Positions 1 through 64,000 of a stretch of 64,000 bases of DNA are shown here, in pieces (within the stretch, counting starts at the first letter, position 1; the number at the start of each line of letters is the position of its first letter). A model generated the notes under the pieces. The model worked only from the letters and a program-made list of their open reading frames with translations. It was not told where the DNA came from and did not search any database. A program made the translations under genes and the position numbers. The DNA is from Chthoniobacteraceae bacterium (GTDB lineage Bacteria; Verrucomicrobiota; Verrucomicrobiia; Chthoniobacterales; Chthoniobacteraceae), in assembly GCA_031409655.1 (NCBI GenBank), contig JANNXQ010000187.1, positions 32,001 to 96,000 of the forward strand, in the 5' to 3' direction.

Positions 1-99
1 CGCCGCCGGGCAAGGCAGCCTCCCGACACCTCCGGCACCCCATGAACCCCCGCAAAGTGGACACCTTGCACAGTGAGACGAGAGCGCAGCGCGCGGGCA

Positions 100-1503
100 G
101 GGCGTGTCCGAAAGTTTGTGTTTTGGGGGTTTGGTTTGGTGTTGGTTAGGCTGGTCGGGTGGATTGCTTCAGCATCTGGGGGCGGCGGAGAAGCGCGCTC
201 CGAATTGGATGGCAAACTGGTTGGCGGCTTCGATCCAGCCGGCGGGCGGTGCCTTCCATTTCGCGGTGATGTTGCTCAGGGCCAGATACAATAGCTTGGC
301 GGCCGCTTCATCGCTCGGGAAGTGGCCGCGGGTCTTGATGATTTTTCGCAGTTGCATGTTCAGGCTCTCGATGGCGTTGGTCGTGTAGATGATCTTCCGC
401 ACTTCCGCGGGGTAGGCGAAGAAGGGGATGACTTGCTCCCACGCCCGCCGCCAGCTCGCGCCGATGGTGGGATGTTTTCGGCCCCATTCGCCACTCTCAA
501 ATTCCTGCGGCCTCTGCGCGGCCATCTCCGCATTTTCGGCCCGGTAGATGAGCTTGAGTGCGCCGGCCACGGCCTTGTGATCCTTGTAGCTGCAGTAGCT
601 CAGGCTGTGGCGGATCAAATGCACGATGCAGGTCTGCACGCTGGCTTGCGGAAAGACCGCGGTGATGGCTTCGGGGAAGCCTTTCAGTCCATCGACCACG
701 GCGATCAGCACGTCTTCCACTCCGCGGTTGCGCAGTTCGTTCATGACTTTGAGCCAGAATTCCGCGCCTTCATTTTGCTCGATCCACAGCCCGAGCACGG
801 CGCGCGTGCCATCGGCCTCCACCCCCAGCGCGAGATAGACGGCTTTGTTGCGCACCGTGCCTTCGTCGCGAATGCGCACCCGCAGCGCGTCGAAGAAGAC
901 CAGCGGATACATCTTCTCCAGCGGCCGGTTTTGCCACTCGCTGACTTCGGCATGCACCGCGTCGGTCACCGTGCTGATGAAGTCCGCGCTCACCTCCACC
1001 TGATACTGCTCCTCCAGCAGCGCCCGGATCTCCCGCACGCTCATCCCGCGCGCATACAGCGCCCTGATCTTGGCATCGAAGCCAGGCAGCCGCTTCTGCC
1101 ACTTCGGCACCAGCTGCGGTTCGAAGCGGCTCTGCCGATCCCGCGGCACCGCGATCTCCAGCGCCCCGCTATCGCCCAGCACCACTTTGCGGCTAAAGCC
1201 GTTGCGGCAGTTGGCCGCCTCCGGCGCTCCGGCCTCCGGCTCGCTCTCCTGGCTCGCCGCCGCCTCGCGCTCGCCCCGCAGGTGATGGCTCATCTCCGCC
1301 CCCAGCGCACGCTCCACCAGCGCCCGGGTCAATTGCCCCAGCAACCCGGCCTCCCCGAGGATCGCCTCCGGACTATGCCCATGACGGGCGATCAGCGCAT
1401 CCAGCGCCTCCACGTTGATGGCTCCACTCTTCTCGTTCTTCGTTCTTTTCATTTTCCGTTGTCTTCTCTTTGGGCCCCTCCACACAAACTTTCCGACAGG
1501 CCC
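100..1503 (-). mobile_element. IS256-family insertion sequence (~1.4 kb)
   Basis: Transposase bounded by 22-bp imperfect terminal inverted repeats: GGGCGTGTCCGAAAGTTTGTGT (100-121) and the reverse complement of 1482-1503, GGGCCTGTCGGAAAGTTTGTGT (2 mismatches). No target duplication seen. Confidence 0.92.
169..1452 (-). CDS. IS256 (Mutator-family) DDE transposase
   Basis: Motifs VPRDRQSRFEP, LYARGMSVREI, VFFDAL, VVDGLKGF, QTCIVHLIR, IYTTNAIESLN. Likely ATG at 1452 (MKRTKNE). Confidence 0.96.
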   Translation of the reverse strand: MKRTKNEKSGAINVEALDALIARHGHSPEAILGEAGLLGQLTRALVERALGAEMSHHLRGEREAAASQESEPEAGAPEAANCRNGFSRKVVLGDSGALEIAVPRDRQSRFEPQLVPKWQKRLPGFDAKIRALYARGMSVREIRALLEEQYQVEVSADFISTVTDAVHAEVSEWQNRPLEKMYPLVFFDALRVRIRDEGTVRNKAVYLALGVEADGTRAVLGLWIEQNEGAEFWLKVMNELRNRGVEDVLIAVVDGLKGFPEAITAVFPQASVQTCIVHLIRHSLSYCSYKDHKAVAGALKLIYRAENAEMAAQRPQEFESGEWGRKHPTIGASWRRAWEQVIPFFAYPAEVRKIIYTTNAIESLNMQLRKIIKTRGHFPSDEAAAKLLYLALSNITAKWKAPPAGWIEAANQFAIQFGARFSAAPRC

Positions 1504-1533
1504 ATGGGGGCGTCCGGGACGAAGTTTCCGCAG

Positions 1534-1764
1534 CCCCCATCGTCCGTTCCGGTCGCGGAATTCAAAATGGGGGCACCCCCTTTTTCGATTCCACCACCCC
1601 CATCGGGCTTTCCGACGCTGGAATCCGCGCTGGCACCACCCCCATTCCCGTTCCCGCTGCCCTCATCGACGATCCCGACGCCCCCATCGCGGATTCCGCT
1701 CCCCCCATTTTGGATTCCGACGCCCCCATTTTGGATTTTCCAGCCCGTTTTGTGGATTTCCGGC
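1534..1764. repeat. Degenerate 21-bp tandem array (~11 units, consensus ~CCCCCATTNNGGATTCCGACG)
   Basis: Units start at 1534, 1576, 1597, 1639, 1660, 1681, 1702, 1723 and 1744, on an exact 21-nt period. Confidence 0.75.
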
Positions 1765-1811
1765 CCTTTTTCGCGAAAATCAGCCCTTTTCCCCAAATGG
1801 AGGCCCCCTGA

Positions 1812-2603
1812 ATGGCCAATTGGGACCAGCCCGGCACCTTCTGGGATCACGCCTACTGGGACGGCTTTGACCCCACTTCCACCACCCCAAAACAAAAAAA
1901 GAAACGCATGAAACGACAGGACTACTACCCCTCCCGCATCGGTGACCAGGTCGTCTGGCTGCAAAACTTCAAGACCAAGCTGCCCCTGCACGCCACCGAT
2001 CTCGGCCTCGTCCCGGCCACCGTCACCGCCCGGCTGCTCGATGTGGACAATGCCCTCTACGGCCTCGACAGCTACCGCGGAGCCCTCGGCCCCGCGAGCA
2101 CGAGCTGCTACCAGTGCATCGACGACGCCCTCTACGGCGCCACCGTCCCCGGCCAGACCATGTGGATGGGTTTCACCGTCCCCGCCGGCGCCCCCGCCGC
2201 CGTGCCCAATGGCACCCTCGTCCGCGTCTTCGATTTCATCGCCGACGCCATCAAAGCCGCCCCCGCCTACAGCACCATGGTCGGCGAAGACCTCGGCATC
2301 GTCGGTGCCGAAGAGCAGCCCCCGAGTCCCACCGTCACGCCCGAGTTTGACCTGCGCCCCACCGGCGGCGGCAAACTCGAAGTCGTCTGGACCAAGCGCC
2401 CCTTCGACGGCGTAAAGCTCGAGTTCGACCTCGGCACTGCCGGGCTGAAAGCCGACATCGACCTCCGCCCGAACTACACCCTGCAATGGCTCCCCGCCGC
2501 CGGCCAGAGCGCCATCGTCAAAGTGCGCCTGCGTTATATCTACGAGGGCGAAGACTTCGGGAACTGGAGCGATTGGAAGACTTACACCCTGGGCGGAACC
2601 TAG
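1812..2603 (+). CDS. Hypothetical protein (Trp-Asp-rich N-terminal extension, helical N-domain, Ig/FN3-like C-terminus)
   Basis: Good GC3 codon bias. Begins WDxxxxxWDxxxWD, then DYYPSRIGDQVVWLQNF; beta-rich C-terminus ending GNWSD. Alternative start at MKRQDYY (1908). Confidence 0.75.
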   Translation: MANWDQPGTFWDHAYWDGFDPTSTTPKQKKKRMKRQDYYPSRIGDQVVWLQNFKTKLPLHATDLGLVPATVTARLLDVDNALYGLDSYRGALGPASTSCYQCIDDALYGATVPGQTMWMGFTVPAGAPAAVPNGTLVRVFDFIADAIKAAPAYSTMVGEDLGIVGAEEQPPSPTVTPEFDLRPTGGGKLEVVWTKRPFDGVKLEFDLGTAGLKADIDLRPNYTLQWLPAAGQSAIVKVRLRYIYEGEDFGNWSDWKTYTLGGT

Positions 2604-2649
2604 CGGATGACAGAAGAATCGCCCCGATTCCAGCCCAGCCGGGGCACCC

Positions 2650-2814
2650 ATGCAATTTGGCACGGGTTTCTTAACGACCGTCGCGGGCGGCGGGACTGGA
2701 ACATTGACGGTGGATGTGAATAACGTGCGGCCAGCACCCGAACCCATCTCAACGATGCTCCTCCTCCCTGGAGCAGTTTGGCTGCTGGGGCACCGCCGTC
2801 GCCAGGCAAGGTAG
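2650..2814 (+). pseudogene. Orphan PEP-CTERM C-terminal remnant (54 aa)
   Basis: Translates as MQFGTGF...VRPAPEPISTMLLLPGAVWLLGHRRRQAR*, i.e. PEP, TM helix and basic tail. No signal peptide; in-frame stop at 2608. Confidence 0.7.
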
Positions 2815-2952
2815 CTCGCCACTTCACGGCCACAGCAGGCCACGGTAAATACCCCGCCTCGTCCAGCCGCCCGGTTAAAACTTTCCTCCTCGTGACGAAG
2901 CTCGGGGCTCCATCACGAGGAGAATCCTGCCACCAGAAATCCTGAACACACC

Positions 2953-3210
2953 ATGCCCTTCAACCCTGCCCTCCCCGCCGATAACTCCCCGCTCAATTCC
3001 GCCGAGATGCGGGGGCAACTCACGGCGCTGAACGCCGACGTGCAGACGCGCGCTACCCAGGCGCAGCTCGCCGCCGAGATCGGCGGCACCTCGGCCAACA
3101 GCAACGGCGTGGGCACGCTGGGTATGGTGGTGAGCGACCCGCCCACGCAGGCCGAAGTGCAAGCCATCGCCGACAAGCTCGACGAACTCATCAACGCGCT
3201 GCGGCGGTAG
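2953..3210 (+). CDS. Small hypothetical protein (MPFNP...DPPTQAEVQAIADKLDELINALRR family)
   Basis: Clean 85-aa ORF with strong codon bias and an amphipathic C-terminal helix. Confidence 0.75.
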   Translation: MPFNPALPADNSPLNSAEMRGQLTALNADVQTRATQAQLAAEIGGTSANSNGVGTLGMVVSDPPTQAEVQAIADKLDELINALRR

Positions 3211-3224
3211 CTATGCCGGCTCGC

Positions 3225-3298
3225 CAAGGAGCAGGGGCGCCCCCGCCCCGTGGATCAAACGAAAACCGGACTCGGGGCGAGGGCGCCCCTACTCCTTG
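3225..3298. repeat. REPIN-like element (inverted pair of GTAG/GCAG REP units), copy 1
   Basis: CAAGGAGCAGGGGCGCCCCCGCCCCG ... CGGGGCGAGGGCGCCCCTACTCCTTG. Also present at 18309 and 43191. Confidence 0.8.
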
Positions 3299-3490
3299 CG
3301 TAGCTTATCCAGATCCGGGTCGGACTTGGCGAAGTTGCGGAAATTTTTTGTCGATCGAGTGCGGCGGGATGTTTGCGCACCCTTGGTACTCCCGTCATGC
3401 AACGGGCAAAGTGCATGACACGCTCTAAGGTCCGAGGAGGGCGGCCTCCGATCTTAAACCTGCCATCCTGCTCTTTACCTTTTTGAACTT

Positions 3491-3575
3491 ATGCCTTTTG
3501 ACCCTACCCAACCGAAGCCGGGAGAAGAGATCGATGCGGTGCAACTGCGGGATCAATTCAATGGACTGAATAGTA
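3491..3575 (+). pseudogene. Truncated paralogue of the 2953-3210 gene
   Basis: MPFDPTQPKPGEEIDAVQLRDQFNGLNSK aligns with MPFNPALPADNSPLNSAEMRGQLTALNAD; similarity is lost afterwards. Confidence 0.6.
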
Positions 3576-3726
3576 AGAGCTGGGGAGGGGAGAGCGGAGA
3601 ACACCAAACTTCAAACGCTAACCGGTTCCGGTCCTTGCGGAAGACGAGGAGCTGTCCGGGCAATCGGGCGCGGGCACGAGCCGGCAATCCCAAAACCCCA
3701 ATGCCGTGAGGGCGCGGGTGGGCTGG

Positions 3727-5532
3727 CTAGTTGGTCTTGAGCACTTCGATGAAGGCTTCCTGCGGGATGTTCACCCGGCCGATGCTTTTCATCCGCTTCT
3801 TACCTTCCTTCTGCTTTTCGAGGAGCTTGCGCTTGCGGGAGATGTCGCCGCCGTAGCATTTCGCAGTTACGTCCTTGCGCTGGGCGCTCACGCTTTCGCG
3901 GGCGATGATCTTTCCCCCGATCGCGGCTTGGATGGAGACTTGGTAGAGCTGCGTGGGGATGACTTCCTTGAGTTTCGCAGCGAGGGCGCGTCCACGGCCC
4001 TCGGCTTTGTCGCGATGCACGATGGAGGAGAAGGCGTCGATGGGTTCGCCATTCACGAGCATGTCGAGCTTCACGAGCTTCGAGGCATTGTAGCCGGCTT
4101 GCTCGTAATCCATCGAGCCATACCCACGGGTGATGGACTTAATCTTATCCACGAAATCGACGAGGATCTCATTGAGCGGCAGCTCGGTGGTGAGCATCAC
4201 GCGTTTGGTGTCGAGGGACTCGGTGTGCTTCACCTCGCCGCGCTTATCCATGATGAGCTGCATGAGCGGCGAGATGTAGTCGTTCGGGATCATGATGAAG
4301 CAGCGCACGATCGGCTCGCGGATCTCCTGGATGACGCTGGCGTCGGGTAAGTGCTCGGGGTTATCGACGTGGAGTAACTCGCCATTGGTCTTCAGGACTT
4401 CGTAAATGACCGATGGGTAGGTCGCGATGATGTCCATGCCATACTCGCGGCGCAGGCGTTCGACGATGATCTCCATGTGCAGCAGTCCGAGGAAGCCACA
4501 GCGAAAGCCAAAGCCGAGCGCGACGCTGGACTCCGCCATGTAGTGAAAGGCGGCGTCGTTGAGTTGCAGCTTGGCCATGGCGGCCTTGAGATGCTCGAAG
4601 TCGGCGGTATTGATCGGGTAAATGCCGCTGAAAACCATTGGCTGGATTTCCTGAAAACCAGCGAGCGGCTCGGGCGCGGTGTTACTCCGGGAAGTCAGGG
4701 TGTCGCCCACCTTCACCTCCGTGCTCGTCTTCATATTGGCGATCACGTAACCCACGTCGCCGGGGCCGAGCTTGGGTTGCGCGAGGAGCTTCGGCTGTTG
4801 CGGGCGAAAGATGCCGACTTCCTTCACTTCGTAGCTGCGATCCGTGGCCATCATCTTCACCTGATCCCCGGCCTTCACCGTCCCATCGACCACGCGCACA
4901 TAGACGATGACGCCGCGGTAAGTGTCGAAGGTGGAATCGAAGACCAGCGCGCGCAGGGCGTCATGAGCGTGCCCAGTCGGGTGTGGGATGCGTTCGACGA
5001 TGGCTTCGAGGATGTCTTCGATGCCGATGCCGGCCTTCGCACTGGCGAGGATCGCATCGTCGCCAGGGATGGTGAGAATGTCTTCGAGCTGGCGCCGCAC
5101 GGTCGGGATATCCGAGTTCGGCAGGTCGATCTTATTGATGACCGGGATGAGCGTCAGCCCCTGCTTGTTCGCGAGATGGACATTCGCCACGGTCTGCGCC
5201 TCCACGCCCTGCGCCGCATCCACGATGAGCAGCGCGCCTTCGCAGGCGGCGAGCGAGCGCGAGACCTCATAGGCAAAGTCCACGTGCCCCGGCGTGTCCA
5301 TGAGGTTGAGCTTATAAGTGTGGCCGTCCTTCGCCTTGTAAGTCATCGCGATCGGGTGCGCCTTGATGGTGATGCCGCGCTCGCGTTCGAGGTCCATGGA
5401 ATCGAGAAGCTGCTCCTGCGATTCGCGCTTCTGGATCGTCCCAGTGAATTCGAGCAGGCGGTCCGACAGCGTGGTCTTCCCGTGGTCGATGTGGGCGATG
5501 ATGCAAAAGTTGCGGGTGCGGCTGAGCGACAT
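3727..5532 (-). CDS. lepA: Translation elongation factor 4 (LepA)
   Basis: RNFCIIAHIDHGKTTL, DTPGHVDF, GFRCGFLGLLH, KCYGGDISRKRKLLEKQKEGKKRMK. Confidence 0.99.
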   Translation of the reverse strand: MSLSRTRNFCIIAHIDHGKTTLSDRLLEFTGTIQKRESQEQLLDSMDLERERGITIKAHPIAMTYKAKDGHTYKLNLMDTPGHVDFAYEVSRSLAACEGALLIVDAAQGVEAQTVANVHLANKQGLTLIPVINKIDLPNSDIPTVRRQLEDILTIPGDDAILASAKAGIGIEDILEAIVERIPHPTGHAHDALRALVFDSTFDTYRGVIVYVRVVDGTVKAGDQVKMMATDRSYEVKEVGIFRPQQPKLLAQPKLGPGDVGYVIANMKTSTEVKVGDTLTSRSNTAPEPLAGFQEIQPMVFSGIYPINTADFEHLKAAMAKLQLNDAAFHYMAESSVALGFGFRCGFLGLLHMEIIVERLRREYGMDIIATYPSVIYEVLKTNGELLHVDNPEHLPDASVIQEIREPIVRCFIMIPNDYISPLMQLIMDKRGEVKHTESLDTKRVMLTTELPLNEILVDFVDKIKSITRGYGSMDYEQAGYNASKLVKLDMLVNGEPIDAFSSIVHRDKAEGRGRALAAKLKEVIPTQLYQVSIQAAIGGKIIARESVSAQRKDVTAKCYGGDISRKRKLLEKQKEGKKRMKSIGRVNIPQEAFIEVLKTN

Positions 5533-5642
5533 AGGAAGTTTCGAGAGCCGCGCACTATGCGCGGCAAGCCGGAGGCGGTCAACCGCCCCTCTTGGCGCTG
5601 GAAGTTTCCCTCCCGCGCTGCTCCGATGCGGTCTTGCTGCCC

Positions 5643-6566
5643 ATGATGACCTACGCGGAGATCGAATCCTTCTTCACTGGCCTCATCGCCGAGGCGCAGG
5701 CGCGCGGCATCACCTGCGCCATCACGAGTGGCATGGCGTGCGTGCATTTCGGCGTTTCCACGACGACGAAAGATTGCGACGTCCTGTGCGCGGCGGAGTC
5801 GGCGGAGAGCTTCCTCGACCTCATCGCCGCGACGCGAGTGCGGGACATCGCGCCGACCTATCGCGGCAATCTCTCGCCGCCGCTCGACGCCCGCTGGCTG
5901 CGCGGCGGGTGGACGGCCCATTTTTTCTGGAAGGCGGCGCCGGATGAAGTGTGCCTGGACATTTTCGGCGTCGCACCACGGGGCAGCACGCCTTGGGAGG
6001 AGAAGCTCCGCGGCTTCTACGTCGATCCCCATGTGGTGGCGGAAATGAAACGCACGAATCGCGAAAAGGACTGGCCCTTCGCAACCGCGCTCGGCGGCCA
6101 AATGCTCGAAGCGAATGAGGCACGCGGCTGGCTCCACCTCCATGAACTCGAAGTGCTGCGGCGCTTTGCCCCGAGCATCCCGATTCCACCGGCGCTCGCG
6201 GACCTGCGACCGCTGCTGCGCCTCGCGCCATTTTCCGACACGCTCCGTATGAAACGATTGCTCGTCGCTGAACGCGCCTTCTGGAGCGAATTGGATGAGT
6301 TGCGTATTCACATCCATCAACGCCATCTACGGCCCTATACCTCGGCGGTCCGGCGGGCGCAGGGTGCGCGAAACTGCGAACTCCGGACATCCCATGCGAT
6401 CCGGCTGGCCTGTGCCACAGAGCATCTGCCGAAAAGCCCACTGCGCGACTACGGGATCGAGCGAATGCTCGCTGAAGTGCGGGCGACTGTCGGGGTGACA
6501 GTGGGACCGGATGTCGTAGAATGGCTGCCGAAGGCCACGGGCAATTTCCACGGCCTCGCACCATGA
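5643..6566 (+). CDS. Putative nucleotidyltransferase-fold protein
   Basis: N-terminal SGMACVHFG..TTKDCD matches the G-x-A...G...T-x-D-x-D NTase signature; later MK.T.REKD motif. Confidence 0.6.
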   Translation: MMTYAEIESFFTGLIAEAQARGITCAITSGMACVHFGVSTTTKDCDVLCAAESAESFLDLIAATRVRDIAPTYRGNLSPPLDARWLRGGWTAHFFWKAAPDEVCLDIFGVAPRGSTPWEEKLRGFYVDPHVVAEMKRTNREKDWPFATALGGQMLEANEARGWLHLHELEVLRRFAPSIPIPPALADLRPLLRLAPFSDTLRMKRLLVAERAFWSELDELRIHIHQRHLRPYTSAVRRAQGARNCELRTSHAIRLACATEHLPKSPLRDYGIERMLAEVRATVGVTVGPDVVEWLPKATGNFHGLAP

Positions 6567-6778
6567 AATCACCTGCCCCGAAGCCGCTCACTCCCGCGCA
6601 ACGTCGTCGTTTGCACAAAGTGATGTACAACTTCCACGTCCGCGCCTTTGGCGAGGAGATGGCGCGGATCAATTTCCTGCCGGAGGCCAAGCGCAAGCGC
6701 GAACTCGGCGAGATGATCGACCACGCCCGACGCAAAGGCGTGGATCTTTCGCGGCCTGCTTTGGGCGTGACGCCCTGA
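6563..6778 (+). CDS. Small basic hypothetical protein, translationally coupled to the upstream NTase-like gene
   Basis: ATGA overlap at 6563-6566; 71 aa (MKSPAPKPLTPAQRRRL...). Confidence 0.6.
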   Translation: MKSPAPKPLTPAQRRRLHKVMYNFHVRAFGEEMARINFLPEAKRKRELGEMIDHARRKGVDLSRPALGVTP

Positions 6779-6799
6779 CGGACGCGCGTTTTTCAGCGC

Positions 6800-8071
6800 C
6801 TACTGCCCGATGCACCACAGATGCTTGGCGGTGCGGATGAAAATGTCGCCGTTGGAGATGGCGAAGGAGGAGTTCGTGGGTTCGCCGAGAGAGTTCGTGG
6901 CGAGCAGTGCGAAAGTCGGGCTGGCGCGGAAGACGAAGGCGTCGCCGCCCTGGTTCATCGCGTGACATTTGCCGTCGGCGATCACGATCGACGACCAGTT
7001 CGTGCCACTCGGCCCCGGTCCTTTCAGGCGCTCTTCCCACACGACTTTGCCGGTCTTCAGCTCGATGCACTCGGCGATGCCGGGATCGTCGAGGATGTAG
7101 ATGTGCCCTTCGTGAATCGCTCCCGAGCCAATGCGCTGCTTGGTGCGCGGGTGATGCCACACCCGATGGGACTCCGTGACATCGCCCGAGCCGCCAGCCC
7201 GCACCGCGACGGCCTTGCCATTGAATCCGCCCATCGCGACGACGATGCCATCTGCAAAGATCGGTGAGGTGTAGGCGAGCGCATTGATGCCACCACTGGT
7301 CCACAGCTCTTTGCCCGTCGCAGGATCGAAGGCGCAGACGCGATTTGGATACATCATGAAAAGTTCCTCGCGCTCGCCCACCCGACGCAGCAGCGGATCG
7401 CTCCAGGAGCCGAGCCATTGCGCCTTGGCGCTCGTGCCTTCCGGTTTCTCTCCCGAGTGGCCGCCCGGCTCGTCGTGCTGCCAGAGCGTCTTCCCACTCG
7501 TCTTATCGAGCGCGATCAGGAAAGTGCGCGGGCCCGGCCCGAAATTGAGGAAGCAGCGGTCGCCGTGCAGCACTGGCGACGCCGCATTTCCCCAGATGTG
7601 CGTCTGCTTCCCGAGATCGCGATGCCACAGCTCCTTGCCGGAAAAATCAAAGCACCACACGCCCGCCGAACCGAAGGAAACGATCACCCGCTCGCCATCC
7701 GTCACCGGCGATGCAGCGCACTGCGGATTCGTTGCGTGCGTGACCTCCTTGCCTGGATAGGTGGTGCCCGCACGCCAGAGCTCTTTGCCCGTCGCACGGT
7801 CAAAGCAGAGCAGCAGGCGCCGACGTTCGCTCTCGATCGCCTGCGTGAGAAAGACGCGATCACCCCAGACGATCGACGACGAATTTCCGCGCTCCGGCAA
7901 CGGCGTTTTCCATTTCACATTTTCCGTTGGGGACCACTTCAATGGCACGCCAGTTTCGGCTGCGACACCATCGCCAGTAGGCCCGCGCCAGGCCGGCCAA
8001 TTGGCCGCGAGGGTGACGGAAAACGGACTCGCCAGCAGCATCGAGGCAACGAGAGAGGAGGGGAACTTCAT
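6800..8071 (-). CDS. Secreted PQQ-like beta-propeller repeat protein
   Basis: Signal peptide, NWPAWRGP, and repeated D..TGKELW / SPV..GD motifs. Confidence 0.9.
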   Translation of the reverse strand: MKFPSSLVASMLLASPFSVTLAANWPAWRGPTGDGVAAETGVPLKWSPTENVKWKTPLPERGNSSSIVWGDRVFLTQAIESERRRLLLCFDRATGKELWRAGTTYPGKEVTHATNPQCAASPVTDGERVIVSFGSAGVWCFDFSGKELWHRDLGKQTHIWGNAASPVLHGDRCFLNFGPGPRTFLIALDKTSGKTLWQHDEPGGHSGEKPEGTSAKAQWLGSWSDPLLRRVGEREELFMMYPNRVCAFDPATGKELWTSGGINALAYTSPIFADGIVVAMGGFNGKAVAVRAGGSGDVTESHRVWHHPRTKQRIGSGAIHEGHIYILDDPGIAECIELKTGKVVWEERLKGPGPSGTNWSSIVIADGKCHAMNQGGDAFVFRASPTFALLATNSLGEPTNSSFAISNGDIFIRTAKHLWCIGQ

Positions 8072-8209
8072 GACGCCAAAACTACGCGCACCGAGCCGCC
8101 AGCGGACAGACGCAATTTCCCGCAGACACTTCCCGGCGCAAATCGCCTTGCCCGCCGCCCTTGCCACCGCTTACACCTCGCCACCCAACTTAACACCCAG
8201 AAATACTTT

Positions 8210-9367
8210 ATGAGTCGCAAAATTCGTTACGGCATGATCGGCGGCGGTCGCGGAGCCTTCATCGGCGCAGTCCATCGCATCGCGGCCAACATCGACGGGC
8301 AGATCGACCTCGTCTGCGGCGCCTTCTCCTCCGATCCGGAAAAATCCCGCCTCTCCGGTCAGGATTTTTTCCTCCCGGCGAAGCGCTGTTACGGCAGCTA
8401 CGAGGAGATGATCAAAGCGGAAGCCAAGCTCCCGGCCGACGAACGCATGGACTTTGTCTCCATCGTCACGCCGAATCACCTGCACTTTCCTCCGGCGAAA
8501 ATGGCGCTGGAAAATGGCTTCCACGTCCTCTCAGACAAGCCTGCCACCTTCAGCCTTGCCGAAGCGAAAAAGCTCCTCGCCGTCGTCAAAAAGAGTAACC
8601 TCCTCTACGGCCTCACGCACAACTACACCGGCTACCCGCTCGTGAAGGAAGCCCGCGTGCTCATCGCCGACGGCAAGCTCGGGAAAATCCGTAAGGTCGT
8701 CGTCGAGTACCCGCAAGGCTGGCTCGCCACGCGCCTCGAAGCCTCCGGCCAGAAGCAGGCTTCCTGGCGCACGGATCCGAAGAAGAGCGGCGCGGCGGGT
8801 TGCATCGGCGACATCGGCACGCACGCCGAAAATCTCGCCGAGTACATGACCGGCCTGAAGGTCATCGAGCTGGCCGCCGACATCACCACCTTCGTCAAAG
8901 GCCGCAAGCTCGACGACGACGGCAACGTGCTCCTGCGTTTCGACGGCGGCGCGAAGGGCGTGCTCCACAGTTCGCAGATCAGCGTCGGCGAAGAGAACAA
9001 TCTCAACATCCGCATCTACGGCGAAAAGGGCGGCCTCGAGTGGCACCAGGCCGAGCCGAATACCCTGCTCGTGAAATGGCTCGACGCCCCCACGCAGATC
9101 TTCCGCACCGGCAACGGCTACCTCACCGCCACTGCCGCCGCCGCCAGCCGCACCCCTCCTTCACATCCCGAAGGCTACCTCGAAGCCTTCGCGAACATTT
9201 ACAAAAACTTCGCCGGCGCCATCCGTTCGAAGCTCGAAGCCCGGAAAACGACCGCCGTCGAAAACGACTACCCGAAAATCGAAGACGGCGTACGCGGCAT
9301 GGCCTTCATCGAAGCCGTGGTCGCCAGCTCGAAGAAGAACTCCGCCTGGACGAAGCTGGACGTCTGA
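8210..9367 (+). CDS. Gfo/Idh/MocA family oxidoreductase
   Basis: GMIGGGRGAFIG, IVTPNHLH, DKP, GDIGTHA. Confidence 0.95.
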   Translation: MSRKIRYGMIGGGRGAFIGAVHRIAANIDGQIDLVCGAFSSDPEKSRLSGQDFFLPAKRCYGSYEEMIKAEAKLPADERMDFVSIVTPNHLHFPPAKMALENGFHVLSDKPATFSLAEAKKLLAVVKKSNLLYGLTHNYTGYPLVKEARVLIADGKLGKIRKVVVEYPQGWLATRLEASGQKQASWRTDPKKSGAAGCIGDIGTHAENLAEYMTGLKVIELAADITTFVKGRKLDDDGNVLLRFDGGAKGVLHSSQISVGEENNLNIRIYGEKGGLEWHQAEPNTLLVKWLDAPTQIFRTGNGYLTATAAAASRTPPSHPEGYLEAFANIYKNFAGAIRSKLEARKTTAVENDYPKIEDGVRGMAFIEAVVASSKKNSAWTKLDV

Positions 9368-9531
9368 CGGCGGTTGGCTCGGCGGAACGCTAAAGTATGA
9401 CTTCGTCGTATTTTGGCGTGCTTTGTCTGCGCTTTGACTACATCATACCCCTTAGCCCGCCGCGCCTGAAATCCGACTTCATGTCGTTGAGGGGTATCCC
9501 TCTTAGGGCGTTGGCGGGCCTCTCCACCGAC

Positions 9532-9747
9532 ATGAGCACACTTCAAGAAATAAAGACGGCCATCGCGCAGTTGCCTTCGCGGGAAAAGGCGATGCTCGCA
9601 GCCGAATTGTTCGCGCTTGAACCGGAGCCGGATGCGGCGCAATTGGAAGCCGCCCTCGACCATGGCTTGCGCGATGTGGAAGCAGGCCGGGTGCGCCCGA
9701 TCGAAGAGGTGCGGGCGATGCTTCCCGGATGGACTACAAAGTCCTGA
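9532..9747 (+). CDS. Putative antitoxin (addiction-module type)
   Basis: 71 aa, with EIKTAIAQLP and GLRDVEAGRV..IEEV; overlaps the toxin start. Confidence 0.75.
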   Translation: MSTLQEIKTAIAQLPSREKAMLAAELFALEPEPDAAQLEAALDHGLRDVEAGRVRPIEEVRAMLPGWTTKS

Positions 9748-10031
9748 TCACCGACAGCGCGCTCGCCGATCTCCAGGAGATCGTCGAATTCGTCGCGCAA
9801 GATGATCCGCAAGCCGCAGCCCGTTTGGGTGAAAAGCTGATCGCGCGTGCATTGAGCCTGCGCACGATGCCTGAACGGCACGCCTGGCACGATGCGGCGC
9901 GGGGCATTCGCAAAATGCCGCTCTCTGCCTATCTGGTTTTCTACACCTGCGACAAACCCCGCGGTGTCGTGAACATCCTTCACTTCTGGCACGGCGCGCG
10001 GCAGTCGCCCGACTTCTCAGCGGGCACCTGA
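9729..10031 (+). CDS. RelE/ParE family toxin
   Basis: YKVLITDSALADLQEI, MPER, YLVFY, ILHFWHGAR. Confidence 0.9.
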   Translation: MDYKVLITDSALADLQEIVEFVAQDDPQAAARLGEKLIARALSLRTMPERHAWHDAARGIRKMPLSAYLVFYTCDKPRGVVNILHFWHGARQSPDFSAGT

Positions 10032-10688
10032 CGTCAGAAAATCCAGCGCCGCGGATTCGTTCTTTTCGATGGCGATTTCCACGGCTAGCTGGGCTTGGGC
10101 GAGGAGGGTACGGGCGCGGGCGCGGGCGAGGAGGATGCTTTCGATGAGGGCGTCGATGCGCGGGGCGGCGATGGCGAGGAGGTCGTCGTCGCCGTAGCGG
10201 GGATGGTGGGAGTCGTCTTGCGACCATTGCAGGATCGTTTGCACGGGCTGGGAGCGGAGGAAGGCGAGGAGCGCGGCCTGGCTGAGGCTCGGGCGCTCGG
10301 GGTCGTGCGGGCGCAGGACCATGAACTCGGAGGAGCCGACGGATGGCACGGTGGCGGTGGTGCGGACGAGGGCGGTCTCGCGCAGGTAGCCGCGCAGCCG
10401 GGAGGTGACGACATCGCCGGCGGCGAAGCGCTTCTTGGCGCTGCCGACGGCGCGGGCGGACATCGGCTCCTTGGTATCGTCGAGCACGGGCTGGAGGGCG
10501 TCGCCGAGGTCGAAGTTGCGCACGATCGCGCCGGGCGAGGCGGCGGTGGGGTCGAACATTTCGCTCACCGAGCGGAAGTGCGCGCCGAGGGGTTTTCCGG
10601 GCATCGAGCGCAGCCGGTCGAGGAAGCCTTGTTTCGCCGGATGGAAATACTCGGCGTCCGTGCGTTCGGCGACGGAAAGAATTGGCAA
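10017..10688 (-). pseudogene. C-terminal remnant of a restriction specificity (S/TRD) subunit
   Basis: R.DAEYF, GDVVTSRLRGYLRE, SSEFMVLR and a terminal coiled helix (LLAQAQLAVEIAIE). The 5' half is missing. Confidence 0.65.
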
Positions 10689-10749
10689 AACTGCAACGGC
10701 AGCGTTTTATCTCTCGCCATTAGACGTCCCGACGTCTTATTTCCGACGT

Positions 10750-11922
10750 GTGAAAAATCTGCCATCATTCAAGCGCTCACCGGGGGCTGTCCGGGACGCA
10801 ATCTTAGGCACCTTACAAGCGAAGCCGGAGGGAGGAACGGTGGAGGCGATCCGCGGTGAAGTGACCCGTTTGCTCGGCCCTACGCCGGCCTCCTCGATCC
10901 GATCTTATCTCCGCCTGAATACGCCCGGTCTATTTGAGCGCCTTGATCGCGGACGGTATGCACTCGCAGGGAGCGGTCGTGTGCGCGAGGAGAGTCAAGT
11001 CACGCTTCCGCTCGTTGAACGAGCCAATGGCAATCAACGCCGCGGCGAGGAGGGGAATCGTTGCCAAGTTGGCGGTGCGACGTTGATCGAGTCGGATTGC
11101 TTCGCGTGGCTGGAAACCCGCGACCCGCAGAGCGTCCACGCCGTTGTTACCGATCCGCCCTATGGCCTCGTGGAATACAGTGATCGCGAACAGGCAAAAT
11201 TGCGCGCTGGCAAAGGCGGGGTGTGGCGCATTCCACCGAACTTCGATGGTCACCAGCGTTCGCCGCTCCCGCGTTTCACGGTGCTGACTCCGGCGGATTT
11301 GCAGGCGCTCGACCATTTTTTCCATCGTTGGGCACGGGCGATTCTCCGCGTGCTGGTGCCGGGCGGCCAGGTGCTCGTAGCCTCGAATCCGCTGCTCTCA
11401 TATGTCGTCGCCGGAGCTGTGGTTCGGGCCGGCCTGGAACGACGCGGCGAGATCATCCGGCTGACGATGACGATGCGCGGAGGAGACCGCCCCAAAGCCG
11501 CTCACGAAGAGTTTTCCGAAGTCAGCGTCATGCCGCGCTCGATGTGGGAGCCGTGGCTCATTTTCCGCAAACCGCTGGACGGACGGGTGCAGGACAATTT
11601 GCGGAAGTGGCACACGGGTGGGTTCCGGCGCCCATCGATGGAGCAGCCGTTTGGCGACGTGATCGTGTCCAGCCCGACGCGAGCGAACGAGCGAGCGCTC
11701 GCGCCACATCCGAGCCTGAAGCCGCAAGCCTTCATGCGGCAAATCGTGCGCGCCGTGCTCCCGCTCGGTGAAGGCATCGTGCTCGATCCCTTTGCTGGCG
11801 GCGGCTCGACACTCGCTGCCGCGGAAGCCGTCGGCTATCGAAGTATCGGAGTCGAGCGCGATGCGGCGTATTTTCAAACCGCCCGGAACGCGATCCCCCT
11901 CCTAGCCGCTCTGCGAGTGTGA
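10750..11922 (+). CDS. Beta-class N4-C/N6-A DNA methyltransferase with N-terminal HTH-like extension
   Basis: VVTDPPY (motif IV), then HPSLKP and VLDPFAGGGST (motif I). GTG start at 10750 is inferred; the frame is open from 10405. Confidence 0.9.
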   Translation: MKNLPSFKRSPGAVRDAILGTLQAKPEGGTVEAIRGEVTRLLGPTPASSIRSYLRLNTPGLFERLDRGRYALAGSGRVREESQVTLPLVERANGNQRRGEEGNRCQVGGATLIESDCFAWLETRDPQSVHAVVTDPPYGLVEYSDREQAKLRAGKGGVWRIPPNFDGHQRSPLPRFTVLTPADLQALDHFFHRWARAILRVLVPGGQVLVASNPLLSYVVAGAVVRAGLERRGEIIRLTMTMRGGDRPKAAHEEFSEVSVMPRSMWEPWLIFRKPLDGRVQDNLRKWHTGGFRRPSMEQPFGDVIVSSPTRANERALAPHPSLKPQAFMRQIVRAVLPLGEGIVLDPFAGGGSTLAAAEAVGYRSIGVERDAAYFQTARNAIPLLAALRV

Positions 11923-12522
11923 ATCCAAATAGATCCAGCTTTTCCGCAGTTTGAGAATGCCATCGCGGTGCAGCGTGGCCGTGCGCGTGCCGAGTTCACC
12001 GCGGGCATTCTTGCGAAAGTCGGCAATTGTGACATGGCCAAGATAGACCTCGGTGAAGCGCAGAGGCATTCGGTCCCGCGCCGGTTCTGTTTCATCGTCG
12101 ATGGCATAGACGAAAACCGTCATCCACTGCTCGCGCGCACCGTGGGTATCCACCGCACCGCCAGATTTCCGCGTCGTCTTGATTTCCACGCCTTCGCTGC
12201 CGGCTTTGGCCGCATCCTTGGGATACGCGCCCTTTACGAGAAGATCGGGGTGTCCGTTGAAATGCTGATTCTGGGTCAGCGTGCGCGAGTGTTTAGCCAG
12301 ACTTGAAGTAAGGAAATCGGAAAGCAGGCCCGACAGGATTGCTGGGCGCAGCATATCGTCGAGCCGTTGCAGACCCTTCTTCACGAGGAAGGAATTCACA
12401 TCGAAGAAGAAGTCGTAAACGTCCTGCATCGCGAGCGAGAAGTCCTCAACGCGGAGTTCGAATGGGAGATTCGTCGCCGGGTTGAAACACTCAGACTTTG
12501 GACGCTGACGTTCGATTGGCAT
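11902..12522 (-). CDS. Putative type II restriction endonuclease (PD-(D/E)xK)
   Basis: NGHPDLL...GVEIKTT motif; convergent with the MTase and overlapping it by 21 nt. Confidence 0.7.
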   Translation of the reverse strand: MPIERQRPKSECFNPATNLPFELRVEDFSLAMQDVYDFFFDVNSFLVKKGLQRLDDMLRPAILSGLLSDFLTSSLAKHSRTLTQNQHFNGHPDLLVKGAYPKDAAKAGSEGVEIKTTRKSGGAVDTHGAREQWMTVFVYAIDDETEPARDRMPLRFTEVYLGHVTIADFRKNARGELGTRTATLHRDGILKLRKSWIYLDSHSQSG

Positions 12523-12528
12523 ACGCGA

Positions 12529-13272
12529 CTAAGCCGCGATTTGGAGTTCGTGCTGCAAGCCAAATCCGCGTTGCCCTATGCGTCGCTCGATGACCCAGCG
12601 CGGGGTGAAATACTGGCCTTTGTCGCCCTTGGAGGATTGGTTGACGAGGTATTCGAAGGCGTCGTCGATGACGTCGAGGTTGGAGTTGAAGAGCTTCCAT
12701 TCCTCAAGGGAGCCGACGCAGACCTGGAGGTGATCGGCGGTGAGGCGGATGCGCTCATCATCGGTGAAGACGCCGGGCCATTTGCTTTTGGCGTCGTCGA
12801 AAAGGGACTGGATGTTGGCCTTGAGCTCGGCGGCGGTGTTGGAGTTGCGAAAGCGGAGGTGCGGGTAGATGCCGCGATGGCAGGCGAGTTCGTCGTAGAG
12901 CTTGGTGAAGATGAGCTTGAAGACTTCCTCGAAGACATCGACGCCGGCATTGGCGAGGACTTCGTCTTCCATGTCCTCGATGAGCTGGCCGAGGTCGCGG
13001 GCGCGGAGGCCGTCCTTGGCGCGGGCTTCTTCCTTCTCGATGAGGGTGTCGATAGTCCACGGCTGGCCGGCGAGGTCGTCGATGGTCTGGCTGGCCGTGG
13101 GCAGGTCGGGGATTTCGACGAAGTAGTTCGGGTTCTTGCGATGCCAGACGACGGGGCTGACGCCATTGCTCCACAGCGCGAGCGGGGCGCCGGTGGCGTG
13201 GGTGTAGGATTTGAGCTGGTCTTTGCCGTCCTTGGCCGACGGGGCTTTGATCTCGATGATCGTGTAGGGTTG
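12529..13272 (-). pseudogene. Internal remnant of a fused HsdR-N/N6-methyltransferase (type IIG/IIB-like R-M subunit)
   Basis: One open frame, PYTIIEIKAP..DGKDQLKSY..TGA..WSNG...FKLIFTKLYDE...KGDKGQYFTPRWVI. It breaks off after motif X and has no proper start. Confidence 0.8.
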
Positions 13273-13445
13273 CGTCCCGCAAAATTTCCGACACTGATGG
13301 CGTAGGCATGACCCCGATGAAGCATGTCGGGGGGCGAACGACGATTTTTTTCGAGCACCGGTGCCGCAGCAAGAGTCCCCAGATGCGTTCCATCCTGCAA
13401 AACCCTCGACACACCGCGCCGGAGTTTCGAGACTCCCCGCCCTTT

Positions 13446-14189
13446 ATGAGATTCGGAAATCAAGTCGCCATCGTCACCGGCGCCGGACGCGGCATCGGGC
13501 AGGCCATCGCCCTGCAACTCGCCAGCGAGGGCGCGCGCGTCGCCGTCGTCTCGCGCACGGAGGCGAATGCAAACAAGACCGCCGAGGCGATCAATGCAAA
13601 GTACGCCGGTCTCGCCGTCCCCTATGCCGTGGATGTCGCGTCGACGGCGGCGGTGAAGGATCTGGTGGAGCAGATTCACAAGGAATTCACTCGCATCGAC
13701 ATCCTCGTGAACAATGCCGGCCTCACCCGCGACGGTCTCGCCATGCGCATGAGCGAGGACGATTGGGACACCGTGATCGATACGAATCTCAAGGGCGCCT
13801 TCAGTTTCATCCAGGTCGTGCTCCGCCCCATGGTGCGGCAGCGCAGCGGACGGATCATCAATATCGCGAGCGTCGCGGGTCTCATGGGCAATGCGGGCCA
13901 GGCCAACTACGCGGCGAGCAAGGCGGGCCTGATCGGCCTCACCAAGACCATCGCCCGCGAGATTGCCAGCCGCAGCATCACCTGCAACGCGGTCGCCCCC
14001 GGCTTCATCACCACGGACATGACGGGCGGTCTGCCCGAAGCCCTGAAGACCGGCGTCATCGGCCAGATCCCGCTCGGGCGCTTTGGCGAACCCGAAGACA
14101 TCGCCGCTGCTGTTTGCTTCCTCGCCAGCGCCGAAGCCCGCTACATCACTGGCCAGACGCTCACCGTGGACGGCGGCATGGTGATGTGA
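13446..14189 (+). CDS. fabG: 3-oxoacyl-ACP reductase
   Basis: VTGAGRGIG, NNAG, GNAGQANYAASKAG, VAPGFI.TDMT. Confidence 0.95.
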   Translation: MRFGNQVAIVTGAGRGIGQAIALQLASEGARVAVVSRTEANANKTAEAINAKYAGLAVPYAVDVASTAAVKDLVEQIHKEFTRIDILVNNAGLTRDGLAMRMSEDDWDTVIDTNLKGAFSFIQVVLRPMVRQRSGRIINIASVAGLMGNAGQANYAASKAGLIGLTKTIAREIASRSITCNAVAPGFITTDMTGGLPEALKTGVIGQIPLGRFGEPEDIAAAVCFLASAEARYITGQTLTVDGGMVM

Positions 14190-14195
14190 AGAAAA

Positions 14196-14275
14196 GGATG
14201 AAGGCCTAAGGAGGAAGGATGATGTCCTGCCGCCACTCTTCTCTTCATCCTTCCGCCTTCATCCCTCATCCTTTC
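14196..14275. repeat. Inverted short-repeat pair (GGATGAA / TTCATCC heptamer type)
   Basis: AGGATGAAGG...GGAAGGATGA followed by TTCATCCTTCCGCCTTCATCCCTCATCCTT, between fabG and sixA. Confidence 0.5.
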
Positions 14276-14279
14276 CCCC

Positions 14280-14747
14280 ATGCTCCTCTACCTTCTCCGC
14301 CACGCGAACGCGGACACCGTCGCCGAGAGCGATGATGCGCGGACGCTGACGGAGAAAGGGCACGCGCAGGCGGAGAAGGTCGCGCGCTTCTGTGCGGAAC
14401 GGGAACTGCGCCCGGAGTTCATCCTGTCCAGCCCGCTGCCGCGCGCGCAGGAGACGGCGGCGCCGATCGGGGAGAAGTTCGGGGTGAAAGTGATCGTCAC
14501 CCCGTGGCTGGCCAGTGGGATGAGGCCCGAAGCCGCTACCGATGCCCTGCGCGAATACACGCGTTTTGAAAGCGTGCTGCTCGTCGGCCACGAGCCGGAT
14601 TTCTCAATGCTCATCGCGCACCTGCTCGGGCTTCCCGATCACGCTCGATTCATCGTCCGGAAGGCCGCGCTCACGCTTCTCGAATTTCGCGCCCCGCGCG
14701 CCGGCGCCGCCACGTTTCACTTTTCCCTCCCATGCCGGCTGATGTGA
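14280..14747 (+). CDS. sixA: Phosphohistidine phosphatase SixA
   Basis: LLRHANA, R.LT..G, SSPLPRAQETA, LVGHEPD. Confidence 0.9.
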   Translation: MLLYLLRHANADTVAESDDARTLTEKGHAQAEKVARFCAERELRPEFILSSPLPRAQETAAPIGEKFGVKVIVTPWLASGMRPEAATDALREYTRFESVLLVGHEPDFSMLIAHLLGLPDHARFIVRKAALTLLEFRAPRAGAATFHFSLPCRLM

Positions 14748-15436
14748 ACCACCCGCCGGACGTCGTTCGCTTTCCGGAAGATTACTCCGTCCACGCCGCG
14801 GCATTTCTGCGCGAGGAAATCCTCCGCGCCATCGCGGTCCGCGGCTTCTGCCGGCTCGCGCTCAGCGGTGGCAATACTCCCCGCGCGATCCACGAGGAAC
14901 TCGTGCGCATCGGCGGCGACATCGCCTGGAATCATGTGCAGATCAGCTTCGGCGACGAACGCTGCGTGCCGCCCGATCACGCCGACAGCAACTACCGCAT
15001 GGCCCGCGAGTCCCTCCTCGATCTCGTGCCGATCCCGCCGGGCAATGTCTTCCGCATCCGCGGTGAGATCGATCCCGAGGCCGCCACGCGCGAGTACGAA
15101 GCCAAGCTCGCCGCCGTCGCCGCCCGCTCGGGCGAGCCGCGTTACGTCCACGATGTGCTGCTGCTCGGCCTCGGCGAAGACGGCCACACCGCCTCGCTCT
15201 TCCCCGGCTCGCCCGCGCTCGACGAGCGCGACCGCAACGTCCTCCCGGTGATCGGCCCGAAACCGCCGCCGCAGCGCGTCACGATGACCTTCCCGCTCAT
15301 CAACTGCGCGCGCCACGTCTGCTTCCTCGTGAGCGGCACGAGCAAACGCGAAGTCGTCGAGCAAGTGCTCGCCGGAGATCCCCGCCACCCGGCCTCCCGC
15401 GTCCGCGCCGCGCGGGTGACGTGGCTTGTGCAGTAG
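14744..15436 (+). CDS. pgl: 6-phosphogluconolactonase
   Basis: ALSGGNTP, FGDERCVP..H.DSN, LGLGEDGHTASLFPG. GTGA overlap with sixA (alternative start at 14732). Confidence 0.93.
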   Translation: MNHPPDVVRFPEDYSVHAAAFLREEILRAIAVRGFCRLALSGGNTPRAIHEELVRIGGDIAWNHVQISFGDERCVPPDHADSNYRMARESLLDLVPIPPGNVFRIRGEIDPEAATREYEAKLAAVAARSGEPRYVHDVLLLGLGEDGHTASLFPGSPALDERDRNVLPVIGPKPPPQRVTMTFPLINCARHVCFLVSGTSKREVVEQVLAGDPRHPASRVRAARVTWLVQ

Positions 15437-15485
15437 CACGATCTCGCCCTCAAGGTTTCGGGCCGAAGCGGATTACCCTGGAGCA

Positions 15486-17591
15486 ATGTTCCTCCACCGA
15501 ATTCTTCCCGCATTGGTCGCCTTCACGCTGATCCTGTCCGCCAGCGCCCAAAAGCCCGCCAGCCTTCCCCGCTCGATGATTCCCGCGCCTTTCGATCGCT
15601 ACCTGGAGCGCCGCGTGGCGGAGCTTTCCTCCGTCGATTGGCAAAGTGGAATCACGCCGGAAAACTGGCCCGCTCGGCGAAAGGAGATGCGGCGCGAACT
15701 GCAAGGGATGCTCGGGCTCGATCCGTGGCCAGAGCGCACGCCGCTGCAACCGGTGATCACGGGCACGGTGCCGGGCGACGGCTACGTCATAGAAAAGCTG
15801 CACTTTCAATCGCTGCCCGGCCTCTACGTGACGGCGAACCTTTATCGCCCAAAGGAAGTGACCACGCCGCTCCCGACGATCCTCTACGTCTGCGGACACT
15901 CGAATGTCGTCGAGAAAGGCGTGAGCATGGGCAACAAAACCGGCTATCACCATCACGGTGTCTGGTTCGCGCGACATGGCTACGTGTGCCTGATCATCGA
16001 CACGATCCAACTCGGCGAGATTCGCGGTGAACATCACGGCACCCACAGCGGCAAACGCTGGTGGTGGGCAGCGCGTGGTTACACGCCGGCCGGAGTCGAA
16101 GCGTGGAATGGCAGCCGCGCGCTGGACTATCTCGAGACGCGGCCGGAGGTGGATCGCACGCGCTTTGGCATTACGGGGCGCTCCGGCGGCGGGGCGTATT
16201 CCTGGTGGGTCGCGGCGCTGGATGAACGGATCAAAGTCGCGGTGCCGACGGCTGGCATCACGACGCTGAAAAATCACGTCGTCGATGGCGCGATCGAAGG
16301 GCACTGCGATTGCATGTTCATGGTGAATACGGAGCGCTGGGACTTCGATCGCGTCGCCGCGCTCGTCGCGCCGCGCCCGCTGCTCATCGCGAATACCGAT
16401 TCCGACAGCATCTTTCCGCTCGATGGCGTGCTGGAGATCTTCAACCACACCCGCGCGCTCTACCGCAAACTCGGGAAGGAGGATCAGGTGGGTATCCACA
16501 TTGCGGAAGGCCCGCACAAAGACACGCAGCCGCTGAACATCGGCGCTTTCAACTGGCTGAACCGTTTCCTCAAAGGTGGGGATCGGATGGACCTCATCGA
16601 CGAACCGGCGCGCAAAGCCCACGAGCCACGCGAGCTGAAAGTCTTCACCGAGATCCCAAAGGACGAGCGCGTCACGACGGTCGATGAGTCTTTCGTGCCG
16701 GCGTTTTCGGAGAAAGCGCCACCGACTTCGGCTGCGGAGTGGTCCGCGCTTCGCGATGGTTGGATGAAGTCGCTGCGCGAGGAATGCTTCCGCGCGTGGC
16801 CGTCCGCACCGGCCAAAGTGCTCGCCGAAAAACCCGCGGTGACCACTTCCGCCGGCCTCCGGCTGACCGCCACGGAGTTTGCGAGCGAAGAGGCCATGAC
16901 CCTGCCGCTCTGGCTGCTCCAGCGCGAAGACATCGCGCCGGAGAATCTCGAACTCGTGGTGCTCAACATCCTCGATGACGCGGGCTGGAAGGAATTCCAG
17001 GCGGTCGCGGCAGCGGGATTTCCCGCGCAGTTTTCCGGCGCGAACGCGGATGCCGCTGGCTTCGCCGAAGTGCGCGAGATGCTGCAGAAGACGAAGTGGG
17101 CGATGGCTTACGTCTGCCCGCGCGGTGCCGGAGCGCAGAGCTGGGCTGCGCTTCCACCGACCAAACAGATCCACCTGCAGCGCCGTCTGCAACTCCTGGG
17201 CGAATCGCTGGAGAGCGGCCAGGTCTGGGATATCCAGCAGGCGGCGGGAGCGCTCCGCACGTCGCCCGGCTTGGCGAAAGTGCCGCTCTGGCTGCAAGCC
17301 GAACGCACCATGGCGGCCAATGCGCTCTACGCCTCGCTCTTCATCCCCGAGGTGACGCGGCTCGATCTCCACGCGCTGCCGACGACGCACCGCGATGGCC
17401 CCACTTACCTGAATGTCCTCCGCCATCTCGATCTCCCGCAGGCCGTGGCGCTGGCTGCGGAACGTTCGACCGTCGCCATCTACTCTGAGAATGCGGAGCC
17501 CTGGCGCTACGCCGCAACGTTGGCGAAGAGCCTGCAGTGGGGCGAGAAGCGCGTGCAGATCCGCAAGCCGCTCCCGTCCGCCCCACGCTGA
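15486..17591 (+). CDS. Secreted alpha/beta-hydrolase (acetylxylan esterase/dienelactone hydrolase-like)
   Basis: Signal peptide; nucleophile elbow GRSGGG; APRPLLI; second degenerate hydrolase domain. Confidence 0.85.
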   Translation: MFLHRILPALVAFTLILSASAQKPASLPRSMIPAPFDRYLERRVAELSSVDWQSGITPENWPARRKEMRRELQGMLGLDPWPERTPLQPVITGTVPGDGYVIEKLHFQSLPGLYVTANLYRPKEVTTPLPTILYVCGHSNVVEKGVSMGNKTGYHHHGVWFARHGYVCLIIDTIQLGEIRGEHHGTHSGKRWWWAARGYTPAGVEAWNGSRALDYLETRPEVDRTRFGITGRSGGGAYSWWVAALDERIKVAVPTAGITTLKNHVVDGAIEGHCDCMFMVNTERWDFDRVAALVAPRPLLIANTDSDSIFPLDGVLEIFNHTRALYRKLGKEDQVGIHIAEGPHKDTQPLNIGAFNWLNRFLKGGDRMDLIDEPARKAHEPRELKVFTEIPKDERVTTVDESFVPAFSEKAPPTSAAEWSALRDGWMKSLREECFRAWPSAPAKVLAEKPAVTTSAGLRLTATEFASEEAMTLPLWLLQREDIAPENLELVVLNILDDAGWKEFQAVAAAGFPAQFSGANADAAGFAEVREMLQKTKWAMAYVCPRGAGAQSWAALPPTKQIHLQRRLQLLGESLESGQVWDIQQAAGALRTSPGLAKVPLWLQAERTMAANALYASLFIPEVTRLDLHALPTTHRDGPTYLNVLRHLDLPQAVALAAERSTVAIYSENAEPWRYAATLAKSLQWGEKRVQIRKPLPSAPR

Positions 17592-17606
17592 GCGACGGCG
17601 TCCTCC

Positions 17607-17747
17607 TTTGGTGTTTAGCGTTTGAAGTTTGAAGTTTGGCGTTTTCTGCGCTGCCGCGGCTCGGTGCGAGGGAGCATCAACGTCGGTCTGCCGGGAGTCT
17701 GGAAATGAACGCCAAACTTCAAACGCCAAACGCTAAACGCCAAACGC
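17607..17747. repeat. Inverted heptamer array pair (TTTGAAG/TTTGGCG)n ... (CTTCAAA/CGCCAAA)n, copy A
   Basis: Arms at 17607-17643 and 17708-17747. Confidence 0.85.
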
Positions 17748-17835
17748 TGCAACCCGGTTGCCATACGCAAATTGCGGCGCTCCCTCAGGTCGAACGGCTT
17801 GTCTTTTTCGCATCCCGCCCCCACCCTCCCCGCCC

Positions 17836-18315
17836 ATGGATCACGTCCTCCTCCGCGCCGTCTCGGTCTTCCGCACGCTCACCGACGAAGAACTCGATAG
17901 CCTCGGCGCGCTCTTTACGGAGCGGACCGTGCCCACTCGCGAACGCATCCTTCAGGAAGGCACCGTGGTCACCGCTTTCCACATCGTCTGCGAGGGCGTG
18001 GTACACGTCCGGCGCATGGCGCAGAAGCGCGAGATGTTGCTCGGCCGACTCGGTCCCGGAGCGTTCTTCGGTGAGATCAATCTCTTCGACCCCGGCGTGG
18101 CCACCGCGAGCATCTACGCGATGAAGGAGACGAAGATCGCGTCGGTGGACTACGACAGCTTCCGCGCTTTCATGGAGGCAAACCCGGCCACGGGCTACAA
18201 GATCGTCTCCTTGATGATGACGGAAATGTCGCGCCGTCTGCGGCAGACGAGCGCGCGCCTGGTGAATATGGCGTACTGGTCGAGTGCGGAAGCGGCGCTC
18301 CCGAAGGCGGAGTAG
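17836..18315 (+). CDS. Cyclic nucleotide-binding domain protein
   Basis: LGPGAFFGEINL and ATASIYA; no C-terminal HTH. Confidence 0.88.
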   Translation: MDHVLLRAVSVFRTLTDEELDSLGALFTERTVPTRERILQEGTVVTAFHIVCEGVVHVRRMAQKREMLLGRLGPGAFFGEINLFDPGVATASIYAMKETKIASVDYDSFRAFMEANPATGYKIVSLMMTEMSRRLRQTSARLVNMAYWSSAEAALPKAE

Positions 18316-18367
18316 GGGCGCCCTCGCCCCGAGTTGCTCCTGGGGTCGAGGGCGCCCCTGCTCCTTG
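18309..18367. repeat. REPIN-like element, copy 2
   Basis: GGAGTAGGGGCGCCCTCGCCCCG ... GGGGTCGAGGGCGCCCCTGCTCCTTG, between convergent genes; its TAG is the stop codon of the upstream gene. Confidence 0.8.
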
Positions 18368-18376
18368 AAAACAGCG

Positions 18377-18772
18377 CTACCGCACTTTAACCGGCACCGC
18401 CACGCCAGTGCCCGCTTCGAACACCTCGTCGCCTTTTCGCGGCGCACCCTCCTCGAGATCAGCCACCACAAAGGGCCGGCGGCGGACGTCGCCAACTTTG
18501 AGTTGCGCGGATGGCGTGGGGCCGGTGTAGCTCAGCAATCGCGCGCCTGCGGCGGGCGTGGGATTCGATCCGCTATCGATCAGTGCGAATCCGCCGGCTT
18601 CATCAAACAAGGTGATCACGCCGACGCGCTGCAAAGGGCGCCGCGACATCGCGAGCGTCTGCGCATCGGGGCCGACTTCTTTCCGTTTCGTCACGCGCCG
18701 GATCGTCGAGCAGCCTGGTTGCGGCAGAACGAGCAGGAGCACGAGGGCAAAGGTCCGGGGGAGATGTCGCAT
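18377..18772 (-). CDS. Hypothetical lipoprotein
   Basis: Hydrophobic leader ending PGC, followed by a small beta domain. Confidence 0.65.
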   Translation of the reverse strand: MRHLPRTFALVLLLVLPQPGCSTIRRVTKRKEVGPDAQTLAMSRRPLQRVGVITLFDEAGGFALIDSGSNPTPAAGARLLSYTGPTPSAQLKVGDVRRRPFVVADLEEGAPRKGDEVFEAGTGVAVPVKVR

Positions 18773-19130
18773 GTCGGCAGACTAGCGAGACTCGGTCGCG
18801 GAGCGCGAGCCGCGACGGCGCGGGCCGCTGCGCGGCGACCTGCCGCTGAATGCGCGGCGCCGCCATGGAAAATCCCGGCGCAAGTCCGCAGCTCACGAGC
18901 AACGGGGCGAGCGCTTGCTTCAGCTCGAGCGCGGTGAGCGACGGCGCGGCCGGCGCTTCCTCGGAGATCGGCGCGTGGAAGATATTGCAGCACTCCATTG
19001 GGTCGCCCCCCGGGCAGCAACCGCAGGCCTTCGCCACCGGCAGTACCCCACCCGCCCCACAAGCCGGGCCAGCGCCCATGGCGAGGCCCACCATCACGGC
19101 GAGGAGCAGAAGTAAGCGCCCAATCATCAT
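18603..19130 (-). CDS. Cys-rich exported hypothetical protein (CGCC/CC); true 3' end uncertain
   Basis: Signal-like N-terminus and ACGCCPGGDPMECC. The ORF overlaps the next gene by ~170 nt. Confidence 0.45.
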   Translation of the reverse strand: MMIGRLLLLLAVMVGLAMGAGPACGAGGVLPVAKACGCCPGGDPMECCNIFHAPISEEAPAAPSLTALELKQALAPLLVSCGLAPGFSMAAPRIQRQVAAQRPAPSRLALRDRVSLVCRHATSPPDLCPRAPARSAATRLLDDPARDETERSRPRCADARDVAAPFAARRRDHLV

Positions 19131-19190
19131 CCCTCATACGCCGTGAAGCCAGGTGGCGGCAATGGATCAACCGGTGGCGCGGAGACCTCG

Positions 19191-19307
19191 TTTGATGTTT
19201 GGCGTTTGGCGTTTGAAGTTTGGCGTTTTCCCCCTTCCGAACAAAGAGCGCCTCTGTGATCGGGCAGTTAAACGCCAAACTTCAAACTTCAAACGCTAAA
19301 CACCAAA
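19191..19307. repeat. Inverted heptamer array pair, copy B
   Basis: Right arm 19271-19307 is the exact reverse complement of the copy A left arm (37 nt). Confidence 0.85.
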
Positions 19308-19400
19308 TGCGGAAAGGGGACACCCGAAGCCCTCTTCGGTGACGCTCCACCCACCTTGGAGCTTGGAATTTACGCGCTTCCCAGCCACTCCTCTCCACCC

Positions 19401-20993
19401 ATGTCTCTCCACGGAAAAAGCCTCCTCGCCGGCGCGCTCGTTGAACCGAGTGCGCGCACCTTCCACGCCGTCAGCCCGCTCGGCGGCCAGCGCCTTGAGC
19501 CCGCCTTTCACGAATGCTCCCTCGCCGAAGTCGAGCGGGCGCTCTTGGCCGCGGAGGATGCCTTCTCGATCTACCGCAAAGTGAGCACGGAGACGCGCGC
19601 GGCGTTCCTGGAGAAAATCGCGGAGGAAATCGTCGCGCTCGGCGACGCGCTCCTCCAGCGCGCCCATCTTGAGACGGGCTTGCCGCTCGATCGACTCACC
19701 GGCGAACGCGGACGCACCGCGGGCCAGCTCCGGCTCTTCGCGGCCGTGGTGCGCGAAGGCTCGTGGTGCGACCCGCGCATCGATCCTGCGTTGCCCGATC
19801 GCCAGCCGCTCCCGCGTCCCGACCTTCGCCGGATGCTCATCCCGCTCGGGCCCGTGATCGTCTTCGGCTCATCAAATTTTCCCCTCGCGTTTTCCATTGC
19901 CGGGGGCGACACCGCCAGCGCCTTGGCGGCGGGCTGTCCCGTCATCGTAAAGGCGCATCGCGCGCATCCCGGCACCGGCGAACTCGTGGCTGGTGCGATC
20001 GCCCGCGCCGCCACCTCGTGCGGCTTGCCGGCGGGCGTCTTCTCGATGCTCCACGGGAGCGGTGAGGAGATCGGCACCGCACTGGTGCGGCATCCGCTGG
20101 CGCGCGCGGCGGGCTTCACCGGATCGCGCACCGCCGGGCGCGCGCTTTTCAATGCGGCCAATGCGCGGCCCGATCCGATCCCCGTCTTCGCCGAGATGAG
20201 CAGCCTCAATCCGCTCTTCGTCCTCCCCGGTGCCCTGCGCGAGCGCGGAACGCAAATCGCGGAAGGATTGAAAGGCTCCGTGACCCTCGGCGTCGGGCAA
20301 TTCTGCACCAAGCCCGGGCTCGTCTTCGCGATTGGCGGCCCGGACCTCACGGCCTTCACCGCGCACTTCGAGCGGGCCATCCAGGCGGCGGCACCCGCGA
20401 CGATGCTGCATCCCGGCATCTGTCGTTCCTTTCATGAAGGGCTCGACGCCCTGGCCAGGATCCCCGGCGTCGTCGCGCTGGCCACCGCGGACCTCGATCC
20501 CGATCCGGCGAAGACGCAGGGCGAAGCGACGGTCTTCGCGACGGATGCGGAGAATTTTCTGACGCAGCGCGCCCTGCACGAAGAGGTCTTCGGTCCGTTC
20601 ACCTTGCTCGTCGATGCCACCGATCCGCAGGAGCTGCTGCGGATCGCGCGCAGTCTCGAAGGCCAGCTCACGGCCACGCTCCACGGCACCGCCGAAGATC
20701 TCGCGGATGCCGCCGAATTGATTGCCATCCTCGAACGGAAAGCGGGCCGCCTCGTCGTGAATGGTTTCCCGACCGGCGTGGAAGTCAGCCCGGCCATGCA
20801 GCACGGCGGCCCGTATCCGGCCACGACCGACGAGCGCTTCACCAGCGTCGGCACGGCAGCCATCCAGCGTTGGGCGCGACCAGTGTGCTACCAAAACTTC
20901 CCCGCGAACGCCTTGCCGCCCGAGTTGCAGAACGAAAACCCGAAGGGCGTCATGCGCCTCGTGGACAACAAGCTGACCCGCGACGCGGTCTGA
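19401..20993 (+). CDS. NADP-dependent aldehyde dehydrogenase (2-ketoglutarate semialdehyde dehydrogenase-like)
   Basis: SNFPLAFS.AGGDTASA, GFTGS, AEMSSLNP, GQFCTKPG, EVFGP, HGGPYPAT. Confidence 0.93.
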   Translation: MSLHGKSLLAGALVEPSARTFHAVSPLGGQRLEPAFHECSLAEVERALLAAEDAFSIYRKVSTETRAAFLEKIAEEIVALGDALLQRAHLETGLPLDRLTGERGRTAGQLRLFAAVVREGSWCDPRIDPALPDRQPLPRPDLRRMLIPLGPVIVFGSSNFPLAFSIAGGDTASALAAGCPVIVKAHRAHPGTGELVAGAIARAATSCGLPAGVFSMLHGSGEEIGTALVRHPLARAAGFTGSRTAGRALFNAANARPDPIPVFAEMSSLNPLFVLPGALRERGTQIAEGLKGSVTLGVGQFCTKPGLVFAIGGPDLTAFTAHFERAIQAAAPATMLHPGICRSFHEGLDALARIPGVVALATADLDPDPAKTQGEATVFATDAENFLTQRALHEEVFGPFTLLVDATDPQELLRIARSLEGQLTATLHGTAEDLADAAELIAILERKAGRLVVNGFPTGVEVSPAMQHGGPYPATTDERFTSVGTAAIQRWARPVCYQNFPANALPPELQNENPKGVMRLVDNKLTRDAV

Positions 20994-21054
20994 GTCGGCT
21001 GAACGCAGGCTTCCGCTTGCGAACCTCCGCCCCCCGCTTTACAACGGAACTCCC

Positions 21055-21588
21055 ATGAAACACCTTGCCCTCCTCGCAATCAGCCTGACCACCGCCGCCA
21101 CGCTTTTCGCGGAAGATCCGGCGAAATTCCCGGTTGGCAGTTTCGAGTTTCAGCGCCCCGCGACGTGGGCCTGGATCCCGGTCTCCTCGCCCATGCGCAA
21201 GGCCCAGCTCAAGGTCCCCGGAGCCACGGCCGATAGCTCTGCGGATATCACCTTCTTCCACTTCGGGCCCGGCGGAGGCGGCGGCACCCAGGCCAATATC
21301 CAGCGCTGGCTTGGGCAATTCCAAAGTGCGGAAGGCGCCTCGAAGATCGAGCCTCAGGAGATCGCGGGAGCGAAAGTCACGCTGGTCAGCACCGAGGGCA
21401 CCTTCTCGAGCGGCATGCCGGGTGGGCCCACCACGCCGCTCACCGGCCAGGCGCTCCTCGGCGCGATCATCGAATCCGCAGAGGGTGATGTTTTTGTGAA
21501 AATGACCGGTCCCGCCGCCTTGGTGAAAGAATCGCGCCAGCAGTTCCTCGACTTCCTCGCCACCGCGATCACCGCGTCGAAGAAATAA
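21055..21588 (+). CDS. Secreted hypothetical protein
   Basis: Signal peptide; SPMRKAQ, GGG..ANIQRWLGQF, FVKMTGP. Confidence 0.8.
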   Translation: MKHLALLAISLTTAATLFAEDPAKFPVGSFEFQRPATWAWIPVSSPMRKAQLKVPGATADSSADITFFHFGPGGGGGTQANIQRWLGQFQSAEGASKIEPQEIAGAKVTLVSTEGTFSSGMPGGPTTPLTGQALLGAIIESAEGDVFVKMTGPAALVKESRQQFLDFLATAITASKK

Positions 21589-21621
21589 CGGATGCCCTAC
21601 CGCCCATCGCGCCGTCGCCCC

Positions 21622-21981
21622 ATGAGCTACTACGTCACCTCGTTCATCAGCATCGTCCACTTCATCAGCGATGATCTGGTCCAGTGCGACGCGAGCACCA
21701 AAATCGCCGAAATCTTCTGCGACGAGTTCGACGACCTCGATTTCGAACTGGCCATCTGCTGCTTCGAAGCGACCCACAAGGTCGCCTTCGATGAAAAACT
21801 CTGGCAGACCGAACCGGACGACTACGAAGACCTGACCGTGGAGGAATTCGTGGAAACCTACGTCGGCAACGTCGAACAGCGCGACCCCCTCTTCGTGACC
21901 AAACGCTTCCTCATGTTTCAGGAGTCGCTCACGAAGGCGTTGACTGATGAGCAGGAAAATCCTCCCGGGACGGATTACTGA
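21622..21981 (+). CDS. Acidic hypothetical protein (possible ACP-like fold lacking the Ser)
   Basis: Strong codon bias; DDLDFELAICCFE...LTVEEFV. Confidence 0.7.
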   Translation: MSYYVTSFISIVHFISDDLVQCDASTKIAEIFCDEFDDLDFELAICCFEATHKVAFDEKLWQTEPDDYEDLTVEEFVETYVGNVEQRDPLFVTKRFLMFQESLTKALTDEQENPPGTDY

Positions 21982-22079
21982 TCCTCTGTCAGAGCGGAGC
22001 GCCCGGTGGAGGCAGCCCTGAGGATTCGCTTCGCCACCGATCCCCCGGAAACGTCGTCGTTCATTCTGAATCCAGCGAT

Positions 22080-22238
22080 GGGATTTTAAACGCTGAGACG
22101 CAGAGGCGCAGAGACCGCAGAGGAAGGGAACAAACGCACTTTCCAGGGCGCTCACCGATCGGGTGAATCCATCCGCCACCTCGATTCCGCTCTCCCTCTG
22201 CGTCCTCTGCGTCTTTGCGTCTCTGCGTTAAAAATCCC
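22080..22238. repeat. Inverted (ACGCAGAG)n / (CTCTGCGT)n repeat pair
   Basis: Arms at 22080-22123 and 22195-22238 are near reverse complements, ending in GGGATTTT / AAAATCCC. Confidence 0.8.
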
Positions 22239-22367
22239 AATCCCGCTTTCAGGTTAATCACACCCGAGACGAGGAGGAATAAAACAGTCCGACGGTTTCC
22301 GATAGATGGTTTGATACCGATTCTTGGATTCAGCCACGAGCCTTCGTCAACTCGCTGCAAACGCAAG

Positions 22368-22397
22368 CCGCCGCGGCAGGTTTCCCTGCCGCGGCGG
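22368..22397 (-). terminator. Perfect 13-bp GC hairpin (GAAA loop) just downstream of the giant PEP-CTERM gene
   Basis: CCGCCGCGGCAGG-TTTC-CCTGCCGCGGCGG; the U-tract is weak. Confidence 0.6.
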
Positions 22398-22421
22398 TTG
22401 GATTGAATGTTTGTTTAGGTA

Positions 22422-25400
22422 TTAGGCGCGGCGGTCGTTGCGGCGGCGGATGCGTTGCAGGCCGACGAGCATTCCGAAGCCACCGAGGAGCGACGCCGCG
22501 ATGCCGGGTTCAGGCACCACGACCAGCGACACCGCCGTTCCACCGAAGTCGTTGTAGTCGATGCCATACTGATTCGCGCCGATGGTGAAGAACTCGAGAT
22601 CGTCGTCGATCGCGTTCCCCGCGATGGAGAACTGTCCATTCTGCGCGCCCGCGTAGGTGAGGAAGGTGAACTTCGTTCCCAGGGCGAGTGAGACATTCGA
22701 CCCGAGGTCGGTGATGTTCAGCACCGATCCGCCAGAAAGGCCATCAACAAGGGTGAGCGGGCCAGTGGTGCTGAGCAGGTCGGTGCCCAGCGTCGAGGTG
22801 TTGATTTCTAGGGTGAAGGAAGATGCCCCAGTCATCGTGAGTGACGATGCGGAGAGCGTTCCAATGCTGTTACCGGGTGATACTGAGCCAGTGTTCGCGG
22901 TGATCGCTCCGACTGAGCCAATACCACCGAGGATACCACCGCCGATGGTGACAGCGCCGGAGATCGATCCATTCACCAACAGGCGACCAGCATTGACGCT
23001 CGTCGTCCCGGCGTAGGTGCCGGCGACGCCAGCGGCAATTTCCAACGTCCCTGCCCCAGCCTTGGTCAAGCCAGCGGTGGATCCGGTGATGCCACCAGCG
23101 CCGGTGATGAGGAGATCAGTCGCTTGACCGGCGGCGTTGGCCACCGTCATCGTCCGGGCCGCAGTGGAAGTGCCCAGCGAGAGGTTGCCCCCTCCGACGT
23201 TGATCACCGCTTGAGTCCCAGCATTCCCCGCCACCGTGGTCACGTTTCCGCCCAAGGTCAGCGTTCCCGCTCCGGTGGTGATGGTATTTAGATAAGCTGC
23301 GGTGCTGCTCCCAGCGGCACTGAAGGTTACGGCCGACACGGTCTCATTGTTGCCCGCGAGGTCATAGGTTGCGCTCGGAATAGCTGCGATCGCGGCATTC
23401 AACGTGATAGCTCCAGGAACCACATCGCTTGCCCCGTTGCGAAGCGTGCCTGCGCGGACTTCAGTTAATCCGGTGTAGGTATTCGCTCCCGAGAGAGTCA
23501 CCACTCCGCTGTTGCCAGCGGCTTCATTGACCCGGAGACCCGTAGCCGTCGTGCCTGAAATAATTCCGGCAAGGTTGAGTGTTCCACCCGCAGCGGCTTG
23601 AGCACGGAAGTTACCGCCGCCCGCCTCATCGACTGTGACATTGCCGCTGACGGTTCCACTGGTTGCCCCAGCGAGCAGGCGAAGGGTCTTTTCGTTGCCG
23701 GCGTCGGCAACGGTGATGGCATTCGTGCTGGTCACCCCATCGGCCAACTCGAGGATCGCCCCAGTTCCATTCATCGTCACGGCGCTGGCACCCAGAGCGC
23801 CGGCGTTACCCATCCGGATTGCACCACCAGTGATGGTGGTCCCACTGCCGTATGAATTCACGTTGTTTAGGATGAGGGTGTTTCCCCCGATCTTGGTCAG
23901 GTTACCAGCGCCAGAAATGACGTTCGTGCTGGCGATGGTGATATTTCCGCCGCCGGTATCGATCGTTCCACCCGAAATCCCGAGGTTAATGCCGCGATTG
24001 GCATCGTCGATCGTGAGAACCGCCGTCGAACGGAGGGTTCCGCCGTTGATCGTGAGATGATTGGCATCAGGTCCGCCGGGGTTTAGGCCCAAGGCAGTCT
24101 CAGCGTTGATGTTCAGCACGCCTAGATTGATCGTTGTCCGGCTCTGGCGGGTATTCACCCCGGTGAGGGTCACCGTACCAAAACCATCCTTGATCAGTTC
24201 ACCCGTCCCAGACATCACGCCGGACACGGTGAGGAGCGGCGTTGGGCTCCCCAACGAACCTACGTTCCATGTTTGATTGCCACCGAGTTCCACCGGAGCA
24301 GTGATATTGGCAGTGCCCGCGTTGTCAGGGATACTGATACCGTCGGTCGAGACACTTGGGCTGATGGTCAGCACCCCAGTGGTGCCCTGAGCAATGGTAA
24401 CATTTGACGCGAGGGTGCCAGTGACAGGGCTGCCGTTGAAGAGGATGTTATTGACTGCTTGATTCCCATCAAGATTCACGAGCTGGATGTTTCCAGCAGC
24501 GGTGGCTGGAGGAGTATTCAGGGAACTGAAAACAACGGTGTCGGTCGATCCAGGAGTGGAGCCTACGTCGCCAGTATCAGTCAGGGACCAGTTTGTATTC
24601 CCAGCGCTGATTGCCGACCAGCTACGACTCAGGTCAGCCGTGTAGTAGAATGTACCAAGACCCGCAGTCGCAGTCGCCACGAGACGGACCTTATTTGGGT
24701 CGGTGGTATCGATAGCGGCAGTGTAGCCACCGGGGAGAGCGGAGATTCCGTAGGTCGCAGTTCCGAATCCTCCAGCACCTGAAACGAGCAAATCATAAGT
24801 CCCGGCGGCGAAGCCAGAAACTGCATTGAGCGCAAAGTTGATGGTGTTGGCGGTGACGGCGGCACCACTCGTCGTGAGGGTATCGGAAGTCGTCCCGAGA
24901 TCGAGGCCCAGGATCGAGATGCCAGCGCCGGCCCCGAGGTTCAGGGTACCCAGACCCACAATTGGGCTGCCAACCCCGCTATTGAAGCCCAGTGACGCAC
25001 CGCCGGCGACCGTAATCCCGGAAGTCGCGGCCGGACTGGCTCCAGCGAAGTTGAGGCCACCTGCATTGACCGTGATCGAACCGCCAAAGCTCATGGTGCT
25101 GCCGGCCAGAGTGCCGAGGGCTCCCGAAGCAGTTCCAACCTTGACGATCGAGAGAGGGCCACCACCACTGTTGGCAAATGAACCATTGTAGGTGACGGTC
25201 CCGTTGTTGGTTCCGAAGGTCAGGGTCACCGGGGATACTGTGGTGTTGTCAATCGTCTTAGCACCAGTGCTGGCACCATTGAGGGAGGCGATTGTTTCGG
25301 ACTTGCCATTCAGGTCGAGAACGGCGGGGAGGACCGTGTTTCCGAAGGCCACATTTCCACCGACCGTGCCGACGACTGGTATCACATCACCCGACGCTCC

Positions 25401-28400
25401 GTCGAGTTGCAAGGTGCCGCCGTTGATCGTCGTGGTTCCGGTGTAGGTATTCGGCGCCGCACCACCGAGGACCAAAGTGCCGCTACTGAGCGTCAAACCC
25501 AAGGTGGATGCTGTGGTCCCTGTCTGATTCTGAACGATCCCTGAAATCACCGTGCGACCGCTGCCGCCGATGGTGAGGGCGCGGTTTGCGTCGGTTTCGA
25601 CGTTTCTCACGACTCCTTGGATGGTGAAGGATTTCCCGGCAGGCAGGAAGTTATTGAACGCCGAGTTGGCCCCGGTGCCGGAAGCAACGTTGACCGTTGC
25701 ACCGGAGAGGGTGATCGAGTTCAGGCCGATGATCCCGCCGGTCTGGTTTTGCGTGAAGTTGACCGTCGGGTTTGTCAACGTCAGGTCCCCTCCGTCCGCA
25801 AAGAGATTGCCGTTGCCGATGGTGAGCGCGCCAGCACCCGCCGCCGCCGCTGAAGTCACACCCAAGTTCCCACCGCCAGCGGTCAGGGCACCGGTGAAGG
25901 TATTGACACCCGAGAGGGTCCAGGTTCCAGGGCCACCCTTGGTGACACTGAGCGCACCCGTGCCAGCGTTAATCAGGTTTGAAGAAACGATATTGTCGTC
26001 CGAGTTTTGACCTTCGAGGGTCAGCGTCCTAGCCGCAACGCCCACACCATTGGTGACGTTGCTGAGCACCAAGGCCCCAGAGCCGCTGGCGTTGATGGTC
26101 GTGGATGCGTTGACGACGATGGAACGGGCCGAAGATTCGCCAGCCCCCAAATATTCAAGCCGGCCGCCGGTCAAACTCAGCACATTGGCCGAGTTTCCGA
26201 GGCCAGTGGCGATCGAAGTCACGCCGAGCACGCCGGCGTTCAGGTTCGTCGTGCCGGTGTAGGTGTTGGCACCCAGGAGATAAAGTGTCCCGGCTCCGTT
26301 TTTGGTCAGACTGGTCGTGCCCGCGTCGCCGCTGATCACCCCGGTGATCGTTGCGCGGTCGAGCGAGGTTGTGCCGTTATCGTTGACCGTGATGACGCGG
26401 GCCAAAGTGGAGGCAGCGTTGTTCAGGTCGATGCCGTTTTGGAACTCAACTTCGTCCAGAGCCGTCGTCGAGCTCAAGATCAGCGCGCTGGAAACGGTTC
26501 CGCCAAGGCCGGTATTTGGCAGGAAACCTGCGCCAGCGTTCCAGCCCAAAGTTGCACCTACTCCACCGTGATTGACCGTCAGTTTGCTGGCGGAGGCCGA
26601 GAAACCACCACCTGCGGTGTAGCTCACGGAGCCGATCCCATTCACGGCGACTGCGAGTGGGCGGGTGAAACTTCCGCTTGTCTCGAGGACGCCACCATTG
26701 AGAACCAGCGGACTCGTCGAAGACAACGAGGAACCAGTCACCACCAACTGGCCTGCGGTGATCGTGGTCCGCCCATCGTAGGTATTGCCCGGATTGCTGA
26801 GCGTCCAGGAACTAGCACCGTCCTTAAGGACCGAAAGAAGCGCGCTACCACCACCGGTCGGATCAACCAAGGCAAGACCCATTTCGTTATTTCCGGTCGA
26901 TCCGCCACCCAAACTCAAGGTCTGGCCAACCGTATTCCCACCAGCAGTGTAAGCAATTGGTGCGGGATTATTGAAAATCAAGGTGGCGTTGTTTAAGCCC
27001 GCCGCGTTGATCCGAGCACCATTTGCCGCGGTGGCATTCTCGCTTCCGAGAGTGAACAAACGATTGATGCTGATGGAATCGGCACCGGTATAGTTGATAC
27101 CGCCACCGGTGTTGGTTTCCGCAGCCGATCCAAAAACCAAGCTGGCCGCATTGGTCGTATCGTTCGTGGCATTGCCGCGTCCGAGACCGCTGGCCGAGCC
27201 AATGTTCGCGAGGAAGGGTACAGAAACCAAGCCCGTGCTGAGAATCGTCGTTGACCCCGTGTAAGTATTCAGGCCGCTCCAGGTCTGGCCGCCAGTGGCG
27301 CGCTTCACGATCGAGACACCGCCGGCTCCGTCCTCAATAACGCCGCTAAACACCCCGGTGCCGTTGCCGCCCCCGACCGCAATCGTGGCCGCCACACTGC
27401 TGCTATTAGTTAAAAGACCGGCGCCGTTGAATCCAGCGAGTGAACTGGTGCTCACGCCATTCAAATCAAGAGTTCCTCCCTGACGAATGGAGAGTGCCTG
27501 GAAGTTTGCACTGATCCGACCGATCCCTGAGAGGCGGATGGTGCCTTCGTTGATGTTGGTCGCGCCGGTCTGGTTGTTGACCTCAGCCAAGACGAGAATT
27601 CCCGATCCATTTTTACTCAGTCCACCCACGGTCGAAGAGGCGATGGAAGAAGCGAGCGTCAGGACGCTTGAATCCCCGTCCACCCGAACCGCGAGGGCTC
27701 CACCGGTCGCTCCAAGGCCTTGGGTGACGCTGCCGCCAGAGATCGTCGCCGATCCACCGGTCAGCAAAATTCCGCCTACGGTGTTCACGCCAGTGTTGAT
27801 CCGAAGCTCATCCGTTGCGCCCATCGTGAGGGTCGGCGTGCCGGAACCGTCGATGAGCAGAGAATTGATGGCCGTCGTTCCTGCGGCCAAGGCAAACCCG
27901 GCGCCAGTGACTTGATTGTGCGCTGCTGCGGTCAATGCCAGCGGAGCCGCGAAGTAACCGACATCGGTGCCTCCCCCGCCCAGACCGTCGCCGTAGAGAG
28001 GCGCCCGGACGACACTGCCCGCGCCGACGAAGGCATAATTACCACCGTTGAAATAGGCCGAGCCGCGGACGAAGCCAGCGGGGTTCGTCAGGGTAATGAT
28101 ATCGGTTGCGGTTGCTGCCCTGAAGTTCACACTGGCACCCGTGCTGGATGCCACCAAGGAGGTCGCGAGCGTCGTAGCGGTTGAGCCAGGACTATTCACC
28201 TCTACAACCCCGTGGCCGGCGGTCGTGGTGATGGCGCCGATTGTTTCCGTGGTCGCTGGACCCGCGTTCGTGAAGAGCAACCGTCCACCTCCAGCCTGGA
28301 CGGCATCCACGTTAAAGGTGACCGGAGCGGCGTCAGCGAGAACGGTCGAAGTCACCGACGCGTTCGCCCTTAGAGTGAGCGTGCCATTAGAGATCGTAGT

Positions 28401-30107
28401 GCCGCCAGTGTAAGTGTTTGCGCCGGACAAGACCCAAGTTCCGCGATCCGTCTTGGCAAGACTGACGGGAGCGGAGGTTCCGTTGCTGATGATGCCGGAG
28501 ATTTCATTCTGCAAAAGACTGGTGCCGCCAAGAGTCAGCGTCCGCGCGTTAGTTGCCCCGGAACCCGTGACCGTGCCTGCGAAAACGACTGCAGTCGCAG
28601 CGGTGCTGGTTTGGTTATTGGCATTGATCCGACCGCCGCCAGTGGTCCCATTCAGGACGACGTTCCGCGCGCTGCTTCCGACGACGCCAGTTCCAGCGGC
28701 TCCACCGAAAGTCAGAATACCTTGAGTTGCGCCATTTCCGAGATTGATATTCGAAGCGCTGGTATTCAGACCGATCGAACTGAAGTTGCGCGCGACAACG
28801 GTGCCATTCTGGATGTCAGTCGTGCCGCGGAAAGTAGAAGCCGCGCCATCGATGGTCAGGATCCCAGCACCGTTTTTGCTCACCGAGTGCGCAAGCGTGC
28901 CCGTGGTGAGGATACTCCCGGTGACCATGACATCCCCGGCCCCACCGAGGGTCAGGTTACGATTACCCGTAGTATTGGTATTATTCCAGATATTCCCCTG
29001 GAAGGTGAGGGTGCCGCTGGAGTTGTTCGCTATCGTGATCGTGTTGTTGTAGTCGGCGGCCGCTTGGTTCCCCACGAAGGTTGCGCCAACTCCGTTACGC
29101 CCATTGACGGTGAACACGCGGTTAGCGGCGAGCTGCAACTGAGCGAAGGTCACGGTTTGATTGATTGCGCTGGCATTGGTCCCACCGACCGCCCGGTCAA
29201 GATTCAATGTGCCGTTATTCGTCGCAATACTGACCCCCTTCGTCGCGAAGCCGGATCCGTCGTCAGTGCGGACCTCGAGCGCCCCGGTGTTGAAGTTGAC
29301 CGCGTTCGCAGCAGCGCTGACCCCCAAGTTTGCGCCCGTCTGGACCCGCACGAAACTGCCACCGTCAATTTGGACGATGCCAGTGTAGGCATTTGCGCCA
29401 GAGAGCACCAAAGTTCCGCCATTCGATTTCGTGAGAGTCCCACTACCGGTCAGCCCACTGATAGCGAAGTGACCATTGCCGATCAACTGAAGAGTCTGCG
29501 CAGTCGAGCCACCCACCGTGGACATCGCCAAGGCGGGAATATTCAGGACGTCGAAACTTGAGGCGATGCGGGTCGCCGAAGTGCCACTGGTTGCGACACC
29601 GCCCGAGACAGTCACATTGCCGACCACATTCAAGGCCGAGCCATTGCCGCCAGGACCGCCACCGGAAAGATTCAGTCCGCCGAAGGGACCAAAATTAAAT
29701 GTCTGCGGAGCATAGGTGCCGCCGATCAGCAACTGACCACCAGAAACGCCCTGAGTGATACCCGTAGTCACCGCACCCGCCACCGGAATGTGATTGATAC
29801 TGATCGAGGTCGAAGCTCCCAAGTCGCTCAAGTTCGAAGCCGAGATGACGAGCGCACCTTCATTGACAATCGTTGCCCCCGTGTAGGTATTGCCGGCACC
29901 AAGGATGAGGGAGCCAAGGCCGACCTTGGTCAAATCCACACCGGACGCCGTGGTTCCGGCAGCGGTACTCAGGGTTGCGGTATTGCCGAGATCCACGTTG
30001 TAGGTAACGCCAGGCGAGACTGCGGCGGCAGCCATGAAGGCGGCGATGGAGGTGGCACAGACGGTGGGGCGACGGTTGGTTTTCATAGTAGAGCGGCGGG
30101 TGTTCAT
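22422..30107 (-). CDS. Giant PEP-CTERM surface protein with autotransporter-associated beta-strand repeats (2561 aa)
   Basis: Many LTK.G.GTL.LSG.NTYTG.T.I..G.L repeats; C-terminal VVPEPG + TM helix + RIRRR. Confidence 0.93.
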   Translation of the reverse strand: MNTRRSTMKTNRRPTVCATSIAAFMAAAAVSPGVTYNVDLGNTATLSTAAGTTASGVDLTKVGLGSLILGAGNTYTGATIVNEGALVISASNLSDLGASTSISINHIPVAGAVTTGITQGVSGGQLLIGGTYAPQTFNFGPFGGLNLSGGGPGGNGSALNVVGNVTVSGGVATSGTSATRIASSFDVLNIPALAMSTVGGSTAQTLQLIGNGHFAISGLTGSGTLTKSNGGTLVLSGANAYTGIVQIDGGSFVRVQTGANLGVSAAANAVNFNTGALEVRTDDGSGFATKGVSIATNNGTLNLDRAVGGTNASAINQTVTFAQLQLAANRVFTVNGRNGVGATFVGNQAAADYNNTITIANNSSGTLTFQGNIWNNTNTTGNRNLTLGGAGDVMVTGSILTTGTLAHSVSKNGAGILTIDGAASTFRGTTDIQNGTVVARNFSSIGLNTSASNINLGNGATQGILTFGGAAGTGVVGSSARNVVLNGTTGGGRINANNQTSTAATAVVFAGTVTGSGATNARTLTLGGTSLLQNEISGIISNGTSAPVSLAKTDRGTWVLSGANTYTGGTTISNGTLTLRANASVTSTVLADAAPVTFNVDAVQAGGGRLLFTNAGPATTETIGAITTTAGHGVVEVNSPGSTATTLATSLVASSTGASVNFRAATATDIITLTNPAGFVRGSAYFNGGNYAFVGAGSVVRAPLYGDGLGGGGTDVGYFAAPLALTAAAHNQVTGAGFALAAGTTAINSLLIDGSGTPTLTMGATDELRINTGVNTVGGILLTGGSATISGGSVTQGLGATGGALAVRVDGDSSVLTLASSIASSTVGGLSKNGSGILVLAEVNNQTGATNINEGTIRLSGIGRISANFQALSIRQGGTLDLNGVSTSSLAGFNGAGLLTNSSSVAATIAVGGGNGTGVFSGVIEDGAGGVSIVKRATGGQTWSGLNTYTGSTTILSTGLVSVPFLANIGSASGLGRGNATNDTTNAASLVFGSAAETNTGGGINYTGADSISINRLFTLGSENATAANGARINAAGLNNATLIFNNPAPIAYTAGGNTVGQTLSLGGGSTGNNEMGLALVDPTGGGSALLSVLKDGASSWTLSNPGNTYDGRTTITAGQLVVTGSSLSSTSPLVLNGGVLETSGSFTRPLAVAVNGIGSVSYTAGGGFSASASKLTVNHGGVGATLGWNAGAGFLPNTGLGGTVSSALILSSTTALDEVEFQNGIDLNNAASTLARVITVNDNGTTSLDRATITGVISGDAGTTSLTKNGAGTLYLLGANTYTGTTNLNAGVLGVTSIATGLGNSANVLSLTGGRLEYLGAGESSARSIVVNASTTINASGSGALVLSNVTNGVGVAARTLTLEGQNSDDNIVSSNLINAGTGALSVTKGGPGTWTLSGVNTFTGALTAGGGNLGVTSAAAAGAGALTIGNGNLFADGGDLTLTNPTVNFTQNQTGGIIGLNSITLSGATVNVASGTGANSAFNNFLPAGKSFTIQGVVRNVETDANRALTIGGSGRTVISGIVQNQTGTTASTLGLTLSSGTLVLGGAAPNTYTGTTTINGGTLQLDGASGDVIPVVGTVGGNVAFGNTVLPAVLDLNGKSETIASLNGASTGAKTIDNTTVSPVTLTFGTNNGTVTYNGSFANSGGGPLSIVKVGTASGALGTLAGSTMSFGGSITVNAGGLNFAGASPAATSGITVAGGASLGFNSGVGSPIVGLGTLNLGAGAGISILGLDLGTTSDTLTTSGAAVTANTINFALNAVSGFAAGTYDLLVSGAGGFGTATYGISALPGGYTAAIDTTDPNKVRLVATATAGLGTFYYTADLSRSWSAISAGNTNWSLTDTGDVGSTPGSTDTVVFSSLNTPPATAAGNIQLVNLDGNQAVNNILFNGSPVTGTLASNVTIAQGTTGVLTISPSVSTDGISIPDNAGTANITAPVELGGNQTWNVGSLGSPTPLLTVSGVMSGTGELIKDGFGTVTLTGVNTRQSRTTINLGVLNINAETALGLNPGGPDANHLTINGGTLRSTAVLTIDDANRGINLGISGGTIDTGGGNITIASTNVISGAGNLTKIGGNTLILNNVNSYGSGTTITGGAIRMGNAGALGASAVTMNGTGAILELADGVTSTNAITVADAGNEKTLRLLAGATSGTVSGNVTVDEAGGGNFRAQAAAGGTLNLAGIISGTTATGLRVNEAAGNSGVVTLSGANTYTGLTEVRAGTLRNGASDVVPGAITLNAAIAAIPSATYDLAGNNETVSAVTFSAAGSSTAAYLNTITTGAGTLTLGGNVTTVAGNAGTQAVINVGGGNLSLGTSTAARTMTVANAAGQATDLLITGAGGITGSTAGLTKAGAGTLEIAAGVAGTYAGTTSVNAGRLLVNGSISGAVTIGGGILGGIGSVGAITANTGSVSPGNSIGTLSASSLTMTGASSFTLEINTSTLGTDLLSTTGPLTLVDGLSGGSVLNITDLGSNVSLALGTKFTFLTYAGAQNGQFSIAGNAIDDDLEFFTIGANQYGIDYNDFGGTAVSLVVVPEPGIAASLLGGFGMLVGLQRIRRRNDRRA

Positions 30108-31050
30108 ATGATGGGAGAGGTTCGTGGGTAAAGTTTTAGAAGGACGGATTTTTGCTGCGGAGAGCGTAGTTAGGGGAGGAGACTTTCAGGAATTCAGGGG
30201 ATGGCTGCGAGACGTAAAGCGGGGGCATTTCGCGAGAGATTGGATGCTTTTAAGCTATTCGACCATTTTGAGTCAACGGCAATTTCATAAAATATTTTCA
30301 AACAGGGGATTCCAAACCCAGGAGCAGAGCACTAGAAGCAAGCGCCATAGATACTCGATTTCATCATGACAATTTGAGAGGCCGGAGGGCAAACATGCGC
30401 ATCAGTTGGAATACTCAGAATGGGCGACTTCCGTCCACTGTTTTCTTCGCTATCTATGAAAAAGATAAGAGAGATGCCGATTTAGGTCGCGGAGACGCTG
30501 ATCTCACTTTGTCCGGTACAGGCTCCGGTCCGGAGCCGGGAAAGGTCGGGTATCATGAGCATAAATCAATGATGAAGAGGGAGTTGTATTTTTCGTTCGA
30601 CCGAGATGGAAGAGAGTTTTGCAGCGCTCAGGAGTTTTAGTGGAGATCGTTCCGACGCGAGGCTCGAATTTTGCTTGGAGGGCGCGCCGATCCGCGCTGC
30701 GACACCTGGCGCCTCTCGCTTGAGCGGCCAGACGCGGAATGTCCGAAGCGGCCAGGATCGGACGACTCCATAATTTTATGTTTTCTGGCGGCTGGACTCC
30801 GCGAATATCGGCACCTGATGGGCTCCATCCCGGTGGTCCTCTGCAAGAGCCGCGATGACGTGCTCAAACAGCACAAAGGGTGAGGAACCTGGGCTCGCGA
30901 TCAAACCGGACTGCGGATCCGGGAGGAAGGGCACCGGCGGCATTGCTCCTGGCGCGGCAGAGGACTCATGGCCTGGAGAAACGGTGGTGCGCCATCTTCC
31001 CCCTTCCCTCCATCCGAATCCCTTGGCACTGTCCCCGCTCTTTGAGCCCG

Positions 31051-32841
31051 ATGCGCCGCAATCACCTCATCCTCCTCGCCCTCGCGGTGCTGACGCTGAC
31101 CGCGTTTTGGGGGGTGAGCGAGTGCGGGTGGGTAGGGTACGACGACCCGAGCTACGTGCGGCACAATCCGATGGTCAACCAAGGGCTGCGCTCGGCGGCA
31201 GTCCTGTGGGCTTTCACCGCGACCCACGGGGCCAACTGGCATCCGCTGACCTCGCTGAGCCACATGCTGGATTGCACGCTCTTCGACCTGGATCCGGGGC
31301 CACCGCACTGGGAAAGCCTCCTCTGGCACGTCCTCAATAGCGGCCTCGTCTTCCACGTCTGGCGGCGCCTGAGCGGCGCCACCTGGCCCAGTGCGCTGGT
31401 CGCGGGGCTCTTTGCCTTGCACCCGCTGCATGTGGAATCCGTGGCCTGGATCTCCGAACGCAAGGACGTGCTGAGCACCGCGCTCTGGCTGCTCACGACG
31501 CTGGCCTATCTGCGCTGGGTGGAAGTTCCCACCGCACGCCGCTACACGGGTGCGATGGTCCTCTTTGCGCTGGCGCTGATGGCCAAGCCAATGGTCGTCA
31601 CCTTGCCCTGCACCCTGCTCCTGCTGGACTACTGGCCGCTGCGCCGCTGGCCGACCCGGAGCTGGCGGGCGCTTTTCGTGGAAAAGATCCCCTTCTTCGC
31701 GCTGGTGCTGGTGCATGCCAGCGTGACGATCCTCGTGCAGCGCGCGCTCGGGGCCACGGATTACGGGGAGAAATTCCCGCTGATGATGCGCTTCGGGAAT
31801 GCGATGATTTCCTACTCGCGCTACCTCGGCAAAATGGTCTGGCCGGAGACGCTCTCGCCTTTCTACCCACATCCGGGCTGGTGGCCGTGGGCGGCCGTGC
31901 TCGGCGCGTTCACGCTCGTCGCGCTTTTGAGCTGGCTGGCCTGGCGCGAGCGGGAAAGAGGCCCGTGGCTGACCTTTGGCTGGTGCTGGTATCTGGGCAC
32001 GCTCGTGCCGGTGATCGGGGTGATGCAGGTGGGCGCGCAGAGCATGGCCGACCGCTACACCTACGTGCCGCTGCTGGGAATTTTCACGGTAATCGCTTGG
32101 GCGGGCGCGGAGCTGATCGAGCGACGCCCCACGCTGCGGACGCCGATGGCGGTGGCCGCGGGCCTGGTGCTGGCCGCGTGCTGGTGGCGGACCACGGAGC
32201 AGGTGCCGGTGTGGAAAACGGGCCTCGGGCTGATCGAGCACATGCGCAAATCCATCGGGGAACACGAGATCGTGTACCGGGAATTTGCCACGGCCGCCCT
32301 GGTCGCGGGGCGTCCCGCGGAGGAGGTCACGGCCTACCACAAGCGCGGTCGGGAGGTGGCCCCGGAGTATCCGTATTTCATGAATGAGCTGGGGGTGAAA
32401 CTGGGGCAGGCGAGGCAGTTTGACGAAGCTCGCGTGCTCCTCGCGCCGATCCTCGAGATGCTGCCCAACGATCCGGCGGCCCACGCCAATTTCGGGAGCC
32501 TGTGCGCCATGGAAGGAAAATTCGACGAGGCGATGGTCCACTTCAAACGATCGATCGCGCTCAATCCCAAGCTCGGCGGCGTCCATCGGCTGCTCTCCGA
32601 ACTGCAGATCCGGCAGGGGAAAAAGGAGGAGGCGCTCCAATCGCTCCTGACCGCGACGCGCTGCGATCGCTGGGACTGGACGGCGTGGAATCAGCTCGCG
32701 ATCCTGCAAGCCAGCATGGGTCTCAATGTGGACGCCATGAAGTCGATCGAGCGGGCCCATTGGATCCATCCGGGCGAGGCGGGGATCGCGCAGAACCTGA
32801 AAGTCCTCAAGGCGCAGAACGGCTTCATCAAGCAGCCGTAG
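31051..32841 (+). CDS. TMTC-like membrane glycosyltransferase (GT-C) with C-terminal TPRs
   Basis: YDD..YV..N, NWHPLT.LSH..D, HPLHVESVAWISERKD, ADRYTY.P, followed by TPR helices. Confidence 0.85.
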   Translation: MRRNHLILLALAVLTLTAFWGVSECGWVGYDDPSYVRHNPMVNQGLRSAAVLWAFTATHGANWHPLTSLSHMLDCTLFDLDPGPPHWESLLWHVLNSGLVFHVWRRLSGATWPSALVAGLFALHPLHVESVAWISERKDVLSTALWLLTTLAYLRWVEVPTARRYTGAMVLFALALMAKPMVVTLPCTLLLLDYWPLRRWPTRSWRALFVEKIPFFALVLVHASVTILVQRALGATDYGEKFPLMMRFGNAMISYSRYLGKMVWPETLSPFYPHPGWWPWAAVLGAFTLVALLSWLAWRERERGPWLTFGWCWYLGTLVPVIGVMQVGAQSMADRYTYVPLLGIFTVIAWAGAELIERRPTLRTPMAVAAGLVLAACWWRTTEQVPVWKTGLGLIEHMRKSIGEHEIVYREFATAALVAGRPAEEVTAYHKRGREVAPEYPYFMNELGVKLGQARQFDEARVLLAPILEMLPNDPAAHANFGSLCAMEGKFDEAMVHFKRSIALNPKLGGVHRLLSELQIRQGKKEEALQSLLTATRCDRWDWTAWNQLAILQASMGLNVDAMKSIERAHWIHPGEAGIAQNLKVLKAQNGFIKQP

Positions 32842-32856
32842 GAAAGGCCCGGCGGT

Positions 32857-34257
32857 CTATTTCGGCACGGTCGCGACGACGGCCTCGAGCTGGGTCGGGA
32901 CCGGCTGCACGGTCGCGCGATGGCGCTCCACGGCGGCGGCGATTTCGCGCAGGACCTCCGGGTGCGCGGCGGCGACGTCGAGGTTTTCGCCGGGGTCGGC
33001 CTGCACGTTGTAAAGGCGCGGCGGGTCGTGCGGCTCGGGCTTGGGGGCGAAGTAGCCGGGCTGGGTGAGGAAGTGCGCCTTCCATTGGCCGAGGCGGGCG
33101 GCGAAGAGCTGGGTGCCGCGGTAGTAGAGAAAGGCGTCGCGCTTCACCGGGCCGGTCGCGGTGAGGAGCGGCGTGAGGTCGAGGCCGTCGAGCGGGCGAT
33201 CGGCAGGCAGCGGCGCGCCGGCCCAGGTGGCGCAGGTGGGGAGCAGGTCCATGCTGGTCGCGAGTTCGTGACAGACGGTGCCGGCAGGCACCTTACCCGG
33301 CATCCAGGCGATGCCCGGGACGCGCATCCCGCCTTCCCACGTCGAGCCCTTCCCATCGCGGAGCAGGCCCGCGGAACCGCCCGCCAGGCCGCGGATCAAC
33401 CACGGGCCATTGTCGCTCGTGAAAAAGACGAAGGTGTTCTTCTCGATCCCGGCGGCGCGCACGGCGTCGAGCACCTGCCCGACGCTCCAGTCCAGCTCCT
33501 CGACCACGTCGCCGTAACGCCCGCGCGGACTCTTGTCGCGGAACTTTTCCGAGGCGTAGAGCGGGGTGTGCGGGAAGGAATGGGGGAAGTAGAGGAAGAA
33601 CGGGCCGCCCTTCTTTTCGCGGATGAATTTGGTCGCCTGCTCGGTGTAGCGGCGGGTGAGCGTGGTTTGATCGGCGGGCTGCTCGATGAGCTTTTCGCCG
33701 TCGTAAAGTGGCGCGTTGAACCACTTCGGATCGGGATTCTCGCTGTTGTCCACGTCCTTCGGGCGGGGACCGGTCGGGTCCATGTCGTTGGAGTGCGGGA
33801 GGCCGAAAGCAAAGTCGAAACCGTGATTTTTCGGGTGGCCCGCAGCGTTGTTCGACCAGACGCCGAGGTGCCATTTCCCCACGTAGCCAGAGGCGTATCC
33901 CCTGCCCTTCAGCAGCTCCGCGAGGGTCACCTCGTCTTCCGGCAGATGCCCCGTGGAGACATTGCGCAGCACCCGGAATTTATCGTGGCACATCCCGCTG
34001 CGGATCGGGTAGCGCCCGGTGAGCAGCGCCGCACGACTCGGCGTGCAGACCTCCGCGGCGACGTAGAAATCCGTGAAGCGCATGCCTTCCGCGGCCATGC
34101 GATCGAGATTCGGGGTGCGGATGCTGGGATGGCCGTAGCAGCCGAGGTCGCCGTAGCCGAGGTCGTCGGCGAGGATGACGATGATATTGGGCTTTTCCGC
34201 TGCGGCTTGAGCGGCACTGGTGAAAAGGAGGGCAAGCAGACAGGCGAAGCGTTTCAT
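32857..34257 (-). CDS. Sulfatase (Cys-type formylglycine)
   Basis: Signal peptide; ADDLGYGD, CTPSRAALLTGR, GKWHLG. Confidence 0.96.
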   Translation of the reverse strand: MKRFACLLALLFTSAAQAAAEKPNIIVILADDLGYGDLGCYGHPSIRTPNLDRMAAEGMRFTDFYVAAEVCTPSRAALLTGRYPIRSGMCHDKFRVLRNVSTGHLPEDEVTLAELLKGRGYASGYVGKWHLGVWSNNAAGHPKNHGFDFAFGLPHSNDMDPTGPRPKDVDNSENPDPKWFNAPLYDGEKLIEQPADQTTLTRRYTEQATKFIREKKGGPFFLYFPHSFPHTPLYASEKFRDKSPRGRYGDVVEELDWSVGQVLDAVRAAGIEKNTFVFFTSDNGPWLIRGLAGGSAGLLRDGKGSTWEGGMRVPGIAWMPGKVPAGTVCHELATSMDLLPTCATWAGAPLPADRPLDGLDLTPLLTATGPVKRDAFLYYRGTQLFAARLGQWKAHFLTQPGYFAPKPEPHDPPRLYNVQADPGENLDVAAAHPEVLREIAAAVERHRATVQPVPTQLEAVVATVPK

Positions 34258-34273
34258 CGGGAGGAGAGCGGAT

Positions 34274-35638
34274 TTACTTTGCGGCGGCCTTTTTCGCTTT
34301 CGCCACCAGCGGCCAGTCGGGATCGTCCACCCGGGCGGATTTCAGGAGCGCTTCGGCCTTGGCCACGAGATCGGGTTGCTGCGGGGCGAGGTTCGTTTTC
34401 TCCCCGGCATCCGTCTTGAGATCGTAGAGTTCCAGCGGCGTGCCGGGGCCGTTGCGCACGGCTTTCCAATCGCCGAAGCGCACTGCCTGGAGCGGCTGCT
34501 TTTCATGCAGCTCCCAGTAGAAGTAGTCGCGCTTCGGGGCCGGGCCACCTTGCAGGAAGGAGACCAGCGAGAGGCCATTCGTCGGCGCGGCAGCCGGGAC
34601 TTTCACGCCTGCCAGCTCCGCCGCCGTGGGGAGGAAATCCCAGGACGCCCACGGCTCATCGCTCACGCGACCGGCGGGCACCTGGCCCGGCCAGCGGGCG
34701 AGCGCGGCCTGCCGCAAGCCGCCTTCGTAGAGCTCGCGCTTGAAGCCGCGCAGGCCATTCGCCGCCTGGTCAAAGAGCTTTCCAAACTCGCTTTGCGGCG
34801 CCCACGATGAACCATTGTCGCCGGAGAGCATCACCAGCGTTTTTTCGTCGAGACCGAGTTCCTTGAGCAGCGCCAGCAACCGGCCCACATCGCTGTCGAG
34901 CCGCGTCACTTGCGCCGCGTAAGCCTTCTGCCCGGCGGTCCAGCTTTGCGCCGCGTACTCGCCGAAGTCGTCGATTTCATTCCGGCCATGCGGGAGGGTG
35001 ATCGCGTAGTAGAGGAAAAAGGGCCGATCCTTGTTGGCGCGGACAAACTGCAGCGCTTCGTCGGCGATCAGATTCTGCGCGTAAGTTTTGCCCACGCCCT
35101 TCCCATCGTTCCCCGGCAGGTCAAAGCGTTGATCGTCGCGATACAAGTAGGTCGGGAAATACGAGTGCGCGTGGCGCTGGCAATTGTAGCCGAAGAAATG
35201 ATCGAACCCGACCTTCAGCGGGCTGCCCGTGGTGTCGAACATCCCCATGCCCCACTTCCCGACGCAGGCCGTCGCATAGCCCGCGTCCTTCAATAAACGC
35301 GCCACGGTGAATGTTCCCGCCGGCAACGGCTTCTGGCCTTCGGGTTTGATCTCGCGGTTCGCCCGGATCGGCGAGTGGCCGGTGTCCAGCCCGGTGATCA
35401 GCGAAGTGCGTGACGGCGCGCAGACGGTGGTCCCGCAGTAGGCTTGGGTGAAACGCGTGCCTTCGCGCGCCATCCGATCGAGGTGCGGCGTTTTGATCAG
35501 CTTTTGCCCGTAGCAGCCGAGGTCGCCCTGCGCGAGATCGTCAGAGAGGACGTAGATGATGTTTGGTTTCGCCGCCGCCACGACGGCGCCGCTGAGCACG
35601 CCGAGGGTGGCGACGAAAAGGAGGAGTTGGCGCTTCAC
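34274..35638 (-). CDS. Sulfatase (Cys-type)
   Basis: [25 protein letters not shown]. Confidence 0.95.
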
Positions 35639-35641
35639 GGA

Positions 35642-37150
35642 TCAGTTCTCCTTTGCCCCACCCGCCTTGCGCCCGGCCTTCTTCCCCGCCAACGCCTTGG
35701 CCAGTGCTTCCTCGCCAAACTGCTTCCGATACATCGTCACAAAAGGATTCTCGTCCGGCCCTTTGGCGCCTTCATTCACGAGCTGCGGCTGCACGCTCGT
35801 CCACCACGCTTCGTAATCCGCGTTCATCTTCGCCACCACCTCCGCATGCTCCGCGGCCACATCCGTCTGCTCGCCGTAGTCGGCCTTCAGATCAAAGAGC
35901 TGCCACTCCGGACCCGCCACCGCTTTCCCCGGTCGGCCCGTGTCGCTCACCAGATGCCACCGCGGCGTGCGCACACTGCACTTTACGTATTTCCCATCCG
36001 CAGGAGCGCCCGTCCAGCGACCCACTTGCGTAAAAAGCGTCCGCTCCGCCCACTCCGCTTGCGGGTTCTCGAGCAGCGGCACGAGGCTGCGCCCTTCCAC
36101 CTGTTGGCGCACCTTCTCGTCGAGCTTCGCGCCCGCCAGCGCGGCCAGCGTCGGGAAAAAATCGAGGTGCGCCGCGAGCGCTCCGCAATCGCCTGGGGTG
36201 AGCGTCCCTGGCCAGCGCCAAAAGGAACTCGCACGGGTGCCGCCGATCCACGGCGAGCCTTTGGACCCGCGCATGCCCGCATTGAAAACCTTCGTGCCCG
36301 CAGTCCCGCCGTTGTCATTCATGAAGACGACCAGCGTGTCCTTTTCGATCCCCCACTCGGTCAGCTTCGCGAGCAGCTTCCCGAGGTTGCCGTCAATGTT
36401 GTGCAGCATGCCGAAGAAGTTTGCCACGTCATCGCCGGGGACCTTGCCGGCGAAGAGCGCGGCGTCTTCCGGGCGCGCAATGTAGGGCCCGTGCGGCGCA
36501 TTCGTGGCGAGGTGAACGTAGAAGGGCTGCTGGCCTTTCACGCGCTCGATCCACTTCGTCGCCTGCGCGAAAAACACGTCCGTGCAGTAGCCCTCGGTCT
36601 TCTCGAACTTCCCATTGTGCAGGATCGCGGGGCTGAAGTACGTATTCCCCGGAGCATCGCCGCAGGAGCCTGGATAGGTCTGCCCGATCCCGCCCGCGCC
36701 GTGGATGAAGGTCTCGTCAAACCCGCGCTGGTCTGGCCGGCGATCCGCTTCATCGCCGAGATGCCATTTTCCAAAGATGCCCGTGGTGTAGCCTGCGGTC
36801 TTCAAGACCTGGGGCAGCGTGATCGCGTCCAGGGTGAGCCGCTCGCGCTCCATGATCGTATGCGTGATCCCATTGCGAAACTCATGCCGCCCGGTGAGCA
36901 GCACACTGCGCGTGGGCGAGCAGGTGGGGGAAACGTGGAAGTCCGTGAAGCGCACCCCTTCCGCGTGGAGCCGGTCGAGGTTCGGGGTTTTGAGGATCGG
37001 ATTTCCGTGCGCCGAGATATCGCCGTAGCCCTGGTCATCGGTGATCAGGAAGATGATATTCGGCCGCTTCCCCGCAAGCGGGGCAGCGGCAGCAGCGTGG
37101 AACGAAAGGACGCCAAGGAGCGCGCCGGCAAAGATGCGGAGGAGGGTCAT
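35642..37150 (-). CDS. Arylsulfatase (Cys-type)
   Basis: TDDQGYGD, CSPTRSVLLTGR, GKWHLG. Confidence 0.95.
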   Translation of the reverse strand: MTLLRIFAGALLGVLSFHAAAAAPLAGKRPNIIFLITDDQGYGDISAHGNPILKTPNLDRLHAEGVRFTDFHVSPTCSPTRSVLLTGRHEFRNGITHTIMERERLTLDAITLPQVLKTAGYTTGIFGKWHLGDEADRRPDQRGFDETFIHGAGGIGQTYPGSCGDAPGNTYFSPAILHNGKFEKTEGYCTDVFFAQATKWIERVKGQQPFYVHLATNAPHGPYIARPEDAALFAGKVPGDDVANFFGMLHNIDGNLGKLLAKLTEWGIEKDTLVVFMNDNGGTAGTKVFNAGMRGSKGSPWIGGTRASSFWRWPGTLTPGDCGALAAHLDFFPTLAALAGAKLDEKVRQQVEGRSLVPLLENPQAEWAERTLFTQVGRWTGAPADGKYVKCSVRTPRWHLVSDTGRPGKAVAGPEWQLFDLKADYGEQTDVAAEHAEVVAKMNADYEAWWTSVQPQLVNEGAKGPDENPFVTMYRKQFGEEALAKALAGKKAGRKAGGAKEN

Positions 37151-37375
37151 GGAGGAATGGATGGGTGAAAACATGATGCCGGACGAGCCCAAAACTTAGC
37201 TCGCGGACGCCCGGCCCCGCACCTCCGAGGAGCGACCTTCCCGAGCGGGCTGGGGGAAGCCAGCAGGCGGACCTCGGGGAGCGCCGTCATGCCGCCGCGC
37301 GATCACCGAGATACCGCACAAGTATTTCCCCAATCGCAGGGCAAACGGTAGGGATGGACGGAAGCCGCCGCTCGC

Positions 37376-38680
37376 ATGAACAACCTCCATCTCGCCATTC
37401 AGTTTTTCCTTCAGATCGCCGTCATCCTCCTTTTCTGCCGGCTCGTCGGCGCGGTGGCCCGGCGCTTTGGCCAGCCGCAGGTCGTGGCGGAAATGATCGC
37501 CGGGGTGCTCCTCGGGCCGTCGCTTTTCGGGCTGCTCGCGCCCGACGCGCAGGCGTGGCTTTTCCCGTGGGATAAGACCCAGCAGGTCCGCGACACCCAG
37601 AGTTACCTCTTCCCCGCTTCACAACTCGGGCTGGCGCTCTACATGTTTGTCGTCGGGCTGGAGTTCCGCGTGGACATCGTGGCGAAGCGCCTCAAGAGCT
37701 CCATCGCCGTCTCCGCCGCCGGGATGATCGCGCCTTTCATCCTCGGGGCTGGGCTGGCCTGGGTGCTCTTTCATCACACCGAGCTCTTTCCGAAGAAGAC
37801 CTCGCTGATGGAAGCGATGCTCTTCCTCGGCGCGGCGATGTGCATCACCGCCTTCCCGATGCTGGCGCGCATCATTCACTTTAAGAAACTCTCCGGCACC
37901 ACCATGGGTACCGTCGCCCTCGGTGCGGGCGCGATCGATGATGCCACCGCCTGGTGCCTGCTCGCCGTAGTCCTAGCGAGCTTCGATGACAACTGGAGCC
38001 ACGCCTGGGTGAATATCGGCGGCGGTGCGGGCTATGTGGCCTTTACCCTCCTCGTGGTGAAGCCGCTGCTTGCCCGCGCGAAAGGCTGGTTCGTGAAAGA
38101 GGGCACGCTCACCGAGGCCGGGCTGGTCGTCGGCCTTGCGCTCATGGCGCTCGGCGCGTGGTTCACCGATCTCGTGGGCCTGCACGCGGTCTTCGGCGCC
38201 TTTGTCATGGGTGCGGCCATGCCTCGCGGCGTGGTCTCGCGGGATCTCATCGGGCGCATTCAGCCCCTCACCGTGGCGCTGCTCCTCCCACTCTTCTTTA
38301 CTTACTCGGGACTCAATACCCGCATCGCCCTGCTCAATACCGGCTTCCTCTGGCTGATGTGCGGGGCGGTGCTCGTGGCCGCGGTGCTCGGCAAAGGCGT
38401 GGCCTGCTGGCTGGCCGCGCGCGCCACGGGCATCCCAAATCGCGAGGCCCTCGGGATCGGCGTGCTCATGAATGCGCGCGGCTTGATGGAACTCATCATC
38501 ATCAACATCGGCCTCCAGCGCGGCATCATCTCCGAAGGGCTCTTTGCCACGCTGGTCATCATGGCCGTCGTCACCACCCTCATGGCTTCACCCATCTTCG
38601 ATCGCCTCGTCGGCACCGGCCCCGATCTCCCCACCTCCCATCCGGAGGCCGACGACCCCAAGCTCGAGCCCGCCCGCTAA
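37376..38680 (+). CDS. Cation:proton antiporter (CPA2 family)
   Basis: GQPQVVAEMIAGVLLGPS, TAFPMLARI, AIDD, LMNARGLMELI; about 12 TM segments. Confidence 0.93.
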   Translation: MNNLHLAIQFFLQIAVILLFCRLVGAVARRFGQPQVVAEMIAGVLLGPSLFGLLAPDAQAWLFPWDKTQQVRDTQSYLFPASQLGLALYMFVVGLEFRVDIVAKRLKSSIAVSAAGMIAPFILGAGLAWVLFHHTELFPKKTSLMEAMLFLGAAMCITAFPMLARIIHFKKLSGTTMGTVALGAGAIDDATAWCLLAVVLASFDDNWSHAWVNIGGGAGYVAFTLLVVKPLLARAKGWFVKEGTLTEAGLVVGLALMALGAWFTDLVGLHAVFGAFVMGAAMPRGVVSRDLIGRIQPLTVALLLPLFFTYSGLNTRIALLNTGFLWLMCGAVLVAAVLGKGVACWLAARATGIPNREALGIGVLMNARGLMELIIINIGLQRGIISEGLFATLVIMAVVTTLMASPIFDRLVGTGPDLPTSHPEADDPKLEPAR

Positions 38681-38698
38681 CCAGCGCCGTGGCAGCCG

Positions 38699-40088
38699 CT
38701 ACCAGCGATAGGTCACCCGCGCGCGGAACATGCGGGGCTCGGCGGGGTGGAGATGCACGTCGTCAAAACCCTGGTCGCGCTCCCCGCGGAGGCGGCTGGT
38801 GTAGAAGTACTCGATGTCGTTGTCCTCCCGATCGAGCAAGTTCAGGCACTCAATGGCGGCCTCCCAGTTGCTCGTCCGGTAGCAGACGTTCGCGTTCACG
38901 GTGAAGGTCTGGCGACCTTCCACGGAGTTATCCTCGATCAGCGGGCGTTTGCCAAAGGCGCGCACCCGCGTGCCAGCAAACCAGCCGGGCTGCTGTCCTT
39001 GCGCACCGAGGACAAAGCCGTCGCTGAGCATCCACGGGACGCTGTCCGGGATGCGATCGAGGTCGCCGCTGTCGCGGAAACGGGCGTGGGTGATCGCGAC
39101 TTCGGCGTCCACCGTGAGCCAGTCGGTCGGCTCCCAATAGAGCGCGGCTTCGAGGCCGTAGCGGCGGGAGCCGGAGCCGGGTTCATTGGTGCCGGCATCG
39201 CCGACATAGACGAGCTCGCTATCGCTCTCGAGATACCACGCGGCGAGCGTCGCGGTGACTTTCGGGATGAGCTGCGTGCGCAGGCCAAACTCGGCGCCGA
39301 GCGTGCGCACCAGCGGATCGACCGGCGGTACTGGGTCGCCGCTTCCGGGGTCGATCGTGGTGTTCACGCCGCGCGCGTCGTTGCTGTGAAAACCGGTGCC
39401 GAAGTTCAGATAGAACTCCGTCTTCGCCCACGGCCCATCATAGTAAGTGTACTCACCGGCAAAGGTGAGTCGCGGCGCGCGTTTCGTCCCACCTTTGGTC
39501 ACGTCATCCGCGCCGAGCGTGATGGTGTCGCCGATCACGCCGCGGAAGTAATTGTGCTCTCCAAACTCAAACGTCGCGAACCCTCGCGGGAGCACATCGT
39601 GCAGCTTGAAGTCCGCACTGCCGGCGCTGGAGAGATCGCCATTCCGCGCGGTGTAGGGGCCCTTGTAGTAATCGACGCGCTCGACGAGTTCGGGGACAAG
39701 AATGTTCAGATCCGCATAACCCTGCCCATGCGCGTGGGTCCGCATATTCACCGGCATCCCGTCGATCGAGATCGCGAAGTCCGTCCCGTGATAGATTGAA
39801 ACCGCGCAGGAAATACTGGTTCGCCTTACCCCCGCCGGCGTGCTGCGTGACCACCATGCCCGGCACCGCCACGAGCACTTCGCCGCGGCGGAGCAGCGGA
39901 CGCGCGCGCAGTTCCTCGCCACTGGCCGCACCTTGCGTAGCAGTGGGGGCGACGCCGAGCACATCGGTGCGCTTGCCGACGATGACGGTGTCTTCGAGTT
40001 GCGCGGCGGAGGGATCGTGGGCGAGGGCCGTGGACGCGAGAGCGCCCGAGGTGAAGAGCGCCAGGTGGCGCAGGGAGGGTTTTTTCAT
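38699..40088 (-). pseudogene. TonB-dependent receptor pseudogene (frameshift plus internal deletion)
   Basis: Plug motif GKANQYFLRGFNL|(D)HGTDF is split by a frameshift at ~39793. The barrel is shortened by the fusion YYDGPW|AKTEFYLN at ~39430. C-terminus HPAEPR..YRW. Confidence 0.85.
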
Positions 40089-40147
40089 GGGTAGTTTGGA
40101 TTCGGAGAAATTTCATCCCGCGCGCGGTTCCGCGGGAATGGCCGCAC

Positions 40148-40177
40148 AGTGCAACTGGCAGCGTTTTTTCCTGTCAA
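40148..40177 (-). promoter_or_regulatory. Possible sigma70 promoter for the TBDR gene
   Basis: Perfect TTGACA at 40177-40172, ~90 nt upstream of the ATG; the -10 element is poor. Confidence 0.35.
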
Positions 40178-40332
40178 TGCACGACTGACTTTCGGGACCG
40201 ACTGTCCCGTGAAGCGCCGCTCGACTCTCCGCAGATGCACGCAACGGCCACCGCGGATTCTTCCCACCAAGTCTGGCGTACCGCCTTCCTTCGCGAAGGG
40301 TGCGGCGTAGTCCTTCCCCTGCGGCCCTGCCC

Positions 40333-40370
40333 AAAAAAAGCCGCCGGCGCGAGTGAACGCACCGGCGGCT
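40333..40370 (-). terminator. Intrinsic terminator closing the metal-uptake operon
   Basis: AGCCGCCGGTGCG-loop-CGCGCCGGCGGCT followed by a T run on the minus strand. Confidence 0.8.
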
Positions 40371-40398
40371 CTGGAAGGGCGGGCGCAGGCCGCGCTGG

Positions 40399-40701
40399 TT
40401 ACTTGGCGATCTTGTACTTCGTCGCGTTGATCGCCGCGGCGATCTTTTCTTCGGTCGTCTTGGCCGGATCATAAGCGACGACCGCCGTGCCTTTCTCGGC
40501 ACTGGCTTCGATGCTCTTTACGCCTTCGACTTTCGTCGTGGCACCTTTCAGCTCCGCTTCGCAAGAGGTGCAGGTCATGCCCGTCACTTTGAAAGTGGCG
40601 GACTTCGTGGCGGCGGCTTTGTCCTCAGCCTGGACGCCGGAGACGGTGAGGCTCAGGAGAGCGGTGAGGGCGAGGGCGAGTTTCGGGAATGGGATTTTCA
40701 T
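40399..40701 (-). CDS. Exported heavy-metal-associated (HMA; MerP/CopZ-like) protein
   Basis: Signal peptide plus GMTCTSC. Confidence 0.9.
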   Translation of the reverse strand: MKIPFPKLALALTALLSLTVSGVQAEDKAAATKSATFKVTGMTCTSCEAELKGATTKVEGVKSIEASAEKGTAVVAYDPAKTTEEKIAAAINATKYKIAK

Positions 40702-40742
40702 AGGCCTGGAAGTTCCCGAGCCCATCGGGAAACGCAAGTGAT

Positions 40743-40994
40743 CTATCGAGCGGCAGGCCAGTAGAGCGCCGGCTGACGCTGGAATTCCCGGCAGCAATTC
40801 TCGCTGCAAAAGTAGTGCGTGCGTCCGCCGTAGTCGGCGTGCGGCGTGCGCGGCGAGGCATCGACGATGAGGCAATCGAAGTCGCGGCGATGACGACAGA
40901 CCGGGCAATGCTGCTCGCGTGCTCCCGCCGGCGGGGCCGGCGGGAGCGAAGTACAACCGGCGCAGAGCACGGCGATGAGGAGGAGGGCGCGCAT
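40743..40994 (-). CDS. YHS/TRASH-domain lipoprotein
   Basis: Lipobox CAGC; CPVC...YGGRTHYFCSENC..EF...P..Y. Confidence 0.85.
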   Translation of the reverse strand: MRALLLIAVLCAGCTSLPPAPPAGAREQHCPVCRHRRDFDCLIVDASPRTPHADYGGRTHYFCSENCCREFQRQPALYWPAAR

Positions 40995-40996
40995 GG

Positions 40997-42034
40997 CTAG
41001 AAGCTAATGTTCAGGCTGCTGGTGAGGCGGAAGTCCGTCTCGACTTGATCGCCATTCAACTCCTGCAGCACGGGGAACTGCACGCCGACACTCCACGCGG
41101 CGTGTTCGCTGAAACGCACGCGCAGGCCGGGCGAGAGGAAGAGCACGGTGCCGCCGGTGCTCTCCTCGCGCTCTTCGGAGACTTTGCTTTTCTGCACGGA
41201 GCGCACCGTCGCTTCGCCTTGCAGACTGACTTGCGGGAAGCTCTGCGCGTTGCCGATGAAGCGCCAGCCGAGGGCCATGCCGGCATCGAAACGATTGCCG
41301 AGCCGGTAGTCGTGCTTCTCGCCGCGCACGATGTATTGCGCACTCACATCCACGGCCACGCTCGGCGTGAGCGACTGGGTGTAAGCCGCGCCGAACATCC
41401 CATCCCACGCGCCGCTGCCAGCCGTCGAGGCGGGCTCAACGCGCTCGCCGCCACTGGTGAAGACACGATCGTCACCGACGGGAAATTTCACGCCGCCGAA
41501 GAGCGCGACCTGGCCGAGCGGGCCGCGATAGACACGATACTTCGCGGTGAGCCAGAGGTCCGTCCAGCCATCGGGGTCGAAGGTGTCGAACTGGGGCGCC
41601 TCGGCGGTTTCGGCGGCTTCGTCCGCAGCGGCGTGCTCTGCTTCCGCGTCCTCGTGGGTGTGTGGAGCGGATTCATCCTGCGCTTCTTCTTCTCCTTCTT
41701 CATGCCCGTGCGCGATCTCGCGCGTGCCGTCGGCGGCGTAGTAGCCAAAGGCGAGGCTGAGTTGGAAATTCTCCGTGATCCCGAAGCCGATGCTCAGGGT
41801 GGTGAGGAAGGAGCGGTCGATGAGATCGAAGTGGTCCAGACCGACGAGCGTGTCGGTGCTGGGCGAATCGAATTCGGTCCAGTCGAACTTGAGCGTCGAG
41901 GACCACTGGCGTGCTTTCAGCGTCTCCGCGCTCTCGGTATTCGAGCCGCTGCCGGAGGTGCCGGGGCCGTGGTCAGCGAACGCGATGGTGGTGGCGCAGG
42001 CGGTGAGTAATGCGGAGAGGGTTAGTTTGGTCAT
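40997..42034 (-). CDS. Outer-membrane beta-barrel transporter (MetA-pathway-like) with His/Glu-rich loop
   Basis: Signal peptide; G.KFPVG, GSGAWD, LFLSPGLR; terminal Phe; insert HGHEEGEEE...HTHEDAEAEH. Confidence 0.8.
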   Translation of the reverse strand: MTKLTLSALLTACATTIAFADHGPGTSGSGSNTESAETLKARQWSSTLKFDWTEFDSPSTDTLVGLDHFDLIDRSFLTTLSIGFGITENFQLSLAFGYYAADGTREIAHGHEEGEEEAQDESAPHTHEDAEAEHAAADEAAETAEAPQFDTFDPDGWTDLWLTAKYRVYRGPLGQVALFGGVKFPVGDDRVFTSGGERVEPASTAGSGAWDGMFGAAYTQSLTPSVAVDVSAQYIVRGEKHDYRLGNRFDAGMALGWRFIGNAQSFPQVSLQGEATVRSVQKSKVSEEREESTGGTVLFLSPGLRVRFSEHAAWSVGVQFPVLQELNGDQVETDFRLTSSLNISF

Positions 42035-42056
42035 GGGTCGTGGGTGGGGTTGGTGG

Positions 42057-43157
42057 TTATGGCAAGGCTGCGGTGAATTGAAGGATCTCCCGGCTGCCAT
42101 CGGTGAAGCGCACGAGGAGCGTCACCGTGCCATCGGCAGCGAGGGCGCGGGCGGTGCCGCCGGGATGTGGCGCGGAAGTGGGCAGGGCGATGGTGACTGG
42201 CGTCTTCAGCGCCTGGTCGCTGAGGAAGGGCTGGCCTTCCATGATCAACATCGTGAACACCGGTACGCCTCCGGCGAAGCTCACCCGCCAGACGCCATGG
42301 CCCGAAATGCGGCCAGTGGTGGCTCCTGCGGAAAGGAGGAAGCCGTCGCCGCTGGGGAAAAACCAATTCAGTCGGGTGAAGCGGAAGCCCACCGGGCCGG
42401 GCGCAGTCAGGCCCTCGCGCCACGCGATGCCGAGCGCGGTGCCGCCGCCGGTCGGCACATATTGCGCGAGCAGCGCGACATCGGTGGCCGCGGTGACGCC
42501 GCCCGCACCAGCCACGAGCGTCGCGAGAAAACTCACGAGGCCGGTGCTCGAGACGGCGGGGTCGCCGAAACTCCGGAGCTTCGATTCCACGAGGTCGGGC
42601 GCGGCGCTTCCGGTCCGCGCGAGCACGGTCGTTTCGCCATCGGCGCGCAGGAGGATGGCGCTGTTGCTTGCGGCGCCGATGCCGGGGCCGGCGAAGGATT
42701 CGAGCGTGAGCGTGAGGCGATTGCTCACGAAAGCCCCCGACGGCACGCCCGCGGCGAGAAAGTCTGCAGGCACGCCCTCGCCGCGCCAGCCAGGTTGCGT
42801 GCTGCGGTTCTCAGTGGTGATGCCGGGCGCGAGCACTTCATTGCTCGGCGCATCGGGGAGTAACCACGCACTGCTCCCCGGCGCGCCCAGTGGAGCGAAG
42901 CGCGGATCGTCCGGCACGGTGGTGCGCGTCTGTTCATTCGCGTGCAGGATGACGCGCTCGACGCTCCCCGAAATCGAGCCGGCGATTTCCACCAGCGCAT
43001 CGTTTTGCCGAATCCCGACCAGCCACGGATTGGTGCCAGTGCCGACATGCGCGGCGACGAAGTTGATCGAGAGCTCGATCGCGCCCGCGGAAAGAACGGT
43101 CTGCGCCGACGCGGCGAGCGGCAGCGCGAGCAGTAGGAGGAGCAGGATTCTGCGCAT
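42057..43157 (-). CDS. Secreted protein: TIGR03769-like N-domain fused to a partial repeat domain
   Basis: Signal peptide; VPDDPRFAPLGAPGSSAWLLP...LTLTLESFAGPG; then VLARTGSAAP / AWREGLTAPG repeats. Confidence 0.6.
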   Translation of the reverse strand: MRRILLLLLLALPLAASAQTVLSAGAIELSINFVAAHVGTGTNPWLVGIRQNDALVEIAGSISGSVERVILHANEQTRTTVPDDPRFAPLGAPGSSAWLLPDAPSNEVLAPGITTENRSTQPGWRGEGVPADFLAAGVPSGAFVSNRLTLTLESFAGPGIGAASNSAILLRADGETTVLARTGSAAPDLVESKLRSFGDPAVSSTGLVSFLATLVAGAGGVTAATDVALLAQYVPTGGGTALGIAWREGLTAPGPVGFRFTRLNWFFPSGDGFLLSAGATTGRISGHGVWRVSFAGGVPVFTMLIMEGQPFLSDQALKTPVTIALPTSAPHPGGTARALAADGTVTLLVRFTDGSREILQFTAALP

Positions 43158-43190
43158 GGGATTTAGTGGTGATCGTGCGTGCGACGGGAG

Positions 43191-43257
43191 CCCAAGGAGC
43201 AGGGGCGCCCCCGCCCCGTGTCTGAGCCTTGGGGCGAGGGCGCCCCTACTCCTTGGG
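43191..43257. repeat. REPIN-like element, copy 3
   Basis: CCCAAGGAGCAGGGGCGCCCCCGCCCC ... GGGGCGAGGGCGCCCCTACTCCTTGGG. Confidence 0.8.
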
Positions 43258-43270
43258 TTCGCCGCGCGGT

Positions 43271-44035
43271 TCATTTTTCCGAGACCTCCGACGAAGTACG
43301 CCGACGGCGGAGTGCGAGCGTCCCGAGCCCGGCGAGGAGCATGGCCGCCGTGCCCAGCTCCGGCACCGAGGTGAAGGTGGCGCGATAGCCCTGGCGATCC
43401 GGGTCGGTGGCCGCCGCATTGCTGCCGAGCGCGATGGAATATTGCCCGGCGGGCAGCGTGTAGGTCGCTTCCGCGGAGGTCGCCAAGGAGTTACTCACAC
43501 AGCCGACGTAGGTGAGGTCTTCGGCCCACACGACGGCACCGTCATTGTTCCAGGTGTGATGGTCATTTGCGGTGGCCGGGACGTAACCGAGCGCGGTCGC
43601 CACGTCGGCTGGCATCAGGTCATTGTCCCACCCGCTCCAGATGGTGAAGGAGGGATAGAACGACTCCGTATCCGCGAGATGCAGCGGGTCACCGGAGATG
43701 GGCTGGGAAACATTCGCGTCGCGCTCGAGGCGCAGCGTGAAGGTGGTGGCCGAGGTGAGCGTGAGCGCCACCCAATCCGAGGTGTGCGTCCAGCCCACCG
43801 GATCGTCGCCGACTCCGAAGAGGCTCTGGTCTTCCCAGCTCCACGCGCCAACATGGCGCGAGGCGCTGGCGCTGTCGGTCTCGCCCAGCAAGACCGTCCA
43901 CCGATAGCCGATGCCGCCCACGATGGGGGCGAGTGAGTCACGCGGAGTGACGGTGCCGGCGCGGAGCCCCGTGTTGGTGCTCAGCGCGGCGAGAACTGCG
44001 GTGAGGATGAGGTGGTTTGGTTTTGTTGTTTGCAT
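43271..44035 (-). CDS. CorA/MopE-like putative copper-binding surface protein with PEP-CTERM-like anchor
   Basis: VGAWSW, GWTHTSDWVALTL, YPSFTIWSGWD, DHHTWN; C-terminus VPELG + TM helix + RRRR. Confidence 0.7.
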   Translation of the reverse strand: MQTTKPNHLILTAVLAALSTNTGLRAGTVTPRDSLAPIVGGIGYRWTVLLGETDSASASRHVGAWSWEDQSLFGVGDDPVGWTHTSDWVALTLTSATTFTLRLERDANVSQPISGDPLHLADTESFYPSFTIWSGWDNDLMPADVATALGYVPATANDHHTWNNDGAVVWAEDLTYVGCVSNSLATSAEATYTLPAGQYSIALGSNAAATDPDRQGYRATFTSVPELGTAAMLLAGLGTLALRRRRTSSEVSEK

Positions 44036-44094
44036 GGTGTGTTTTGGGTTTTGGTTAGCGGGGGATTTGGTCGGAGAAATTTGCGGGCGGGCGC

Positions 44095-46680
44095 TCACCA
44101 GGTGCGGCGCAACCGGTAGAAACGCGTGGGGATGGCGGTCATTGGGTCGAGGCATTGCAGCCAGCCGGCGACCTTTGCCCGCGCGGTGGTCACGGGCGTC
44201 CATGGGCCAGCGGGCGATGGCGCGGATTCGAGGGCCCAGCCCGCGGGCGCGGCGGGCCATTGCAGTTGCGCATCGCTGCCGACGCGCGCGATGCCGAGCG
44301 CGGGCAGCGGCTCGTCGCGATCACGCACGCTGTTGCCATCGCGATCGGTAGAAAGGTGCCGGCCTTCGCCTGGCGGTGCGCCGAGGAAGGTGAGCGCATC
44401 GCCCGGGCCCAGCAGCGCGAGGAGTTGCGCGCGGGTGAGCACTGGCTCGCTCGCGGTGTCGGGCTCGTAGCGCTGCGTGCTGCGATGGTAGAAATACGCG
44501 CGCGTTTTTCCCCCGACCACGCCGCGCGCGACGAGCTCGCTGGCCTGCGCCGCAGCCTGCGCTTCCATCTGCGCAAGATCGGTTGCGAAGGCCGCACTGG
44601 TGGCGCTGGTCACGGTGAAGCCGTCGCCCACGCTTGGCTTCGTCTCCGTGGGGAAGCAGAGCACGAAGGCCGTGACATCGGCGAAATCGTTTGGCGATTC
44701 CGAGCCGAGCTCGTCGAGCGCGTAGGGATGCACCGTGGGCAGCGCGTGGCCGCTGCCATCGTGATCGAGCCCAAAGCCGCTCAAGGATTGCTGCCCGGCG
44801 ATCGGTTTGAAAAAGAGGCGCTGGTAGCTGGTGCGCAGCGTCGGGTTCTTGAGTGGCTGCACTGCGCCGACTTCCTGCGGCAGATCGATGTTGTTATTCG
44901 TCCCGCGCGGAATCGTGTGGCAGAAGCTGCAATGATTGTTGTGCCTCGTGAAGAGGTCCGCGCCGCGCACCGCATCGCCGCCGGCGAGTGTGGGCGGCGG
45001 CGTGCCGTCGCGGCGCAGGATCGGATTCGGATGATTGCGCAGCGTGAAGAGATAGGCCGCGAGTGCGTCGATGTCGGGCGTGGCGAGTTCCGCGCCGCCC
45101 ATGAGCTTGTCGAAAGTCGCATTGAAGCTCTGCAAGGTCGCGCGGTCGCCGCGCCAGTGGAACGGCGCGCCGCCGCTCAAGCCGCGCAAAGTCTGCGTGG
45201 TCATCGGGCCTTTCATCGGATGCATCGTGCGCGGCCGCGGCGTGGCATCGTGGACGACGAGATTCGCGCCCATGACGGTTTGCATCTCGCCGCCGGGATC
45301 GCCGAGATCCCACGCGAGCCCGTCGCGATCCGCATCGAGATGGCAGGTCGCGCACGAGCTGAGCCCATTGCCCGAGAGCCGCGCGTCGAAAAGAAACCCG
45401 CGCCCTTCGCGGATCGCCGCAGGCATCGGGTCGTGGCTGGCGAGCGGCACCTCCGCGAGCAGCGTGCCAGCGGCGGTGCCCAGCACGGAGATGGTGCTAC
45501 TGAGCTTATTGAGCACGTAGAGGCGCGGCTGCGTCGGGTGCAGCGCGAGGGCGCGCGGGCCGCGCATCTGGCGTGCGGTCTGGCCGGTCGAGCTTAGCTC
45601 CGTGCGCGCGAGCACCGCGCCCGATGCAGGTTCGATCCGCACGATGCGATCCGAGCCGAAGGCCGCGACCCACGCCGTCGCGCCATCGCTGGAAAAAGTG
45701 AGCGCCGTGGGCTGCGCGAGCGCGGTGCTCTGCGCCGCGGCATTTGGGAGCGTCGCGTAGTCCACGCCCGGATTCAGATCGAAGATCGTCGCCGCACCAT
45801 TGCCCAGCGCGAGCCGGGTGAGCCGATGATCCGCGACATGCCCGCGCAGCACTGGCTCGAAGCGCACGAGATTGCGCGCCTCGGTATTCGCCACCCACAC
45901 GTCGCCGCTCTGCGGATGCAGCGCGACATCGAGCAGATTCGTGCCCGCGCCGGAAAAGTAGCGCGTGACCTGCCCGGTCGAGGCGTTGATCTCCACCACG
46001 TCGCGATCCAGCAGCGTGTAGCCGATGCCCGGATGATTCGCCGCGACGATGAGGCTCGTCTGCGGCGCGGCGGGAAGATTGGGATTGGTCGGCGCCGGCA
46101 GCGCGGGCGCGACGTTTGCCGGGAGGATCGTCGTCCCATTTCCCGAATGCAGAAACGCCGCATAGACCAACGTGCCCGCCGCATTCACCGCCAGCGCACT
46201 CGGTACCAGACCTTGCACCGCGATGGGCGCGAGCTCCTGCCTGGTCGCCACATCGAAGACCCGCACGAGATTATTCCGCGCGCAGGTCACAAAAGCGCGC
46301 CCCGCCGCGAAGACCACATCCGCCGGCTCATCGCTCGCCTTCAAAGTTGCCACCACCGCCCCCGCGCTGAGCGACACGATACTCACGCTGTCGCTCAGTT
46401 CATTGACCACCCACACCTCGTCATTCGTCCGCGCTCGCACCGCCACCGGCTCCAGCCCCACCGGAATCTCCGCGAGCAAGACCGGCTCCACATTCACCGC
46501 ATCCCCCACCGCAAAGACCGAGAGCCGCGCCTCCGCCGAGTGCACCGCGAGCAGCCGCGCGCCATCCGGTGTGAGCGCGATGCCGTGGGTGTGCCGGGCC
46601 TCGGCGTGGGTGAAAATCTGCCCGCAGGCGAGCATTTGCCCCACGAAGAACGTGGCGAGGATGTGAAAAAATTTGGGCAA
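44095..46680 (-). CDS. YVTN-type beta-propeller fused to a di-haem cytochrome c (peroxidase/MauG-like) domain
   Basis: IPVGLEPVAV propeller blades; two CxxCH motifs (CATCH, CSFCH); PFHWRG; C-terminal RFYRL motif. Confidence 0.85.
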   Translation of the reverse strand: MPKFFHILATFFVGQMLACGQIFTHAEARHTHGIALTPDGARLLAVHSAEARLSVFAVGDAVNVEPVLLAEIPVGLEPVAVRARTNDEVWVVNELSDSVSIVSLSAGAVVATLKASDEPADVVFAAGRAFVTCARNNLVRVFDVATRQELAPIAVQGLVPSALAVNAAGTLVYAAFLHSGNGTTILPANVAPALPAPTNPNLPAAPQTSLIVAANHPGIGYTLLDRDVVEINASTGQVTRYFSGAGTNLLDVALHPQSGDVWVANTEARNLVRFEPVLRGHVADHRLTRLALGNGAATIFDLNPGVDYATLPNAAAQSTALAQPTALTFSSDGATAWVAAFGSDRIVRIEPASGAVLARTELSSTGQTARQMRGPRALALHPTQPRLYVLNKLSSTISVLGTAAGTLLAEVPLASHDPMPAAIREGRGFLFDARLSGNGLSSCATCHLDADRDGLAWDLGDPGGEMQTVMGANLVVHDATPRPRTMHPMKGPMTTQTLRGLSGGAPFHWRGDRATLQSFNATFDKLMGGAELATPDIDALAAYLFTLRNHPNPILRRDGTPPPTLAGGDAVRGADLFTRHNNHCSFCHTIPRGTNNNIDLPQEVGAVQPLKNPTLRTSYQRLFFKPIAGQQSLSGFGLDHDGSGHALPTVHPYALDELGSESPNDFADVTAFVLCFPTETKPSVGDGFTVTSATSAAFATDLAQMEAQAAAQASELVARGVVGGKTRAYFYHRSTQRYEPDTASEPVLTRAQLLALLGPGDALTFLGAPPGEGRHLSTDRDGNSVRDRDEPLPALGIARVGSDAQLQWPAAPAGWALESAPSPAGPWTPVTTARAKVAGWLQCLDPMTAIPTRFYRLRRTW

Positions 46681-46931
46681 GGGTGTGAATTTGGAGGTGC
46701 AACATTTCCCGAGAGAAACAGGGCGGTGGAACCGGGTTGGGCTAGGAACATCACCCGGGCAAGGGGCTCGGGGGGTGCGCTTCCCAGGCGCGCGGTGCGG
46801 TCATCCGACCGACCTCTTTGGAAAAAAATCCATGCCGGCTCGCGGGCGCGAGGCAGCCCGGCACGGGCGCAGAGCGGGCGAACGGGCCGCGCGAAGTGCG
46901 CGGCACTCGCGAGAAACGAAGGTTCGCCCGA

Positions 46932-47318
46932 CTAGGCGAGCGGCGGGGGCGTGGGCGGCGCGTCCAGACGCCGTCCTTCTTCCGCCCGGAATCCACTCCA
47001 AGCGATTTCGCCGCTCTCCAGCGGCTGGGCCAGTTCAAAGCGCACCAGCGTCGCGCTCTTGAATTCCATGAGCTTTTTCACCATCGGAGCCGCGGGCGCT
47101 TCCTTCTTCTCCTCTTGCTGCCCGCTGGTGATCGCCGAACACAAGTGACAAGGATGCGCGCCGTCGAAAGTGGTCCGCACGGCTTGCTCCACCCCCACCG
47201 ACTGCGTCCGGGTCACGAGCATTCCCGTCCACGCCGTCATCTGCAAAACCGCCCAGTGAGCGCCGCTCAAATAGAGCGCGCAAACGGCGGTCAGGAGAGT
47301 TCGGCAGGCGCGTTGCAC
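46932..47318 (-). CDS. CxxC/polyproline-tail protein (DUF2946-like leader)
   Basis: N-terminal TM segment (HWAVLQMTAWTGM), FDGAHPCHLC, C-terminal RLDAPPTPPPLA. GTG start is inferred. Confidence 0.7.
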   Translation of the reverse strand: MQRACRTLLTAVCALYLSGAHWAVLQMTAWTGMLVTRTQSVGVEQAVRTTFDGAHPCHLCSAITSGQQEEKKEAPAAPMVKKLMEFKSATLVRFELAQPLESGEIAWSGFRAEEGRRLDAPPTPPPLA

Positions 47319-47391
47319 GCGAGAGCGGTCAGCGATAACGGCACCCGCGTCAACCTTTCGTTCCCGCGCGACCGGGGCCCGCGTGGGCAAC

Positions 47392-50300
47392 TCACGGTGA
47401 TGTGATCCGCAAGCGCACGTAGCGCTGCGCATTCGGACCAGCGGGTAACGTGGCCTTCATTTCCTCCACCCCACCGGCGGTTCCGATGGGACTCTGGCTG
47501 ACCCCGGCCACGCTCCAACTTCCGGCTGCAAGCGTGTCGCTCCATTCCACGATGAAGGTGGACGACGCCACGGCGGCGACGTTGCGGAAGTAAGTAAACT
47601 CGAGCGATGCGCCGTTCTTCACGCAGTTGATCGGGAAGACGCCGGGGACATTCGGTTCACCGTGCAGCGCGAATTCGGCGAAGTTCGTCAGGGCGTCGCG
47701 GTCCGGGTTGGCATTCGGTCCGGCGATGGTCGCGTTGCTCCAGTTCGCGCCGAAGTTCAGCGCCTGCCATTGCTGCCACGCGCTCGCGGCGGTCCACACG
47801 AGATTCACGGCAGTGCCGGTGTGCTGAAGCGAAAACGCGCCCCAGCCACTCGCGCTCCGCCCGGTGCTGTCGGCGGTGAGGGTGCCGAGCGTGAAGGTGC
47901 CGGCAATGCTCGGAGCGATGACTGCGGGCCAGGTGCGGTTCGCGCTCCAGAAGGCGTCGGTGAAATCCACCGTGCTGCCGGGACGGTTGAGAAAGAGGTC
48001 GAGGCGCGCGCCATTCGTCATATTCACGGTCGCGGCGCTCACTTGATCGAAGTCGTTCGCCGCGGCGCTGTTGGTCACGAGTTCCCACTGGAGATGGCTC
48101 GCGCTGCCGTAGCTCACGCTCGAGGCGAAGACCTGCGTCCCCGCGGTGGCGTTGCCGGGGGCGTGATTGCCGTTGATCACCGCGAGGCAGGAGAGCGTGC
48201 CCGCGCCGCCAAAGGTCGTGCCGAGATTTGCGGCCACGCTCGATGCGCCGGTGACGCTGCCATTCACGAGCAGCGTGCCGGCAGTGACGTTGATGCTGCC
48301 GGTGTGCGTCACGGGGCCATTGAGCGACCACGTGCCGGACTCCGATTTGGCGATGCTCACGAGCGCGGTGCCCGGTGCATAATCGCTGATCGACCCGGTG
48401 ACGACTCCGATGCCCGCGCCGCGCAGGCGCAGATTTCGCGAAGTCGTGATGGGCGCGATGTCCCCGGAGATGGTGAGCGCGCCGGCGGCGACGACGATCC
48501 CCGTGTCCCCACCACCGCCGGTGAGGCTGATGTTGCCAGCGATGCTGTTGTCGCCGGCTTCGTTGATGATCGCGCCGGCGCTGTTGTTACTCGTCTGGAA
48601 GGTGAACTCGGGCGGTAGCTCGATATCCGCGCTGCTGCCGTCGAGGCGGAGCTGCGGGTTGCCGTTGGTGCCGTTGTTCACCTTGATGGTCTTCGCGCCT
48701 TCGCCGAGCGCGGCGGCGCTGGTGATGCGCAGCGCGCCGGAGACCACGTTCACGATTCCCGCGAAGCTGTTGTTGCCGGTGAAGACGACGGTGCCGGCGC
48801 TGATCGGGCAGTCGATCATCACGCCGCCGCTGCCGCCGATGTTATTGGCGACGGTGAGGGTGCCGGTACGGTCGAAGCGCAGCGTGCCATCCACGGTCAC
48901 GTCGCCCGCGCCGAGCGTGCCGGTCGCGCCGTCATTGCCGATTTGCAGCGTGCCGGCGGCGATGGTCGTGTCGCCGGTGTAAGTATTGATGCCGCTAAGG
49001 ATGAGGGTGCTGCTGCTGCTCGTGCGCGTGATGCCGCCGGGTCCGCTGAGGTCGCCGCTGAAGAGGAAGCGCCCGCTATTTGTCGCGGTGAAGGTGGTGT
49101 CCGCGCCGAGCATGATCGGCGTGGTGACGTCGTAAGTGATCGTCGAGTTCGTGGCGGTGAGCGCGACGCTGGGATTGAGCGCGCCGTTGTTCAGGAGCTG
49201 GAGCGCGTTGCCGCCGATGGTCACGTTCGTCGCCGCGGTGCTCGTGCCGCCGAGCGCGAGCGTGTTGATCTGGAAGTTCGCGGCGAGGTTGTTGTTCGCC
49301 GCGACGGTGCTGCCGGTGATGGTCTGGCCGGTGAAAAATTGCAACGTGCTGCCGCGGCTGCTTGCGGGCGGCGTGTTGCCGCTCCAGTTCGTATTCGTGC
49401 TCCACGTCTGCGCGCCGTTGCTCGCATTCGTCCAGGTGTAAGTGGCGGGACTCGCGCTGAGCGTGATCGTGCCCATCGCGCTGAGTCCGCCGAAGTGCCG
49501 CACGGTCATGCCGCCGGCGAGATTTCCGATCTCCGTGGCGCTGAGGTCATCGGAGAAAACCGCGAGTTCATCGAGCTGCCCATCGAACCAGCGCGGCACA
49601 AACGCCGCGGTGATGTCGGTGTGCCCGCCGAAGATCAGCGGCGCGGTCTGGTTCGTCGCGAGCGCGAAGCTGTTGTCGCTGCCCACGAGCACGCCATCCA
49701 GATACACGCTCAGCACGGTGCCGCTGCGCACCACGGCAAAGTGCCGCCACGCACCGGGCGGCACCGTACTCACGGTGAAGTCCACATCGGGACCAGGATA
49801 GTGGTGCAGAGTCAGTTGGTTCGCGCCGCGCGCGAACAGGTAGAACTCCTCCGCGGTGCCGAATCCATCACCCGCGTTCAGGTGGAAAATCATGTCGTCG
49901 CTGCCGGCGTCGCGGCGTTTGAACCAGCCGGCGATCGTCCAGTCCGACGTGTTGAAGTTTAGCTCCGCGGTTGAGATCGTGCGGCTGAGTCGGGCGGCGT
50001 TCGCGCCGCCATTCTCCGCGAGATCGAGCGCGCGTCCGGCTCGACCGAGCGCGGCGGGCACATCGCTCACGAGCGTCGCCGTGCCGGTGCCGATCGCGTC
50101 GAGCGTGCCGCTGCGGCCGTGATCAGACGCGTCCGAGATTTCCGATGCCACGGTCGCGTCCGGCAGCTCGAAGTCATAGGCGACCACCGCGCGCGGATCG
50201 GGCGTGGTGTCCGTGGCGGTGAATTGGAATGCGGGCAAGCCGGAATAGCCGGGCGTCGGCGTGAAACGCGCGGTGTGGCCATCGGGCAGCAGGATCACCG

Positions 50301-53300
50301 TGCCATTCGCCGGACTGCTCACACTGAAGCGCATCTGCGAAGCGGGCGTGCTGTCGTCGGTCACGTAGTTGCGGAGATCGATATCGACCGCGTTCTCGCC
50401 TACGAGCGTCGCGTTGCCATTGCTGGCCGCGGGCGGATCGCTGAGCGCGGCAATGTTCCAGGTATTCAGCGGCACGATCGCGGGCGGCGTGAGCGGCGGA
50501 AGTTCGCCCGCGGCGAGCGGCACGAACCACACGGCGAGCGTCGTATTCGTGACGCCAGTGAGGGCGATCGCGAGTTTCTTGTGGCCGGTGTTCGCGTTCT
50601 GTCCGGCGGGATTCGGCGACGTCGGCAGCGGCACGGCGTCCATGATCTGGAAAGTGCCGGCGCTGCTGAGGATCTTGCACCAGAGCCGCTCGGCACCCTG
50701 CGTCATGGTCGCGGAGGTGCCGTCGGGATCGATCACCACGGTGGTCGTCGGAGAGGTGAAGTGCGCAAACCACCAGACCGTTTTCCCCGAGCCGGCGACG
50801 ATCTCATCCTGCACCAGCACCTCGTCGCGCGCACCGAAGAGCCGCGTGCCGCGCCAGACGCGCGACATGCCGCTGTGGACCGGCGTGAGATCGTGGATCG
50901 CAAAGGAGCCGCTCCCATTCGGCTCGGACTGAAACGCGACGAGCGGCGCGACGGCGTTGAGCACCATGTCGTTCGCCGCGCCGGGATTGATGACGAGGGT
51001 GTTCTGCCCCTCGGCTCGCATCCGATAGTAGTCCCAGCGATCCGTGCCGCTCGGATTCGGGGTGCTGCTGAAGTAATTGGCGAGCGCGTAGTTGTCGCCG
51101 CCGAGATCGTGGAACCAGCGCTTGCCGAGCGCATCGAGCACGAAGGTGCCCGCGTCGAGATTCCCGTGATCCGCGCCCATCTCACCGCCCTTGCAGCCGA
51201 TGAAAGTCGTGCGCGTGTCATTCCACTTTCCGCGCAGCGTCACCATCTCCTGGGGGAGAAATGCGGTCGTCGCTTCGCCGTGAAAACCTTTGTCCGGCGT
51301 CGCGCCGCTGCCCGCGAGCGAAGTCGCGCTGTCCGCCCACCACAATGCGCTGAGCGTGCTGCCGCCGCCCTGGTTTTCCCACCACGCATAGACCGGCTGG
51401 CCGAAGCGCCGTGCGAGCCAGAAAAATTCCGGCCCGCGCCGCGCCCCGCCCGCACCGGCGTCGGCGTAGTTGAAGATCACATTCGATGGCCCCGCGCTGT
51501 GGATCGCCGCCCAGCCGCTGTCCGCGAAGTTGCGCGTCGCGCTGAGCCCGAAGTCGCTGCCAAGCACCCACTCGAGTCCGGTCATCATGCGCATCGCATA
51601 CTCCATCGTGTAGCCCCAGTAGCCGGGGCCTTCGTACCAGTTGCCGTTGTCGGTCGTGAAGTGGGCCAGCACCGGGCGCGCGGAGTTGAGCGCGCGATTG
51701 AGGATGTTCTCGACGAGCGCTTCGCTCTCGGTGCCCAGGGCGAGCGCGCCGAGCGTGAGGCCGCCGTTGCAGACGGCGTTCCAATTGTTCGCGTTGATCT
51801 CCGACCACCACGCACCGCCCGTGTACTGGCTGAGGCCGACGTTCAGACCTTTGTTGATCAGCGCGGTGCGGATCGTCGTGCGCCGCGCGGGCGTCCAGTA
51901 GTTGTAAAACCAGTCGTAGCCGATCGCGAAGGCGTGCGTCATTTCCGCCGTGTCGAGGAAGTGCGCGGGATGCCAGTCGGGGAACGCGGCCGCGGCGTCG
52001 AGTTCGGTCCACGCACGCTCGGCATACTGCGCGTCACCGGTGAGCCACCACGCGAGGCCGAGCTGGTACATGCGATCTTTCACCGAGCGAGACTGCGAGA
52101 GGATCGTGCCGCGCACGTCGGGCGTGTAGGTGTTCACCGGCAGCGTGAGGGTGTTGTCCGCGGAGTTGATCGCATTCTGCGCCCACGTCTTCGGCTTCGA
52201 GGATGTCGCGCCAAGCCACTGCGCGCGCAGCCCCGCAAAGCGCTCCGCCGTGGAGAAAATGCGCGGATGCTCCTGCGCCATGGTGTCGAGCAGCGCCGCC
52301 TGCGCGGGCTGCGCCGTGGTGATGCCCGGCTGCAAGAGCGCGCTCCCCGGGATGACGCTGAAGGCCGCATCGCCGGGCCGCATCCAGCCGACGCTCCAGT
52401 GATCCGCGCCGGTGTCTTCCTTGTGCAGCAGCTCCACGTAGTAGCGCTGGCCCTGCACGAGCGCGCGCGGTGCGGAGGGCGCCGCCCACTGGCGGAAAGT
52501 GGTCGCGCTCGTGGTGCTCGCGATCAGCGTCTTGCTCGCCGCCGTCGCGTTGGTGCTGAGGAAAAGCTGCACCGCATCATTCCCACTCACCGCAAAGGTG
52601 TAACTCCCCGTCACCGCCGGCACGATGAACCCCGTCACCCGCGTGCCGTAGCTGTCCGCCCAATCCTGCGCGAGACACTCAAAGCTCGTGATGAACTCCC
52701 GCCCGCTCGGCTTCGCCGGATAGTTCGCATTCCCGGTGAGCGTCGCGATCGAGCCGCCCGCGAGCCCGCTCCAGTGCTCCTTCAAAAGAGATCCACCCGC
52801 GCGATCCACCCGCGCCGGATAAAGCCGCGTCACTGGGATCACCTCCCGCGCCCGCGACGCCGCGGACCACTCCAGCCGCACCGACGCCCCACCCGCCTGC
52901 TCGATGTACTCGAGCCGCACATTCACCCGCTGCCCCGCCCCGAGCCGCGCCTGCCCGCGCATCTCCCCCGCACCGGCCTGGAAAAAGGTGCGCAGTGTCA
53001 CGAGTTGATCGTCCACCCACAGTCGCGCTCCATCGTCCGCCGTGACGTAGAAAATGTACAGCTCCGAAAACTCCGGCTCGATCTGCCCCGTCCACGCCAC
53101 GGAGAACGTATCCGCACCGGTGATCGTCGTCCCGCTGGGAATCGCCGTGCCCCAGGCGAAATCCACCTCCGCATCCGTGCGCGTCGTCTTCAGCGTCCCG
53201 AAGCTCGCCGTGTCGTAGTACTGCCCCGTGAGCCCGGTACCCACGGCAAACGCCCCGACCTCCAGAGCCAGGACCACAACGAACGCGCAAGCCCATACCG

Positions 53301-53349
53301 GCCATAAGGTGAAGCGAGCCGGAGCGGCGTGAAGGTGGGAGGAATGCAT
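47392..53349 (-). CDS. Giant secreted polysaccharide lyase-like protein (2x PA14, heparinase II/III-like, Ig, LamG, beta-strand repeats)
   Basis: PA14 (FSVAWTGQI, ADDGARLWVD); HPRIF, HFLDTAEM, NNWN, EGPGYW.Y, HGNLDAGTF; LamG FDGQLDEL. Confidence 0.85.
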   Translation of the reverse strand: MHSSHLHAAPARFTLWPVWACAFVVVLALEVGAFAVGTGLTGQYYDTASFGTLKTTRTDAEVDFAWGTAIPSGTTITGADTFSVAWTGQIEPEFSELYIFYVTADDGARLWVDDQLVTLRTFFQAGAGEMRGQARLGAGQRVNVRLEYIEQAGGASVRLEWSAASRAREVIPVTRLYPARVDRAGGSLLKEHWSGLAGGSIATLTGNANYPAKPSGREFITSFECLAQDWADSYGTRVTGFIVPAVTGSYTFAVSGNDAVQLFLSTNATAASKTLIASTTSATTFRQWAAPSAPRALVQGQRYYVELLHKEDTGADHWSVGWMRPGDAAFSVIPGSALLQPGITTAQPAQAALLDTMAQEHPRIFSTAERFAGLRAQWLGATSSKPKTWAQNAINSADNTLTLPVNTYTPDVRGTILSQSRSVKDRMYQLGLAWWLTGDAQYAERAWTELDAAAAFPDWHPAHFLDTAEMTHAFAIGYDWFYNYWTPARRTTIRTALINKGLNVGLSQYTGGAWWSEINANNWNAVCNGGLTLGALALGTESEALVENILNRALNSARPVLAHFTTDNGNWYEGPGYWGYTMEYAMRMMTGLEWVLGSDFGLSATRNFADSGWAAIHSAGPSNVIFNYADAGAGGARRGPEFFWLARRFGQPVYAWWENQGGGSTLSALWWADSATSLAGSGATPDKGFHGEATTAFLPQEMVTLRGKWNDTRTTFIGCKGGEMGADHGNLDAGTFVLDALGKRWFHDLGGDNYALANYFSSTPNPSGTDRWDYYRMRAEGQNTLVINPGAANDMVLNAVAPLVAFQSEPNGSGSFAIHDLTPVHSGMSRVWRGTRLFGARDEVLVQDEIVAGSGKTVWWFAHFTSPTTTVVIDPDGTSATMTQGAERLWCKILSSAGTFQIMDAVPLPTSPNPAGQNANTGHKKLAIALTGVTNTTLAVWFVPLAAGELPPLTPPAIVPLNTWNIAALSDPPAASNGNATLVGENAVDIDLRNYVTDDSTPASQMRFSVSSPANGTVILLPDGHTARFTPTPGYSGLPAFQFTATDTTPDPRAVVAYDFELPDATVASEISDASDHGRSGTLDAIGTGTATLVSDVPAALGRAGRALDLAENGGANAARLSRTISTAELNFNTSDWTIAGWFKRRDAGSDDMIFHLNAGDGFGTAEEFYLFARGANQLTLHHYPGPDVDFTVSTVPPGAWRHFAVVRSGTVLSVYLDGVLVGSDNSFALATNQTAPLIFGGHTDITAAFVPRWFDGQLDELAVFSDDLSATEIGNLAGGMTVRHFGGLSAMGTITLSASPATYTWTNASNGAQTWSTNTNWSGNTPPASSRGSTLQFFTGQTITGSTVAANNNLAANFQINTLALGGTSTAATNVTIGGNALQLLNNGALNPSVALTATNSTITYDVTTPIMLGADTTFTATNSGRFLFSGDLSGPGGITRTSSSSTLILSGINTYTGDTTIAAGTLQIGNDGATGTLGAGDVTVDGTLRFDRTGTLTVANNIGGSGGVMIDCPISAGTVVFTGNNSFAGIVNVVSGALRITSAAALGEGAKTIKVNNGTNGNPQLRLDGSSADIELPPEFTFQTSNNSAGAIINEAGDNSIAGNISLTGGGGDTGIVVAAGALTISGDIAPITTSRNLRLRGAGIGVVTGSISDYAPGTALVSIAKSESGTWSLNGPVTHTGSINVTAGTLLVNGSVTGASSVAANLGTTFGGAGTLSCLAVINGNHAPGNATAGTQVFASSVSYGSASHLQWELVTNSAAANDFDQVSAATVNMTNGARLDLFLNRPGSTVDFTDAFWSANRTWPAVIAPSIAGTFTLGTLTADSTGRSASGWGAFSLQHTGTAVNLVWTAASAWQQWQALNFGANWSNATIAGPNANPDRDALTNFAEFALHGEPNVPGVFPINCVKNGASLEFTYFRNVAAVASSTFIVEWSDTLAAGSWSVAGVSQSPIGTAGGVEEMKATLPAGPNAQRYVRLRITSP

Positions 53350-53509
53350 AAAGTCGGGTGGAAGCCGCCCAAGTCTCAGCCAGGGGCCGCTGACCATGCC
53401 TCAAAACCTGCCGCGCGGCAACGCTGGAAGCCGCGGCACTGTTCCTTGCCGCCGCCCGCTGAACCCGCTAACCTTTGACTCGCCTTCTGCACATTCTTCC
53501 CCCCTCCCG

Positions 53510-56500
53510 ATGAAACCCTCCCGCACCGCACTTTTCGTCTTCGTGGCCCTCGCGGCCATCGCCGCCACGCTGCTCTGGCCTAGGCCAGCACCGCAGCCGC
53601 GCGGTGCAGCCGCGAGCACCCCGGCTCCGGCGCCGGTCGCTGCGCCGGAAGTGGCGAAACCCTCGACGCCGGCCACTCCGGGCCTCGCCGCGGTCCTGCC
53701 CGCGCCGAATCCGCAACCCGTCGCCGTCGTTCCCGCGCCCACCCCCGCCGCACCGGCCGCCGAAACGATCCGCCAGCTCCGCCAGGACATCCGCTGGCAG
53801 GCGCCAATGCCGGAGCCGGTCTTTGCGCAGTTCCGCGATTGGACCCAGCGCTTCGCCGCAGCCCAGGCCCCGGAGGTGCAGGCCGAGCTTCTCCCCGAAG
53901 GTCTCGCGATCGTCGAGGAACGCCGGAACGTGATGGCCGATCTGATCGATCAAAATCCGCGTCGCGCGCTGGAACTCGCGGTGCCGGCAGCGGTCCGGCG
54001 GACTTTGCCCGCGGACATCGTCGCGCAGCTCGAGGAGCCCGTCGCGGGTCGCGGAGATTTGTGGGTCGCAGCGGCGTTGCCGATGCCGGGCCAGGAGCTG
54101 CGCGTGCGCCCTGTCCAGCGGACGGTGGAGATGAAAGACGGGCGGAAATTTGACGCCTTCACCTTTGGCCAGCGCGATTTCGTCCAGACGAAGATGGGCA
54201 TCGCCGTGCAGGGCATCGCACTCGACGGGAAGCTCGCGCTGACGGAACTGCCGGGCCGCGTGCTGGAGCCGGTGGAAGTGCAGGAACTCCACGCGGCCAG
54301 CGGCGCGACGCCGATCTGCCCGACTTCGGGCGAAGTGACTGCCGGACAGTCTGATGAGGTCGTCGTCGATTGGGATGGCAAGGAGCACACTTTTTTCTGC
54401 GGCCCGCAGCACGCGCTCGATTCCCTGATCGCGGCGTCCGGCCTGGAAGCGATGGCGGGCGGCGACGGCGGCGGCGGGCCAGGGGCGCAGAGTGGCGCGA
54501 CGGAAGGCGTGAAGAAGCTGCTCATCATCCGCGTGGATTTTCCCGACCAGCCGGGCCAGGTCGTGAGCGACGCGACGCTGACCACTTTGATCGGGAATTT
54601 CGTCACCCACTGGGCGGAGATGTCGAATGGCAAGATGAGCTGGACGGCGCTCGGCGCGGGCTCGGATTTCACGCCGACGCTGCGGCTGCCGCTCGGCCAC
54701 GCGAACTACACCGGACTCGGCGCGATGCTCGCCGCGGCGCGCACGGCCGCCACGGCGGCGGGGTTCAATTACACGAACTACACCCACGATGTCGTGGTCA
54801 CCGGCGACAAGCCGGACGTGGGCTTCGGCGGCGTCGCCTACGTCGGCGGGCGCGGCGCGTGGCTCGCCAATGGCCAGTGGAATCTCGGCGTGGGCAGCCA
54901 CGAAGTCGGCCACAACTTCGGCCTCAATCACGCCGGGTTTTGGGACACCACCGATGGCACGACGATCGGCGCGGGTGCCGCGGTAGAATATGGAAATCCT
55001 TTCGATCAAATGGGCGGCGCGAGCAGCTCGATGGACGCCCACTTTGGCGCCCGCCAGAAGAACTACCTGGACTGGCTCGTCGATGCCGACGTGGTGAAGA
55101 TCACGGCGAATGGCACAACGACGACGCGCATCCGCGCGTGCGATCGTTCGGTGGCCACGAGTGACAAGGCCATCGCCGTGGATCGCACCGGTACTGCGTT
55201 TGACTACTGGATCGAGTACCGCCAGGACTACGCCGACACGAACCTCTGGGCGCGCGACGGCGTCTTCCTGAATTGGGGCGACGTGACGATCAACAACGGC
55301 AAGCCGCTGCTCCTCGACATCACCCCGGCGACGAGTTCCAAGGACGACTCCCCGCTGCTCATCGGGAGCACTTTTTCCGACACCGCGGCCGGCATCCACA
55401 TCACGCCGATCCTGCGCGGGGCGGACGTGGACGGCACGACGTGGGTGGATGTGACGGTGAATCGCGGAACCTTCCCCGGCAACCGCAAGCCGACGGTGAC
55501 GATGTCGGCAACAAACTTGAATCCGGCGATCGGCGACAACGTTACCTTCACCGCTACCGCGACCGATCCCGACGGCAATCCGCTGGCCTACGGTTGGGAT
55601 TGGGGGGATGGGACTTTCACCGCGAACAATCTCCCAACGGCGACGAAAAAATGGAGCACCGCCGGGACGCGCACGGTGCGCTGCCGGGTGAGTGACATGA
55701 AAGGCCTGGTGGCCACGGGACAAGTGCTGATCCAGGTCGGCACGAGCACCACCTTCTTCATCCAGGGCACCGTGACGACCACGGCTGGCGTGCTCGTGGA
55801 AAACGCGGTGGTGCGCGCTGACTCGACGCATAGCGACACCACGGACACCGAAGGCTACTACGCGATCACCGGGCTGAATGCGGGCAGCTACACCCTCACC
55901 GCGACGAAGACGGGCCTCTCGATCAATGCGGGCAACTTCACCAATCCCGCGGTGGTCGGGCCGAACAAGCTAAACGTGAACTTCACCGCGCCGCCGGGGT
56001 CGCCGTACTTTTCCACGATGAAGGCGGGGCTGCTCGATCAGGGATCAAACACCGGCGCCGTGATCGTGCCGGTGAGCGACGCCGACACCCCGATCGCGAA
56101 CCTCACCCTGACCGGCACTTCGTCGAATCCGGCGATCATCCCCGACGCCAGCATCACCTTCCTCACCGTGGGCTCGACGGTCCGCACGGTCACGGCGGCC
56201 GCCGCTTCGACGGTCGCTGGCGCCCTAAATCTCACCATCACCGCGACCGATCCCGAGGGCGGCACGAACAGCTACGTCTGGCCGGTGACGGTGAATGCGA
56301 AACCCGTGCTCGCGGTGACCACACAGACCACACCGGAGAATACCCCGATCGACATCGATCTGCGCCCTTTCGTGACCGACGTCACCCCCGATGACAAGAT
56401 CGGCTTCGAGTTGCAGCGCGTCCGCGATGGCACCGTGACGCTCCTGCCGGATGGCTACACGGCGCGCTTCACGCCCGCGGCGAACTACCATGGCGCCGCC

Positions 56501-59209
56501 TCCTTCTGGCTCACCGCGCGCGACCTCTCCCTCGGCACGCGCGTGCTCTTTCTCTACGATTTCGATCTGCCGGATGTCGCGACGGACGCGAAGAGCACCG
56601 ACCAGTCGAACTTCAACCGAACCGGCACGCTGGAGGTCGCCGGCGTCGGCGGCGAGTATGCCTACACAGCGGACGTGCCGGCCGCGCTCGCGCCCTGGAG
56701 CACGCAATCGCTGAGCGTCAGCGAAGCCGGCACCGGGGCCGCGCGCCTCCGCCGCACGCTCGCCGCCACCGACCAAAACTACAATGACGCGGACTGGTCC
56801 TTCTCGACCTGGGTGAAGCGCTCGACTCGCGATACCGAAGATTTCATCCTGCACCTCGGCAGCGGCGACGGCCACGGCACCGAAGCGGAACTGGAGCTCT
56901 TTTTCCCCGCCAATAGCGACACCCTGCGGCTCCAGAAATGGGGCTCGGCTGGATTGGAGAAAGAGATCGTCGGTCCAAACGTACTGATCGGCGCCTGGCA
57001 TCACCTCTGCCTCGTGTATGACCGCACTGGGACGAACGTCGGCACGTTCACCCTCTATGTGGATGGCTTCGTCGCGGGCACCGTGGCCTCGGTGACGATG
57101 GACGTGAGCCAGTCGGCCTCGCTCATGGCTGGTGGACACAACAGCACGACGGCGAGCCTCGATCGCTGGTTCGACGGGAAGCTCGAAGACGTGCTTTTCC
57201 AAAGCGGACTCAATGGCCGCAGTGAGGTCTGGGGGCTCAGTCATTTCAATGCGCGGCACTACAACGGCCTCAGTGCGACCGCGACCGTGAACGTCACCGT
57301 GACCGGCGCGAATCAAGCGCCGACGGTCACCGATCTTCCGGACCTGCAACTGCCGGTCAGCGGGGTCTCCGCACCGCTCGCCTTCACCGTGGCCGATCCG
57401 GAGACGGAGGCGCGCAGTCTGTCGGTCGTGGTCACATCCTTAAATCAAGCGGTGCTGCCGGCCACGGGAATCGCCCTCACGCCGGTGCCAGCGGCGTGGA
57501 CCAGCGGCGACATCGGCGCCGTCGGCACGGCGGGTTCGCACACGGAAGATCACGGGACCTTCATCGTCGCCGGATCTGGCGCCGACATTGGCGGGACGCT
57601 GGATGAGTTCCGCTATGTCCGCCAGGACATCAGCGGCGATTCCACGATCTCGGCGCGCGTCGTGAGCATGGACTTCTCGAATGAAAACGCGAAAGCCGGC
57701 GTGATGCTCCGCTCGTCGAGCGCGGCCAATGCGGCCTTCGCGCTCGCCTGTGTGACGCCGGCCAATGGCGTGACTTTCCTCTACCGCGCGGCCGATGGCG
57801 GCACGGCAGTGGTCAACGGCACCGTGAATTTTGTCGCGGCGCCCTGCTGGCTTTCGTTGGTGCGCGTCGGCGGAAATTGCACGGCCTACTACGCCACGGA
57901 TACAAATGGCGTGCGCGGGCCGTGGACGGTGATCGGCACCACGCAGGCCGTGACCTTTGGAGCGGCCCCAAACCTGAGCGGACTCGCAGTGACGAGCCGC
58001 ATGGACGCGATGAATTGCACGGCGGTCTTCGATCGCCTGGCGGGCACGGTGAAACTCGGCGGCGAACGCACCGTCACGCTCACGCCCGCGTCAGGCGTCT
58101 CCGGTTCGACCCTCGTCACCCTTGGGGCTGTCGATGGCGCGCTCGCCGGCACGGACACTTTCACCCTGCTGGTTGGGCCAAACAGCGCGCCGACGATCTC
58201 CGCCGTAACCAACGTGGTGAGCACAGACGGTGCGGCGATCGCGTCCTTCAATGTGACGCTCAGCGATGTCCACTCGGCAGCGACAGCGCTCACGCTGACG
58301 GCGGCGTCTTCGAATTTACTACTCCTGCCGGCGAGCCGGATCGCCATCACCGGCTCCGGCGCGGCGCGGACGATCACGCTCACGCCGATCCCGAGCGAGA
58401 CGGGCACGGCCACGGTCACGCTGAGTTCCAGCGATGGCAGCCTCACGGGCACCCGCACCTTCACTGTCACGGTGAATGCAGGCGATCCGACCTTCACCGT
58501 GCGCAGCGGTGCGAACTGGCGCTACCACGCCACCGGCGCGAGCCCCGGCGCAACGTGGTTTTCGACGGCCTTCAATGACAGCGCGTGGCTGACCGCGCCC
58601 GCGCAACTCGGCTACGGCGATGGCGACGAAGGCACGGTGATCCCGGGCGGCCCGACCGGCGCGCGTTTCATCACCACGTATTTCCGCCGCACCTTCCTGA
58701 TCGCGAATGCCTCGCAGATCGGCCAAGCCGCGATCCGGCTGCTCTGCGACGACGGCGCGCTGGTCTTCCTGAATGGTCAGGAACTCGCGCGCGTGAATCT
58801 GACCACCGGCGGCATCGGCAATGGCACGCCAGCCACGACCGATGTCGCTGGGGCGAATGAGAACGCGTGGCAAGTCTTCCGCTTTGATCCGGCGAAGCTC
58901 GTCACCGGCACGAATACCTTCGCCGTCGAGGTCCATCAATCCAGCGCCACGAGCGACGACGTGAGCTTTGATCTGCAACTGCTCGCCTACGCCCGCACCG
59001 CCATCCCGCAGCTCACGCTCACCCCCCAAGCGAGCAACCTGAACATCCTCTGGCCAAACTGGGCGACCACCTGGGAGCTCAAGTCTTCGGTCGATCTGCA
59101 AAGTTGGCCCGCCGTGAGCGGCACACCCACCGATAACGGCTCAGGCCAATTCCAGCTCACGGTGCCGATGGGCGCCGCGCCGAAATACTACCGGCTCGAA
59201 GCGCCGTAA
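53510..59209 (+). CDS. Giant secreted metzincin-type metallopeptidase (PKD, Ig, LamG and jelly-roll domains)
   Basis: HEVGHNFGLNH zinc motif with EYG.PFD.MG Met-turn; WDWGDG PKD motif; C-terminal KYYRL. Confidence 0.88.
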   Translation: MKPSRTALFVFVALAAIAATLLWPRPAPQPRGAAASTPAPAPVAAPEVAKPSTPATPGLAAVLPAPNPQPVAVVPAPTPAAPAAETIRQLRQDIRWQAPMPEPVFAQFRDWTQRFAAAQAPEVQAELLPEGLAIVEERRNVMADLIDQNPRRALELAVPAAVRRTLPADIVAQLEEPVAGRGDLWVAAALPMPGQELRVRPVQRTVEMKDGRKFDAFTFGQRDFVQTKMGIAVQGIALDGKLALTELPGRVLEPVEVQELHAASGATPICPTSGEVTAGQSDEVVVDWDGKEHTFFCGPQHALDSLIAASGLEAMAGGDGGGGPGAQSGATEGVKKLLIIRVDFPDQPGQVVSDATLTTLIGNFVTHWAEMSNGKMSWTALGAGSDFTPTLRLPLGHANYTGLGAMLAAARTAATAAGFNYTNYTHDVVVTGDKPDVGFGGVAYVGGRGAWLANGQWNLGVGSHEVGHNFGLNHAGFWDTTDGTTIGAGAAVEYGNPFDQMGGASSSMDAHFGARQKNYLDWLVDADVVKITANGTTTTRIRACDRSVATSDKAIAVDRTGTAFDYWIEYRQDYADTNLWARDGVFLNWGDVTINNGKPLLLDITPATSSKDDSPLLIGSTFSDTAAGIHITPILRGADVDGTTWVDVTVNRGTFPGNRKPTVTMSATNLNPAIGDNVTFTATATDPDGNPLAYGWDWGDGTFTANNLPTATKKWSTAGTRTVRCRVSDMKGLVATGQVLIQVGTSTTFFIQGTVTTTAGVLVENAVVRADSTHSDTTDTEGYYAITGLNAGSYTLTATKTGLSINAGNFTNPAVVGPNKLNVNFTAPPGSPYFSTMKAGLLDQGSNTGAVIVPVSDADTPIANLTLTGTSSNPAIIPDASITFLTVGSTVRTVTAAAASTVAGALNLTITATDPEGGTNSYVWPVTVNAKPVLAVTTQTTPENTPIDIDLRPFVTDVTPDDKIGFELQRVRDGTVTLLPDGYTARFTPAANYHGAASFWLTARDLSLGTRVLFLYDFDLPDVATDAKSTDQSNFNRTGTLEVAGVGGEYAYTADVPAALAPWSTQSLSVSEAGTGAARLRRTLAATDQNYNDADWSFSTWVKRSTRDTEDFILHLGSGDGHGTEAELELFFPANSDTLRLQKWGSAGLEKEIVGPNVLIGAWHHLCLVYDRTGTNVGTFTLYVDGFVAGTVASVTMDVSQSASLMAGGHNSTTASLDRWFDGKLEDVLFQSGLNGRSEVWGLSHFNARHYNGLSATATVNVTVTGANQAPTVTDLPDLQLPVSGVSAPLAFTVADPETEARSLSVVVTSLNQAVLPATGIALTPVPAAWTSGDIGAVGTAGSHTEDHGTFIVAGSGADIGGTLDEFRYVRQDISGDSTISARVVSMDFSNENAKAGVMLRSSSAANAAFALACVTPANGVTFLYRAADGGTAVVNGTVNFVAAPCWLSLVRVGGNCTAYYATDTNGVRGPWTVIGTTQAVTFGAAPNLSGLAVTSRMDAMNCTAVFDRLAGTVKLGGERTVTLTPASGVSGSTLVTLGAVDGALAGTDTFTLLVGPNSAPTISAVTNVVSTDGAAIASFNVTLSDVHSAATALTLTAASSNLLLLPASRIAITGSGAARTITLTPIPSETGTATVTLSSSDGSLTGTRTFTVTVNAGDPTFTVRSGANWRYHATGASPGATWFSTAFNDSAWLTAPAQLGYGDGDEGTVIPGGPTGARFITTYFRRTFLIANASQIGQAAIRLLCDDGALVFLNGQELARVNLTTGGIGNGTPATTDVAGANENAWQVFRFDPAKLVTGTNTFAVEVHQSSATSDDVSFDLQLLAYARTAIPQLTLTPQASNLNILWPNWATTWELKSSVDLQSWPAVSGTPTDNGSGQFQLTVPMGAAPKYYRLEAP

Positions 59210-59343
59210 GCCCGGGAGCGCCGCCGGCCCGCGCGGGATCCTCCCCAATCGTGCAACGCACGCACCCTTCCTCAGTCTCGCAGAGGAATGGCGCTTCGCG
59301 CGGATCTTGAGGATTGCCGCACGGGACGGCGGCGCTCCCAGCG

Positions 59344-59751
59344 CTACACCTCGCTCAGCACCACCACGCCCTCCGCCACGATCCGCTCACCCACGCGCGC
59401 TTCCACGGCGAATTGCCACAGCCCGCCGACCACCGCGCCTTTGCGCGCGCGGAGTTCGATTACATCGTCCGGCCGTGCTGCGTCCGGAAATTTCATCCCG
59501 CGAATCGCCGCCAGCCGAAAGCCCCGTCCCGGCTGCCCGGCCGCGATCCCCGCAGTCTGCGCAAGCGCCTCGGTGAGGATGACGCCCGGCACCAGTGGAT
59601 CGCCGGGAAAATGGCCGCGGAAAAACGGTTCTTCGAGAGGAAACTTCTTCCCACAAATCGCCGATTCGCCCGGCACGATCGCCCGCACTTCATCCACGAA
59701 AATGAACGGCTCCCGATGCGGCAGCCCGAGCGCGACAGGATCCGCGGGCAT
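59344..59751 (-). CDS. FabZ/FabA-like hydroxyacyl-ACP dehydratase
   Basis: LPHREPFIFVD, FFRGHFPG.PLVPGVILTEALAQ. Confidence 0.88.
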   Translation of the reverse strand: MPADPVALGLPHREPFIFVDEVRAIVPGESAICGKKFPLEEPFFRGHFPGDPLVPGVILTEALAQTAGIAAGQPGRGFRLAAIRGMKFPDAARPDDVIELRARKGAVVGGLWQFAVEARVGERIVAEGVVVLSEV

Positions 59752-59754
59752 CTA

Positions 59755-60201
59755 TCAGTGCCCCGCTTCCGCCGGCACGAAGTAGGCAAATTTCCAGCTC
59801 CCCTTGATCGTCCGCAGCCCCGCGCGGTAGCCATTGTAGTTCGGGTCCGAGGCAAACTGCGGCGGTGCCACCATGTAGTTGTCCACCGGCACGAACTGCT
59901 CCTTCAGCACGGCGTCGAGCTCCGCCCAGACTCCCTTCTCATCCCAGTAGGTGAACACATTTTCCGTGGCCGGTGCCGCATCCCAGCGATAGCCGAAATC
60001 CGTCGCCATCATCGTGGTCAAGATGGGCAGATCTTTCTTCGACACGGCCGCCCGCAGCCGGCCCACGAAGGCCTGAAAACTCTGGTCCCCCGCCACGTCC
60101 TTGAGCGGCTTTTTTTCCTCTTCATCCTTCTTTTTGTACGGAGTCTCGCACCCGCTGAGCAGCAGCGCGGCGAGGAGGCAGGACAGCGGTCGGAGAATCA
60201 T
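59755..60201 (-). CDS. Hypothetical lipoprotein
   Basis: Lipobox LSGC; good codon bias. Confidence 0.8.
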   Translation of the reverse strand: MILRPLSCLLAALLLSGCETPYKKKDEEEKKPLKDVAGDQSFQAFVGRLRAAVSKKDLPILTTMMATDFGYRWDAAPATENVFTYWDEKGVWAELDAVLKEQFVPVDNYMVAPPQFASDPNYNGYRAGLRTIKGSWKFAYFVPAEAGH

Positions 60202-60384
60202 CGGCGCGAGCTTACGAACCGAACCCGCGATGGCCAGAGCTTTCTCGGCGGCGGGTCTATGCCGGCTCGTGCTCGTCCTCGTCCTCGAAATTTCGCGCTT
60301 CCATCGAGGACAGAACGAACCGCCGAGCTGGCCATAAATCTGTCTTCTGTCCGCTGTCCTCCGTCTTCTATCTTCCCGGCGTCC

Positions 60385-60915
60385 ATGCGCCGCCCCCTCC
60401 TCCTCGCCCTGCTCCTGCTTGCCGGTTGCTCGACCTTCCGGCAGGGCGCGCGGAAAGGTGAACTAGTCCTCACCAAAGGAAAATCCACGATCTATTTTGC
60501 CGTGCCACCGGAGTGGGTCGCGGATCAGCAAGCCGGGGAGTTTGGTTTTCACAGCCTCAAGCCCGAGGGCGAGTGGCAGCCCGCGACGATCTCAGTCGCC
60601 TTCACTCAGAAAACTTTCACCCGCAATCCAAAGAATGACGATGCCGCTGAGCAACTCGCGCTCAGCAAACAGTACCTCAAGTACTGGCTCACCCACGATT
60701 TCCCCGAGACCCGGCTGGCGAGCGACAGCACCCACGCGACTCCCAGCGGCCGCAAGTTCCTGCTCTTCCGCGAATCCTCCAACGGCCTGCACCTCGTGGC
60801 CCTCGCGCCGGAGAAGGACTGCGTGGTCGAGATCGGCCTGCACGGCAGCACGCGTGACCTTGATCGCTACCGCGCCGCGCTGCTCGCGGTGCTGGATTCC
60901 TACCGGGTCCGTTAG
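60385..60915 (+). CDS. Hypothetical lipoprotein
   Basis: MRRPLLLALLLLAGC lipobox. Confidence 0.75.
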   Translation: MRRPLLLALLLLAGCSTFRQGARKGELVLTKGKSTIYFAVPPEWVADQQAGEFGFHSLKPEGEWQPATISVAFTQKTFTRNPKNDDAAEQLALSKQYLKYWLTHDFPETRLASDSTHATPSGRKFLLFRESSNGLHLVALAPEKDCVVEIGLHGSTRDLDRYRAALLAVLDSYRVR

Positions 60916-61949
60916 ATCAGCCCCGTCGTTTCGTCCTGCCCGCTCATGATGTTGAGCGATTGCACGGCCTGCCCCGCTGCACCTTTCGTCAGATTATCCT
61001 GCGCGCTCAGCAGCACGAAACGCCCCGTCCGCGGGTCATGCCGCCAGGCGATATCCACGAAGTTCGTCTGCACCACGTTCTTCGTATCGGGCAGCGCCCC
61101 TTCGCTCAGCAGCCGCACGAAAGGCTCGCGCCCGTAAGCTTCCTCGAGCGCATTCGCGATGTGCCACGGCTCGATGCCATCCGCGGGCGCGCAAAAGATC
61201 GTCGAGTGAATGCCGCGATTCACCGGCACGAGGTGTGGCGCGAAGTCGATCGTCACCTTCTCCCCCGCCGCCAGCGACAGCTCCTGCTCGATCTCCGCGA
61301 GATGCCGATGCTTCGGGATGCCGTAGGCGCGCAGGCTCTCGTTACATTCCGGGAAAAGGTAGTCCACCTTGGCATTGCGGCCCGCGCCACTCACCCCGCT
61401 CATCGAGCTGACCACGATGCTCTGCGGCTTCAGCAGCCCCCGCTGGAGGAGCGGATAAAGTGGGAGAATGATGCTCGTCGGGTAACATCCCGGCGAGGCC
61501 ACGAGTGGCGCGCCCTTGATCTTCTCCCGATAAATCTCCGGCAAGCCATACACACTCAGCGCCGCGAGTTCCGGCGCGTGATGCACCTCACCGTAAAATT
61601 CGTGATAGACCCCCACGTCCTTGATCCGAAAATCCGCACTCAGATCAATGACCCGCAGCCCCGCGGCCACCAAGGGCTTCGCATATTCCGTGGCCACTCC
61701 ATGCGGCAGCGCGAGGAAGATAAACTGCGCGCCCGTCTCGCGGATGCGCGAAATGTCCGACTCGATGAAAGGCAGCCCCGCGTAACGGGTCCCGGCAAAT
61801 TTCGGAAAGACCTGCGCGACCGTCTGCCCCGCGAGTTGCCGGGAAGTCAGCGCGACCAGCTCCACGCCCGGATGGCGGATGAGCAGCCGCACGAGCTCCT
61901 CCCCCGAGTATCCGCTGGCTCCGACGACCACTGCTTTGCATGGATCCAT
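60912..61949 (-). CDS. argC: N-acetyl-gamma-glutamyl-phosphate reductase
   Basis: VGASGYSG, ALPHG, IDLSADFR, PGCYPTS, SGVSGAGR, DNLTKGAAGQAVQ. Confidence 0.97.
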   Translation of the reverse strand: MDPCKAVVVGASGYSGEELVRLLIRHPGVELVALTSRQLAGQTVAQVFPKFAGTRYAGLPFIESDISRIRETGAQFIFLALPHGVATEYAKPLVAAGLRVIDLSADFRIKDVGVYHEFYGEVHHAPELAALSVYGLPEIYREKIKGAPLVASPGCYPTSIILPLYPLLQRGLLKPQSIVVSSMSGVSGAGRNAKVDYLFPECNESLRAYGIPKHRHLAEIEQELSLAAGEKVTIDFAPHLVPVNRGIHSTIFCAPADGIEPWHIANALEEAYGREPFVRLLSEGALPDTKNVVQTNFVDIAWRHDPRTGRFVLLSAQDNLTKGAAGQAVQSLNIMSGQDETTGLI

Positions 61950-61951
61950 GA

Positions 61952-62095
61952 TTTGGCGTTTGAAGTTTGGCGTTTGAAGTTTGGCGTTAAGGCAGGTGCC
62001 CGGAGCCCCAAGCCAGCACCGCGCAAGATGAACGTCTTTCCGCCCCGTCCAGTTCAACGCCAAACTTCAAACTTCAAACGCCAAACACCAAACGC
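61952..62095. repeat. Inverted heptamer array pair, copy C
   Basis: Arms at 61952-61988 and 62056-62095, directly abutting the argC start. Confidence 0.85.
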
Positions 62096-62166
62096 GGAGA
62101 AGCCCGCCGCCAAAAATCCGCTTCCCTTCCGTCCGCACCGCCCTAGATTCCGCCTCTCCGAAAACT

Positions 62167-62240
62167 CGGGCTGTAGTTCAGCTTGGTAGAACGCTTGAAT
62201 GGGGTTCAAGAGGTCGTGGGTTCGAATCCCGCCAGCCCGA
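62167..62240 (+). tRNA. tRNA-Pro (GGG)
   Basis: Acceptor stem CGGGCTG/CAGCCCG; anticodon arm CTTGA-ATGGGGT-TCAAG; T-loop GTTCGAATC; CCA not encoded. Confidence 0.96.
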
Positions 62241-62312
62241 CTCTCCGGGAGAGCTGATAGAATCAGCTTTCCGGGTCGATAAGGTAAAGCTCGAATTGGA
62301 CCCGAAAAAAGT

Positions 62313-62337
62313 GGTGGTAGCCCCCGGTGGTAGCCCC
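62313..62337. repeat. 12-bp direct repeat GGTGGTAGCCCC x2 (candidate integrase arm-binding sites)
   Basis: Copies at 62313-62324 and 62326-62337, between the tRNA and the integrase. Confidence 0.6.
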
Positions 62338-62352
62338 TATACTCTGGGCACG

Positions 62353-63522
62353 ATGAAAACGAAGTCTGACGGGAAGAACCGGGGAACATTCGCGTTGCTC
62401 GAAACGGTGGCTCCCAATTTGTTCCGCCACCGGGAGAATCAGTCGTATTGGGGAGTCAGGAAAATCGAGGGCCGTCGATTTGTGCATGCTCTCGAAACGG
62501 CGGATCGAAAAACCGCGGACGGGAAATTGGCCGAATGGCTCGGCGATTTGAAAAAAGTGGACCCCGGCAACCGCGATATGACCCTCGCCATGCTTCTCGA
62601 AAAATACGAGGCGGCGAGGACGGACATCGCGGACTCGACACGGGTTGGGGAGAAAGGGCGGATCGCTAAATTTCGCGAGCTGTTTCCGCGTCCGATGAAC
62701 ACTCTCGTGGCCCGCGTGGTGAACTCCGACCTCGCGGTGTGGGTCGGTCTTGTCGGGAAGGGGAAACGGCCCTCAACCCGCAACCAGTTCCGCGCCTTCG
62801 CTCGCGCGCTTTTCGACTTCGCTGTGTCCGACACCGTGATCGCAAAAAATCCCTTCGATCCGAAGATTATCCGAAAGGCGAAGAAGGAGCCGATCATTCG
62901 GCTCATCCCGTCGCCCGACGAGTTTGAGAAGATCATCGCCGAAATTCGCAAGCCGAGTTGGAGGGCTCAAAAAGGCAAGCACGGCGGGCAGCGACCGTTG
63001 ACGCAGGACGACAGTGCGGACTTCGCCGAGTTTCTCGGTCGCGCCGGCATCGGCCAGGCCGAAGCAGTCGGTTTGAATTGGGAAGACATCGATGAGAGGC
63101 GCGATGTCATCCACTACCGGCGGAAGAAAACCGGGCGAGATTTCAGCACTCCCATTTTCCCGTGGCTGAAGCCCCTCCTGAAACGACTGCGTGCCGAAGC
63201 GGGGCCGAATCCGCGCGGCCCGGTCTTCAAGGTGAAGAATGTGAAGAAGGCGCTGCGCGGCGCCACTCAGCGGCTAGGGCTGCCGAACGTCACCCAGCGC
63301 AACTTGCGCGCCATGCGCATCAAGCGGCTTTGGGAGCAAGGCGTGGATGTGAAGGTGATCGCGCAGTGGCAGGGCCATAGCGACGGCGGGAGGCTGATCA
63401 TGGGAACCTACACGGAGGTCTTTGGCAGCAATTCGGAAAGCTACGAACGCGCGCAGCTCGCCAAGGCGGCGGCAGCGGAAGCGGCGATGGCCCGAACCGG
63501 GCGGCTCAAAAAGGCGGCTTGA
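62353..63522 (+). CDS. Tyrosine recombinase/integrase
   Basis: KNPF, L.WEDID, KKTG, QRNLR, QWQGHSDGG..IMGTY; immediately 3' of tRNA-Pro. Confidence 0.9.
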   Translation: MKTKSDGKNRGTFALLETVAPNLFRHRENQSYWGVRKIEGRRFVHALETADRKTADGKLAEWLGDLKKVDPGNRDMTLAMLLEKYEAARTDIADSTRVGEKGRIAKFRELFPRPMNTLVARVVNSDLAVWVGLVGKGKRPSTRNQFRAFARALFDFAVSDTVIAKNPFDPKIIRKAKKEPIIRLIPSPDEFEKIIAEIRKPSWRAQKGKHGGQRPLTQDDSADFAEFLGRAGIGQAEAVGLNWEDIDERRDVIHYRRKKTGRDFSTPIFPWLKPLLKRLRAEAGPNPRGPVFKVKNVKKALRGATQRLGLPNVTQRNLRAMRIKRLWEQGVDVKVIAQWQGHSDGGRLIMGTYTEVFGSNSESYERAQLAKAAAAEAAMARTGRLKKAA

Positions 63523-63530
63523 TCCTCGGC

Positions 63531-63719
63531 TTAACTCGTCCTCGCGAGGAGGGTTTCCACGTCCTCGCCGGGGATGAGCGTCCGCGCCTGGGCCTTGCTT
63601 TTTCGGAGCAGTTTTCGGGCAATGAAATTGCGGATTTGGCGCTCACTGACTTTGAGGTAAGCGGCGGCTTCCTTGGCCGTGTAGGTCGCTTGCTGCGGGA
63701 TGATTCGCTCGTTTTTCAT
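63531..63719 (-). CDS. Excisionase-like HTH protein
   Basis: YTAKEAAAYLKVSERQIRNFI; convergent with the integrase. Confidence 0.85.
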   Translation of the reverse strand: MKNERIIPQQATYTAKEAAAYLKVSERQIRNFIARKLLRKSKAQARTLIPGEDVETLLARTS

Positions 63720-63843
63720 TCGGCGTGTGGATGTCGTTCGTTGCTAAATCTCTCGGGCGCGCGCAGGAGGAACGGGTGGTTGCGCGGCGTGGCGGAAAAG
63801 CAGGAATGCACTGCGCGCCCCGCGCGCGTCGCGGTAATCGCTC

Positions 63844-64000
63844 ATGGCAGGTGTCCCCCTACGTGCGCGACCGCATTTCCAAGGCTGCAAAGACATCCCG
63901 ACGCCTAACCTCGACAAACTCGCTAAGCGCTCGTTGCGTTGCACCAATGGCTACGTCACGCATCCCTTTTGCAGCCCCACGCGTGCGGGCTTGCTCACAG
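63844..64000 (+). pseudogene. 5'-truncated sulfatase (runs off the window)
   Basis: [16 protein letters not shown]...[20 protein letters not shown]; lacks the signal peptide and the upstream DD motif. Confidence 0.75.

Follow-up and report, generated by a model that had tools for sequence, protein, structure and literature searches.

The locus described here raises the question of whether a di-haem enzyme of an unexpected type converts a tryptophan of its neighbour into the kynurenine of a copper site. In the window, that is, the whole stretch of 64,000 nucleotides that was analysed, a gene for a small protein with a W-T-H motif and a gene for a protein combining a propeller with a di-haem domain lie on the minus strand, separated by 59 bp (Table 1). 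Pairs of a kynurenine protein and a di-haem enzyme have already been described as MopE/SACCP and CorA/CorB (PMC3912023). Co-expression with MbnH leads to kynurenine in MbnP, and according to a 2025 review, the route by which kynurenine forms in MopE and CorA has yet to be determined (PMC11951088). In our opinion, the putative kynurenine maker at this locus is the propeller enzyme, which would have replaced the usual partner of the W-x-H protein (probability of about 0.6). No published description of such a cassette was found in the literature searched, which took in few subscription journals.

Table 1. Features of the W-T-H/propeller enzyme locus, with positions counted from the first nucleotide of the window.
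Feature	Positions	Strand	Remarks
CorA/MopE-like protein, 254 aa	43271..44035	-	ATG at 44035; signal peptide, beta-sandwich domain (~37-224), PEP-CTERM-type anchor
W82-T83-H84	43784..43792	-	Aligned to CorA Kyn62/His64 and MopE Kyn130/His132
H160	43556..43558	-	Aligned to CorA His114, second copper His; adjoining H159 variable
PEP-CTERM-like sorting signal	43271..43366	-	VPEL variant, hydrophobic helix, RRRR
861-aa secreted protein (upstream gene)	44095..46680	-	Seven-bladed propeller, di-haem CCP/MauG-superfamily domain and C-terminal domains
Propeller domain, ~residues 23-412	45445..46614	-	Top structural match hydrazine synthase beta
Haem 1 motif CATCH, 443-447	45340..45354	-	
W509 in HWRGD, candidate inter-haem Trp	45154..45156	-	Position inferred from motif order
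Haem 2 motif CSFCH, 584-588	44917..44931	-	
H651-P-Y653, clade-specific motif	44722..44730	-	Around the expected distal ligand of haem 2; Tyr and His both candidates
C-terminal domain, ~70 aa	44098..44304	-	Also terminates 4 other ORFs of the genome
Small ORF with HPCHLC motif (upstream)	46932..47432	-	Translation probably starts within the ORF; the cassette's third conserved gene

The GWTH motif on which the original prediction was built is present at residues 81-84 of the 254-aa protein. Across the genome it occurs in 15 six-frame ORFs, yet in just one of the 46 PEP-CTERM-like ORFs, and its presence here is thus not due to chance. A pair of His residues had also been noted about 75 residues further on. 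The spacing was right, H159 and H160 lying 75-76 residues beyond H84, but the pair did not hold as ligands: H160 is found in 470 of 478 homologous domains, whereas H159 is kept in 109/478 and was ruled out. The anticipated PEP-CTERM nature of this protein was recognized in its C-terminus (VPEL, hydrophobic stretch, RRRR), though the PEP-CTERM models score it just below their cut-offs; a close homologue (P0012) is above them.

The link to MopE and CorA, which had been guessed from the motif, was corroborated by the profile alignment of all three ligand positions and by the fold. A first profile (A7) matched residues 38-124 of CorA with an E value of 5.6e-6, W62, H64 and H114 of CorA sharing columns with W82, H84 and H160, and a second one (A1) had CorA and MopE as its only PDB matches (MopE, E 0.003). 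With PF18252, the 254-aa protein reaches 19.4 bits, below the 27-bit Pfam cut-off, while its multi-domain relatives are above it. When the model was compared with known folds, CorA (4bz4, Z 12.6, rmsd 2.5 over 141 residues) and MopE (2vov, Z 11.5, rmsd 4.0 over 166 residues) ranked on top, the next match having a Z of 9.1; the CorA/MopE fold match found by Foldseek had an E value of 3e-8. In an alignment of 70 members that takes in distant proteins found without word seeding, W82 and H84 are present in 69 and H160 in 62. Judged from its sequence and fold, the 254-aa protein is a CorA/MopE homologue that retains all three predicted copper-site residues.

The upstream gene carries the two CxxCH motifs that had been announced, CATCH at 443 and CSFCH at 584, in a CCP-like domain. 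YVTN/lactonase propeller repeats were found in its product, and the propeller domain superimposes on hydrazine synthase (HZS) beta with a Z of 36.7 and an rmsd of 2.0 over 309 residues; in a fold search with the whole protein, the matches were all taken up by the propeller. For the haem domain, HZS gamma is the nearest relative of solved structure (E 3e-13). The 861-aa protein scores 24.9 bits with CCP_MauG (cut-off 25.6), 19.7 bits with the MauG model TIGR03791 (cut-off 443.85) and 21.6 bits with TIGR04039 (cut-off 362.85). The C-terminal domain of ~70 aa is likely a surface-targeting domain. The original prediction of a new architecture was right as to the fusion of a propeller with a di-haem domain, but not as to its novelty: such fusions have been published as a widespread group homologous to the subunit in which hydrazine synthase beta and gamma are fused, and the passages on them give neither a function nor a CorA-like neighbour (PMC12758564). 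The novelty lies in the role of candidate kynurenine enzyme for a protein of this architecture.

MauG-type enzymes are His-Tyr ligated and possess an inter-haem Trp (PMC11892367). In the 861-aa protein, W509 is conserved in 49/49 haem domains and in 115 of 120 homologues. The candidate Tyr653 is located 13 residues after H640, the CCP Met and the Tyr of the long-insert MauG-like enzymes being at +14. H651 is kept in 58/63, a conservation equal to that of Y653, and the pLDDT of the model is ~50-65 around the H-P-Y motif. The H-x-Y motif is absent from seven of the 120 close homologues, two of which have Phe and five of which also lack the Trp; this last subgroup, without W509 and H-x-Y, was not encountered among the 46 genes read (401 genomes searched).

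The co-occurrence of the two families, on which the prediction could have foundered, turned out to be near-total. From the W-x-H side, the enzyme is present at 66 of 79 loci and at all 61 loci having at least 3 kb of upstream DNA; at the single true exception, it is found elsewhere in the same genome. From the enzyme side, 43/43 enzymes with H-x-Y flank a gene of the W-x-H family, divergent W-G-H and W-R-H variants included, against 0/3 of those without it, a count covering the 46 of 53 listed places that were read. Similarly, in 151 genomes of the bacterium's own family, H-x-Y was observed in 13/13 linked enzymes examined and in 0/14 unlinked ones, and the W-x-H gene was absent from 12/12 neighbourhoods of unlinked enzymes read. 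However, in a quick tree of 77 rows, which leaves out 15 duplicate loci, this contrast corresponds to one change on one branch (SH-aLRT 98), and it does not therefore constitute repeated evidence. The adjacency persists despite an inversion (L044), through tandem duplication around the W-x-H gene (7 genomes) and where both genes have grown to ~1400 aa.

The small HPCHLC ORF is present in 50/79 loci and has no match in Pfam or NCBIfam. No signal exceeding shuffled sequences emerged from a promoter and terminator scan. Among plasmid sequences, there were no matches to the W-x-H protein and two weak ones to the enzyme. An apparent enzyme-substrate fusion (L015) was rejected as frameshift read-through, given its out-of-frame stretch and intact internal signal peptide, and the Pfam annotations of 120 of the 142 longer homologues revealed no fusion. 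Complex prediction with residues 21-790 of the enzyme and 27-224 of the substrate gave 0.08, to be compared with a mark of 0.32, and carries no weight either way.

On the basis of these data, the following scheme may be proposed. First, both proteins would be exported, as their signals suggest, and the small one held by its PEP-CTERM tail. Haem 1 would then react with H2O2 or O2, and W509 and a Tyr653-ligated haem 2 could store the oxidising equivalents, by analogy with MauG and MbnH. The substrate might be docked by the propeller, which is speculative. The propeller-fused di-haem protein would in this way convert Trp82 to kynurenine, completing a high-affinity site in which Cu(I) destined for uptake would be held by Kyn82, His84 and His160, as CorA and MopE lead one to expect.

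The proposed replacement has its background in the distant W-x-H proteins of Nitrosomonas and Methylococcales, whose usual partner is another, long-insert MauG-like enzyme that has just the first haem motif in common with the 861-aa protein. SACCP and CorB are presumably members of this long-insert family of 630-700 aa found beside the distant homologues. Substantial matches to it are present in just 7 of the 53 carrier genomes, and none was found in the source genome. It appears that, in Verrucomicrobia, the propeller enzyme displaced this partner of the same protein family. In the outgroup, the propeller enzymes next to distant W-x-H genes are devoid of H-x-Y, and at 5/7 such loci the long-insert enzyme is also present; the propeller enzyme may thus have served a different purpose. 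A fuller scenario, in which an HZS-beta-gamma-like clade gained its Tyr haem ligand independently of MauG/MbnH and became a Trp-to-kynurenine maturase, displacing the long-insert enzyme, can be put forward only tentatively.

These same loci bear on a second explanation, rather unlikely in our view, which takes the small protein for a genuine kynurenine copper protein and the propeller protein for a redox accessory (Cu(II) reduction, electron relay or peroxide removal) with a bis-His haem 2 (His588/His651), kynurenine being formed non-enzymatically or by an unlinked MbnH-like enzyme. The coexistence of propeller and long-insert enzymes at five distant loci is in its favour, as are the conservation of H651 and the kinship with HZS gamma, whose haem 2 is bis-His. 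In Methylomicrobium alcaliphilum, moreover, the knockout of the partner peroxidase outgrew the wild type, and oxidation by a non-enzymatic route was put forward (PMC3912023). Short MbnH-like genes are found in most carrier genomes, and the two unlinked di-haem genes of this type in the source genome could act in trans. However, 12 of the 53 carrier genomes, among them three that are 96-99% complete (G081, G402 and G496), yield no match at E 1e-8 with the long-insert/MbnH-like profile, the Tyr of H-x-Y is retained across divergent linked subclades, and the candidate Trp of the enzyme stands where HZS gamma has His144, as in CCP/MauG.

It is also conceivable, but improbable, that the enzyme modifies its partner otherwise, yielding another Trp product or acting on W65 or W67 of a W-S-W motif, or that the site binds a different metal, H61 being an additional ligand. 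In close domains W65 and W67 are each found in 475/478 and H61 in 426/478, and W-S-W is reminiscent of the WxW motif in which the kynurenine of MbnP lies (PMC11951088). In distant members, by contrast, W65 (31/70) and H61 (23/70) vary while W82, H84 and H160 persist, and it is these three that match the CorA site exactly. Finally, the 861-aa protein might be a nitrogen-redox enzyme akin to hydrazine synthase, or an unrelated cytochrome that is secreted, its adjacency being functionless inherited synteny. This may be suggested by its best propeller and haem matches and by a Pfam HZS_alpha match in the genome, but is very improbable given that this match is on another contig, that the hydrazine models of NCBIfam give 16-41 bits where the cut-offs lie at 560-1250 (best, 41.3 against 1250), that the haem-1 domain has no third Cys and that the adjacency outlasts the rearrangements described above.

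If the propeller enzyme is indeed the kynurenine maker, a reaction is proposed for a family that is related to hydrazine synthase and uncharacterised. In the fuller, tentative scenario given above, protein kynurenine cofactors would have a third kind of enzyme scaffold, the widespread fused HZS-like family would have its first assigned reaction, and the maturase would serve copper collectors at the surface, of PEP-CTERM and multi-domain type, throughout Verrucomicrobia. CorA-type copper capture would extend past methanotrophs, to Verrucomicrobia and Nitrosomonas: since a protein with the CorA site lies beside a propeller enzyme that likely oxidises its Trp, this chemistry would extend well outside the methanotrophs and rely on another enzyme. 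The question of kynurenine formation is directly testable, because there is a single-domain substrate, one candidate enzyme, named residues (W82, H84 and H160; W509, H651 and Y653) and an unlinked paralogue as control. Cultured carriers include Haloferula sp. BvORR071 and Luteolibacter sp. Populi.

Among the known systems, MauG has two CxxCH motifs in common with the 861-aa protein, which offers candidates for the inter-haem Trp and for the Tyr near haem 2, but there is no methylamine dehydrogenase context around the gene studied here. Hydrazine synthase beta/gamma, which provides the best structural and profile matches, has the same order, the seven-bladed propeller preceding a CCP-like domain with two haems; the 861-aa protein differs in having no adjoining alpha-subunit gene and no third Cys, and in possessing a candidate inter-haem Trp and the clade-specific H-x-Y. 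MbnH/MbnP likewise associates a di-haem enzyme with a neighbouring Trp-rich protein containing a kynurenine copper site, but MbnH (388 aa) has no propeller and MbnP has another fold and a His/Met site. Further parallels are CorA/CorB of Methylomicrobium album BG8 and MopE/SACCP (MCA2590) of Methylococcus capsulatus Bath, which share the fold, the three site residues and an adjoining di-haem gene of the CCP/MauG superfamily proposed as the kynurenine maker. In contrast to these, the putative copper protein described here carries a PEP-CTERM anchor, its relatives have 2-4 tandem domains with Ig stalks, the hosts are non-methanotrophs, and the partner is propeller-fused with a compact haem domain.

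The noted gene pair is real, and the motifs of the original prediction were borne out: the 254-aa protein carries GWTH at residues 81-84, H159/H160 and a PEP-CTERM-like tail, and the 861-aa protein carries CATCH at 443 and CSFCH at 584. The two genes, 59 bp apart, sit on C187, one of the contigs of a 6.85-Mb assembly, and the relatives bearing names are Verrucomicrobia. Linkage from the substrate side was examined in 79 loci of GTDB genomes (the best 80 of 148 relatives). The enzyme was present in 66 of them, and in 61/61 of those with at least 3 kb of upstream DNA. Twelve loci lacking the enzyme lie close to a contig edge; L068 is a genuine exception, with an enzyme copy on another contig of the same genome. 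Three substrate genes were found in 401 genomes of the phylum, each of them adjoining an enzyme gene.

Downstream, in the same orientation, three genes (see the table) suggest a role in metal handling. They are not conserved beside the pair: the barrel was found in 2/79 loci and the others in 0/79 (E 1e-4). A TonB-dependent receptor gene, also downstream of the cassette, is broken: it is frameshifted near 39790 and lacks about 225 residues that an intact relative in locus L009 has; homologues occur near the cassette in 3/79 loci.

Location of the gene pair and of related features (C, contigs of the own genome G000; L, loci; P, homologous proteins)
Feature	Location	Strand
254-aa protein gene	43271-44035	minus
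861-aa protein gene	44095-46680	minus
TonB-dependent receptor gene, broken	38699-40091	minus
Choice-of-anchor M/DUF7453 protein	within 40399-43157	minus
His-rich MetA-pathway-like barrel (PF13557)	within 40399-43157	minus
Heavy-metal-associated domain protein	within 40399-43157	minus
Propeller di-haem paralogue	C25:171-3023	
Short MbnH-like di-haem gene	C76:8040-8999	
W-x-H PEP-CTERM gene arrays	L134, L141, L159, L162, L163	
Tandem-domain surface proteins	L017, L024, L026-L038 and others; P0242-P0361	
Possible G-D-S-H sister domain	L068:1654-5286; L121:1361-2401	

The small protein is homologous to CorA and MopE. Searched on its own, it scored 19.4 bits against Pfam Cu_bind_CorA, under the 27-bit cut-off, and matched MopE with an E value of 0.51 over an alignment spanning GWTHT. 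When a profile built from 100 homologues was used, MopE and CorA were the sole PDB matches. A broader 70-sequence profile aligned CorA 38-124 (E 5.6e-6) so that CorA W62, H64 and H114 matched W82, H84 and H160, respectively; according to PMC3912023, W62 is a kynurenine and the two histidines bind copper. CorA and MopE also ranked top when the AlphaFold2 model (pLDDT 88) was searched with Foldseek, and VIA-align gave Z 12.6 and 11.5, respectively (next best 9.1). Among 478 close domains, a set biased by word-seeded searching, W82 and H84 are present in 476 and H160 is present in 470, against 109 for H159. In the 70 sequences, drawn mostly from an unseeded search, W82 and H84 were each kept in 69 and H160 in 62. 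Distant members carry the names Nitrosomonas and Methylococcales.

Some relatives contain two to four tandem domains. In Prosthecobacter-like genomes, surface proteins of 1100-1600 aa combine 2-4 intact W-T-H/His domains with Ig domains, and their partner enzymes are likewise extended. Fused to, or beside, W-T-H domains there is also what may be a sister domain, in which G-D-S-H stands in the register of G-W-T-H, Asp replacing Trp; this would be a candidate metal site needing no oxidation.

The model of the large protein (pLDDT 88, pTM 0.91) displays a seven-bladed propeller, best matched by hydrazine synthase (HZS) beta (Z 36.7, rmsd 2.0, 309 residues aligned) and, in a tie, by an archaeal YVTN propeller (Z 35.7). 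The haem-domain profile matched HZS gamma first (E 3e-13), then 6e1c and CCPs; scores against the curated MauG, MbnH and HZS models were far from the cut-offs. W509 is invariant among 49 haem domains, and an H-x-Y motif (H651-P-Y653) lies 11-13 residues past H640. In the profile alignment the CCP methionine, a haem ligand, stands at +14, and the long-insert enzymes have a Tyr that aligns with this methionine. Since the model is weak at residues 640-660, H651 and Y653 remain candidate haem-2 ligands only. Five close homologues (P0213, P0218, P0222, P0224 and P0240) have lost the candidate inter-haem Trp and H-x-Y and retain both CxxCH. The roughly 70-aa domain at the C-terminus recurs at the end of four other ORFs of the own genome.

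Seen from the enzyme gene, full haem-domain matches in 151 own-family genomes split into two score groups. All 14 matches of the upper group have H-x-Y, and 13 of them lie next to a substrate gene, the remaining one stopping at a contig edge; the motif is absent from 14/14 examined in the lower group, including the C25 paralogue, and the 12 unlinked neighbourhoods read in these genomes contained no substrate gene. That paralogue is unlinked, 46% identical and near a contig edge. A second enzyme-query search covered 401 genomes of another family, some overlapping the earlier set. Reading 46 of the 53 listed places showed a substrate-family gene, in some cases a divergent W-G-H or W-R-H form, beside 43/43 H-x-Y enzymes and beside 0/3 enzymes lacking the motif (two read only 1.5 kb each side). 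In seven genomes (L245-L250, L261), a divergent W-G-H substrate sits between two different H-x-Y propeller enzymes. On a quick tree H-x-Y marks a single clade (77/95 rows, SH-aLRT 98), and the correlation of motif and linkage thus counts as a single event.

Another kind of partner was found among 78 metagenome loci, several contigs being near-duplicates. Of the 34 loci that hold distant members and span at least 5 kb, 21 have only a 630-700-aa long-insert CCP/MauG protein, five both types, two the propeller enzyme only and six neither. We infer the long-insert family to be that of SACCP/CorB, the partners of MopE/CorA. Substantial matches to it occur in 7/53 carrier genomes of Verrucomicrobia (two handles seem to denote a single genome), and the own genome has none; in this lineage, therefore, no di-haem partner other than the propeller enzyme is constant. 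H-x-Y is missing from the outgroup propeller enzymes, a pattern that fits a role takeover plus motif gain and also an older, separate function. Some metagenome contigs carry an array of two to four separate W-x-H PEP-CTERM genes, next to which lie one or two di-haem genes of the long-insert type.

With homology, site residues, architecture and linkage established for the pair, we propose, with a probability of about 0.6, that the large protein is the maturase of the small one. Both would be exported, the small one being displayed on the surface; a high-valent di-haem state would oxidise W82 via W509 and possibly Y653, and Cu(I) would then be held by Kyn82, H84 and H160 (compare PMC3423442). 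His-Tyr MauG-type enzymes (PMC11892367) and MbnH acting on MbnP (PMC11951088) serve as models. This reading is weakened because 7/120 homologues lack H-x-Y and because unlinked MbnH-like genes exist. Also against it, PMC3912023 gives no direct proof of the SACCP/CorB role and describes a partner-peroxidase knockout that grew better. Haem 2 of HZS gamma is bis-His (PMC12607021), which likewise speaks against a maturase and favours a redox accessory, a role we hold to be possible though distinctly less probable. Another modification, or another metal at the small-protein site, is unlikely, and an HZS-like enzyme or incidental adjacency very improbable. Next to the short MbnH-like gene on C76 of the own genome lies an ORF of 2599 aa that contains two more CxxCH.

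A literature search conducted largely outside subscription journals returned no description of the cassette. The propeller/di-haem architecture, which the original prediction put forward as possibly new, is already known, since PMC12758564 reports fused HZS beta-gamma homologues, prevalent in environmental bacteria, with Trp at the HZS gamma His144 position. Likewise, the concept of pairing a kynurenine protein with a di-haem enzyme is already in PMC3912023; to it are added here the mapping of the three site residues, a linkage test from the enzyme side, H-x-Y as a marker and the pattern of two partner types.
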